Shown piece by piece: positions 1-33,850 of a stretch of 33,850 bases of DNA (positions are counted from its first letter, which is position 1; every line of letters begins with the position of its first letter). Location of the stretch: positions 1-33,850 of the forward strand of contig JASJFV010000183.1 of the NCBI GenBank assembly GCA_033791885.1, read 5' to 3'. The DNA comes from Gammaproteobacteria bacterium. GTDB lineage: Bacteria > Pseudomonadota > Gammaproteobacteria > BMS3Bbin11. The notes under the pieces were generated by a model. The model did not search any database. It had not been told where the DNA came from and saw nothing but the letters and a program-made list of their open reading frames with translations. Made by a program: the position numbers and the translations under genes.

Positions 1-2
1 TA

Positions 3-815
3 TTGAGAGACCAAAAACCAGTATTACTGGACTTTGTATTTACTGGATGGGGACAAAAATTTGAGGCTGGTTTGGACAATCAAATCACACCCCTATTGGC
101 ACAAAAGCTATTAAAATCCATAACACTTCAATCAGACCAGGATTTTGAGTGGATTGTCGTTGATGGTAACTCCACTGATGGAACTGCTGATCTTTTTGAA
201 GGCTATTCTGATCGAATTACTCATCTTATCTCTGAACCTGATGATGGTATTTATGATGCGATGAACAAAGGCATCGAGCTTGCTACTGGTGAAATAACAG
301 GTAATCTCAATGCCGATGACTGGTATGCGCATAGCGGAGTGTTAAGTCAGGTTGCAAACACCTTTTCAGCAGATGAAAGCATTGATGCGGTTTATGGCGA
401 TATTGTTTATGTGACAAGAAAGCAGCCTCACAACATCGTACGCTACTGGGAATCGTGTTCCTATCATGATGGACTGTTTGAGAAAGGCTGGATGCCTGCT
501 CATCCTTCGTTTTTTGTAAAGAGAGAGATGTATTCACGTTATGGCAAGTTTGATCTTGATCTGAAGATTCAGTCAGACTTTGAACTGACCATGCGTTTAA
601 TCGCAATAAACAGGATTAAAACCCGGTATTTGCCCGGTGTTATGGTTAAGATGCGAATGGGGGGTGTGACCAATAACCGTATCAGTAACGTGATTAAAGG
701 TAACCTTGAAGCTTACACGGCATGCAGAAAGAACGGTCTGGCCGTTACCCCTCTATTTATGGTGAGAAAAATTCTTTCCCGTTTACCTCAGTTCTTCCGT
801 AAACCACGACACTAG
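3..815 (+). CDS. Glycosyltransferase family 2 (WcaE-like); 5' end uncertain, may run off the window edge
   Basis: WIVVDGNSTDGT, SEPDDGIYDAMNKG, LNADD, YGD and HPSFF motifs of WcaE-like GT2; the first ~35 aa do not look like a GT2 N-terminus. Confidence 0.85.
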   Translation: MRDQKPVLLDFVFTGWGQKFEAGLDNQITPLLAQKLLKSITLQSDQDFEWIVVDGNSTDGTADLFEGYSDRITHLISEPDDGIYDAMNKGIELATGEITGNLNADDWYAHSGVLSQVANTFSADESIDAVYGDIVYVTRKQPHNIVRYWESCSYHDGLFEKGWMPAHPSFFVKREMYSRYGKFDLDLKIQSDFELTMRLIAINRIKTRYLPGVMVKMRMGGVTNNRISNVIKGNLEAYTACRKNGLAVTPLFMVRKILSRLPQFFRKPRH

Positions 816-828
816 TTCTTCTGAATAG

Positions 829-1620
829 ATGAAATCATTTATAAAATCGTTAACCAAAAGCATGCTGGACTCCGCAGGTCTCGAGTTGCGTAGAACTCGT
901 CCTGCGATTGCATCATTTCCGAGTGAACCTTTTCGTGCTCAAAAAGAGTTCATTGATAAGCTTGGCGTCAGCAACCCGGTAATTTTCGATGTTGGTGCAC
1001 ATAAAGGAGAAACAGTTGTGCGATATAAACAACTGTTACCGGATTCAACAATATTCTGTTTCGAGCCGTTTCCGGACAACTTTGAAATTCTTCGTAATAG
1101 ATTTTCTTCAGACTCTTCAGTTCATGTTTATCAAAATGCTGTTTCTGATATCAATGGCAGTAAGACATTTTTTGTTAACAATAATGATGCAACCAGTTCC
1201 TTGTTGCCTAGAACTGAAGACGGCAGGAGGTACTTCAGCAAAGCAGCCGGTTCAAAATATACGGTCGATGTTGAGACGGCAACCATCGATGAAATAATGC
1301 TTCAAAATGATATTGACCACATCGATATCCTGAAATTTGACATACAGGGCGGGGAATTGATGGCTTTAAAAGGGGCTGAAAAAACCTTGCAGGAGAGCAG
1401 GGTGTCAGTGATCTATAGCGAAACACTGTTTGTTCCACATTATGAAAATAATCCTTTATTGCTGGATTTATGGAGTTATCTGGATCAACATGAGTATTCT
1501 TTTTTTGATATTTATGACTTGTACCGGGCAACAAATGGACAACTCCGGTTCGCTGATACCCTGTTTATCAATAAGGAAGTAAGGAGCAGGGTACTGGATA
1601 ATTATAATGAGGAGCCTTGA
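829..1620 (+). CDS. FkbM family SAM-dependent methyltransferase
   Basis: IFDVGAHKG, FCFEP and IDILKFDIQGGE motifs. Confidence 0.88.
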   Translation: MKSFIKSLTKSMLDSAGLELRRTRPAIASFPSEPFRAQKEFIDKLGVSNPVIFDVGAHKGETVVRYKQLLPDSTIFCFEPFPDNFEILRNRFSSDSSVHVYQNAVSDINGSKTFFVNNNDATSSLLPRTEDGRRYFSKAAGSKYTVDVETATIDEIMLQNDIDHIDILKFDIQGGELMALKGAEKTLQESRVSVIYSETLFVPHYENNPLLLDLWSYLDQHEYSFFDIYDLYRATNGQLRFADTLFINKEVRSRVLDNYNEEP

Positions 1621-1755
1621 CTAAGCCATATTTTGAGCTGTTCTAATAACAATAATACGTTATGTAATATAAGGCTTAAGTCTATTTTACGCTCCAGGCG
1701 AATAGTGAGAAGATAGCACTAATAAATAATATGAAGATGTATTGGAAATACAATT

Positions 1756-2190
1756 ATGACTGTATCTGCTGACAAACGAAGTTACACGCGGGACCAGGTT
1801 CTGAAACTGCTTGATGAAAGACAGGAGATGCTTGTCCTGTTTTGTCAGTTGGCCGGACTTGATCCTTATCAGTCCAGTGCTCCGGTTGAGCAAAGAGTGA
1901 GAGCTTTTTGCCAGAAGATGATCGATTATATCGCCGCCGGACATTTTGCTATATATGATCGTCTTTCGAATGGCGGTGAGCGTCGTCTCCAGGTTCTCGA
2001 GGTCGCTGCAATTGTCTATTCATCTATTGAAGATACTACAGACATCGCCATTGCCTTTAATGATAAATATGATGAAAACGATCACGTGCTGGATTTTAGT
2101 AATCTTCAGAGTGACCTCACTATGTTGGGTGAGGCGATGAGTAATCGTGCGGATTATGAAGATCGCCTGTTAGATGCTTTAGTTTCATAG
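1756..2190 (+). CDS. rsd: Regulator of sigma-70, Rsd/AlgQ family
   Basis: ERQEMLVLFC, FCQKMIDYIAAGHFAIY, FNDKYD, LGEAMSNRADYEDRLL match Rsd/AlgQ. Confidence 0.9.
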   Translation: MTVSADKRSYTRDQVLKLLDERQEMLVLFCQLAGLDPYQSSAPVEQRVRAFCQKMIDYIAAGHFAIYDRLSNGGERRLQVLEVAAIVYSSIEDTTDIAIAFNDKYDENDHVLDFSNLQSDLTMLGEAMSNRADYEDRLLDALVS

Positions 2191-2215
2191 ATTTTTTTAA
2201 CCTGACAATTTTCGC

Positions 2216-3886
2216 ATGACGCTACCCAGGCCATCGCTACTGGTACTCATCCTGTTTCTGCTGGCTATTGCCGTCCTGCTGCCAGGAATCTCTGATATCA
2301 CAGGTATTACCGGCAAGGATGAGTACCTGCTCGGCCTGCGCACACCGATGCACATGATTGAAGGCGGGCATGGCTGGCTACCCTGGCTGGATGGTGAACC
2401 AAGGCTGAAAAAACCGCCCCTTATTTACTGGCTGGGTAAAATTTCCTACGAAACATTTGGCATCTCTCTTTTTAGTGGACGAGTCATTGGCGTTTTATTT
2501 GCAGCGCTGTTATCTGTTGTAAGTAGTTTGATTGCGTGGTGCCTGTTCAGAGACCGGCGAGTCATGTTATTTGCCGGACTGGTTGTGCTGGGAAGCATCG
2601 GCATAATGATCGATGGGCGCCGCATGATGCTGGACATTCCAGTCGCGGCACTATCGGCGCTGGCGATACTGTTTTTACTGTACTGGGTGAACTACGGTCG
2701 AGCCATCTATATCTCAGGATCCGGGGTTTTTCTGGGTCTGGCATTTCTGGTCAAGGGCCCGGTAGCATTTTTCTTCTATTTCTCAGCTTTGCTCGCTTTG
2801 CTGATGACTTCACCCGCTGTACGGATATTTTTAAGACATTCATGGCCTGCTGCACTGACAGGTCTGCTAAGTTTTTTCCTTATCGCAGCGCCCTGGTTTG
2901 TCTATGTTTATCTGCAGTACCCTGACCTGCTTGTCAGTACCTTCTCATCTGAAGTCGCTGAACGAGAATTGTTGAATTTTTCAGTCAGCCCGGCATTCAG
3001 CCTGCTGCTGATGGCATTGCCCTGGTCTCCGGTAGCAGTGGCAGTCATGCTGCGCAAGCAGTCGCCACTGCCAGTAATCGATAACAGGCTCATTGAACAA
3101 TTCAATAGAAAAAAGTTTCTTATTGTCTGGTTACTCGTCTCTATTCTGCCTTTTTTCTTTTTCAAAAGTTTCAGCCGTTACCTGTACGGTTGTATGATCC
3201 CGCTATCTTTACTGGTCAGTTTACTGATGTTTGAAAGAGACCGACTTATCGAGTACCGGATCTGGTTAAGGACAGGTGCCGGACTATCTCTGCTGGTTGG
3301 TGGTCTACTGGTCTTTTTTCTGATCTGGTTCAGAGGCTGGCAACCCTTAGTGATACCCGCATTATTGTTCACCCTCGCATTTACTCTTTGCTGGTGGGGT
3401 GCTCGGAATCTACTGACCATGGCTGTTATGTCGATTCTTTTCTGGCTTGGCATCATCAGCATGGTTTATCCGGCGTTGGGAATAAACAGGATACCCGATG
3501 GTGTAGTGGAAAAAATTAAGGGTGAATACGTGGTGCTGTTTGCCGGTCCTCAACCTGCCATGCTGCCGATTGTTGCCGGTGTCGGTATGCGAGATACATC
3601 GCATCTTAAGACACTACCAGTAGAAATGCGTGATAACTGTAAGGGCATCCTTATTTTTAGTCCGGTTAAGCACTTTATTACCGCTCGCATGCAACTGGAT
3701 GCATTAAATCATAGCTGGACAGAGCTTGGTCGCTATCGCGTGTTGTCTTCAAGAGGATCCTGGTTGAGAATTTCACATGAGGATGCCACCAGTGAGGACT
3801 GGAAACGCGCCTTTATGAATCGAGATCTTGACTCACTGGGCACCAATATCATTCTGGTGCGTTCAACAGCAAAACAATGTCTGTAA
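2216..3886 (+). CDS. ArnT/PMT-like (GT-C fold) integral membrane glycosyltransferase
   Basis: DE motif (GKDEY), GEPRLKKPPLIYW, LVKGPVA, APWF, many TM segments. Confidence 0.85.
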   Translation: MTLPRPSLLVLILFLLAIAVLLPGISDITGITGKDEYLLGLRTPMHMIEGGHGWLPWLDGEPRLKKPPLIYWLGKISYETFGISLFSGRVIGVLFAALLSVVSSLIAWCLFRDRRVMLFAGLVVLGSIGIMIDGRRMMLDIPVAALSALAILFLLYWVNYGRAIYISGSGVFLGLAFLVKGPVAFFFYFSALLALLMTSPAVRIFLRHSWPAALTGLLSFFLIAAPWFVYVYLQYPDLLVSTFSSEVAERELLNFSVSPAFSLLLMALPWSPVAVAVMLRKQSPLPVIDNRLIEQFNRKKFLIVWLLVSILPFFFFKSFSRYLYGCMIPLSLLVSLLMFERDRLIEYRIWLRTGAGLSLLVGGLLVFFLIWFRGWQPLVIPALLFTLAFTLCWWGARNLLTMAVMSILFWLGIISMVYPALGINRIPDGVVEKIKGEYVVLFAGPQPAMLPIVAGVGMRDTSHLKTLPVEMRDNCKGILIFSPVKHFITARMQLDALNHSWTELGRYRVLSSRGSWLRISHEDATSEDWKRAFMNRDLDSLGTNIILVRSTAKQCL

Positions 3887-5025
3887 ATTTGAAAACAATG
3901 ATCTTTTTTTCTGCCGCACTGGTGCTGGCCATTGTTGCGGTATGGCAAACTTATGCAGAGAGAATCGGCTGGCAGATACAGACTGAAAATATATCAGGTA
4001 GAACCGGGCAGCAGCCTGTTTTCCAGAAATCATTTATTTTCGAACAGGGCCCTACCGATAGTGTTCATGCCTCTTCGATTGTTTCTTTGCCTGGTGATGA
4101 GCTGCTGGCTGTGTGGTACGGTGGTTCACGCGAGGGCGCATCTGACGTGGCGATCTATCATGCACGCAGGGAAGCAGGCAGGACAGACTGGAGCCAGCCT
4201 GAGATATTGATAGACCATGACAGGGTTGCTCAGGATCTCGGTCGCCATATCAAGAAACTCGGCAACCCTGTGCTGCTATCGGATGGAAAGAACACATTAT
4301 GGATGTTTTTTGTTTCAACCTCGATCGGGGGCTGGTCGACCAGTGCGATTAACCTGGTTATATCGCATGATGGCGGCAAGAGCTGGGGCAGGTCAAAGCG
4401 CCTGCTTAGCTCGCCATTTCTGAATCTTAGTACATTGGTAAAAGGTCGGCCATTTTTCTACCAGGATGGCAGTATCGGATTGCCGGCATACCACGAACTG
4501 GCAGGCAAATTCGCTGAGCTGATCCGCGTCTCAGCCAGTGGTGATGTCATTGATAAAATTCGTATGACGCATGGAAGATATAGCATTCAGCCATCTATCG
4601 TAGCTCTCGATGATGATCGCTTGCTTGCCATGATGCGCAATACTAATCAAACCCGGAATATCGTTCGCTCGTTTGCCATTCAGGGTGGCCGACAATGGTC
4701 AGTTACTGAATACACGGAATTGAATAATCCGGATGCAGCGGTCTCCATGGCGGGTGATGCAAGCACTCTCGTGCTGGCCTATAACGATATTAAACATGAT
4801 CGTAACCGTCTTGCGCTGGCTGTTTCTGTGGATAGTGGAATGCACTGGGAGAAACGTGCCCTGCTGGAGTCTGCAGAACCAGATGAATCAGGCACCAAGT
4901 CAGAGTTTTCCTATCCATACTTGATAAAAACTGAGATGGGTGACTACCACCTGGTGTACACGTGGCAACGAAAACGAATTGCTTATGTGTATTTTAATCA
5001 GTCCTGGCTGGAGCAACAGCCATGA
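3877..5025 (+). CDS. BNR/Asp-box repeat sialidase-like protein, N-terminally anchored or exported
   Basis: VHASSIV, WYGGSREG, GNPVL, Asp-boxes SHDGGKSW and SVDSGMHW, EFSYP; hydrophobic N-terminus. Confidence 0.82.
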   Translation: MSVNLKTMIFFSAALVLAIVAVWQTYAERIGWQIQTENISGRTGQQPVFQKSFIFEQGPTDSVHASSIVSLPGDELLAVWYGGSREGASDVAIYHARREAGRTDWSQPEILIDHDRVAQDLGRHIKKLGNPVLLSDGKNTLWMFFVSTSIGGWSTSAINLVISHDGGKSWGRSKRLLSSPFLNLSTLVKGRPFFYQDGSIGLPAYHELAGKFAELIRVSASGDVIDKIRMTHGRYSIQPSIVALDDDRLLAMMRNTNQTRNIVRSFAIQGGRQWSVTEYTELNNPDAAVSMAGDASTLVLAYNDIKHDRNRLALAVSVDSGMHWEKRALLESAEPDESGTKSEFSYPYLIKTEMGDYHLVYTWQRKRIAYVYFNQSWLEQQP

Positions 5026-5612
5026 GCCATCTGATGGTCAATTTCAATACCCTGTTAATTATATTGGCATTTGCTACGTTTATCAGTTTGCCATTCAAAC
5101 GGACGTTGAGATGGGGTGTCGTGACTGGTCTTCTGATATTGTCCGTCTCAATTCCTGTCGCAGGAAGTAACCCGTGGTTGTGGATTAATGGGGCAGTCGG
5201 TGAATTAAGTATATTGACAGTGGTATTATTGACGCTGTTTATTCTGCGCAAGCTGGCCGATATGCACCTTGTTGAATGCCGAACTCGATTCCATCTCTAT
5301 TTCCTCGTGCTGTTGATGGGCTTTTTGCTTTACCCGGCAACACTTGGCCTTTCACAGTTTGACCCTTATGCTCTGGGCTATGGTGTCCAGCTATCCCTGC
5401 TTGTTCTATCGCTTGCCATCCTCTACTGGGTGTTTCAGCAACGGCAGGTTGCGGTATTGCTGTTAATAGTTGTTGCTGCAAGTGAAATTGGCTTGTTAAC
5501 TTCACGTAACAGCTGGGACTATTTGATAGATCCACTGCTATGGTTATTTACCCCTGCGATATTGATCGTTATGTATTTTAACGGGCGAGGGCAAGCGAAG
5601 AGATCCGCGTGA
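5022..5612 (+). CDS. Hypothetical integral membrane protein
   Basis: Hydrophobic 196-aa ORF coupled to the previous gene by an ATGA overlap; LYPATLG, FDPYALGY, NSWDYLIDP motifs. Confidence 0.75.
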   Translation: MSHLMVNFNTLLIILAFATFISLPFKRTLRWGVVTGLLILSVSIPVAGSNPWLWINGAVGELSILTVVLLTLFILRKLADMHLVECRTRFHLYFLVLLMGFLLYPATLGLSQFDPYALGYGVQLSLLVLSLAILYWVFQQRQVAVLLLIVVAASEIGLLTSRNSWDYLIDPLLWLFTPAILIVMYFNGRGQAKRSA

Positions 5613-5620
5613 TATTGTTG

Positions 5621-5917
5621 TTAAATTAGCTGCTCAATTTTTATAGCCAGCTGAAAATCCAGTTCAGAGAGCCCTCCTGCTTCATGGGTTGTCAGATCGA
5701 TAACAACTTTTTTATAGACATTAAACCACTCCGGATGGTGGTTCATTGCTTCTGCAGTTATAGCTACCTGTGACATGAAGCCAAAGGCCTGGATAAAGTT
5801 ACTGAAAATAAACTCCTTGTGCAGCTTGTCGTTTTCAATTACCCAGGGTTTGTTGTCCAGCTTTTCATTCAACCTGCCAAGTTGTCGTTGTATAGCAGCA
5901 AGTGCCAGTGCATCCAT
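5621..5917 (-). CDS. phhB: Pterin-4-alpha-carbinolamine dehydratase
   Basis: [27 protein letters not shown]. Confidence 0.93.
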
Positions 5918-5940
5918 AAGTTTCTCCTTGTAAGTCTACC

Positions 5941-6822
5941 TTACAGCCCGAGCGCAGAAAGATCTGGTATTCCATCCTTTATTGGAGGGCACCAGTAATA
6001 GCTTCCATCAACAGGCTGCGTGAAACGGAACAGGGCATCTGTAATTCCATCCTCATCACCTGTCATTCGTTTCAACAGCGCCTCAAAGGCATACAGGCTG
6101 CTGCCGAAAGCAACAAATACCAGGCCTGCTTTCTGTGCAGCATTCCATGGCATTGAGCGTCTCAGCACGAAGGCTTCCGGGCTGAAGTCTTCCTGTGCAG
6201 TACGTTTAACATGAGCAGATTCAGGTGCATCTTCAATTTCCTCATTGTCACTGATGCGGCGACCGATAGAGTTGTCCTGGTCACTGGTGTTCATTGCATT
6301 AAATAGTTCAAAATTATGCACCCACTTTTGCACAGCAACAAAACTTGATCCATCGAGTCCTGGCCCCTGGTCTAAAATAAATGCGGCCTTCATAGCATCT
6401 TCCCCTTCAGGATTTTCTGTCCCATCTTCGTATCCACTGAGATCTCTGCCGACATCATATCTAAATGCATCGACAGCTGACTCAAGCTGGAATGCAGGTG
6501 CAAGAACCTGCTGGAATTTTCGTGAGCGGAGGTAGATTTCACCAGCGTCATTGCCGCGTAGCCACAACCATAAAGATCCCGGAGTTGCAGGGACATCAAA
6601 GCCAGGGCCTGAATAAACTGGAAATTTCTTCATACCCCTGATTTCACTTCCCAGAGCATGGATCAGGGAGAGCCCGAGTCCCATCACAGTATGCTCTCCA
6701 TCAACCATTTCACTCAAAGCTACCAGGATGGCATCAGCCCGTTGCCCGGCTTTTAATGAAAAGTTCAGATACCTGGCGTGAGTAGGTACATCATTAAGTA
6801 TACCAGCCTGAAAATTTGTCAT
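5941..6822 (-). CDS. Dyp-type (dye-decolorizing) peroxidase
   Basis: GYEDGTENP (GxxDG), SFVAVQKWVH, SAHVKRT, LRRSMPW. Confidence 0.93.
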   Translation of the reverse strand: MTNFQAGILNDVPTHARYLNFSLKAGQRADAILVALSEMVDGEHTVMGLGLSLIHALGSEIRGMKKFPVYSGPGFDVPATPGSLWLWLRGNDAGEIYLRSRKFQQVLAPAFQLESAVDAFRYDVGRDLSGYEDGTENPEGEDAMKAAFILDQGPGLDGSSFVAVQKWVHNFELFNAMNTSDQDNSIGRRISDNEEIEDAPESAHVKRTAQEDFSPEAFVLRRSMPWNAAQKAGLVFVAFGSSLYAFEALLKRMTGDEDGITDALFRFTQPVDGSYYWCPPIKDGIPDLSALGL

Positions 6823-6925
6823 TTCTTATTCCTTGTAGGTAATAGCGCTAAGTCAGATCATTATAAAATCATTATGATTATGTTAATTTGTTTCAAATCA
6901 AATGAAAATACGCTTTTTGATTGGG

Positions 6926-7020
6926 TTGTGCTGGCGCACGGCTGATTCGGGTTCTTTTTCTGTATTATGCTGGCACATGGCTGGGTGGCTATTATTTTTT
7001 ATATTATGCTAGCGCATGAC
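6926..7020. repeat. Three short quasi-palindromic units (TRTGCTRGCRCA) at a 39-bp period
   Basis: Units start at 6927, 6966 and 7005; related inverted unit at 7693-7709 and a unit near 32895. Confidence 0.65.
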
Positions 7021-7026
7021 CGTGTT

Positions 7027-7628
7027 TTTCGCCCTTTTTGGGCGAGTATCTTTTCTTTGCGTGGCCAAAGAAAAGGTACCAAAAGAAAGGCCACTCTACC
7101 GTGTTGGCCTTCGGCGTCTCTGTGCGCTTCAGCTTAGAGCGGGCGCTGCGGAACTCGCTATCGCTCAGACAGTCCTCGCGCTACTCCGCTCTAAGCCTCC
7201 AGTGCTCGACAACACAAAAGGGGATATAAGATCAAAAAAAAGTCAAAACCTGTTCGGTGACGTCTGATACGGTATTACAAACACCTTAACTTTTCTTCCG
7301 TCATACCGGCGAATGCCGGTATCCAGAAATAGTATAAATAATGGATTTCGGCTAGAGGCATGCCGGAATGACGATAATTAATTCCTCTTTTGTACTTAGT
7401 CTTTAGTCTTTGCTCTTGATCTTAAACCTCCCGTTCAGGCTCGCCGAGAAGCACAGGATGAGCCGGAGATTTCGGGGTGTGACTGTCCGAGCGTAAGCGA
7501 GTTTCACATCCCGCCAGCTCATTCGAGCATCGCAGGGCACCCGCAGGGCGAGCATGTTGGGTGTCATTTCTTTTGGTACCTTTTCTTTAGACAAGTAAAG
7601 AAAAGGTACTCGCCCATAAAGGCGGAAA
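7027..7628. repeat. Composite structured non-coding element, copy 1 (arm A ~7027-7225, central palindrome 7299-7373, arm B ~7428-7628); MITE-like or ncRNA
   Basis: ~60-bp related inverted termini; colinear with the reverse complement of 32290-32884. Confidence 0.85.
7299..7373. repeat. CGTC-type REP-like palindromic dimer
   Basis: CGTCATACCGGCgaatGCCGGTATCCA ... TGGATTTCGGC...GCCGGAATGACG; homologue at 32538-32611. Confidence 0.75.
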
Positions 7629-7721
7629 ACGAATGGAAATTCAATCGAAGATTAAGAAAAAGAAACCTGCCTGGGAAAAGCAAAACCAATCTGCCTTGCG
7701 CCAGCACAAATAAAAAACTAA

Positions 7722-8519
7722 TCAAGCAAATAAATAAATCAAAAACAACCCAAGCAATATCCGGTAAACAACAAACACCATCATCCCCATTCGCTGAATC
7801 AGTGAAAGAAACAACTGAATACAGATATAGGCAAACACTGCCGAACAGGCCGCGCCAATAATAAAGCTGCGCCAATCTATCGGCTCTGCCGATTCTGCAA
7901 GATCAGCACCTAGCAGAATGCCGGGTAAAATGATCGCTGGTATCGACAGCAAAAAGGAAAAACGTGCGGCTGCAGTGCGTGTCAAACCAAGCAGCAGTGC
8001 CGTCGTTATGGTAATACCTGAACGGGAGGTGCCGGGTATCAGTGCCAGTATCTGCGAGCCACCGATTAGCAGTGCATCTTTCCAGCTCAAAGAATGCTCA
8101 TCGCGTTCCCGTTTACCGACATGATCTGCCCAGCCTAGAAGCAGGCCAAAGATTATCGTAGTTGCCGCAATCACCAGCGGTGAGCGTAAATCGCCTCCGA
8201 CTGCCACCTTCATCAGCACCCCGCCAATACCCAGCGGGATAGTGCCGATTACCACTGCCCATGCCAGTTTCGAATATTCGGTATTGGGTCTGCCTGCCAG
8301 CGTTAAAGCCCAGTCACGTATCATCGGCACCAGGTCATGGCGAAAATACAATAGCACCGCCGTCAGGCTGCCGACATGAACAGCGACATCAAATGCCAGC
8401 CCCTGGTCAGGCCAGCCCAGCAGGCGAGGTAATAAAATGAGGTGGGCAGAACTGGAGACCGGTAAAAATTCTGTAAATCCCTGTACGGCGGCAAGCCATA
8501 TTGCCTGTATATCTGTCAC
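7722..8519 (-). CDS. uppP: Undecaprenyl-diphosphate phosphatase (BacA)
   Basis: QGFTEFLPVSSSAH and PGTSRSG motifs. Confidence 0.96.
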   Translation of the reverse strand: MTDIQAIWLAAVQGFTEFLPVSSSAHLILLPRLLGWPDQGLAFDVAVHVGSLTAVLLYFRHDLVPMIRDWALTLAGRPNTEYSKLAWAVVIGTIPLGIGGVLMKVAVGGDLRSPLVIAATTIIFGLLLGWADHVGKRERDEHSLSWKDALLIGGSQILALIPGTSRSGITITTALLLGLTRTAAARFSFLLSIPAIILPGILLGADLAESAEPIDWRSFIIGAACSAVFAYICIQLFLSLIQRMGMMVFVVYRILLGLFLIYLFA

Positions 8520-9706
8520 TACAATTTTCCTCTTAAATCTCTGAATCCAAAACCTGACAGTGGATGGTCATAATTTTTACCCAGGGCAATGATTTTAAAA
8601 AGTTCACCCATCTCAGCCGGTGAAGTTAACAACTGTATTTCGTGGTTGATACTGAGCTGCTGCTTCATTAGTGTGTCATTCTCATTATTAATGGCGACCA
8701 TTTCGGATAACCCGGAGCCAAGCAAAAAATTTGCCTGGGTAGTAAAACCCAGAACATCCATCTCAACCGCAACAGCAGCCTCGGCGACTGCAGTGAAATC
8801 AACATGCGCGGTAATATCCTGAATACCGACCATCGTCAGCGGATCAGGGTGCGAATGATGACGATAATGGCACATCAGTGTTCCACCTGTGCGTTGCGGA
8901 TGATAATACTCATGCCTTGGGAAACCATAATCGATAAGTAAAGCAACTCCCTGCGAGAGTCCTCTGGCGAGCATAGCGACCCAGCCATCAACGGCAGGAT
9001 TAAGTTCACTGCTGTAGCCGTCAGGCAAACCCAGCTGTGCAACCTTCTCGACCATTTTTTCCGTTGCCTGCGTCGAATCCCACTGGAAACCTGTTTCCGC
9101 TGTTTTTACCAGATACTGCTGGGCAATCCCCTGGTCATCAACAGCAAACATTTCTACCGGCATTGCATCAAGCACTTCATTAGCAACTATGACGCCGTTA
9201 ATAGGCTGTTCTGGCATGCGATCCAGCCAGACAAAACGACCGGCATGCTGCGGGACCAGCTGCTTCAATGTCTGTAGCTGGCGTTGCCGTAAATCAGGAG
9301 AAGTCTCCAATATGAAATAATGCTCAGGTAACACCTCGACATTCTCCAGTGCCTTAATCAAGGTTGCTGCAAGTTTGCCGCTGCCGGCTCCAAACTCAAG
9401 GATATCGCAGCTATCACCGATTCCTTCAAATATTTCCACAATCTGACGTGCCAGGCATTTTCCAAAGATGTCACCCAGCTCTGGTGCGGTTACAAAATCA
9501 CCCTCTGCGCCGAACCTCCTCTGGCCAGCGACGTAATAACCCATTGCGGGCGCATATAGCGCCAGGTCCATATATTCCGAAAAAGGGATTGCACCGCCCT
9601 TTTTCGCGATCACCTGCTGGATATTTTCAACCAGTTTGCGACTGTGCTCAGCAGAGGCCTTATCTGGCAAGGGTAATCCTGATATATTCTGTGGAGGAAA
9701 ACTCAT
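8519..9706 (-). CDS. SAM-dependent methyltransferase, MidA/NDUFAF7 family
   Basis: YMDLALY, GDFVTAPE, LEFGAGSG, NEVLDAMP, IDYG, QDITAHVDF, MGELFK. Confidence 0.92.
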   Translation of the reverse strand: MSFPPQNISGLPLPDKASAEHSRKLVENIQQVIAKKGGAIPFSEYMDLALYAPAMGYYVAGQRRFGAEGDFVTAPELGDIFGKCLARQIVEIFEGIGDSCDILEFGAGSGKLAATLIKALENVEVLPEHYFILETSPDLRQRQLQTLKQLVPQHAGRFVWLDRMPEQPINGVIVANEVLDAMPVEMFAVDDQGIAQQYLVKTAETGFQWDSTQATEKMVEKVAQLGLPDGYSSELNPAVDGWVAMLARGLSQGVALLIDYGFPRHEYYHPQRTGGTLMCHYRHHSHPDPLTMVGIQDITAHVDFTAVAEAAVAVEMDVLGFTTQANFLLGSGLSEMVAINNENDTLMKQQLSINHEIQLLTSPAEMGELFKIIALGKNYDHPLSGFGFRDLRGKL

Positions 9707-9708
9707 TG

Positions 9709-10452
9709 ATGTCCGTAAAAGAAAACAATCCTGTTGTATTAATTACCGGTAGCGCCCACCGGATAGGTGCCTGTATAGCCCGACACCTGCATCAGCAGGA
9801 CTACCGGGTGATCATTCATTATCATTCGTCAGCCGAGACAGCGCAAAATCTTATCGATGAACTGAACCAGCTCAGGGCCGATTCTGCGGACATGCTGAAG
9901 GCCAATCTTTCTGAACCGGAAGAGATCGAACAATTATCTAGGCAGGCGATAAAATGCTTTGGCCAACTCGACGTACTGGTCAATAATGCCTCGCGTTTTT
10001 TCCCAACGCCTATGGGCGACGTGACACTGACACAATGGGAAAACCTCGTCAATACGAACCTGCGGGCGCCTTTTTTTCTTACCCAGGCCTTGCAGCAGGA
10101 GCTGAAACGAAGCCACGGCTGTGTTATCAACATCACTGATGTCTATGGCCATCGCCCACTGAATAATCACCCGGTCTACTCAATGACAAAAGCCGGCCTG
10201 ATCATGCTGACAAAATCCCTGTCAAAAGAGATGGGGCCTGAAGTCAGGGTCAATGCTGTTTCTCCCGGCGCCATAATCTGGCCAGATAACGACCTATCAG
10301 ATGTCAGAAAGCGCGAAATTCTCGACAGCACCAGCCTGCAGCGAATCGGTGGGCCGGATGATATCGCGGAAACAGTCGCATTCCTTGCCAGGGCAGATTA
10401 TGTCACGGGGCAGGTCATTGCCGTTGACGGCGGACGGTTGATTCATATTTGA
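9709..10452 (+). CDS. Pteridine reductase (FolM-like SDR); start moved from 9364 to ATG 9709
   Basis: LITGSAHRIG, LVNNASRFFPT, YSMTK (YxxxK), VRVNAVSPG; GGAGG upstream of 9709. Confidence 0.9.
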   Translation: MSVKENNPVVLITGSAHRIGACIARHLHQQDYRVIIHYHSSAETAQNLIDELNQLRADSADMLKANLSEPEEIEQLSRQAIKCFGQLDVLVNNASRFFPTPMGDVTLTQWENLVNTNLRAPFFLTQALQQELKRSHGCVINITDVYGHRPLNNHPVYSMTKAGLIMLTKSLSKEMGPEVRVNAVSPGAIIWPDNDLSDVRKREILDSTSLQRIGGPDDIAETVAFLARADYVTGQVIAVDGGRLIHI

Positions 10453-10475
10453 ATTTGCCCCATATTTTCAGTCAA

Positions 10476-11282
10476 TCACCAGGGCAAAGGGCGACCTAGC
10501 CAGCTTTGTAGTTTCTGATTATGCTCAAAAAAGTATGATTGCAGGTACTTTCGATCAGTAGAAGTTAATTTTCTCTTTCTCGCTGCGTTATCAATTTTCA
10601 AACGGGAAAGAATTCTCTTAACCACACCAGTCTTATGTGTTGGTTCAGGAGGTTGGCTATCTATCTTATTCAGATGAGGCAAATCCTCTAGCACTGGCTG
10701 CATAGAGACTCCCAGATAACCAAGTATATCCGATAATACCTGTTGCGGATTCTGGATCAGTTCCTCGAAAAATACTACCTTCATTTGATCACGCCCAAAC
10801 AGGCGTTCAAACCTTATGAGATGCTCTATATAGCGACTTCTCTGGAGATAACTGAAGAAAATGTCAGAATGATCAGATTTGATTTTCAACCTTTTGTTTT
10901 CTTCAATCAACGCAGACATCAACTCCAGCGTCTCAACATTTTCTTCTACACTAAACTGATAGTGTGACCAAACCCTGTCTAGCGGGTTCCGCAGGATAAT
11001 AAGCAGTTTCACTTCTGGAATCGTTCGGAAAATGAATTCATCACATCCTTCCGTTGAAAGATAGTCCGGTGTTGCTTCTCCCGCTAAATTATTAACAGGA
11101 CAAGCTGAAAAAAGGTCACTGTAATCTTCAACAGAATCACCCAGATCTATATTTCGCTTATCGAAAAAATGTACCTCCTTAGTTTCAGGAAAAAATATTG
11201 ACGGTTGCCTGCGGAGTAATTCATGCAAAGTTGTTGTTCCACAACGCATACCACCGATGATCAGGAAATCAGGAACATTCAA
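10476..11282 (-). CDS. PAPS-dependent sulfotransferase family protein
   Basis: PDFLIIGGMRCGTT (5'-PSB), KEVHFFD, GEATPDY, LRNPLDRVWS (3'-PB). Confidence 0.9.
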   Translation of the reverse strand: MNVPDFLIIGGMRCGTTTLHELLRRQPSIFFPETKEVHFFDKRNIDLGDSVEDYSDLFSACPVNNLAGEATPDYLSTEGCDEFIFRTIPEVKLLIILRNPLDRVWSHYQFSVEENVETLELMSALIEENKRLKIKSDHSDIFFSYLQRSRYIEHLIRFERLFGRDQMKVVFFEELIQNPQQVLSDILGYLGVSMQPVLEDLPHLNKIDSQPPEPTHKTGVVKRILSRLKIDNAARKRKLTSTDRKYLQSYFFEHNQKLQSWLGRPLPW

Positions 11283-11420
11283 AACAGAGGACCTTCTCAG
11301 TTAGATCAAAAGAATATTGAATGTACTCTATAACCGGAAACAGCCCACCAGGTCGAAACATCAGGCTAACAACAATTACTAGTGAATCACTCATTGATGG
11401 AACATCACCCTGGTTGAATA

Positions 11421-11924
11421 TTATAAAATGAAAGGGCGTTGCAAAATATCTACTTGCCACAAATCCTGATTAGAAAAGTCTCCTTCTTCCCACAACCGAG
11501 AAAAACTCAATCCCAGCTCAGGGTGTATACCTGCAGGTGCCAGATCAGCCAGGGGCTTTAGCACAAATGCATTGTGCGTAATCTCCTGCCGCGGGATATC
11601 CCAATGATCATCATGACGAACAAGGTCACCATATATCAACAAATCGAGATCCATGGTTCGTGAAGTAAAACGCTCTTCGCCGCGTTTGCGCCCGCAGGAT
11701 TTCTCAATCTGACTGAGGATCTTGTCAATTTCCTGCAGCGAGCGTTTTGTATCGAAGCCCACGACCAGGTTGATGAAGTTGTCTCCGTCAAACCCTACCG
11801 CAATGGATTCATAAACTGGTGACAGCTCGATGGGTGAAAACTCAGAACGAATTGCATCCAGTGCCCTGGGAACATGAAGGCCAGCCTGCTGATTACTGCC
11901 GACACTGAGGTATACCTGTGTCAC
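11421..11924 (-). CDS. folK: 2-amino-4-hydroxy-6-hydroxymethyldihydropteridine diphosphokinase
   Basis: YLSVGSN, FINLV, RTMDLDLL, AFVLKPLADL; overlaps the folB stop. Confidence 0.94.
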   Translation of the reverse strand: MTQVYLSVGSNQQAGLHVPRALDAIRSEFSPIELSPVYESIAVGFDGDNFINLVVGFDTKRSLQEIDKILSQIEKSCGRKRGEERFTSRTMDLDLLIYGDLVRHDDHWDIPRQEITHNAFVLKPLADLAPAGIHPELGLSFSRLWEEGDFSNQDLWQVDILQRPFIL

Positions 11925-12280
11925 TCAAGCTTGCCTCGCTCTATGATGACACCAACATCGCGCCCGCCATTAATCGCACCTTTTTTATTCAACTTGATAC
12001 GGCACCAGGGAATTTCAAACTCATCAATGAGAATATCGGCAATTTTTTCTGCCAGTGCTTCGACCAGATCAAAATGGTTGTCTTCGATAAATCCAATAAC
12101 TCTCTTGGCGACTTCCTTGTAGTTGAGTGTGTCCTGAAGTCGATCGCTGGCTGCAGAAATGCGAATATCTGTTCCCATATCCAGGTCTAATGTCAATTGC
12201 TGAGTAATCTGCTTTTCCCATTCCCAGACACCAATTTGCGCATTAGCGACCAGCCCATGCAGGTAAATAATGTCCATCAT
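11921..12280 (-). CDS. folB: Dihydroneopterin aldolase
   Basis: IGVWEWE, DTLNY, LVEALAE, VGVIIER. Confidence 0.95.
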   Translation of the reverse strand: MMDIIYLHGLVANAQIGVWEWEKQITQQLTLDLDMGTDIRISAASDRLQDTLNYKEVAKRVIGFIEDNHFDLVEALAEKIADILIDEFEIPWCRIKLNKKGAINGGRDVGVIIERGKLE

Positions 12281-12311
12281 GTCGCACCCATATTTTTTGC
12301 ATTCAATTTAT

Positions 12312-13346
12312 TCATACTCCAGGTATTTCCAGCTCGGATATTTTCCATCTCGGCCTGATAGCCACTGCAATACCTTCTGACTCACCGGCCAGTAAGCGCA
12401 AGCAGCCAACGTAAGCAATCATTGCACCATTATCAGTACAGAACTCAGGGCGCGGGAAAAAGACATCGATATTTTCCTGCTCTGCCATCTCCGCCAGTTT
12501 ACTGCGTAATGACTGATTTGCCCCTACACCGCCAGCGACAACCAGCTCATTGCGCCCTGTCTGTCTTAGTGCCCGTTTAGCCTTGATGACCAGGGTATCA
12601 GTTGCAGCATCCTGGAATGCGTGGGCTATATCTGCACGAGTCTGTGCCGTTAACTGGTGTTCATCATTTTCATGTTCACGTGCCGTTGTCAGGGTAAATG
12701 TCTTTAATCCACTAAAACTGAAATCAAGGCCGGGCCGGTCTGTCATTGGTCGAGGAAATTTGAAGCATCCCGCTATGCCTTTTTCTGCTTCTTTTGAGAC
12801 CGATGGCCCTCCTGGATAACCCAGGCCAAGCAGCTTGGCTGTCTTGTCAAAAGCCTCACCAACAGCATCGTCCAGCGACTCGCCAAGAATATTGTATTCT
12901 CCTACACCGGCAACATCGGCCAGTAATGTATGGCCGCCCGAGACCAGTAAAGCGATAAAAGGAAACTGTGGGCGTCTTTCTTCCAGCATGGGAGCCAGCA
13001 AGTGCCCTTCCATATGATGCACTCCGATAGCGGGTACAGCCAGACCAAGCGCAAGGGCCTGGCCCATTGAAGCGCCTACCAGCAAGGCACCCGCAAGACC
13101 CGGGCCTCGGGTATATGCCACACCATCAACATCAGACAACAACAGCTGTGCTTGCTCAAGCAACTCCCTGACCAGGGGGACTAATTTACGGATATGGTCA
13201 CGCGCAGCCAATTCAGGCACAACACCGCCATATTCTGCATGCATGGCTACCTGTGAATACAGGCGATGAGCCAGCAACCCTCGCTCACTGTCGTAGAGGG
13301 CAACAGCCGTCTCATCACAGGAAGTTTCTATACCCAGTACCAGCAT
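12312..13346 (-). CDS. tsaD: tRNA N6-adenosine threonylcarbamoyltransferase
   Basis: [47 protein letters not shown]. Confidence 0.97.
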
Positions 13347-13379
13347 GATGATTCTGAAATATCTTGAATCTAAGACTTA

Positions 13380-13919
13380 TTAACCAGGGTCACCGGGCAA
13401 GCGGATATAACTACACTGCATCTGCAAAGAACTGGCTGTATTGCTGATTGATGCGAGGCAGGCATGCTCCCTGCTCGGAGGCAACCATGCTGCAATCCGG
13501 ATCAGGTATTGCTGCTCTCCATCATTGCTCAATGGCTCAGCATTCAGGCGCACAATATTGGCATCAAACTCCATAAACACCTCTGTCAGTCGTGCAACCA
13601 GTCCCGGATGGTCGCCACCCTGGATAGTGATGCGATGAGTAATTTCGGTATTCGCAGCGGGCTTGGGAGAAAACTCAAAATCCACCACCTGAATTTCAGC
13701 ATCGCTCAATTCAGGTAAAGATGCGAGGGCATCTTTCAGCCCTGCCTTTGACACATCAGATGCAGATTCACAAACCGCGGTAAATTTTGCCCCGCTGCCG
13801 AGAACTGTAAAACTGGTCGAGCCCAGGTTTATGCCAAGATCAAACAGGCAGCCGCTGATGGCAGAAACCAGACCTGTTTTGTCCGATGAGAGGACGCTAA
13901 CGAGATAAACATTGTGCAT
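13380..13919 (-). CDS. Tandem ACT-domain protein (GcvR-like)
   Basis: Two ACT starts, DKTGLVSAIS and DHPGLVARLT. Confidence 0.8.
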   Translation of the reverse strand: MHNVYLVSVLSSDKTGLVSAISGCLFDLGINLGSTSFTVLGSGAKFTAVCESASDVSKAGLKDALASLPELSDAEIQVVDFEFSPKPAANTEITHRITIQGGDHPGLVARLTEVFMEFDANIVRLNAEPLSNDGEQQYLIRIAAWLPPSREHACLASISNTASSLQMQCSYIRLPGDPG

Positions 13920-14085
13920 ATAATTACTCCGACAAAATATTTTATCAGTCAGATTCTACCGATAGACCGTTGCCGGGTCAGCAATTGTCTGAATTAATTA
14001 ATGAGTAAGCCTGCTGATTCAAGGTTAAACGCCAGGAACTCGGTACTATAATAAATCTTGACGCCCGCTGAGACGTCAAGATATA

Positions 14086-14114
14086 TGTACAAAAATATAA
14101 AAGATGGTTATAAT
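14086..14114 (+). promoter_or_regulatory. Putative sigma-70 promoter of the rpsU operon
   Basis: TGTACA-17 bp-TATAAT, 46 bp upstream of the rpsU ATG. Confidence 0.45.
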
Positions 14115-14160
14115 GATCTGCTAACCAAATTATTTATGTTTTTATAAAGGAAACCATTGC

Positions 14161-14376
14161 ATGCCAAGTGTACGTATCCGCGAAGGCGAACCATTTGATA
14201 TCGTTCTCCGTAAATTTCGCCGTTCTTGCGAAAAAGCAGGCGTTTTTACAGAAGTTCGTCGCCGTGAGGCCTATGAAAAGCCAACCACTGTCCGCAAACG
14301 CAAGATGGCTGCTGCGAAGAAACGTGAAATGAAACGCATTTCACGCGACCGTCAGAACCTCTCTCGCAAATTCTAG
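14161..14376 (+). CDS. rpsU: 30S ribosomal protein S21
   Basis: [21 protein letters not shown]; position upstream of dnaG-rpoD. Confidence 0.97.
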
Positions 14377-14406
14377 AATCCACCTGATTTATCACATCCC
14401 CCTGGT

Positions 14407-14856
14407 ATGACTTCCATAAAGGACAGGCTCGCCAGTGACATGAAGCAGGCAATGCGCGATAAGGATATCGTACGCAAAGATACCTTGCGCATGTTGCGAG
14501 CGGCTATTCAGCGGCGTGAAGTTGATGAACGAGTAGAACTCGATGAAGTGCAGGTGCTTGCCGTCATTGAGAAGCAGGTCAAGCAAGCACGCGATTCCAT
14601 CGCCCAGTTTGAGCAGGGTGGGCGCCAGGACCTCGCTGAGAAAGAGAAAAATGAGCTTGATGTGCTGATCAGCTATCTGCCAGCACAACTGTCAGCGGAA
14701 GAAATCGAACATCACATTAAATCCGTTATTGATGAAACCGGCGCTAATAGCATGAAGGATATGGGCAAAGTCATGGGTAAGCTCAAGCCATTACTGCAGG
14801 GCAAGGCCGACATGGCGGCCGTCAGTGCAAGCATTAAAAACCAGCTGCAAGGATAA
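14407..14856 (+). CDS. GatB/YqeY domain protein
   Basis: DMKQAMR, GRQDLAEKE, YLPAQLS, KDMGKVMG. Confidence 0.93.
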   Translation: MTSIKDRLASDMKQAMRDKDIVRKDTLRMLRAAIQRREVDERVELDEVQVLAVIEKQVKQARDSIAQFEQGGRQDLAEKEKNELDVLISYLPAQLSAEEIEHHIKSVIDETGANSMKDMGKVMGKLKPLLQGKADMAAVSASIKNQLQG

Positions 14857-15131
14857 TCTCGAAACACCCTCTTCCTGAAGTGCATTACCAACACCTCGTC
14901 GATCCTGCAGAGGTATCGTCAGTTTCAATATTTCAACGGCAAGGTGCTTGCAGCATTTTCACAGCTAACGACATCCTGTCATCAACCCCATTGGCCATCA
15001 CGGCTCTATGCAATAGTTTTTCTTTTGCAATTGCTTAGTCGCTCAGATACTGGGAATATTGAGCTCAACATGCTCATCCACAACACAACTAAAGCGTCCT
15101 TAAGTGCCAGTTCCGGCAGAATATTTCTCAA

Positions 15132-16880
15132 ATGACCGGTCGTATTCCACCAGAATTTATTGACCAGCTACTGGCACGCGCAGACATAGTCGAAATCATC
15201 GACAGCCGCGTCCCGTTAAAAAAGGCAGGTCGTGAATACAAGGGCTGCTGCCCTTTTCATGATGAAAAAACTGCATCTTTTACCGTCAGCCCCGGCAAGC
15301 AGTTCTATCATTGTTTTGGCTGCGGAGCCCATGGCACGGCAATTGGCTTTCTGATGGAATATGACCACCTCGGCTTCCGCGAAACCATTGAGGAACTGGC
15401 AACACGCTATAGCATGACCGTGCCTGAAAGTGCCGGAAGTGAAACAACCGCTGAGCGCCGCAAACAGGCTGACCTGTACAGCATACTGGGACTAGCCAAC
15501 AGGCATTTTCAGCAACGCTTACGCGAAGACGAGTCAGCAAAAAACTATCTAATACAGCGCGGCCTGTCAGGCGAAATCGCCGCCCGTTATGAACTCGGCT
15601 ATGCGCGGGAAAGCTGGGATGACCTTCTCAATGCCCTGACTGAAAAAAACATCTCTGTAAAAGACCTGGATATGGCCGGCCTGGTTTCCATCAATGACCA
15701 GGGACGCACATATGACAAATTTCGTGGGCGCATAATATTTCCTATCCACGATCAACGGGGGCGGGTTATTGCATTCGGAGGAAGAATTCTTGGTGATGGG
15801 GAGCCAAAATATCTCAACTCCCCAGAAACACCCGTCTTTCACAAGGGCAAGGAACTCTATGGCCTGCACCAGGCATTAAATGTCATCAGCAAACAGCGCC
15901 AGGCACTGGTAGTAGAAGGTTATATGGATGTCATTGCCCTCGCCCAGGCAGGAATTGACAATGCCGTAGCGGCACTCGGTACTGCAACCACTCAGGCACA
16001 TATAGAAAGGCTATTTCGTCAATGTAATGAGATCATTTTCTGCTTTGATGGTGACCGCGCTGGTCGCCAGGCAGCCTGGAGAGCGCTGGAAAACTCGCTA
16101 CCATCGATGCGAGACGGTCGACAGGCCAGTTTCCTTTTTCTGCCCGAAGGTGAAGACCCGGATACCTATGTCAAAAAACTCGGCCGTGAAGACTTCATTC
16201 AGCAGGTTCAGCAGCAGTCTCTGCCGCTACCCGAGTATATGCTTAACCACCTGGCTGAAGGTATCGACCTTCAGCGCATGGATGGAAAGGCCAAGCTCGC
16301 AGGCCTGGCACGGCCATTATTAAACAACCTGCCCCGAGGAACTCTTAAGGCCCTGTTGCTGCAGGAACTGGCTCACATAACACATATGGATGAAGCGAGC
16401 CTGACAGAGCTGATGCAGGATGACGAAAAACCCGTACCTTCACGACAAAAAAGCCCGGCAACAAAATACAAAAAACATAATCTGATCGGCAAAACACTTA
16501 GCCTCCTGCTTGATCAACCAATGATGGCTCTTGATGTCCCCAATCTTGAGCGCCTGCGAAGCCTGGAGCTGGCAGGAATGGACGTTCTATGCCAGATTAT
16601 TGAATCAATCAAAGTTAGCCCTGACTTGACAACTAGTGCTATAATCGAGCGTTTTCGTGAAAAGATTTATTACGATCGCCTGTGTGAGTTGGCTAGCTCC
16701 AGAATTGATCTTGAGGATGATGCCGTAAAAACAGAGTTTACTGATGCCATTAACCGTCTGCATATAATGGCCATCGATCAGGAAACCGGGAAAATTACAT
16801 CCCGCTCAACTAAACTCAATGAAGAAGACAAATTGAGGCTGCGAAACCTGCAGCAGGAAAGATTTACTCTAAAGCAATAG
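15132..16880 (+). CDS. dnaG: DNA primase
   Basis: CPFHDEKT...CFGC zinc finger, PKYLNSPET, VEGYMDV, FDGDRAG. Confidence 0.98.
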   Translation: MTGRIPPEFIDQLLARADIVEIIDSRVPLKKAGREYKGCCPFHDEKTASFTVSPGKQFYHCFGCGAHGTAIGFLMEYDHLGFRETIEELATRYSMTVPESAGSETTAERRKQADLYSILGLANRHFQQRLREDESAKNYLIQRGLSGEIAARYELGYARESWDDLLNALTEKNISVKDLDMAGLVSINDQGRTYDKFRGRIIFPIHDQRGRVIAFGGRILGDGEPKYLNSPETPVFHKGKELYGLHQALNVISKQRQALVVEGYMDVIALAQAGIDNAVAALGTATTQAHIERLFRQCNEIIFCFDGDRAGRQAAWRALENSLPSMRDGRQASFLFLPEGEDPDTYVKKLGREDFIQQVQQQSLPLPEYMLNHLAEGIDLQRMDGKAKLAGLARPLLNNLPRGTLKALLLQELAHITHMDEASLTELMQDDEKPVPSRQKSPATKYKKHNLIGKTLSLLLDQPMMALDVPNLERLRSLELAGMDVLCQIIESIKVSPDLTTSAIIERFREKIYYDRLCELASSRIDLEDDAVKTEFTDAINRLHIMAIDQETGKITSRSTKLNEEDKLRLRNLQQERFTLKQ

Positions 16881-16977
16881 CCAAAACAAGGTTTGAAAAG
16901 ATTGATTTTCTAATTATTAGCACTATCTTCATCATATTACGAATCAAATTAACACTCAGCAACCGGACATAGTCTGC

Positions 16978-18789
16978 ATGGATCTTGAAACTAAACGCTT
17001 ACAACTAAAGAAACTCATTATCAAAGGTCGCGAACAGGGTTTTCTTACCTACAGCGAGATTAATGACCATCTTCCGGAAGACGTTCATGACACGGATCAG
17101 ATAGAAAATGTTGTGCAGATGATCAATGATATGGGCATTGACGTCTATGATCAGCCGCCTGATGCTGACAGCCTGATCATGAAAGCCGAAACAACTGATG
17201 AATCAGTTGTCGAAGAAGCAGAAGCTGTTCTTACCTCTGCAGTGGAAAGTGAATTCGGACGCACTACTGACCCGGTTCGTATGTACATGCGCGAAATGGG
17301 CACTGTCGACCTGTTGACTCGCGCAGATGAAATAAAACTGGCCAAACGCATCGAGGAAGGTATCCGTCAAAGTATGGGCGCCTCAGCTACCAGTCCTTTT
17401 ATTATTGAATCATTACTGGAAAAGATCCAGTTGATCGAAAACGAGGAAATGCGCCTGACGGATCTACTACTTGGCTACATTGATCCGAATGAGCCTGATG
17501 ACATCCCTACTCCTGCCCAGGTTGCTGTCGGTGCAGAGAAAAATGATTCTGAAGAAGATGATGAGCCTACCGGTCCAGACCCGGAAGAAGCGGCGCAGCG
17601 CTTTAAAAGTCTTAAGCGCCTGTATAACCGCCTGATCAAAGCCATTGCTGAAAAAGGCTCGCAAGATAAATCTGTTAAAAAGATTCAAAAGCAACTATCC
17701 GAAGAATTTCTCGAGATTAGGTTTACCCCGAAACAGACCCACATGTTCATTACCGGTGTAAAAACCATGGTAGGCGAAATTCGTCAGAGTGAACGTGAAA
17801 TCATGCGCATTACAGTTAAGCAGGGCCGGATTTCCAGAAAGGTCTTCATCCAGGCCTTCCCCGGCCATGAGACTGAAATTGAGTGGCTGGACAACATTAT
17901 TGAATCCGGTGATGGTGATACATCCGTACTGACAGGAAAACGTGACCGCATTGCCAGCCTGGCGGCTCGACTGACTGCTATTGAAGAGGTTGCCGGACTA
18001 CCTATTCACGAATTAAAAGAAATTAACCGCCTGGTGTCCATTGGTGAAGCGAAGGCACGTCGTGCCAAAAAAGAAATGGTCGAAGCCAACCTGCGCCTGG
18101 TCATTTCTATCGCAAAAAAATACACCAATCGTGGACTGCAATTCCTTGACCTCATTCAGGAAGGCAATATCGGCCTGATGAAAGCGGTAGATAAATTTGA
18201 ATACCGTCGTGGCTATAAATTCTCCACCTATGCAACCTGGTGGATTCGACAGGCAATCACCCGCTCAATTGCTGATCAGGCGCGCACTATTCGCATCCCT
18301 GTTCACATGATAGAAACGATTAACAAGCTTAATCGCATTTCACGCCAGATCATGCAGGAGCTCGGCCGTGAAGCGACGCCTGAAGAACTCGCTGAACGCA
18401 TGGAAATGCCGGAGGAAAAAATCCGCAAGGTATTGAAAATTGCCAAAGAACCTATCTCCATGGAAACACCTATTGGTGATGACGAAGATTCGCATCTTGG
18501 TGACTTCATTGAGGACAAGAACATTGAAGCACCGATGGATTCAGCTACCGGCTCTGGCCTGAAGTATGCCACAACTGATATTCTTGGCACGTTGACACAA
18601 CGTGAAGCCAAGGTTCTGCGTATGCGCTTCGGCATTGGCATGAATACCGACCATACTCTGGAAGAAGTAGGTAAACAATTTGACGTCACACGTGAACGTA
18701 TTCGTCAAATCGAGGCCAAGGCGCTGCGCAAGTTGCGCCATCCTTCGCGCTCGGAACATCTGCGAAGCTTCCTTGAGCCGAATCAATGA
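16978..18789 (+). CDS. rpoD: RNA polymerase sigma-70 factor
   Basis: [49 protein letters not shown]. Confidence 0.99.
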
Positions 18790-18797
18790 TCTAATTC

Positions 18798-18874
<77 letters not shown>

Positions 18875-18984
18875 ACAAACACCTGAAAACATGGATGTTT
18901 TTAGTTGAAGAGTCTCCGACTCGGTACCGATGGGTACAAAAAAGGTACACGCCTGATGTTTCAACCGAAACGGAGGTAAACACC

Positions 18985-19083
18985 ATGGCAACAATCATAA
19001 AAACCGATGCTGGCACCTACAAAGCCATAGCCCGCAACAGCGGCGACCCCTGGCAAGTAAAACTTTCAAGAAGAAAGGCGATG
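18985..19083 (+). pseudogene. N-terminal remnant of a tyrosine integrase, frameshifted and truncated
   Basis: GGAGG RBS, MATIIKTDAGTYKAIARNSG then SKTFKKKGD in a shifted frame; resembles integrase N-termini; immediately downstream of the tRNA. Confidence 0.6.
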
Positions 19084-19268
19084 TCATCTGCACAGGAACA
19101 CCTGTTGCTCATATGCTTGCGTTATTGTCAGAACCGATGTGGAATGCTATTAATCCTTGATGCTATATTTTGAGTTAGAATTCAGAAACCTTCGGGAATA
19201 ACTCGTTAAATATAATGCTCAATATATCCCAAAAGGTACTTTGCCACTCAAAATAAGAAAACCGCATG

Positions 19269-20090
19269 CTAGTGTGACATCAGAACTGGGATGATCATTG
19301 ACGAGAGTATGGATTGGGTAACGCCGCCGAATATTTTTTGTCGAATACTGGGGGTGCCGTAACCGCCCATGATCAGAATATCAATATCGTTATCAGCTAT
19401 CTGATTCAGTATAGTGGTTTGTATATCGAAGGTACCCGGCTCAAGGTATCTTGCTTTTGCATTAATTTCGTGTCTTTCCAGGTGTTCTATTAGTTCTTCA
19501 ATGAGGACGTCTTCCGGGGTTGCCTTTTTGCTGGCAATAACCAGTATGGTAACTTCTTTTGATTTGGACAGAATCGGCATCGCATCGTGTAACGCCCGTG
19601 TGCCTGCAGGTGATCCATCCCAGGCGACCATGGCATTTTTACAGGGTATTCTGTGGGCGCCGATATAGGGCATAAAGAATATGGGGCGGCCACAGTGCAG
19701 CAAGACGTCTTCGGCGAATTCCATCAGACGGGAATAGTTTTCCCTGTCTGGGTTGGGTTGTCTTAACATGACCAGATCATAATTTCTGGCGTATTGTGCC
19801 ATCTTGCGTGCGCCTGCGGCCAGCTTGCCCGGAATGACAATCGTATTAACTGTCAGCCCTTCTTTTTTGCCAGCCTCGATGAATTCCTCTGCGAGTTGAT
19901 GTGCAAACTGCTTGGCAATGACAGCGTAAGCGTCCTCATCCTTAACCCTGAGATGTTCTGGCTTTATTGCTTCAAGAGATACACCTGTTAGTTTTGCACC
20001 ATGGGCTTTTGCCATATAAAAGGCGGCCTGTATGCGAACCGGGTTGCTTTTGCCATCATCAAGAAATACCAGTATGTCCTTGTAGTTCAT
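19269..20090 (-). CDS. Universal stress protein (tandem USP domains)
   Basis: YKDILVFLD, VAWDGSPAGTRALHDA, LIMGGYG, FGGVTQSIL, PVLMSH. Confidence 0.92.
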   Translation of the reverse strand: MNYKDILVFLDDGKSNPVRIQAAFYMAKAHGAKLTGVSLEAIKPEHLRVKDEDAYAVIAKQFAHQLAEEFIEAGKKEGLTVNTIVIPGKLAAGARKMAQYARNYDLVMLRQPNPDRENYSRLMEFAEDVLLHCGRPIFFMPYIGAHRIPCKNAMVAWDGSPAGTRALHDAMPILSKSKEVTILVIASKKATPEDVLIEELIEHLERHEINAKARYLEPGTFDIQTTILNQIADNDIDILIMGGYGTPSIRQKIFGGVTQSILSSMIIPVLMSH

Positions 20091-20177
20091 ATTTGTTCCA
20101 GTTAGATATTGTTGCGTTCAATTGTCCAGGGTAGTCTGACTGTTTTGGATGCACTGCAATAAGGTATAAAAACAGTA

Positions 20178-21005
20178 TTAATGCGACATCAGTACGGGTG
20201 TAAGCATTGTTGACAGTAAAGAGCGTGTTACGCCACCGAATATTTTCTGTTTCAGGGTTGGTGTCCCGTAGCCACCCATTATCAACATATCAATGTCATT
20301 ATGTGAAATCGTATTGAGAATTGTTGCTGCCACACCGGATGTACCGGGTGAAACGTATTCAATATGAGAGGATATACCGTGTCTTTGCAAGTGAGCTGAC
20401 AACGTCTCTGCCTGTACATCGCTTTTGCTTTCCAGCTGCTTCTTGCTTTGTACTATAAGAATGGTGACATCCTCGGTTTGTTCCAGCATTGGAAGGGCGT
20501 CATGTATGGCACGTGCTGCAGCGGGCGTGCCATCCCATGAAATGAGTGCCTTTTTACATGGGATCTTGTTGGCACCAATATACGGTATAAAGAAAATAGG
20601 GCGACCACTGTATAGCATCACTTCTTCTGCAAATCCCAGCATACGCAAATAGTTCTTGCTATCAGGGTTTGGTTGACCCAGTACGATCAGATCTGAGTTC
20701 CGTCCATAGTGTGCCATTTTGTTGGCACTGGTCTCGGAGTTTCCTTCGATAATAATTGACTCAAAATCAATTTCTGCAGTGCTGGCCCTTGCAGAAAATT
20801 CTGCAGCGAGGCTTTCTGCCATTTGCCTGGATTTCAGGGCAGTAAACTTGTCATCATCCGAATTCAGCTTTTCTGGCCGTAATGTTTGCAGAGCAGCTCC
20901 AGTCAGTCGGGCACCATGTGATTTGGCCAGGTAAATAGCCATATCTACACGCTCGTTATGGCTTTTGCCATCATCAAGAAATACCAGTATGTCCTTGTAG
21001 CTCAT
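20178..21005 (-). CDS. Universal stress protein, paralogue of the neighbour; start placed at ATG 21005
   Basis: Same motifs; ATG 21005 aligns with the paralogue start and has AGGA upstream. Confidence 0.92.
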   Translation of the reverse strand: MSYKDILVFLDDGKSHNERVDMAIYLAKSHGARLTGAALQTLRPEKLNSDDDKFTALKSRQMAESLAAEFSARASTAEIDFESIIIEGNSETSANKMAHYGRNSDLIVLGQPNPDSKNYLRMLGFAEEVMLYSGRPIFFIPYIGANKIPCKKALISWDGTPAAARAIHDALPMLEQTEDVTILIVQSKKQLESKSDVQAETLSAHLQRHGISSHIEYVSPGTSGVAATILNTISHNDIDMLIMGGYGTPTLKQKIFGGVTRSLLSTMLTPVLMSH

Positions 21006-21055
21006 AACTGTTCCTGTCAAATGATATGAGAGCAGATGTCTAATACATTGGTGTG

Positions 21056-21841
21056 CTAGATCGCCAGGTATTCTTCGCGCAGTTCATTATTATCAAGTAC
21101 TTCCTGGGCGGTGCCATCAAATACCACTTTACCCATATCGAGAATTACAGCACGGTCGGACAACTTCAGTGCAGCCACGGCATTTTGTTCAACGATGATT
21201 GTGGTCATGCCGAGTTCACGAATACTTTCCAGAATACGCTCAATCTCCTGCACGATCACCGGTGCAAGGCCTTCATAAGGTTCGTCAAGCAGCAGCAGTT
21301 TGATGTCACGAGCCAGGGCTCGCGCAACGGCTAGCATCTGTTGTTCGCCACCTGATAGGGTCACTGCTTCCTGTGCACGACGTTCCGCTAGCCGCGGGAA
21401 GTGTTCATAAATACGCTCCTTGGACCAGCCAATGGGTGGTGCAATCTGCGCCAGATCAAGGCTCTCTTCAACTGTCAGACCGGCAATGATGCGGCGATCT
21501 TCCGGTACCAGCGCAATACCATTCTGCGCTGCCTGATAGGATTTCATATTATGTATCGCCTGGTGATCGAGCCAGATTTCCCCATGCTGCATTTCCGGCG
21601 AATCCGTGCGCGCGATAGATCGCAGGGTCGAGGTTTTGCCGGCACCGTTACGGCCAAGCAGTGCCAGGATCTCGCCCTCGCGAATATCGAAGTTGACACC
21701 CTGTACGATATAGCTTTCTCCGTAGTAGGAGTGCATATCCCAGCAGGAAAAGTATGCGTGCGTGCCGCCCACATTTTTTACGGGAGCTGATGCCGGCGCC
21801 TTGAAATTACCGATATCGCCGATGATTTCATGTTCACTCAT
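21056..21841 (-). CDS. HAAT-family ABC transporter ATPase (LivF-like)
   Basis: GRNGAGKT, LSGGEQQM, LLLLDEP, VEQN. Confidence 0.93.
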   Translation of the reverse strand: MSEHEIIGDIGNFKAPASAPVKNVGGTHAYFSCWDMHSYYGESYIVQGVNFDIREGEILALLGRNGAGKTSTLRSIARTDSPEMQHGEIWLDHQAIHNMKSYQAAQNGIALVPEDRRIIAGLTVEESLDLAQIAPPIGWSKERIYEHFPRLAERRAQEAVTLSGGEQQMLAVARALARDIKLLLLDEPYEGLAPVIVQEIERILESIRELGMTTIIVEQNAVAALKLSDRAVILDMGKVVFDGTAQEVLDNNELREEYLAI

Positions 21842-22605
21842 AATTCTGTAGTTCCCAGGTAAGCTTCACGGACTTTAGCATGGCCTTTAATTTCATCAGG
21901 CTTGCCCTCTGCTATGATGGTACCCTGTGCCAGTACACTGATGTGATCAGCAAGGCTGAATACCACGTGCATGTCATGTTCAATGATAATTTTAGTCATA
22001 CCGCCTTCCTTGATTTGTTTCAGTAGCTCAATGGTGCGGTTGGTATCATGACGTGCCATACCAGCAGTGGGCTCATCCAGTAACAATAGTGTAGGGTGCT
22101 GGATCAGGCACATAGCCATTTCAAGCCGGCGCTTATCACCACGTGACAGACTGCCCGCACGTATGTCGCAGCTATCTGCCAGTCCCAGGTCGTCAAGGTA
22201 ATGCATGGCTTCACCTTTCAACTGTGTCTCGTTTCTCAGCCACTTGAACACATCAAATTTAAAGGCACCGTCACGCGTGGCAAAGGCCGGAATCATGACG
22301 TTATGCAACAGGGATAATTCCGGAAAAATTTCCGGGGTCTGGAACACACGCGATACACCCAGCTGATTAATGCCATGGGGTGTCATGCCATCAGTCAGAT
22401 CCTGACCGGCAAACATGATAGAGCCACTGTCGGGTACCAGTTTTGCAATAATTGTATTGAGCAGCGTGGATTTGCCGGCGCCGTTGGGACCGATAATCGC
22501 ATGTGTGGTGCCTTCCTTGACCTTGAGATTAATATTGGAAAGCGCCTTCAGGCCGCCAAAGCTTTTGTTGACGCCTGATATCTCGAGTACGTAGTTATCT
22601 TGCAT
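21838..22605 (-). CDS. HAAT-family ABC transporter ATPase (LivG-like)
   Basis: FGGLKAL, GPNGAGKS, LLDEPTAGM, IEHDM, VREAYLG. Confidence 0.93.
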   Translation of the reverse strand: MQDNYVLEISGVNKSFGGLKALSNINLKVKEGTTHAIIGPNGAGKSTLLNTIIAKLVPDSGSIMFAGQDLTDGMTPHGINQLGVSRVFQTPEIFPELSLLHNVMIPAFATRDGAFKFDVFKWLRNETQLKGEAMHYLDDLGLADSCDIRAGSLSRGDKRRLEMAMCLIQHPTLLLLDEPTAGMARHDTNRTIELLKQIKEGGMTKIIIEHDMHVVFSLADHISVLAQGTIIAEGKPDEIKGHAKVREAYLGTTEL

Positions 22606-22608
22606 ATC

Positions 22609-23721
22609 TTACTCCCGCATCCGCTTGACCCAGGCCGTCAGGCGGCTGATGGCCTCCATGATGCCACCGGGCATGAAGATGATCACGATCACAAACAACA
22701 CGCCCAGCGTCATATGCCAACCATCTCCTACAAATGGACTGACTATGGTTATCACGATATTTTCCAGCCACTCGGGCAGAAAGCTAAAGGTTGCCTGCAG
22801 GCTCGATTCATTAATCGCCGAGAAGATGTTTTCAAAATACTTGATTACAACAGCGCCAATCAGTGGACCTATCAAGGTGCCAACCCCGCCGAGGATGGTC
22901 ATTAGCACCACTTCACCGGAAGCGGTCCATTGCATACGTTCGGCACCGGCCAGCGGGTCAACAATAACCATGAGTGCACCTGCCAGTCCGGCGTACATAC
23001 CGGAGATGACAAAGGCAGTCAGCAGGTAAGGACGTGGGTTGTAACCCGTATACTCCATCCGTGTCTGGTTGGACTTGATTGCTACCAGTTTCATGCCAAA
23101 AGGAGAACGAAAAACCCGCATGGCCAGGTAAAAACCCAGGATCAGCATGATCGCGCAGAAATAATATCCACTATAGCCGGTCATCTCAATGCCGAAGAAG
23201 CTACCAACCGGTGATCCTTCGATCTGCACACCAAATGCATTGTCCAGTACACGTGGGTCATCACGCAAAACACGCAAGCCAGTCTCGCCGTTGGTAATCG
23301 GTGTCAGGACCGAGTAGGCCAGGTTATACCCCATCTGTGCAAAAGCCAGTGTGAGAATGGCGAAATAGATCCCGGTTCTTCGCAAGCTGACATAACCGAT
23401 GGCTGCGGCAAAAATACCGGATAGCAGTATGGCAAATATAACTGCGGGTACCGGATTCATGCTCAATAGCTTGAATGACCAGGCCGCAGTATAGGAACCG
23501 ACACCGAGAAAGACCGCATGGCCAAATGACAGATAACCGGTCAGGCCAAACAGGATGTTATAACCGATGGCAAACAGGCCAAAGATGGCAAATTTCTGTA
23601 ACAGGTCGGGATATCCCGCACCGATAAGTTTTCCCCATAGCGGTGCAGTCAATACGACGATGATAAATATAATCAGGCCCAGACTGTCTTTACGCTTCGA
23701 TGAGGGATTAATGGAATCCAT
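22609..23721 (-). CDS. HAAT-family ABC transporter permease (LivM-like)
   Basis: [32 protein letters not shown]. Confidence 0.92.
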
Positions 23722-23733
23722 TCATACTCTCCT

Positions 23734-24735
23734 TTAATCCTTACCCATCAAGCCGCGAGGCCTGACAAGTAAAACTATAACAGCGACCAGGTAGATAATA
23801 ATCTGGTCGATTCCAGGGATGATTGATTTGACTTCGTTCATGGAGGCGAAAGACTGCAGGATGCCTAACAAGAAGCCGGCAGCAACGGCACCACCCAATG
23901 AGCCCATGCCGCCAACAACGACCACTACGAATGACAGCACGAGGAAATCCATACCCATGTGATAATCGGGCGGCAGGATAGGCGTGTACATAGCGCCCGC
24001 AAGACCCGCCACTACTGCAGCGACGCCAAAAACAATGGTAAATGCTCGTTCCACATTAATACCGAGCAGGCCGACGGTTTCCCGGTCATGCATGCCGGCC
24101 CGCACGACCATACCGAAAGTCGTATATTTCAGGAAGGCGAAAACAGAACCAATAATTGTGACTGAAAATAACAGGTAGATAAGTCGCCACCAGGGATAAA
24201 CCAGGTTCTCGCCAAGTCCAAGGGCGGCACCGATACTTGCACTACCGGAAACGATATCCGGTGCGGGGGTGGGGATCGGGTTGGCGCCAAAATTGGCCTT
24301 GATGATCTCCTGGATAATGATCGCCAGGCCAAAAGTTACCAGAATCTGGTCGGCATCACCGCGTTTGTAAAAATATTGTATCAGGCCACGTTCCATGATC
24401 AGACCAATCAATAACATGACCGGTATGGCGACCAGGATAGAAATGGGTACGGCATAGTCAATTATCATGGAGCCTGTATCACCCCACCAGATCTCGAGGT
24501 AGGGGGTTTCTTTATAGGCGTCAAAGAAGGTGATGCCTTCGTCTTTCACCTTGCTGGAAATAGTCAGTATTTTATGTACCGTTACCGATACAAAGGCACC
24601 GAGCATGAACAGGGCGCCGTGTGCAAAGTTAACAACGCCTAGCGTGCCGAATACCAGCGTCAGGCCCAGAGCGATCAGTGCATAGGCAGCGCCTTTGTCC
24701 AGGCCATTGAGAAGTTGTATAAGTATGGAATCCAT
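23734..24735 (-). CDS. HAAT-family ABC transporter permease (LivH-like)
   Basis: YALIALGLTLVFG...VNFAHG, FVVVVVGGMGS, RPRGL. Confidence 0.92.
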   Translation of the reverse strand: MDSILIQLLNGLDKGAAYALIALGLTLVFGTLGVVNFAHGALFMLGAFVSVTVHKILTISSKVKDEGITFFDAYKETPYLEIWWGDTGSMIIDYAVPISILVAIPVMLLIGLIMERGLIQYFYKRGDADQILVTFGLAIIIQEIIKANFGANPIPTPAPDIVSGSASIGAALGLGENLVYPWWRLIYLLFSVTIIGSVFAFLKYTTFGMVVRAGMHDRETVGLLGINVERAFTIVFGVAAVVAGLAGAMYTPILPPDYHMGMDFLVLSFVVVVVGGMGSLGGAVAAGFLLGILQSFASMNEVKSIIPGIDQIIIYLVAVIVLLVRPRGLMGKD

Positions 24736-24774
24736 AGTCTTTACGCTTTTTCTTTTGTTAGGGATTGAGAATAC

Positions 24775-24794
24775 CGGCCGCCTTGCGGCGGCCG
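24775..24794. promoter_or_regulatory. GC-rich hairpin between the binding-protein and permease genes (possible mRNA stabiliser)
   Basis: CGGCCGCC-TTGC-GGCGGCCG perfect 8-bp stem. Confidence 0.55.
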
Positions 24795-24809
24795 ATAGTC
24801 ACACACTAA

Positions 24810-26156
24810 CTATGATGCCTTACAGGAGCCCAGCTCGCCGCCCAGCATTGAGGCAGGATACTCAACCTGTTTACGTGGTACTTGCTGTACAACCTCGAGC
24901 AGGTCGAACTGAGAAGACGGATTCTGGTTGCCGCGCACCACCAGTACGTCTTTAAAGCACTGATGGTCGTCAGCACGATATTCGGTCGGGCCGTTGCCCG
25001 CACCATCGAATATGTGACCTTCAAGTTCTGCAATTACAGCACATGGGTCGAACGTACCCGCACGTTGACATGCATCTGCATACAGCATAGTCTGAACGTA
25101 GCAGGTGTGCGCAGCCTGTGATGGCGGGAAGCCGTACTCGGCACCGAAAGACTTAACGAATGCCTGAGAACCTGCATCCTGCAGTGACCAGTTCCAGTTG
25201 GTAGAACCAAAGATGCCCTTGATGTTCTCACCGGCACCCTGTGCCATCAGACGAGAGAACAGTGGCACCACGATCTGGAAGTCCTTACCGTTAACCTGCT
25301 TGTCACGCAGACCAAACTGCACGGCCTGGGTCAGGGAGTTAACCATATCCTTACCATAGTGGTTCAGAACCAGTACGTCGGCACCGGAGTTCAATACCGG
25401 CGTGATGTACTGAGAGAAGTCACCGGCACCCAGTGGGGTACGTACCGCTGCCTTGGTTTTCCAGCCCAGTGCTTCGGTGTACTTCTTGATGGAACCTTCC
25501 TGTGACCAGCCCCAGGTGTAGTCAGCGGTCAGGTGGTAAGCAGTACGGTCTTTACCGAATTCTTTTTCCAGTACCGGACCCAGTGCAGCACCTGACATCT
25601 CGGTGTTGAAGAAGTGACGGAAACCATACTTACGTTTGTCCTTACCCGTGGTGTCGTTTGAGTGGGTCAGACCAGCCATGAAGACGACACCGGCTTCCTG
25701 ACACAGGGATTGCACTGCAATTGCCACACCGGAAGATGAGCCACCAGTGATCATCAGGGCACCATCCTTTTCTATCATACGCTTGGCTGAAGAACGCGCC
25801 GCATCTGATTTGGTCTGGGTATCACCTGTTACATAGGCGACTTTCTTGCCGTTGACACCGTCACCTTTCAGGGAAAGCGGCTTGATGGTGTTCATCATAC
25901 CGCCATCGCCTTCACCATTGATGTGTTTAACCGCCAGTTTATATGCGCGTAATTCGTCCGCGCCCTCGTCGGCATATGCGCCTGTCTGGGGTACGTTGAA
26001 ACCTAAAGTTACAGTCTTGCCTTTGGGAGCATTAACGTAAGCGTGCGCATTGTTGATAAAAAACATAGGCGCGCTGGTTGCTACTGCACCGGCAACTGAA
26101 GCCTTCAGGAAACCACGACGAGACAATGTGCCGAATTTTTTGATATCGTCAGTCAT
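24810..26156 (-). CDS. HAAT-family ABC substrate-binding protein with Tat signal
   Basis: SRRGFLK twin-arginine motif; PQTGAYADEG, GGSSSGVAIAV, ADYTWGW, DFSQY. Confidence 0.92.
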   Translation of the reverse strand: MTDDIKKFGTLSRRGFLKASVAGAVATSAPMFFINNAHAYVNAPKGKTVTLGFNVPQTGAYADEGADELRAYKLAVKHINGEGDGGMMNTIKPLSLKGDGVNGKKVAYVTGDTQTKSDAARSSAKRMIEKDGALMITGGSSSGVAIAVQSLCQEAGVVFMAGLTHSNDTTGKDKRKYGFRHFFNTEMSGAALGPVLEKEFGKDRTAYHLTADYTWGWSQEGSIKKYTEALGWKTKAAVRTPLGAGDFSQYITPVLNSGADVLVLNHYGKDMVNSLTQAVQFGLRDKQVNGKDFQIVVPLFSRLMAQGAGENIKGIFGSTNWNWSLQDAGSQAFVKSFGAEYGFPPSQAAHTCYVQTMLYADACQRAGTFDPCAVIAELEGHIFDGAGNGPTEYRADDHQCFKDVLVVRGNQNPSSQFDLLEVVQQVPRKQVEYPASMLGGELGSCKAS

Positions 26157-26293
26157 TACCTTATTCTCTCCTTTGATATTAAATTATTTCCGGGAAGAGA
26201 ATAGTTACAAACTCCCCCAGCTTATGGTCAAAGTGCCCGGAAAACAGACGCTATGACGTTAGCCGACTATGACTATGTTAAAATAGGTTAACA

Positions 26294-26311
26294 ATTAGAC
26301 TTTGGTCTAAT
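26294..26311. promoter_or_regulatory. Putative CrbR/ErdR operator
   Basis: Perfect palindrome ATTAGAC-TTTG-GTCTAAT (GAC-N4-GTC core) between the divergent ABC operon and response regulator. Confidence 0.7.
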
Positions 26312-26436
26312 ATGATGAGGCAGACGATGTAGAATAGTCTGCAACTAACGGTTAAATCGCTCATAAGTCGTTGATATTATTCGGCACTTATCAACGATTT
26401 TATCCGCACGTATTTCATGGAGATATTGAACTTATT

Positions 26437-27075
26437 ATGGCTGTTCAGGTTCTGGTTGCCGATGATCACCCCTTGTTCCGTGAGGCCATTGTACATTTAC
26501 TAAAAAGGACGATAGCCGAGGTTGTCATCTACGAAGCCAGTAGCCTGGCAGAATCCAAAGACATGCTTTCCGAACACCGAGGGGTTAGTCTACTACTGCT
26601 TGACCTGAAACTGAGCGATACCAATGGTATTGATGGCCTGTTGTATCTGAAAAAAACCTATCCTTCCTTACCTGTTGTTGTGATATCCGCCTATGACAGC
26701 CAGTCAGTTATTCAGGATTCTCTTCGTTATGGAGCCAGTGGTTTTATACCAAAGCACCTGGGCATGGACGATATAGCTGAAGCGATTAATAGTGTGCTGG
26801 TAGGTGATGTCTGGTTTCCCGGCCTGGACGATATGCAGGATAGCGGGACTCAGGGAGCAGCGGACCATGCGGATTTTTCCGAACTCACGGCAACACAGAT
26901 AAAGGTGTTGTCACTATTGCGCGACGGCAAGCCGAGCAAGGAAATGGCTGACATCCTTTTGGTGACAGAGGCAACAGTCAAGGCGCACCTGACAGAAATC
27001 TATCGCAAGCTGAATGTCCGTAACCGCACGCAGGCGGTGGTACTGGCTAAAGGACTGGAACTCCCCGAGGCTTAA
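26437..27075 (+). CDS. crbR: NarL/LuxR-family response regulator, CrbR/ErdR-like; start placed at ATG 26437
   Basis: VADDHPLFREA, LLLLDL, GASGFIPK, VTEATVKAHL...NRTQAV; adjacent to an SLC5-fused kinase. Confidence 0.8.
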   Translation: MAVQVLVADDHPLFREAIVHLLKRTIAEVVIYEASSLAESKDMLSEHRGVSLLLLDLKLSDTNGIDGLLYLKKTYPSLPVVVISAYDSQSVIQDSLRYGASGFIPKHLGMDDIAEAINSVLVGDVWFPGLDDMQDSGTQGAADHADFSELTATQIKVLSLLRDGKPSKEMADILLVTEATVKAHLTEIYRKLNVRNRTQAVVLAKGLELPEA

Positions 27076-27094
27076 GCGACGGATTCAGGTTGAA

Positions 27095-30000
27095 TCAGGG
27101 GCCGGCCTCGGCGGCGAGCTTACGGTCGATAAATGCGGCCTGTAGTGTGGCACGCAGTTTGGCGGGTTCAACGGGCTTTGCCAGATATTTAAAGCCGAGT
27201 AACAATGTATCTTCCTCCAGCTGGTGGTCCTGTTCGGCGGTCACAATGACGCCAAGAAAACTGTCGTGTTTGCGTTGGTAGTTTTTTAGCAAATCCAGGC
27301 CCTTGTGGCCATCGTTTAGCTGGTAATCCATCAGCACAACATCAAAATCCTGCTCATCTTCCGCCAGCTCATCAAACAGGTTTGCATCCTGCAGGCAGGT
27401 GACATGGGCACCCCACCTTTCCAGTACGGTCCGCGTGGCATTAAGGATTTCCCGGTCATCATCAACGCACAGTATCTGAATGCCTTCCAGCCATCGTTTC
27501 TGAAAGTTCTGATAGTCATAGGTATCGGCCTTGACGGCCTTTGCCTTGCATCTGGGTACAGTGATGCTAAAACAGCTGCCGATCCCAGGGGCGGACCTCA
27601 TGTTGATTTCATGTCCCAGTAAACCCGCCATGCGCTCGCATATCGCGAGTCCCAGGCCGGCGCCTTCACTGCTTTCCTTTAGTTGCTGGAATTCCTGAAA
27701 GATAGCGGCTGCGTGCTCATCAGGTATGCCGATACCGGAATCGCGTACCTCGATGCGAATATTACCCCCCTCGCGACGACCCACAACCATTACTGATCCC
27801 TTGTTTGTATAACGAACGGCGTTGGATACAAAATTCTGTAGCACACTTCGCAAAAGGGTAATGTCGCTTCTGGTGCCCATTGATGAGGGCACCACACGTA
27901 AGCGAATATTTTTTTCAGTGGCGAGAACACTGAACTCGTTATCGATAGCAGTAAAGATTTGCTGTAATGGAAAACGTGAGATATCCGGCTTCATACTGCC
28001 AGAGTCGAGTCTTGAGATATCGAGCAGGGCCTTCAACAGAGACTCTGCTGTTGTTAGTGCAGACAACGCGTTTCTGGCCAGGCTTTCCTTGTCAGAATCA
28101 CCTTCCACGGCAAGATCTTCCCGTAGTGCGCTCATATATAGTTTTGACGCGCTCAGTGGCTGCGTGAGGTCATGGCTGGCAGCCGCAAGGAAATGTGTTT
28201 TACTTTTGGTGGCGTCTTCAGCACGCTGTTTGGCCTCCTGAAGTTCGAGGTTTACCATGGAAAGCATTTCAGTTCTTTCATCGACTTTACGTTCAAGGTT
28301 CAGGTTGGTGGCTTCCAGTTCACGTTCAGCCTGCTTAAGCTCGGTAATATCGGTAAATGTGGTGATAAAGCCACCGTCCGGCATTCTTGCGCCCCGGGTT
28401 TGAATAACACGGCCATCATGCCAGTGGCGGACAAAGCTATAGGGTTGTCCATGTCGCAGGTAATTCATACGTTTATGAATTTCATTTTCATGCTGTGACC
28501 TGGGTATGCTGGACATGCTGCCCAGTCCACGTTCTGCGTTATAACGGATGACATCCTCGATAGGCTTGCCCGGCTGCAGGAAGTTATCAGGGAAATCAAA
28601 CAGCTCAACATAGGTACGGTTCCAGGCCGTAAGGCACAGGTGTTGATCTACAACACTGACACCCTGGTTGATGTTATCAATCGCTGTCTGAAGAATTTCA
28701 CGGTTAAATTGTATTGCCTCGCCCGTGGTGCCAAGTAGATGAAAAAGTTCATCTTCACTTTCGATGTCTGATGCAGCGGTCCTGATGAGATGTTCTGCGG
28801 TTGCGCCACCGATGCTGCTGGTTAACAGGTGTTCGGCCTGCTTGATAATTTCCTGGTCTGCGAGTTTTTCCGAACTTACGTCGACGTCATACCCGTGTTC
28901 AAGGAAGAAGCGACGCGTGCGGTCTTCTCCGGTAAACCGGCTACATAACTCGAACAGGTCCTGTATACGAAAGCTGATTTTAGTTCTATGTGGCTGTGCC
29001 GGAGGCTTGTCAGACTGCTCTACATAGGCACTGGCCTGTAGCTTGTCGGTAAAGTTTGCTTCTGCACGCAACGACATAAAAATATAAAAGCTGATGTTGA
29101 ATAACAGGCTCCAGAATACGCCATGGGTTAAATAGTCATCAAAGCCGATGCCGAACAATGCCTGTGGGCTCAGCCATGCAATGCCAATAAATCCGCCGGC
29201 CAGAAAATCATCCGGCAGGAAGGGGGCGCTGGACAGCGATGGTAGTAATAATGTGTATAACCAAATGATGAAACCGGCAGTCATGCCCCAGAAAGTGCCA
29301 TTGCGGTGTGCTTTCTTCCAGTACAGACCGCCGATAATGGCAGGCATGAACTGTACGGCGGCAGCGAACGACAGCAGGCCGATGCTATACAGTGGCCTGT
29401 TGCTGGCGGCGATCTGGTAATAGCCGTAGGCCAGTATCATCAATATCAGGATCGTCGTTCTGCGGATCAGTAGTAGTGTCTTGGAAAAATCCTGTCCGTG
29501 TTCGGTTTTTATATAACGCAGGATGAGTGGAAAAATCAGGTCATTGGATACCATGGTGCTGAGTGCGATTGCAGCGACGATAACCATGCCGGTGGCTGCC
29601 GAGAAACCGCCGATATAACTGACAACCGCAAGAAAGGTATTGCCATCGGTCATTGGCAGTGACAGTACAAACAGGTCGGCATTTTCACGACTTTCCAGAA
29701 TCTGGATGCCCGCAGCTACAATCGGTATCACGGCAATACTGAATATCAGCAGGTAAACAGGGAAGCCCCATCGCGCGGTATTGATTTCATCACCCTTTCC
29801 CTCTACTGCCATGACATGAAACTGGCGTGGCAGGCAGATAATTGCGGTGGCTGCCAGCAATGTTCGGGTAATAAAGGCGGTAGATAGTTCCCAGTCGCGA
29901 AACGGTGAAAACATAATTGTCAGGGGATCCGGTGCGCTGTCACTATTCAGGCTGATGTCGAAAATCATAACAACGGCCAGTGACGCGATGATACAGAAGG

Positions 30001-30610
30001 CCAGCAACTTGATAATGGATTCCAGCGCGATGGCATGCATCATGCCCCTGTGGTGTTCGCTGGCATCAATCGTACGTGCACCAAACAGTATTGCAAAAAC
30101 AGCAAGGATGATGCTTAGTACAAAAGCCGTGTCCAGGTTCCATGATGTACCGCCCGTACCCGACAATGAGCCGGTAAGCTGTTCATAGGCGCCAACGATG
30201 GCTTTAATTTGTAGTGATATATAGGGCAGCGTGCCGATCAATGCGATGATAGTGACGATTGCAGCAACACGACGACTCTTGCCGTATCGGGTTGATATAA
30301 AGTCGGCGATAGTGGTGGTTTTCTGATGTTTGCTTACCGTAACCAGTTTACGGAGGAATGGCGTAAAAACCACGAAAACCAGTATCGGTCCCAGGTAAAT
30401 CGCAAAATAGTCCCAGCCAGACGTTGATGCATTACCAACGGCACCAAAATAAGTCCATGAGGTGCAGTAGATGGTAATTGATAATGTATAAATCAACGGC
30501 TGGTATCGTGAATATTCCTCCGCCGGATGCTGATCTCCCCGATACGCAATATAAAACAGGATTGCGAGATAGATCATTGTGCAAAGAATAACGATATCTT
30601 GGCTAATCAA
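27095..30610 (-). CDS. crbS: Hybrid sensor kinase with N-terminal sodium:solute symporter-like domain, PAS, HisKA/HATPase and receiver (CrbS/MxtR-like)
   Basis: IYCTSWTYFGAVG, IADFISTRYGKS, LPRQFHV; AASHDLTQP H-box, QNFVSNAVRYT, DSGIGI, GLGLAI; C-terminal receiver. Confidence 0.85.
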   Translation of the reverse strand: MISQDIVILCTMIYLAILFYIAYRGDQHPAEEYSRYQPLIYTLSITIYCTSWTYFGAVGNASTSGWDYFAIYLGPILVFVVFTPFLRKLVTVSKHQKTTTIADFISTRYGKSRRVAAIVTIIALIGTLPYISLQIKAIVGAYEQLTGSLSGTGGTSWNLDTAFVLSIILAVFAILFGARTIDASEHHRGMMHAIALESIIKLLAFCIIASLAVVMIFDISLNSDSAPDPLTIMFSPFRDWELSTAFITRTLLAATAIICLPRQFHVMAVEGKGDEINTARWGFPVYLLIFSIAVIPIVAAGIQILESRENADLFVLSLPMTDGNTFLAVVSYIGGFSAATGMVIVAAIALSTMVSNDLIFPLILRYIKTEHGQDFSKTLLLIRRTTILILMILAYGYYQIAASNRPLYSIGLLSFAAAVQFMPAIIGGLYWKKAHRNGTFWGMTAGFIIWLYTLLLPSLSSAPFLPDDFLAGGFIGIAWLSPQALFGIGFDDYLTHGVFWSLLFNISFYIFMSLRAEANFTDKLQASAYVEQSDKPPAQPHRTKISFRIQDLFELCSRFTGEDRTRRFFLEHGYDVDVSSEKLADQEIIKQAEHLLTSSIGGATAEHLIRTAASDIESEDELFHLLGTTGEAIQFNREILQTAIDNINQGVSVVDQHLCLTAWNRTYVELFDFPDNFLQPGKPIEDVIRYNAERGLGSMSSIPRSQHENEIHKRMNYLRHGQPYSFVRHWHDGRVIQTRGARMPDGGFITTFTDITELKQAERELEATNLNLERKVDERTEMLSMVNLELQEAKQRAEDATKSKTHFLAAASHDLTQPLSASKLYMSALREDLAVEGDSDKESLARNALSALTTAESLLKALLDISRLDSGSMKPDISRFPLQQIFTAIDNEFSVLATEKNIRLRVVPSSMGTRSDITLLRSVLQNFVSNAVRYTNKGSVMVVGRREGGNIRIEVRDSGIGIPDEHAAAIFQEFQQLKESSEGAGLGLAICERMAGLLGHEINMRSAPGIGSCFSITVPRCKAKAVKADTYDYQNFQKRWLEGIQILCVDDDREILNATRTVLERWGAHVTCLQDANLFDELAEDEQDFDVVLMDYQLNDGHKGLDLLKNYQRKHDSFLGVIVTAEQDHQLEEDTLLLGFKYLAKPVEPAKLRATLQAAFIDRKLAAEAGP

Positions 30611-31158
30611 AGTAAATCTCTATGTCTAGGGAACCTCTGATTAATTATGCCATATCTCTGGCTTAAAGCTTGATTCACAATCAAGGCGAAGCTTTGAAAG
30701 CATGCCTGGGCCTGGTGAAAAGTGACAACGAAGAGTGTGAATCAAGCAGTAAGCCCCGTAGGGCAAGGTCTGAAACGGCACAGCTACGGCATTGTGCTTC
30801 TTGCAAAGGACATGGCCATTCACTGCGAAGCACGCTTTGTCGCTGGCCATTTCAGGACTTGCAGAGGTATAGCATAATTAATCAGAGGCTCCCTAGTAGT
30901 TATTGATGAAACTCTGGTATCCAGCGATAGCGTCTTTGGGTCAGATTATGGCCTATTTTTTTTATTATTGTCGCGTGTCTTAAGAATAATCATCGGCATC
31001 ATGACCTTCAACGGCCTGCATTATGGGTACATTTTCAGGTACACCTTCGAACAACATAAAACGCATTTAAACAGTAGACCGACGGATTGAGTATACGTTA
31101 ATGTATTGTTTTAACGACGTTTAGGTGTGCACCTATTCGTGTCGGGATTATTGTTCAC

Positions 31159-31209
31159 GGACTCATAATCCCCTGGTCCGGGGTTCGACTCCCTATGAGC
31201 CCACCAACA
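31159..31209 (+). repeat. Distal att site: partial 3' copy of tRNA-Ile2
   Basis: GGACTCATAATCCCCTGGTCCGGGGTTCGACTCCCTATGAGCCCACCAACA, 46/51 identical to 18827-18877; lacks the tRNA 5' half. Confidence 0.88.
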
Positions 31210-31211
31210 CC

Positions 31212-31244
31212 AGGGTCAGTTTTTTTTAACCTGGCCCTTTTTTT
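31212..31244 (+). terminator. Rho-independent terminator following the distal att copy
   Basis: AGGGTCAG...CTGGCCCT stem followed by a T run. Confidence 0.65.
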
Positions 31245-31292
31245 ATGGAATGGCTTTCCAATTTTCGAGTGATAAGGCTATTATGCTAAATC

Positions 31293-31964
31293 ATGATCGA
31301 ACAGCTTAAAGACAACTTTTTATTCGCACGACTGACTGCGGAACAAATGGATCGCGTTGTATCTCTTGCTGAGCTCATACAGCTTGATGAGGGAGCACAC
31401 CTGTTTGAGCAGGGTGATGATGCCAAACGATTTTTCCTCGTCGTTTCCGGACAGATAAAGTTATTTAGACTGTCGCAAGATGGAAATGAAAAGGTCATCG
31501 AAATCTTCAATGCCGGAAAAACCTTTGGTGAAGCATTGATGTTTCTTGAGCATCCTCGCTACCCTGTCTGTGCCAGCGCCCTTATAGATTCAAAAGTGAT
31601 ATCGCTTAACTCAACAGATTTTGTTGCCATGCTAAGAGAGTCTATTGACAGCTGCTTTTTGTTAATGGGTGATATGAGCCAGAGGCTGCATGGGCTGATA
31701 AAAGAAATTGACGACCTGAGCCTGCAGAGCGGTACACGTCGTGTAGCATCTTACCTTATTAATACTGCATGCCACGGCAGTGATGACTTCGAACTTGATA
31801 TTCCGAAAGGTGTCATGGCATCACGCCTGTCATTAAAGCCTGAAACCTTCTCCCGCATCATACGCAACCTGCATGACAGAAACATACTCACTGTAACACG
31901 AAAAAATATCGTCATTCACAATCGTGCGGAGTTACAGGCTATTGCTGATGCCGCTGAGTTATAA
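31293..31964 (+). CDS. Crp/Fnr family transcriptional regulator (Dnr-like, no N-terminal FNR Cys cluster)
   Basis: LFEQGD, GQIKLFR, GKTFGEALMF, ASRLSLKPETFSR HTH. Confidence 0.9.
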   Translation: MIEQLKDNFLFARLTAEQMDRVVSLAELIQLDEGAHLFEQGDDAKRFFLVVSGQIKLFRLSQDGNEKVIEIFNAGKTFGEALMFLEHPRYPVCASALIDSKVISLNSTDFVAMLRESIDSCFLLMGDMSQRLHGLIKEIDDLSLQSGTRRVASYLINTACHGSDDFELDIPKGVMASRLSLKPETFSRIIRNLHDRNILTVTRKNIVIHNRAELQAIADAAEL

Positions 31965-32000
31965 CTTCACTGGACAGAATCACATAGAAATTTAATAAGA

Positions 32001-32054
32001 AAAGTCCTGTACCCGGTTTATAACAATGTTATAAAAATCCGAGTACAGGACTTT
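32001..32054. repeat. Long imperfect inverted repeat downstream of the Crp/Fnr gene
   Basis: AAAGTCCTGTAC...TTTATAAC-AAT-GTTATAAA...GTACAGGACTTT. Confidence 0.6.
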
Positions 32055-32289
32055 GTGCCAGAGAAAAATGCATCATCCATAATAAAAGCAGCACATCAAG
32101 AAGCCCACATGCATGCTTGCCGATATCCTTATCAGCGTTACATTTTTACGGCACAGCAGGACTTTATAGAACTTGAGTCGATAAAGATGTGACTTATTCA
32201 CGTTTTGAGAAAAAAAACATCTTTCTGATATTTCACTTTTCTATGAGTGTATTTCTTTTTTCTATTTTGCTCTGTTGTTCAGCTTTAGA

Positions 32290-32884
32290 TTTCGCCCATA
32301 AAGGCGAGTATCTTTTCTTTGCTTATCCAAAGAAAAGTCACCAAAAGAAAGGATACCCGACATGCACGCCCTGCAGGTGCCCTGCGATGCTCGACTGAAC
32401 CGGCGGGATGTGAACTCGCTGTCGCTCGGACAGCACATCCCGACATCCCCGTCTCATCCTGTGCTTCTCGGCGAGCCTGAACGGGAGATTTTTAAATCAA
32501 GAGAAAATACGATGACCAAAGATAAAAAAATCATTATCGTCATTCTGGCATGCCTCTGGCCGGAAGCCATCCTTTTACTCTTTCTGGATACCGGCCTACG
32601 CCGGTATGACGATTGTGTGTTCTGGATGGGTGATCTTTCTTGTCAGGTTCCATTGAACAGATTTTTAATTGGTTCTTGATGCATCCTTCCTTTTTGTGTT
32701 GTCGAGCACTGGAGGCTTAGAGCGGAATCGCGCGAGGACTGTTTGAGCGATAGCGAGTTCCACAGCGCCCGCTCTAAGCTGAAGCGCACAGAGAAGCCGG
32801 AGGCCAACATGGTAGGGTGGCTTTTCTTTTGGTACCTTTTCTTTGGCCACTGAAAGAAAAGATACTCGCCCATAAAGGGTGAAA
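32290..32884. repeat. Composite structured non-coding element, copy 2, inverted (arm B ~32290-32487, central palindrome 32538-32611, arm A ~32689-32884)
   Basis: Reverse complement aligns module by module with 7027-7628. Confidence 0.85.
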
Positions 32885-33008
32885 CACTCGGCAGTGTGCT
32901 AGCACAATAGAGAACAAGAAATGAACCCACCCATGAAGGACTAAAATCTAACTAAGACTTATACACTAGTATAAAAACTAGCCCTGTAATAGCAAAAAAC
33001 TCAACAAG

Positions 33009-33488
33009 CTACACCGGTGATTTCTGGTCTTCCCTGATGGGGAGGTTAAGCATTTCCCATGTGTCATCCGCGTCCATTTCTTCATCATTGGCATTAAACA
33101 ATGGCTGGTCATAATCATTCCATCCTTTGATGCCTGTCTTTAGTGAAACAACAGAACGGTAACCCATCATTTGCATAACCGAACATGCGAGCACGCTTCG
33201 GTAACCCGAGCGACAGATCACAACAACATCTCTTTCACGTGCAGTAACAAGTTCAGGTTCCGTTTCCTCATAGTCATACTCACAGGCAGACTCCAGGACG
33301 CCTCTCGGTACACTGATAGAGTTTGCAATATGTGCCACGTTAAATTCATCCGGCTCTCTTACATCCAGAAGTAATGGTGTTTTGGTTTCCAGCATTTCGG
33401 CAAGGTCCCACGGCATGATTTCATCTACTCTGTTATGTTCAGAATCCAGACACGCCTGAACCAGAGCCTTGTATGTCGCTGTTATCAT
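33009..33488 (-). CDS. Rhodanese-like sulfurtransferase domain protein
   Basis: LLDVREPDEF, HIANS, VPRGVLE, active-site ICRSGYRS. Confidence 0.9.
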   Translation of the reverse strand: MITATYKALVQACLDSEHNRVDEIMPWDLAEMLETKTPLLLDVREPDEFNVAHIANSISVPRGVLESACEYDYEETEPELVTARERDVVVICRSGYRSVLACSVMQMMGYRSVVSLKTGIKGWNDYDQPLFNANDEEMDADDTWEMLNLPIREDQKSPV

Positions 33489-33576
33489 TTCATAACCTTA
33501 TTATTTTAGAGTTTTATAGCAGGCAAACAAAAACATAGTGCTGCTATCGTATTCGCTTATTTAACTGGGAAGGATA

Positions 33577-33607
33577 AAAGAAAAACGGGCGCCTGACAGG
33601 CGCCCGT
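33577..33607 (-). terminator. Rho-independent terminator of the histone-like gene
   Basis: ACGGGCGCCT-GAC-AGGCGCCCGT 10-bp stem with a U-tract on the minus strand. Confidence 0.8.
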
Positions 33608-33648
33608 AAACGGAATTAACTTAAGACAGCTTTATTGTTAGCTCTCTA

Positions 33649-33850
33649 TTAACTGGCCACCTGCTTCTTAGTAGTCTTCTTGACCGCCTTTTTCTTAACT
33701 GCCTTCTTAACCGCCTTTTTCTTAACAGCTTTCTTAACCACCTTTTTCTTAACTGCCTTCTTAACCGCCTTTTTCTTAACTGCCTTCTTAACCGCCTTTT
33801 TCTTAACAGCTTTCTTAACTGCCTTTTTCTTAACGGCTTTCTTTACTGCT
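33649..33850 (-). CDS. C-terminal part of a Lys/Ala/Val-rich histone-H1-like protein; partial, absent from the ORF track
   Basis: Minus-strand frame reads (AVKKAVKKK)n...TTKKQVAS-stop; third-position variation among repeats; followed by a terminator. Confidence 0.8.
   Translation of the reverse strand, partial: AVKKAVKKKAVKKAVKKKAVKKAVKKKAVKKAVKKKVVKKAVKKKAVKKAVKKKAVKKTTKKQVAS

Follow-up and report, generated by a model that had tools for sequence, protein, structure and literature searches.

A candidate mosaic intergenic repeat with a CGTC-tagged REP dimer set between two structured arms

Layout of the element and its copies in the window

The window, a stretch of 33,850 nucleotides that makes up positions 1 to 33,850 of contig JASJFV010000183.1 in the gammaproteobacterial assembly GCA_033791885.1, carries two copies of a non-coding element. 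Copy a occupies 7027-7628 on the plus strand and copy b 32290-32884 on the minus strand, and the two are 82% identical over 604 aligned bases. Both run in the order arm A, CGTC palindrome and arm B, which bears out the original prediction of a ~600-bp unit that recurs in reverse complement with its modules in the same order. When copy a was compared with copy b by BLAST, identity was 92.9% over 196 nt in arm A, 87.0% over 77 nt in the palindrome and 86.3% over 204 nt in arm B, and neither of the AT-rich linkers of copy a matched copy b at E <= 1e-3. The sequences around copy a bear no relation to those around copy b. An ORF of the BacA family (PF02673) reads into copy a; its stop codon lies at 7722-7724, and the outer module X1' starts 13 nt past it.

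Arms A and B are inverted relatives, 71% complementary over 149 nt (7026-7174 and 7481-7629), so the description of the arms as divergent members of one family placed back to back holds, and the related inverted termini given with it were found at both ends. The limits first assigned to copy a, 7027-7628, proved right for the core, but homology continues through bracketing repeat modules to about 6926-7709. The palindrome is likewise present as described, except that it is made of two inverted hairpin units (Table 1). ORFs overlapping either copy matched no Pfam family, in agreement with the claim that no transposase is encoded.

Table 1. Modules of copy a, from left to right, and the corresponding parts of copy b.
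Feature	Position	Strand	Remarks
Outer module X1 (TTGTGCTGGCGCACGGCTG), left boundary of the mosaic	6926-6944	+	Inverted partner at 7675-7709; lies 65-80 nt outside the arm ends in many copies
Two further X-like direct repeats, 39 nt apart	6963-7022	+	X2 6963-6983; X3 7002-7022
Terminal hairpin H, left (TCGCCC, 5-nt loop, GGGCGA)	7027-7046	+	T-rich tract next, reading inward; terminator-like at 7028-7046 (+)
hp2, left: hairpin CTTTTCTTTG/CAAAGAAAAG and mirror tract	7050-7090	-	Exact pattern match 7050-7088; three-way covariation; minus-strand order: third strand, Watson-Crick pyrimidine strand, loop, purine strand
Arm A domain: predicted nested helices, conserved apex (CTGTCTGAGCG..AGCGAGTT)	7092-7223	- (folding strand)	31-sequence alignment
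Linker 1, AT-rich, weakly conserved	7224-7298	.	BLAST match beyond itself only in C166
Left CGTC-tagged REP unit: CGTC, 8-bp stem starting AT, 4-nt loop, CCA tail	7299-7325	+	
Right CGTC-tagged REP unit: CGTC, 8-bp stem, 9-nt loop, CCA tail	7342-7373	-	
Linker 2, short TTAGTC-type tandem repeats	7376-7429	.	Conserved TTGATCTT directly ahead of the arm B domain
Arm B domain, architecture as arm A	7430-7563	+ (folding strand)	34-sequence alignment
hp2, right	7567-7605	+	Third strand 7567-7574, Watson-Crick pyrimidine strand 7581-7588, purine strand 7597-7604; exact pattern match 7567-7605, on the minus strand
Terminal hairpin H, right	7610-7628	+	Terminator-like read inward on the minus strand, 7624-7611
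Right outer modules	7629-7709	-	Y' about 7629-7660, degenerate spacer hairpin, X1' 7690-7709
Copy b	32290-32884	-	Arm B 32290-32491, REP dimer 32536-32611, arm A 32689-32884
X-like module next to copy b	32894-32905	-	Opposite-side outer modules missing here, present in G008

Copies aligned together with their flanks follow one order from the outside to the centre: T-rich leader, X1, a weak hairpin with a T run, a second X or a Y, H, hp2, arm domain, linker and centre; beyond the centre the same modules follow in mirror order. The X modules are direct repeats at each end and inverted between the ends. An X2 or a Y module adjoins the terminal hairpin in other copies, and one contig of the DNA sequencing run X1 skips 6965-7005, which corresponds to one 39-nt unit. 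Contigs of other copies skip linker 1 (7222-7296 or 7222-7298). The sequence TTGATCTTA is common to linker 2 and to the sequence ahead of arm A on the minus strand. Two other identities for single modules were rejected: H is not an abundant REP in its own right, as TCGCCC-N3-7-GGGCGA occurs only 21 times and mostly within the element, and module X fits the consensus of a sigma-54 promoter or of an integron attC site poorly.

By its sequence, the centre belongs to a kind of repeat already described, the CGTC-tagged REPs, and fits their published definition as a head-to-head dimer. In the sections of PMC3733652 that define them, such REPs have a CGTC tag, an 8-9-bp stem whose first two positions are complementary A/T, a 4-5-nt loop and a CCA tail, occur mostly as head-to-head dimers and lack a linked transposase. 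The window's dimer has unpaired CGTC tags at 7299-7302 (plus strand) and 7370-7373 (minus strand), A/T-starting stems of the right length (ATACCGGC/GCCGGTAT and ATTCCGGC/GCCGAAAT, the latter with one mismatch) and a CCA tail after both units. Its tags lie outside and its tails are separated by 16 nt (7326-7341), slightly below the 20-100 bp of the published spacer. The loops measure 4 nt on the left and 9 nt on the right, against the 4-5 nt of the definition; some CGTC-tagged families have other loop lengths (PMC3733652). In that paper, Di Nocera, De Gregorio and Rocco (2013) equate the Neisseria CGTC-1 family with dRS3 repeats.

The centre thus resembles CGTC-tagged REPs as described in PMC3733652 in its tag, 8-bp AT-starting stem, 4-nt left loop, CCA tail, head-to-head arrangement, extragenic position and lack of a linked transposase. 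It is unlike them in its 9-nt right loop, in the small size of its family (the 77-nt palindrome occupies seven places in the window's genome) and in being set between two 200-nt structured arms; where the same source reports REP dimers in larger palindromes, these extend only up to about 50 bp. The original prediction could assign no named family and held that a match to a described MITE, REP or Rfam family would remove novelty. Such a match exists for the centre, which fits the CGTC-tagged REP superfamily (PMC3733652), but not for the arms, which match nothing in Rfam. In this element a REP type known from the literature is combined with arms for which, as for their hp2 motif, we found no description in the searchable literature, outside of which lie subscription journals and supplementary files.

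Predicted folding of the arms and the hp2 motif

Each arm folds better than 200 of 200 shuffles, with z scores from -3.4 to -4.9. In the alignment of 34 arm B sequences, 97.2% of the cells in the 55 predicted pairs were paired, compared to 32-48% when the partners were slid, and 17 pairs had changed on both sides, a number that 0 of 500 shuffles reached. Arm A (31 sequences) has the architecture of arm B with different stem sequences, and 16 of its 43 pairs were compensated. Pairing in the arms stands at 97% of cells versus about 45% in slid controls. The covariation in both arms supports the view that they are under selection for pairing, as had been proposed from conserved modules joined by drifting linkers. 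Against Rfam 15, no family reached the gathering threshold other than tRNA and rRNA in the window, in loci of eight relatives and in 20 metagenome loci, and the best hit over the element in E-value mode had an E of 1.5. The search for a named RNA family that the original prediction recommended therefore left the arms without a match in either mode. The only Rfam hit in the whole window was a tRNA at 18798-18871.

The two strands of an arm are not equivalent. Departures of the G-U and A-C types on the strand read from the centre outward numbered 93:14 in arm B and 155:9 in arm A over all pairs, and 73:14 and 90:9, respectively, over pairs with a Watson-Crick consensus, counts in which this strand is somewhat favoured because the arm structures were predicted on it. 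As an independent check, we folded the strands of 105 distinct metagenome arms separately: the outward strand was the more stable in 86 of them, with means of -77.8 and -72.1 kcal/mol (Wilcoxon p 2e-11). Together, these predictions show a strand rule under which each arm is kept foldable on the strand read from the centre outward. Because of the outward-strand G-U bias, the arms would fold on opposite DNA strands, each from its domain towards H.

Adjoining H in each arm is a hairpin of almost invariant sequence together with a pyrimidine tract in mirror arrangement; we call this motif hp2. The hairpin has 9-10 bp, with one pyrimidine and one purine strand, and the outward strand carries, ahead of the hairpin, the mirror image of its pyrimidine strand. 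A pyrimidine-motif triplex that folds back, its third strand running parallel to the purine strand, would have this arrangement. From the window's genome and all loci collected came 207 instances with 56 distinct strand triples. Over at least 8 positions, the third strand matched the purine strand in parallel register in 50 of the 56 and in antiparallel register in 31. Where the purine strand has a moved or added G, both pyrimidine strands have the matching C. The 20 types that lack the commonest purine tract had a match of 0.89, compared to 0.80 for random third strands, and none of 2000 permutations was as high, a margin that the low sequence complexity of hp2 keeps statistically modest. In sequence, then, the third strand behaves as required: it is parallel, places T over A and C over G, and changes with the duplex; examples are purine strand AGAGAAAAG with third strand TCTCTTTT, and AAAGAGAAG with TTTCTCTT. 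The three strands of hp2 are thus shown to co-vary, at the level of sequence, as a pyrimidine-purine-pyrimidine triple helix would require. An intramolecular triple helix may form at hp2, and the complementary strand could equally form a purine-motif triplex.

The hp2 sequence is almost unchanged in genomes from 34% to 70% GC. It is possible, and we put this forward tentatively, that the arms are a widespread bacterial class of structured nucleic acid for which we know of no catalogue entry. Its hallmark would be a contiguous fold-back triple helix of 8-9 triples beside a terminal hairpin, and it might serve as the handle of a new single-strand mobilisation system or as a bacterial parallel to RNA end protection by triple helices. 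As in the ENE-type RNA triple helices described in PMC13541005, hp2 has two U-rich strands and one A-rich strand, one pairing being Watson-Crick and one Hoogsteen, and as double-stranded DNA its purine tract is a mirror repeat like those of H-DNA (PMC13541005). An ENE, unlike hp2, clamps a separate 3' A-tract in an internal loop; the strands of hp2 are contiguous and fold back (PMC13541005). The bacterial triple helices given in the relevant part of that source are only riboswitches and a group II intron. The motif is short and a triple helix is predicted from its three-way covariation, which makes it a clean test case; should the triplex form and be recognised, bacterial mobile or regulatory DNA would be read in a new manner.

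Copies, separable modules and wider distribution

The element had been described as present twice. BLAST of the window's genome, a 396-contig assembly that is 89% complete, gave 43 matches. We count six full or near-full copies (two on the window's contig, C183, and one each on C174, at the start of C166, on C88 and on C79) and 14 partial places, of which 13 are at contig ends. With 13 of 14 partial places sitting there, the repeat evidently breaks the assembly of this MAG. Of 41 relatives, 16 were matched, including all 10 genomes of the same genus, and arm B occurs in all 12 genomes of the GTDB order with 2-31 matches per genome; the sole match in a pattern scan of genome contigs for arm B was an Arenicellales MAG. 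The proposed BLASTN check thus found the modules to be multicopy in the window's genome and across the order. In the DNA sequencing run X1, summed contig depth was 1106-2147 over the arms and 34-37 over the flanks, values that do not represent a copy number.

These counts bear on the possibility that copies a and b stem from segmental duplication long ago inside the window, or are alike by chance. In its favour, the window itself holds just two copies, 82% identical, and the original prediction had named only two copies with uniformly decaying identity as the mark of a simple old duplication. The element instead occupies dozens of places in the genome and occurs in every relative of the order, its conserved modules stand beside unalignable linkers, and the flanks of copies a and b are unrelated. 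We regard this explanation as refuted by the copy counts.

Sites compared between relatives differ in whether they hold the element. Between an ORF for a cNMP-binding/HTH_Crp_2 protein and an ORF with a rhodanese domain, the element is present in G000 and G008 and absent from G002, G005, G006 and G007. Copy b, which has its orthologue in G008, is thus the one missing in these four relatives. Among eight genomes with the BacA-family gene, only G000 and G001 have arms downstream of it. Gain or loss at an orthologous site is therefore shown. Copies held at orthologous sites by species whose genes are about 80-90% identical show long residence, not recent jumping. No assembled contig of the sequencing runs skips the whole element. 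At the Arenicellales loci, where the relatives' genes are ~80% identical and the junctions unreadable, there was no exact empty site, and four Paraburkholderia loci that we compared gave no clean one; an apparent 650-bp difference in Paraburkholderia, considered as an empty site, is really a deletion in the neighbouring gene. No target-site duplication was evident outside H in 15 aligned flanks or outside X1 in 49.

The modules also occur apart. Short forms composed of X, a single H, Y' and X1' lie on C353 and C313, the copy on C79 lacks the palindrome, and halves and single arms are common in other species, in which the centre is taken by GTAG-tagged doublets or by a third palindrome. The CGTC palindrome dimer stands alone in G029 (locus L064), which belongs to another family, and at the orthologous copy b G008 has outer modules that G000 lacks. 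The original prediction that the cassette spreads as a whole is therefore unsupported in that form: the element is multicopy, but its 600-bp unit does not always move intact.

Beyond the order, the exact hp2 pattern occurs in at least 120 metagenome contigs of 34-70% GC. Among the metagenome matches listed, a perfect hairpin adjoins hp2 on its outer side in 87 of 124 instances, and many are accompanied by an arm domain that is recognisably related. Sampling of the class found the pattern in 19 of 401 genomes (15 of 320 genera) and a reversed-pattern control in none; one viral contig has it too, in low-complexity sequence. Plasmid or chromid records with hp2 came from Burkholderia, Paraburkholderia, Ralstonia, Pasteurella, Aeromonas and Pseudoalteromonas; a search of 5,426 complete E. 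coli genomes did not find the family. The Paraburkholderia caribensis replicon NZ_CP012748.1 has 45 hp2 hairpins, mostly in pairs about 511 bp apart, in the layout of the window: X-like direct repeats, H, hp2, arm, centre and the mirror image. Comparison of these sequences shows an architecture common to Gamma- and Betaproteobacteria and an arm family distributed patchily over both and over many habitats, with occurrences in marine Arenicellales, Burkholderiaceae and many metagenomes. In AT-rich organisms the hp2 motif occurs without an arm domain. On one metagenome contig (L210), an hp2 hairpin directly follows the CCA end of a tRNA gene in an rRNA operon, with a second copy nearby.

Gene ends, modes of movement and related repeats

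The repeat tends to begin where a gene ends. Of the 43 X1 sites with an ORF neighbour, 27 follow the stop codon of an inward-reading ORF at a distance of no more than 30 nt (mostly 2-19 nt); another six X1 sites have no ORF beside them and are outside this count. REPs have been reported within 20 bp of the 3' ends of flanking ORFs (PMC3733652). In the metagenome loci, 49 ORFs around the motif read in and 40 away, figures that are uninformative in GC-rich DNA. Read inward, H and its T-rich tract are terminator-like at both ends of copy a. By a strict rule, terminator-like sites were present in only 12 of 51 X1 flanks inward and in 0 of 51 outward, compared to 3.75 for shuffles. Such inward-facing hairpins with T tracts may stop or insulate transcription from the flanking genes.

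A consensus scan detected no sigma-70-like promoter within the element on either strand, and no convincing -35/-10 pair was recognised when the TTGATCTT region was read by eye. RNA library X19 yielded 19 matching contigs whose depth is confined to 7027-7653, and run X17 two matching pieces, one of them on a Dyp_perox_C (PF20628) ORF; both are assembled contigs of a multicopy repeat and constitute no evidence either way on transcription.

REP- and MITE-like intergenic repeats shape transcription ends, mRNA stability and genome rearrangement, most of them by no known mechanism. We propose, with a probability of roughly one half, that the stretch at 7027-7628 forms the core of a single copy of a mosaic repeat of this REP/MITE-like type, non-coding, non-autonomous and built from separable modules. 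Two arms of ~200 nt would point apart, each running from a multi-helix domain through hp2 to the GC hairpin H, with the head-to-head CGTC-tagged REP dimer between them and with outer X and Y modules that end a few bases from the stop codon of the neighbouring gene. The arms would act as folded single strands, either of DNA or of RNA, and an enzyme encoded elsewhere would recognise them and copy or move modules. As to how the element moves and in which form it acts, we prefer single-stranded DNA with a trans-acting enzyme over RNA, because the hp2 sequence is fixed across base compositions, pointing to a sequence-specific partner. Part of the original prediction of a non-autonomous mobile unit or structured-RNA cassette is retained here: the element is multicopy, non-coding and present or absent at an orthologous site, and its arms are under selection for pairing. 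Invariable movement as a whole 600-bp unit is not retained.

The arms may instead be primarily RNA: small structured RNAs whose synthesis runs outward from the centre, or 3' structures that act in cis within read-through transcripts, with the hp2 triplex and H forming an exonuclease-resistant end like an ENE and with genome spread secondary. We consider this possible and clearly less probable than the mosaic repeat moved as single strands. The strong preference for G-U over A-C on one strand of each arm would suit RNA, as would multi-helix domains with variable helix lengths, which are seen in RNA families, and an hp2 geometry on the outward strand that fits a U-A-U/C-G-C triplex. Section 15 of PMC3733652 moreover holds that REPs near gene 3' ends act as RNA. 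However, single-stranded DNA tolerates G-T pairs too, and the near-invariance of the hp2 sequence across hosts exceeds structural need. The neighbouring genes run into the element on its less stably folding strand, and neither a sigma-70-like site in the element, nor a hairpin followed by a T run in the 51 outward flanks, nor an Rfam family match was found.

Double-stranded movement is a further alternative, in which the element would be a classical MITE, an internally deleted derivative of an unseen DDE-type transposon, and the two or three direct X repeats per end would be transposase-binding sites. The orientation of the X modules suits this, an X-like repeat recurs in the same layout in Paraburkholderia, and the element has the terminal inverted repeats, overall inverted symmetry, small size and lack of an ORF or transposase of its own that are typical of MITEs. 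We nevertheless think it unlikely. Recognition of double-stranded DNA leaves the within-strand covariation and the G-U bias of the 200-nt arms unexplained, no target duplication was seen outside X1, and no transposase-bearing element lay between such ends in G003, in one Paraburkholderia replicon or in 121 metagenome loci. Nor was an autonomous IS with the same ends found in the window's genome, in regions of G003, in that replicon or in those metagenome loci, which share no recurring neighbour protein other than spurious ORFs over the repeat itself.

No HUH (IS200/RAYT-like) gene, of the kind that the original prediction had suggested looking for beside other copies, adjoins the copies in the window's genome. 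This genome has four Y1_Tnp genes and two genes of the IS110 family, none of them flanked by the element, and the four Y1_Tnp genes are on contigs without arm matches. In G003, one Y1_Tnp gene lies 138 nt outside an X module.

Several known repeat systems share features with the element. The BIMEs of E. coli are mosaic intergenic repeat clusters. Like BIMEs and the mosaic intergenic regions of Neisseria, the latter mentioned in section 7 of PMC3733652, the present repeat combines several short repeat families under a regular grammar, in intergenic positions near gene 3' ends; the modules are others, and here the long multi-helix arms have their own strand rule, a comparison made by description only. 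The REPIN/RAYT and TIR/TIRYT (tyrosine transposase) families likewise persist for long and consist of two self-folding units in inverted orientation, and a mechanism based on single strands and an HUH enzyme is proposed (PMC3733652, section 16). GTAG-tagged doublets, which in REPINs are linked to a RAYT gene, take the centre in copies of other species; the arms, unlike REPINs, lack a GTAG tag, and no arms flank the Y1_Tnp genes in the window's genome. Correia, ERIC and RPE elements are bacterial MITEs. They resemble the element in small size, lack of an ORF, inverted ends, many copies, intergenic position and possible terminator activity, and differ in that here neither a target duplication nor a parent IS was seen and the inverted "ends" are 200-nt structured domains conserved across classes.

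Longer versions of the element in G003 and Paraburkholderia, examined as autonomous forms, proved to hold unrelated nested IS of the IS110, IS5-like, IS256 and IS91-integrase types. Other mobile elements also land in the arms. In G003, the arm B apex is occupied at one and the same position, after CTGTCTGAG, by an IS110-family element and by a MITE of roughly 290 nt with perfect terminal inverted repeats (L093:1130-1760, L097:650-1260 and L094:960-1480), and IS5-like, Y1_Tnp and IS91-integrase genes lie between arms. Many arm B matches in G003, G005, G006, G009 and G010 are split at this apex position. In P. caribensis NZ_CP012748.1 (L225:1050-2450), the third-strand pyrimidine tract of hp2 is interrupted by an IS256-family element (Transposase_mut, 425 aa), with 8 bp duplicated. 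This replicon has another hp2 pair of equal spacing (1.89 kb) at 2357366-2359257, and in Paraburkholderia an IS5-like element is inserted within another copy.

The window holds other repeats. At 30626-30896 is a separate 271-bp element with 35-nt terminal inverted repeats (91% complementary); full or partial copies with 90-97% identity lie on seven other contigs of the genome, and it seems to represent a MITE family without relation to the mosaic repeat. A 62-nt direct repeat (90%; 20046-20107 and 20961-21022) marks the starts of two adjacent minus-strand ORFs, 19269-20090 and 20178-21020, and suggests that these may be tandem paralogues. The 3' half of a tRNA-Met gene at 18798-18874 is repeated 12.3 kb downstream at 31159-31209 (51 nt, 90%), which is the pattern of a putative integrated island bounded by a tRNA attachment site. 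At least six tandem copies of a 27-nt unit occupy 33630-33845, up to the end of the window.

What the first reader, a model, noticed from the sequence alone, without database searches (positions are those of the whole stretch)
7562..7609. Covarying pseudoknot with a perfect pyrimidine-motif triple helix at the end of all four arms
Seen, reading outward, each arm ends P1a-TTTCTTTT-GGTRM-CTTTTCTTT-P1b-AAAGAAAAG, then a CGCCC hairpin. Instances are 7562-7609(+), 7046-7094(-), 32817-32865(+) and 32308-32355(-). P1 covaries: TGTC/GACA, GTGGCC/GGCCAC, GTGGC/GCCAC, TATCC/GGATA. CTTTTCTTT pairs with AAAGAAAAG, crossing P1 (H-type pseudoknot). The invariant linker UUUCUUUU is the exact parallel Hoogsteen match to AAAGAAAA (seven U.A-U plus one C.G-C). 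Known: this geometry occurs in the telomerase RNA pseudoknot and ENE/MALAT1-type 3' stabilising triplexes, and the same mirror repeat defines H-DNA. Inference: a bacterial triple-helix RNA or ssDNA module acting as a 3'-end protector, nuclease or polymerase roadblock, or recognition end of a mobile element.
Basis: partly seen in the sequence, partly recalled or inferred. Interest (0 to 1): 0.85.

Follow-up and report, generated by a model that had tools for sequence, protein, structure and literature searches.

The report
Triple-helix pseudoknot ending TwoAYGGAY-type RNAs
The four "arms" are the outer ends of two back-to-back pairs of a widespread, repeated bacterial non-coding RNA, and each end folds into a knot in which three strands very probably wind into a long triple helix, a structure otherwise known mainly from human and viral RNAs.

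Summary
All four instances are present and are not chance (4 found, 0.01 expected). They are not transposon ends. Each is the 3' domain of a ~200-nt structured, ORF-less RNA-like unit. The units sit as two divergent doublets (7026-7629 and 32290-32884). They belong to the "extended TwoAYGGAY" family, described in a September 2026 preprint as carrying a 3' pseudoknot, but the window copies lack the AYGGAY loops and do not match Rfam RF01731.

The pseudoknot is supported. P1 forms 66 different helices in 103 arms, and G-U far outnumbers A-C on the outward strand.

The triple helix is supported by three-way covariation. In arms collected without regard to the third strand, its C moves, doubles, disappears or changes to G exactly as the C-G or T-A pair of the duplex does (at least 12 variant cores). 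The relation is parallel (Hoogsteen), not antiparallel. The third strand is the most conserved stretch of the arm.

Neither transcription in this organism nor function is shown. My best guess is a portable 3'-end cap that blocks exonucleases; a recognition handle for spread is the main alternative. I saw no mention of a triple helix in the preprint's main text; its supplements were closed.

The parts
7026..7629 (.). Doublet 1: two divergent structured units (A1 on -, B1 on +) with a ~200-nt centre; no ORF of note
   Evidence: Inverted repeat I2: 7026-7174 against 7481-7629, 71%. 83-85% identical copies elsewhere in the genome and genus.
7026..7223 (-). Unit A1 (A-type arm): basal stem, long inner hairpin, small hairpin, pseudoknot-triplex module, terminal hairpin
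   Evidence: RNAfold z = -3.4. Consensus structure and pair counts on 45 genus arms.
7427..7629 (+). Unit B1 (B-type arm), same architecture
   Evidence: RNAfold z = -3.5.
7562..7565 (+). B1 P1a (TGTC)
   Evidence: Pairs with GACA at 7590-7593. P1 helix statistics.
7567..7574 (+). B1 third strand a (TTTCTTTT)
   Evidence: Parallel match to 7597-7604. Most conserved stretch of the arm, 0.96.
7576..7588 (+). B1 S2 5' strand (GTAC + CTTTTCTTT)
   Evidence: Pairs with 7597-7609.
7590..7593 (+). B1 P1b (GACA), inside the S2 loop
7597..7609 (+). B1 S2 3' strand (purine strand AAAGAAAAG + GTAC)
7611..7624 (+). B1 terminal G+C hairpin, followed by AAAA; the conserved unit ends here
   Evidence: helix 9.
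7089..7094 (-). A1 P1a (GTGGCC on the - strand)
   Evidence: Pairs with 7061-7066.
7081..7088 (-). A1 third strand a
7067..7079 (-). A1 S2 5' strand
7061..7066 (-). A1 P1b (GGCCAC)
7046..7058 (-). A1 purine strand + extension (AAAGAAAAG + ATAC; one C.A mismatch in the extension)
7028..7046 (-). A1 terminal hairpin
32290..32884 (.). Doublet 2, inverted relative to doublet 1 (B2 on -, A2 on +)
   Evidence: Repeats I1, I3, I4 and D2, D4. Same locus filled in G008; no element found there in G002, G007, G005 or G006.
32290..32487 (-). Unit B2
32686..32884 (+). Unit A2
32308..32355 (-). B2 pseudoknot-triplex module (P1 TATCC/GGATA; a 32343-32350; b 32329-32337; c 32312-32320)
32817..32865 (+). A2 pseudoknot-triplex module (P1 GTGGC/GCCAC; a 32823-32830; b 32836-32844; c 32853-32861)

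Best explanation
Each arm is the 3' domain of a ~200-nt structured non-coding RNA. Two such RNAs are encoded back to back and read outwards from a shared ~200-nt centre. They are divergent members of the extended TwoAYGGAY RNA family.

The 3' domain is an H-type pseudoknot. P1 (4-6 bp) closes on the loop of a 13-bp hairpin S2. The 9-10-nt linker UUUCUUUUG(G) between them lies in the major groove of S2. It forms seven U.A-U triples and one C+.G-C triple, running parallel to the purine strand AAAGAAAA. A short G+C hairpin and GAAA end the unit.

Shown here by comparative evidence: the secondary structure, the pseudoknot, the folded strand, and the three-way co-variation.

Inferred: that the molecule is RNA rather than single-stranded DNA, that the triples form physically, and the function.

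The function I think most likely (about 35-40%) is a portable, very stable 3' cap. It would stop 3'-to-5' exoribonucleases and so fix the 3' end and lifetime of the RNA. The same module is found behind quite different 5' domains in several phyla.
For: FAMILY
- Rfam TwoAYGGAY (RF01731) hits lie on the same strand just 5' of the module in both arms of L102.
- The same holds in 4 of 4 hits of genome G062, 45-55 nt upstream.
- The basal stem and flanking sequence of G062 copies align with the window arms.
- The preprint 10.64898/2026.09.22.753630 (sections 8, 11 and 42 read) describes, for Pseudomonadota, an elongated basal stem, extra hairpins, a 3' pseudoknot, and doublets that are 68.4% divergent with a median gap of 249 bp. 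The window doublets have a gap of about 200 nt.

STRUCTURE
- 45 genus arms were collected by BLAST with the inner arm only. Of 52 pairs including P1, 93.8% of cells are paired against 77.3% in shuffles (0 of 500 reach the observed value) and 33-47% when partners are slid.
- 5 of 5 P1 pairs show double changes.
- In 103 distinct arms from other species, P1 forms 66 different helices. Mean contiguous length is 4.1 against 2.47 with swapped partners (maximum 2.91 in 500).

STRAND
- S2 extension: G-U 43, A-C 3.
- Genus alignment: G-U in 30 pairs, A-C in 13.

TRIPLE HELIX
- In the genus alignment the third strand is the best conserved stretch: 0.96, against b 0.92, c 0.93, P1 0.66-0.69 and L3 0.62.
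- In 29 divergent partner arms, chosen only by position and an S2-like hairpin, the parallel match to the purine core is perfect in 22, one off in 5 and worse in 2. It beats the best antiparallel match in 17, ties in 12 and loses in 0.
- Variant cores with a matching third strand: AAAAGAAA/TTTTCTTT; AAAGAAA/TTTCTTT; AAAAGAAAA/TTTTCTTTT; AAAGAGAA/TTTCTCT(T); AAGAGAAA/TTCTCTTT; AGAGAAA/TCTCTTT; GAAAGAAA/CTTTCTTT; GAAAGAAAAA/CTTTCTTTTT; AAAGAAGAAAAAA/TTTCTTCTTTTTT (13 of 13); AAAAA/TTTTT; GAAGAAAA/CTTCTTTT; AAAGAAGA/TTTCTTCT; AAGAAAA/TTCTTTT.
- One A-T to T-A inversion is met by G in the third strand (L053). G.T-A is the classical triple for that inversion (recalled).

RNA
- In Burkholderia the Rfam sRNA Bp1_Cand684 (RF02421) starts about 10 nt after strand b.
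- That sRNA was RT-PCR positive in PMC3521395 (passages read).
Against: - No direct evidence of transcription in this organism. RNA-library contigs (runs X1, X7) cover only the element and not its flanks. But the DNA run X3 shows the element 50-100 times more abundant than its flanks, so carried-over DNA would look the same.
- No sigma-70-like promoter was found in the centre.
- L3 is only 2-3 nt for a 4-6-bp P1. By the usual pseudoknot stereochemistry (recalled) that is tight, so P1 and the whole of S2 may not coexist fully.
- P1 is unclear in the TTTTCTTT-class arms of the genus.
- Many A-type arms of this genus carry a C.A mismatch in the S2 extension: 20 of the 42 A-C cells.
- The common cores are nearly mirror-symmetric. 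Most copies therefore cannot tell parallel from a one-base-shifted antiparallel pairing (12 ties); the case rests on the asymmetric variants.
- Some copies break the rule (L067 6 of 8, L098, L188) and look decayed.
- A C+.G-C triple needs protonation.
- In viral contigs the a-b 22-mer occurs 33 times but only 2 have the purine strand behind it. The mirror 22-mer therefore also arises in another way.
- Function: there is no U tract after the terminal hairpin and the real 3' end is unknown. Flanking gene orientation shows no bias.
Confidence: 0.55

Rival explanations
1. The fold is real but belongs to single-stranded DNA, not RNA. The outward strand folds during replication or transfer, as an intrastrand DNA triplex plus hairpins. 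An HUH/RAYT-type or other enzyme that spreads the element, together with its neighbouring REP-like palindromes, recognises this fold.
For: - Copy number differs widely between genomes of one genus, and many copies sit at contig ends.
- The same locus is filled in one relative, with no element found there in four others.
- REP-like palindromes lie just outside the arms, at 6929, 6968, 7007, 7696 and 32894. They are enriched genome-wide, 542 against 144 in a reversed-genome control.
- The genome holds four Y1_Tnp (RAYT-like) ORFs.
- The preprint notes REP arrays at a fixed place 3' of TwoAYGGAY in SBW25 and a 'mobile-element-like' expansion.
- G.T wobbles and T.A-T/C+.G-C triples also form in DNA (established knowledge). 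Intrastrand triplex DNA repeats are known in bacteria (PMC4666352, abstract and sections 15-16 read).
Against: - The REP-like sites are not next to the Y1_Tnp genes.
- No target duplication or defined insertion site could be seen.
- The family was defined as an RNA, and a Burkholderia transcript overlapping the module was RT-PCR positive.
- The rich multi-helix architecture with many G-U pairs is typical of RNAs.
Confidence: 0.15
2. There is no triple helix. The U-rich linker is an alternative Watson-Crick partner of the purine strand, shifted by one base. The module would then be a two-state switch, with linker-c competing against b-c.
For: For the common cores (T3CT4, T4CT3, T3CT3, T4CT4) a shifted antiparallel pairing gives 7 of 8 or equal scores; there are 12 ties of 29.
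Against: - In no partner arm does the antiparallel score exceed the parallel one: 0 of 29.
- Asymmetric cores fit only the parallel register: AGAGAAA/TCTCTTT 7 against 5; GAAAGAAAAA 10 against 7; the 13-mer 13 against 11; AAAGAGAA 7 against 6. By eye the same holds for GAAGAAAA/CTTCTTTT, AAAGAAGA/TTTCTTCT and AAGAAAA/TTCTTTT.
- A switch partner would be expected to copy b (a direct repeat), not its mirror image.
Confidence: 0.08
3. The conserved feature works on double-stranded DNA or on the opposite strand. It could be an H-DNA-forming mirror repeat or protein site, or an inward-facing terminator (G+C hairpin followed by CUUUUCUUU) that insulates the element from neighbouring transcription.
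For: - The scan calls both terminal hairpins terminator-like when read inwards: 7028-7046 (+) and 7624-7611 (-).
- BacA (7722-8519, - strand) is transcribed towards the element.
- The a-b mirror 22-mer occurs without c in 31 of 33 viral-contig sites.
Against: - The T-run starts 5-6 nt after the stem, which is poor for an intrinsic terminator.
- G-U against A-C counts point to the outward strand.
- A terminator or DNA site does not explain P1 covariation, nor why the third strand mirrors every change of the duplex.
- In bacteria 104 of 124 sites carry the exact purine strand.
Confidence: 0.07

Closest known systems
Extended TwoAYGGAY RNA (Rfam RF01731; Weinberg 2010, PMC2864571, table passage; Li et al. 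2026 bioRxiv 10.64898/2026.09.22.753630, sections 8, 11, 42 read)
   Same: The basal stem and 5' start sequence are shared with RF01731-positive copies. So are the 3' pseudoknot, the terminal hairpin, the divergent doublets with a gap of about 200 nt, multi-copy and very variable copy number, and palindromic repeats downstream.
   Different: The window copies have no AYGGAY loops and give no RF01731 match even at E = 10. The six 5' short-repeat words of the preprint are not enriched. The host order (by the titles of the nearest public MAGs, Arenicellales) is not one the text discusses. The preprint's main text does not mention a triple helix: 0 hits for 'triplex' and 'Hoogsteen'. Its supplements could not be read.
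[quoted passage not shown]
   Same: The topology is the same: S1 - U-rich L1 in the major groove of S2 - S2, with U.A-U triples parallel to the purine strand.
   Different: Riboswitch helices have about two canonical U.A-U triples plus ligand-dependent ones and sit in 5' leaders. Here there are eight canonical triples (up to 13 in one lineage), no sign of a ligand pocket, a 3'-terminal position and a repeated element.
ENE / MALAT1 / PAN 3' stability triple helices
   Same: Length and composition match: MALAT1 has 9 U.A-U + 1 C.G-C, and here there are 7 U.A-U + 1 C.G-C. The position is at the 3' end of a non-coding RNA, and protection from 3' exonucleases is a plausible role.
   Different: In ENEs a U-rich internal loop clamps the RNA's own 3' A-rich tail. 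Here the purine strand is internal, is closed by five more base pairs and a further hairpin, and the fold is a pseudoknot.
Intrastrand triplex DNA repeats of bacteria (TMECO/BoxC; Holder 2015, PMC4666352, abstract and sections 15-16 read)
   Same: Three consecutive blocks on one strand are able to form a triplex. The repeats are multi-copy and intergenic, with very different numbers in related strains.
   Different: TMECO is a G/C-rich purine-motif consensus (CCCTCNCCC..GGGNGAGGG..GGGNGAGGG) studied as DNA. The present motif is the T/A-rich pyrimidine motif and is embedded in a larger covarying fold. Its words do not occur in that paper.
Burkholderia sRNA Bp1_Cand684_SIPHT (Rfam RF02421; Khoo 2012, PMC3521395, passages)
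   Same: In Burkholderia loci the RF02421 match begins about 10 nt after strand b. It contains the purine strand and the terminal hairpin.
   Different: The family as defined omits the third strand and strand b. The Burkholderia copies have a short, different 5' part and no clear P1.
MITEs and REP/REPIN elements
   Same: Short, ORF-less, multi-copy, with inverted arms, and intergenic.
   Different: No target duplication, no matching transposase and no recurrent neighbour. The two arms are diverged paralogues that each keep their own internal pairings. They are not one hairpin.

Membership tests
TwoAYGGAY RNA (Rfam RF01731) | Match to the covariance model at or above 43 bits | tested here: not met
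   No match in the window at gathering score. None at E up to 10 in 6900-7750. 0 matches in the whole genome.
TwoAYGGAY RNA (Rfam RF01731) | Two hairpins with AYGGAY terminal loops on a common basal stem | tested here: not met
   Between the basal stem strands the window arms carry one long hairpin, with apical GAGCG(U/A)(A/U)AGCGAG, and no AYGGAY loop.
Extended TwoAYGGAY architecture (2026 preprint) | Elongated basal stem enclosing the inner domain | tested here: met
   Helices 1-4 of alignment A1 are 93-100% paired with double changes. The stem sequence is shared with RF01731-positive G062 copies.
Extended TwoAYGGAY architecture (2026 preprint) | 3' pseudoknot | tested here: met
   P1 crosses S2. 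5 of 5 P1 pairs show double changes. 66 distinct helices in 103 arms. That the preprint's pseudoknot is this one is inferred from position, because the figure is not held.
Extended TwoAYGGAY architecture (2026 preprint) | Divergent doublets, gap IQR 163-312 bp | tested here: met
   Both window loci are divergent pairs with about 200 nt between the 5' ends of the units. Pairs are also seen in other taxa.
Extended TwoAYGGAY architecture (2026 preprint) | Array of 5-6-nt GMTBT(T) repeats 5' of the RNA | tested here: not met
   0-2 of the six listed words in the 200 nt upstream of each unit, against a window background of 1.25. A related T-rich 6-7-nt repeat (TTAGTC/TTTGTC...) is visible upstream of B-type arms.
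Extended TwoAYGGAY architecture (2026 preprint) | Larger or REP-type repeats 3' of the RNA | tested here: inconclusive
   REP-like palindromes lie outside three of the four arms. Their array structure and relation to RAYTs were not worked out.
H-type pseudoknot with major-groove triple helix | Order S1a-L1-S2a-S1b-L3-S2b, with L1 long enough to run along S2 | tested here: met
   L1 9-10 nt, S2 13 bp, L2 0-2 nt, L3 mostly 3 nt.
H-type pseudoknot with major-groove triple helix | L1 pyrimidines match the purine strand in parallel (U for A, C for G), and the match is kept when the duplex changes | tested here: met
   (22 perfect, 5 one off, 2 worse of 29; never worse than antiparallel). Variant list.
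H-type pseudoknot with major-groove triple helix | Physical Hoogsteen triples | not testable with these tools
   Needs probing, melting or a solved structure.
ENE / MALAT1-type 3' triple helix | U-rich internal loop clamps the transcript's own 3' A-rich tail | tested here: not met
   The purine strand is internal. It is followed by 4-5 further pairs, a hairpin and only GAAA(A).
TMECO/BoxC intrastrand triplex DNA repeat | Consensus CCCTCNCCC N3-6 GGGNGAGGG N3 GGGNGAGGG | tested here: not met
   The window motif is T/A-rich and of the pyrimidine motif. Consensus read.
MITE | Terminal inverted repeats, target-site duplication, cognate transposase | tested here: not met
   Imperfect inverted arms are present. 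No duplication at either window copy. No transposase among ORFs within 2.5 kb of 119 loci.
Intrinsic terminator | G+C hairpin directly followed by a U run on the transcribed strand | tested here: not met
   On the outward strand the hairpin is followed by GAAA. On the inward strand the T run starts 5-6 nt after the stem.

The most novel reading that the evidence does not exclude
Bacteria of several phyla carry a MALAT1-length RNA triple helix (7 U.A-U + 1 C+.G-C; 5 to 13 triples in variants). It is built into a pseudoknot that serves as a portable 3' module of a self-spreading non-coding RNA family. The module would be either the RNA's exonuclease-proof cap or the handle by which the RNA, or its DNA strand, is recognised and copied to new sites.
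Probability: 0.3. Interest if true: 0.85.

Novelty: new variant of a known kind. Interest (0 to 1): 0.62.

Why it matters
In the two reviews whose passages I read (PMC7583470, PMC13541005), bacterial major-groove triple helices are confined to riboswitch pockets, with about two canonical triples, and to group II introns. Long stabilising triple helices are listed only for eukaryotic and viral RNAs.

A conserved eight-triple helix in a repeated bacterial RNA would be a new natural class of RNA triple helix. Here it is supported by natural "mutate and rescue" experiments at many positions. It would also give the enigmatic TwoAYGGAY repeats a testable structural core, and it would offer a compact stabilising module for bacterial RNA engineering.

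The variant set (C moved, doubled or lost; T-A inversion met by G) is a ready-made table of which base triples evolution tolerates.

Tried and rejected
**Transposon ends.** I clustered ORFs within 2.5 kb of the motif in 119 loci. Only spurious in-repeat ORFs and unrelated housekeeping families recurred: ABC transporter, AcrB, GGDEF-EAL, MgsA and others. Rejected.

**Target duplication and empty sites.**
- Doublet 1: the right-hand gene (BacA) has orthologues in seven relatives, one with an element at the same place (G001), but the left flank is not syntenic.
- Doublet 2: filled in G008, with no element in G002, G007, G005 or G006. The spacers are too diverged to place the junction.

**Rfam.** Nothing on the window arms.

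**Transcription.**
- One search for runs and one laying. The RNA-library contigs cover only the element, but that is not proof because of the high DNA copy number.
- No cover of the flanks in X1 or X7; I draw nothing from that.
- The promoter scan found nothing in the centre.

**Gene orientation around 45 arms.** No bias (26/17 upstream, 21/19 downstream). The result is blurred by spurious ORFs in G+C-rich genomes.

**Loose Y/R pattern over 401 genomes of the class.** Controls were as high as the hits, so it was useless as a census. Only the three G123 sites were used.

**My first automatic parallel/antiparallel tally.** It counted the closing G-C pair and over-long purine runs and so understated the match. 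It was redone. The genus half still suffers from this for 'AAAGAAAAGA' arms and is not used.

**GMTBT words.** Not enriched.

**REP-like sites next to Y1_Tnp genes.** Not found.

**Literature.**
- A search for the 10-mers gave only primers.
- 'TwoAYGGAY' occurs in 13 held papers, and only the 2026 preprint treats the extension.
- 'Triplex' and 'Hoogsteen' are absent from its main text.
- General triple-helix searches and two reviews (passages) name no such bacterial element. PMC12834306 has no bacterial content.
- The preprint's supplementary text and figures (S17-S29) were closed and may bear on the pseudoknot and on any triple-helix remark.
- The SBW25 'R200' repeat (320 bp, 47 copies; PMC2718517, passages) may be the same element as the 48 TwoAYGGAY matches. 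This is a lead only and was not tested.
Full report
**1. What is in the window**

The 22-mer TTTCTTTTGGTNNCTTTTCTTT occurs four times against 0.01 expected; none of 100 shuffles reaches four.

They belong to two ORF-less stretches, 7026-7629 and 32290-32884. These are copies of each other in opposite orientation (81-85% identical). Each consists of two imperfectly inverted arms of about 200 nt (71% complementary) around a centre of about 200 nt.

The neighbours are ordinary genes: a Dyp peroxidase and BacA at the first copy, and a Crp-family regulator and a rhodanese at the second.

**2. It is a repeat family, and a very wide one**

- The window's own draft genome (3.0 Mb, 396 contigs, 89% complete) gives 46 BLAST matches to the first copy, many at contig ends.
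- It has 22 sites within three mismatches of the 22-mer. By eye, 18 of these have the arm context.
- All 10 other genomes of the genus and the one other genome of the family have copies. Most other families of the class that were sampled do not (16 of 41 genomes match).
By record titles these are in Xanthomonadales/Lysobacterales (Dyella, Stenotrophomonas, Xanthomonas, Lysobacter), Burkholderiales, Aeromonas, Methylomonas, Methylophilus, Kangiella, Nitrospirota, Desulfobacterales, Bacteroidota, Selenomonadales, Clostridia and Melainabacteria.
- The nearest public relatives of the window's copies are MAGs titled Arenicellales (L085, L169).
- Large replicons of Ralstonia, Burkholderia, Variovorax, Aeromonas and Pasteurella in the plasmid collection carry the module with no annotated feature under it.
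- No gene family recurs beside it and no transposase was found.

**3. What it is**

Rfam gives nothing on the window arms. In other taxa, however, the TwoAYGGAY family (RF01731) matches on the same strand just 5' of the module:
- both arms of the Pseudomaricurvus locus L102;
- all four matches of genome G062, where the module follows 45-55 nt downstream;
- the six matches of two other, A+T-rich genomes (G110, G079) have no module.

The start (CUCCCGUU.AG.GCU.GCCG) and the 3' strand of the basal stem of the G062 RNAs align with the window arms.

A preprint of 24 September 2026 (10.64898/2026.09.22.753630; I read sections 8, 11 and 42 and searched the main text) describes just this for Pseudomonadota:
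- TwoAYGGAY RNAs with an elongated basal stem, three more hairpins and a 3' pseudoknot;
- short repeats 5' and larger or REP repeats 3';
- doublets that are mostly divergent, with a median gap of 249 bp;
- very variable copy number;
- unknown function (a Csr/Rsm sponge is suggested);
- a mobile-element-like spread.

The window's two loci are therefore divergent doublets of this kind. They differ in three ways:
- The AYGGAY loops are absent (one long inner hairpin instead).
- The six 5' words of the preprint are not enriched.
- RF01731 does not see them.

In Burkholderia the Rfam sRNA Bp1_Cand684 starts about 10 nt after strand b and contains the purine strand and the terminal hairpin. That candidate was RT-PCR positive (PMC3521395, passages).

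**4. Secondary structure, pseudoknot and strand**

I collected 45 full arms of the genus by BLAST with the inner arm only, so that the module did not influence the choice. RNAalifold gave 44 pairs, 30 of them with compensatory changes.

With S2 written in full and P1 added as a pseudoknot:
- 93.8% of 2320 cells are standard pairs, against 77.3% after shuffling (0 of 500 reach the observed value) and 33-47% when the partners are slid.
- All five P1 pairs have changes on both sides.

Much of this signal comes from the old split into A-type and B-type arms, so cells are not independent events.

Independent support comes from 103 distinct arms of other species:
- P1 forms 66 different helices, with a modal length of 5 bp.
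- Mean contiguous pairing is 4.1 against 2.47 with swapped partners (maximum 2.91 of 500).
- L3 is mostly 3 nt.

The folded strand is the outward one:
- In the S2 extension there are 43 G-U and 3 A-C cells.
- In the genus alignment G-U occurs in 30 pairs and A-C in 13. Twenty of the 42 A-C cells sit at one pair.

This agrees with the strand of the RF01731 matches.

**5. The triple helix**

It does.

In the genus set there are two classes:
- a/b/c = TTTCTTTT / TTTTCTTT / AAAGAAAA;
- a/b/c = TTTTCTTT / TTTCTTTT / AAAAGAAA.

To avoid choosing by strand a, I took the divergent partner arms of the exact-motif arms, defined only by position and an S2-like hairpin. This gave 29 arms:
- The parallel match of the linker to the purine core is perfect in 22, one off in 5 and worse in 2. 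One of the two is a mis-oriented tandem copy.
- The parallel match is better than the best antiparallel match in 17, equal in 12 and never worse.

The cores seen with a matching third strand include T3CT3, T4CT4, TTTCTCT(T), TTCTCTTT, TCTCTTT, CTTTCTTT, CTTTCTTTTT (Bacteroides), TTTCTTCTTTTTT (13 of 13, a Gastranaerophilales MAG) and TTTTT. Further cases are:
- CTTCTTTT (L137);
- TTTCTTCT (G003);
- TTTCTCTT, three times in G123;
- TTCTTTT in an RF01731-positive RNA (L196).

In L053 an A-T pair is inverted to T-A and the third strand has G there. G.T-A is the textbook answer to that inversion (recalled). Two C-G inversions keep T.

In the genus alignment the linker is the most conserved stretch of all: 0.96, against 0.92-0.93 for b and c and 0.62-0.69 for P1 and L3. 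For a mere loop that would be hard to explain.

The geometry is that of telomerase RNA and SAM-II-type pseudoknots (established knowledge). L1 starts at the P1/S2 junction and runs 5' to 3' along the purine strand. After eight triples it needs only G(G) to cross the narrow A-form major groove to the 5' end of S2, five pairs further on.

**6. What speaks against it, or remains open**

- The common cores are almost mirror-symmetric, so most copies cannot separate a parallel third strand from a shifted antiparallel pairing. The case rests on the asymmetric variants.
- L3 is short for a 5-6-bp P1.
- P1 is unclear in the TTTTCTTT-class arms of the genus.
- Some copies break the rule and look decayed (L067, L098, L188).
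- Many A-type arms have a C.A mismatch in the extension.
- In viral contigs the a-b 22-mer occurs 33 times, but only two have the purine strand behind it. The mirror 22-mer therefore also arises otherwise (T-rich low complexity, coding, or a DNA-level feature). In bacterial genomes 104 of 124 sites have the exact purine strand.
- Transcription in this organism is not shown. Contigs of two RNA libraries cover the element and not its flanks, but the element is 50-100 times more abundant than its flanks in a DNA run, so carried-over DNA could explain this.
- No promoter-like site was found in the centre.
- Single-stranded DNA of the same strand would satisfy all the comparative evidence.

**7. 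How it most likely works**

Shown by comparison: a multi-helix fold of the outward strand ending in a pseudoknot whose linker co-varies with the duplex in parallel register.

Inferred: an RNA triple helix of seven U.A-U triples and one C+.G-C triple. The single C+.G-C plausibly sets the register.

The module is found behind canonical TwoAYGGAY domains, behind the AYGGAY-less domain of this genus, and behind short unrelated 5' parts in Burkholderia and in Firmicutes and Bacteroidota. I therefore read it as a portable 3' module.

Its most likely job (35-40%) is to stop 3' exonucleases and define a stable 3' end, as ENE/MALAT1 helices and REP hairpins do by other architectures. The alternatives are:
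- a recognition handle for whatever spreads the element (RNA- or ssDNA-based; about 20%);
- an inward-facing insulator or terminator (less than 10%);
- a two-state switch (less than 10%).

**8. Novelty**

The RNA family and its 3' pseudoknot are known (Rfam RF01731, first reported in 2010; preprint 2026). The element in this window is a new, AYGGAY-less variant in a new lineage.

I did not find the triple-helix reading with its three-way covariation in the preprint's main text, in 13 papers holding 'TwoAYGGAY', or in two reviews of RNA triple helices. The preprint's supplements were closed.

If the triples are confirmed physically, this would be the first long stabilising-type triple helix known in bacteria.

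Noticed in passing
window 6929-6939, 6968-6978, 7007-7017 (+), 7696-7706 (-), 32894-32907: REP-like palindromes (TGCT[AG]GC[GA]CA[CT]) lie about 40 nt apart just outside the arms. Genome-wide there are 542 sites against 144 in a reversed-genome control. They are not next to the four Y1_Tnp genes. This recalls the REP arrays 3' of TwoAYGGAY in SBW25 reported in the preprint.
   Followed up: partly
G000 contigs C57:5158-5481, C92:452-775, C385:416-751, C112:1581-1913 (L189-L192): Four intact Y1_Tnp (IS200/RAYT-like) ORFs of 230-250 aa in the window's genome. They are candidates for mobilising REP-like repeats.
   Followed up: no
window 18798-18874 and 31159-31209: tRNA-Met(CAT) lies right after rpoD. 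A 51-nt copy (90%) of its 3' half lies 12.3 kb downstream. This bracket looks like an island integrated in the tRNA. The ORFs I checked inside it (two Usp, a binding protein, two-component proteins) include no integrase.
   Followed up: partly
window 7299-7383 and 32528-32611: The centre of the doublets holds its own conserved inverted repeats, for example CGTCATACCGGCGAATGCCGGTATCCAGAA, 83-90% alike between the two copies (I6, I7). Contigs of an RNA library also cover the centre. It could hold the promoters or another small RNA.
   Followed up: no
window 32188-32202: A Crp-type palindrome TGTGA-N6-TCACG is conserved at the orthologous spot in five genomes of the genus. It lies between a Crp-family regulator gene and a rhodanese gene. 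Doublet 2 is inserted between this site and the rhodanese gene.
   Followed up: no
window 33630-33845: At least six head-to-tail copies of a 27-nt unit (CCGCCTTTTTCTTAACTGCCTTCTTAA) run to the window's end. Read on the other strand they would give a lysine/alanine-rich repeat.
   Followed up: no
window 30626-30660 and 30862-30896: A 35-nt inverted repeat (91%) encloses 201 nt, close to the tRNA fragment (I8). It may be a small MITE.
   Followed up: no
window 20046-20107 and 20961-21022: Two adjacent universal-stress-protein genes share a 62-nt stretch (90%) at their starts. This looks like a tandem paralogue pair.
   Followed up: no
L215-L246 (viral contigs): The mirror 22-mer TTTCTTTTGGTTACTTTTCTTT occurs in 32 viral contigs, mostly A+T-rich and T-tract-rich. 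31 of 33 sites have no purine strand behind it, and the two free bases are TA in most. Unexplained.
   Followed up: partly
L112:6299-6428, L098 (Burkholderia): The Rfam family Bp1_Cand684 (RF02421) appears to be the 3' two-thirds of the same module. It leaves out the third strand and strand b, so the family boundaries may need revision.
   Followed up: partly
literature (PMC2718517, Table 3): Repeat family R200 of P. fluorescens SBW25 (320 bp, 47 copies) matches in size and number the 48 TwoAYGGAY matches that the preprint reports for SBW25. They may be the same element under an older name.
   Followed up: no
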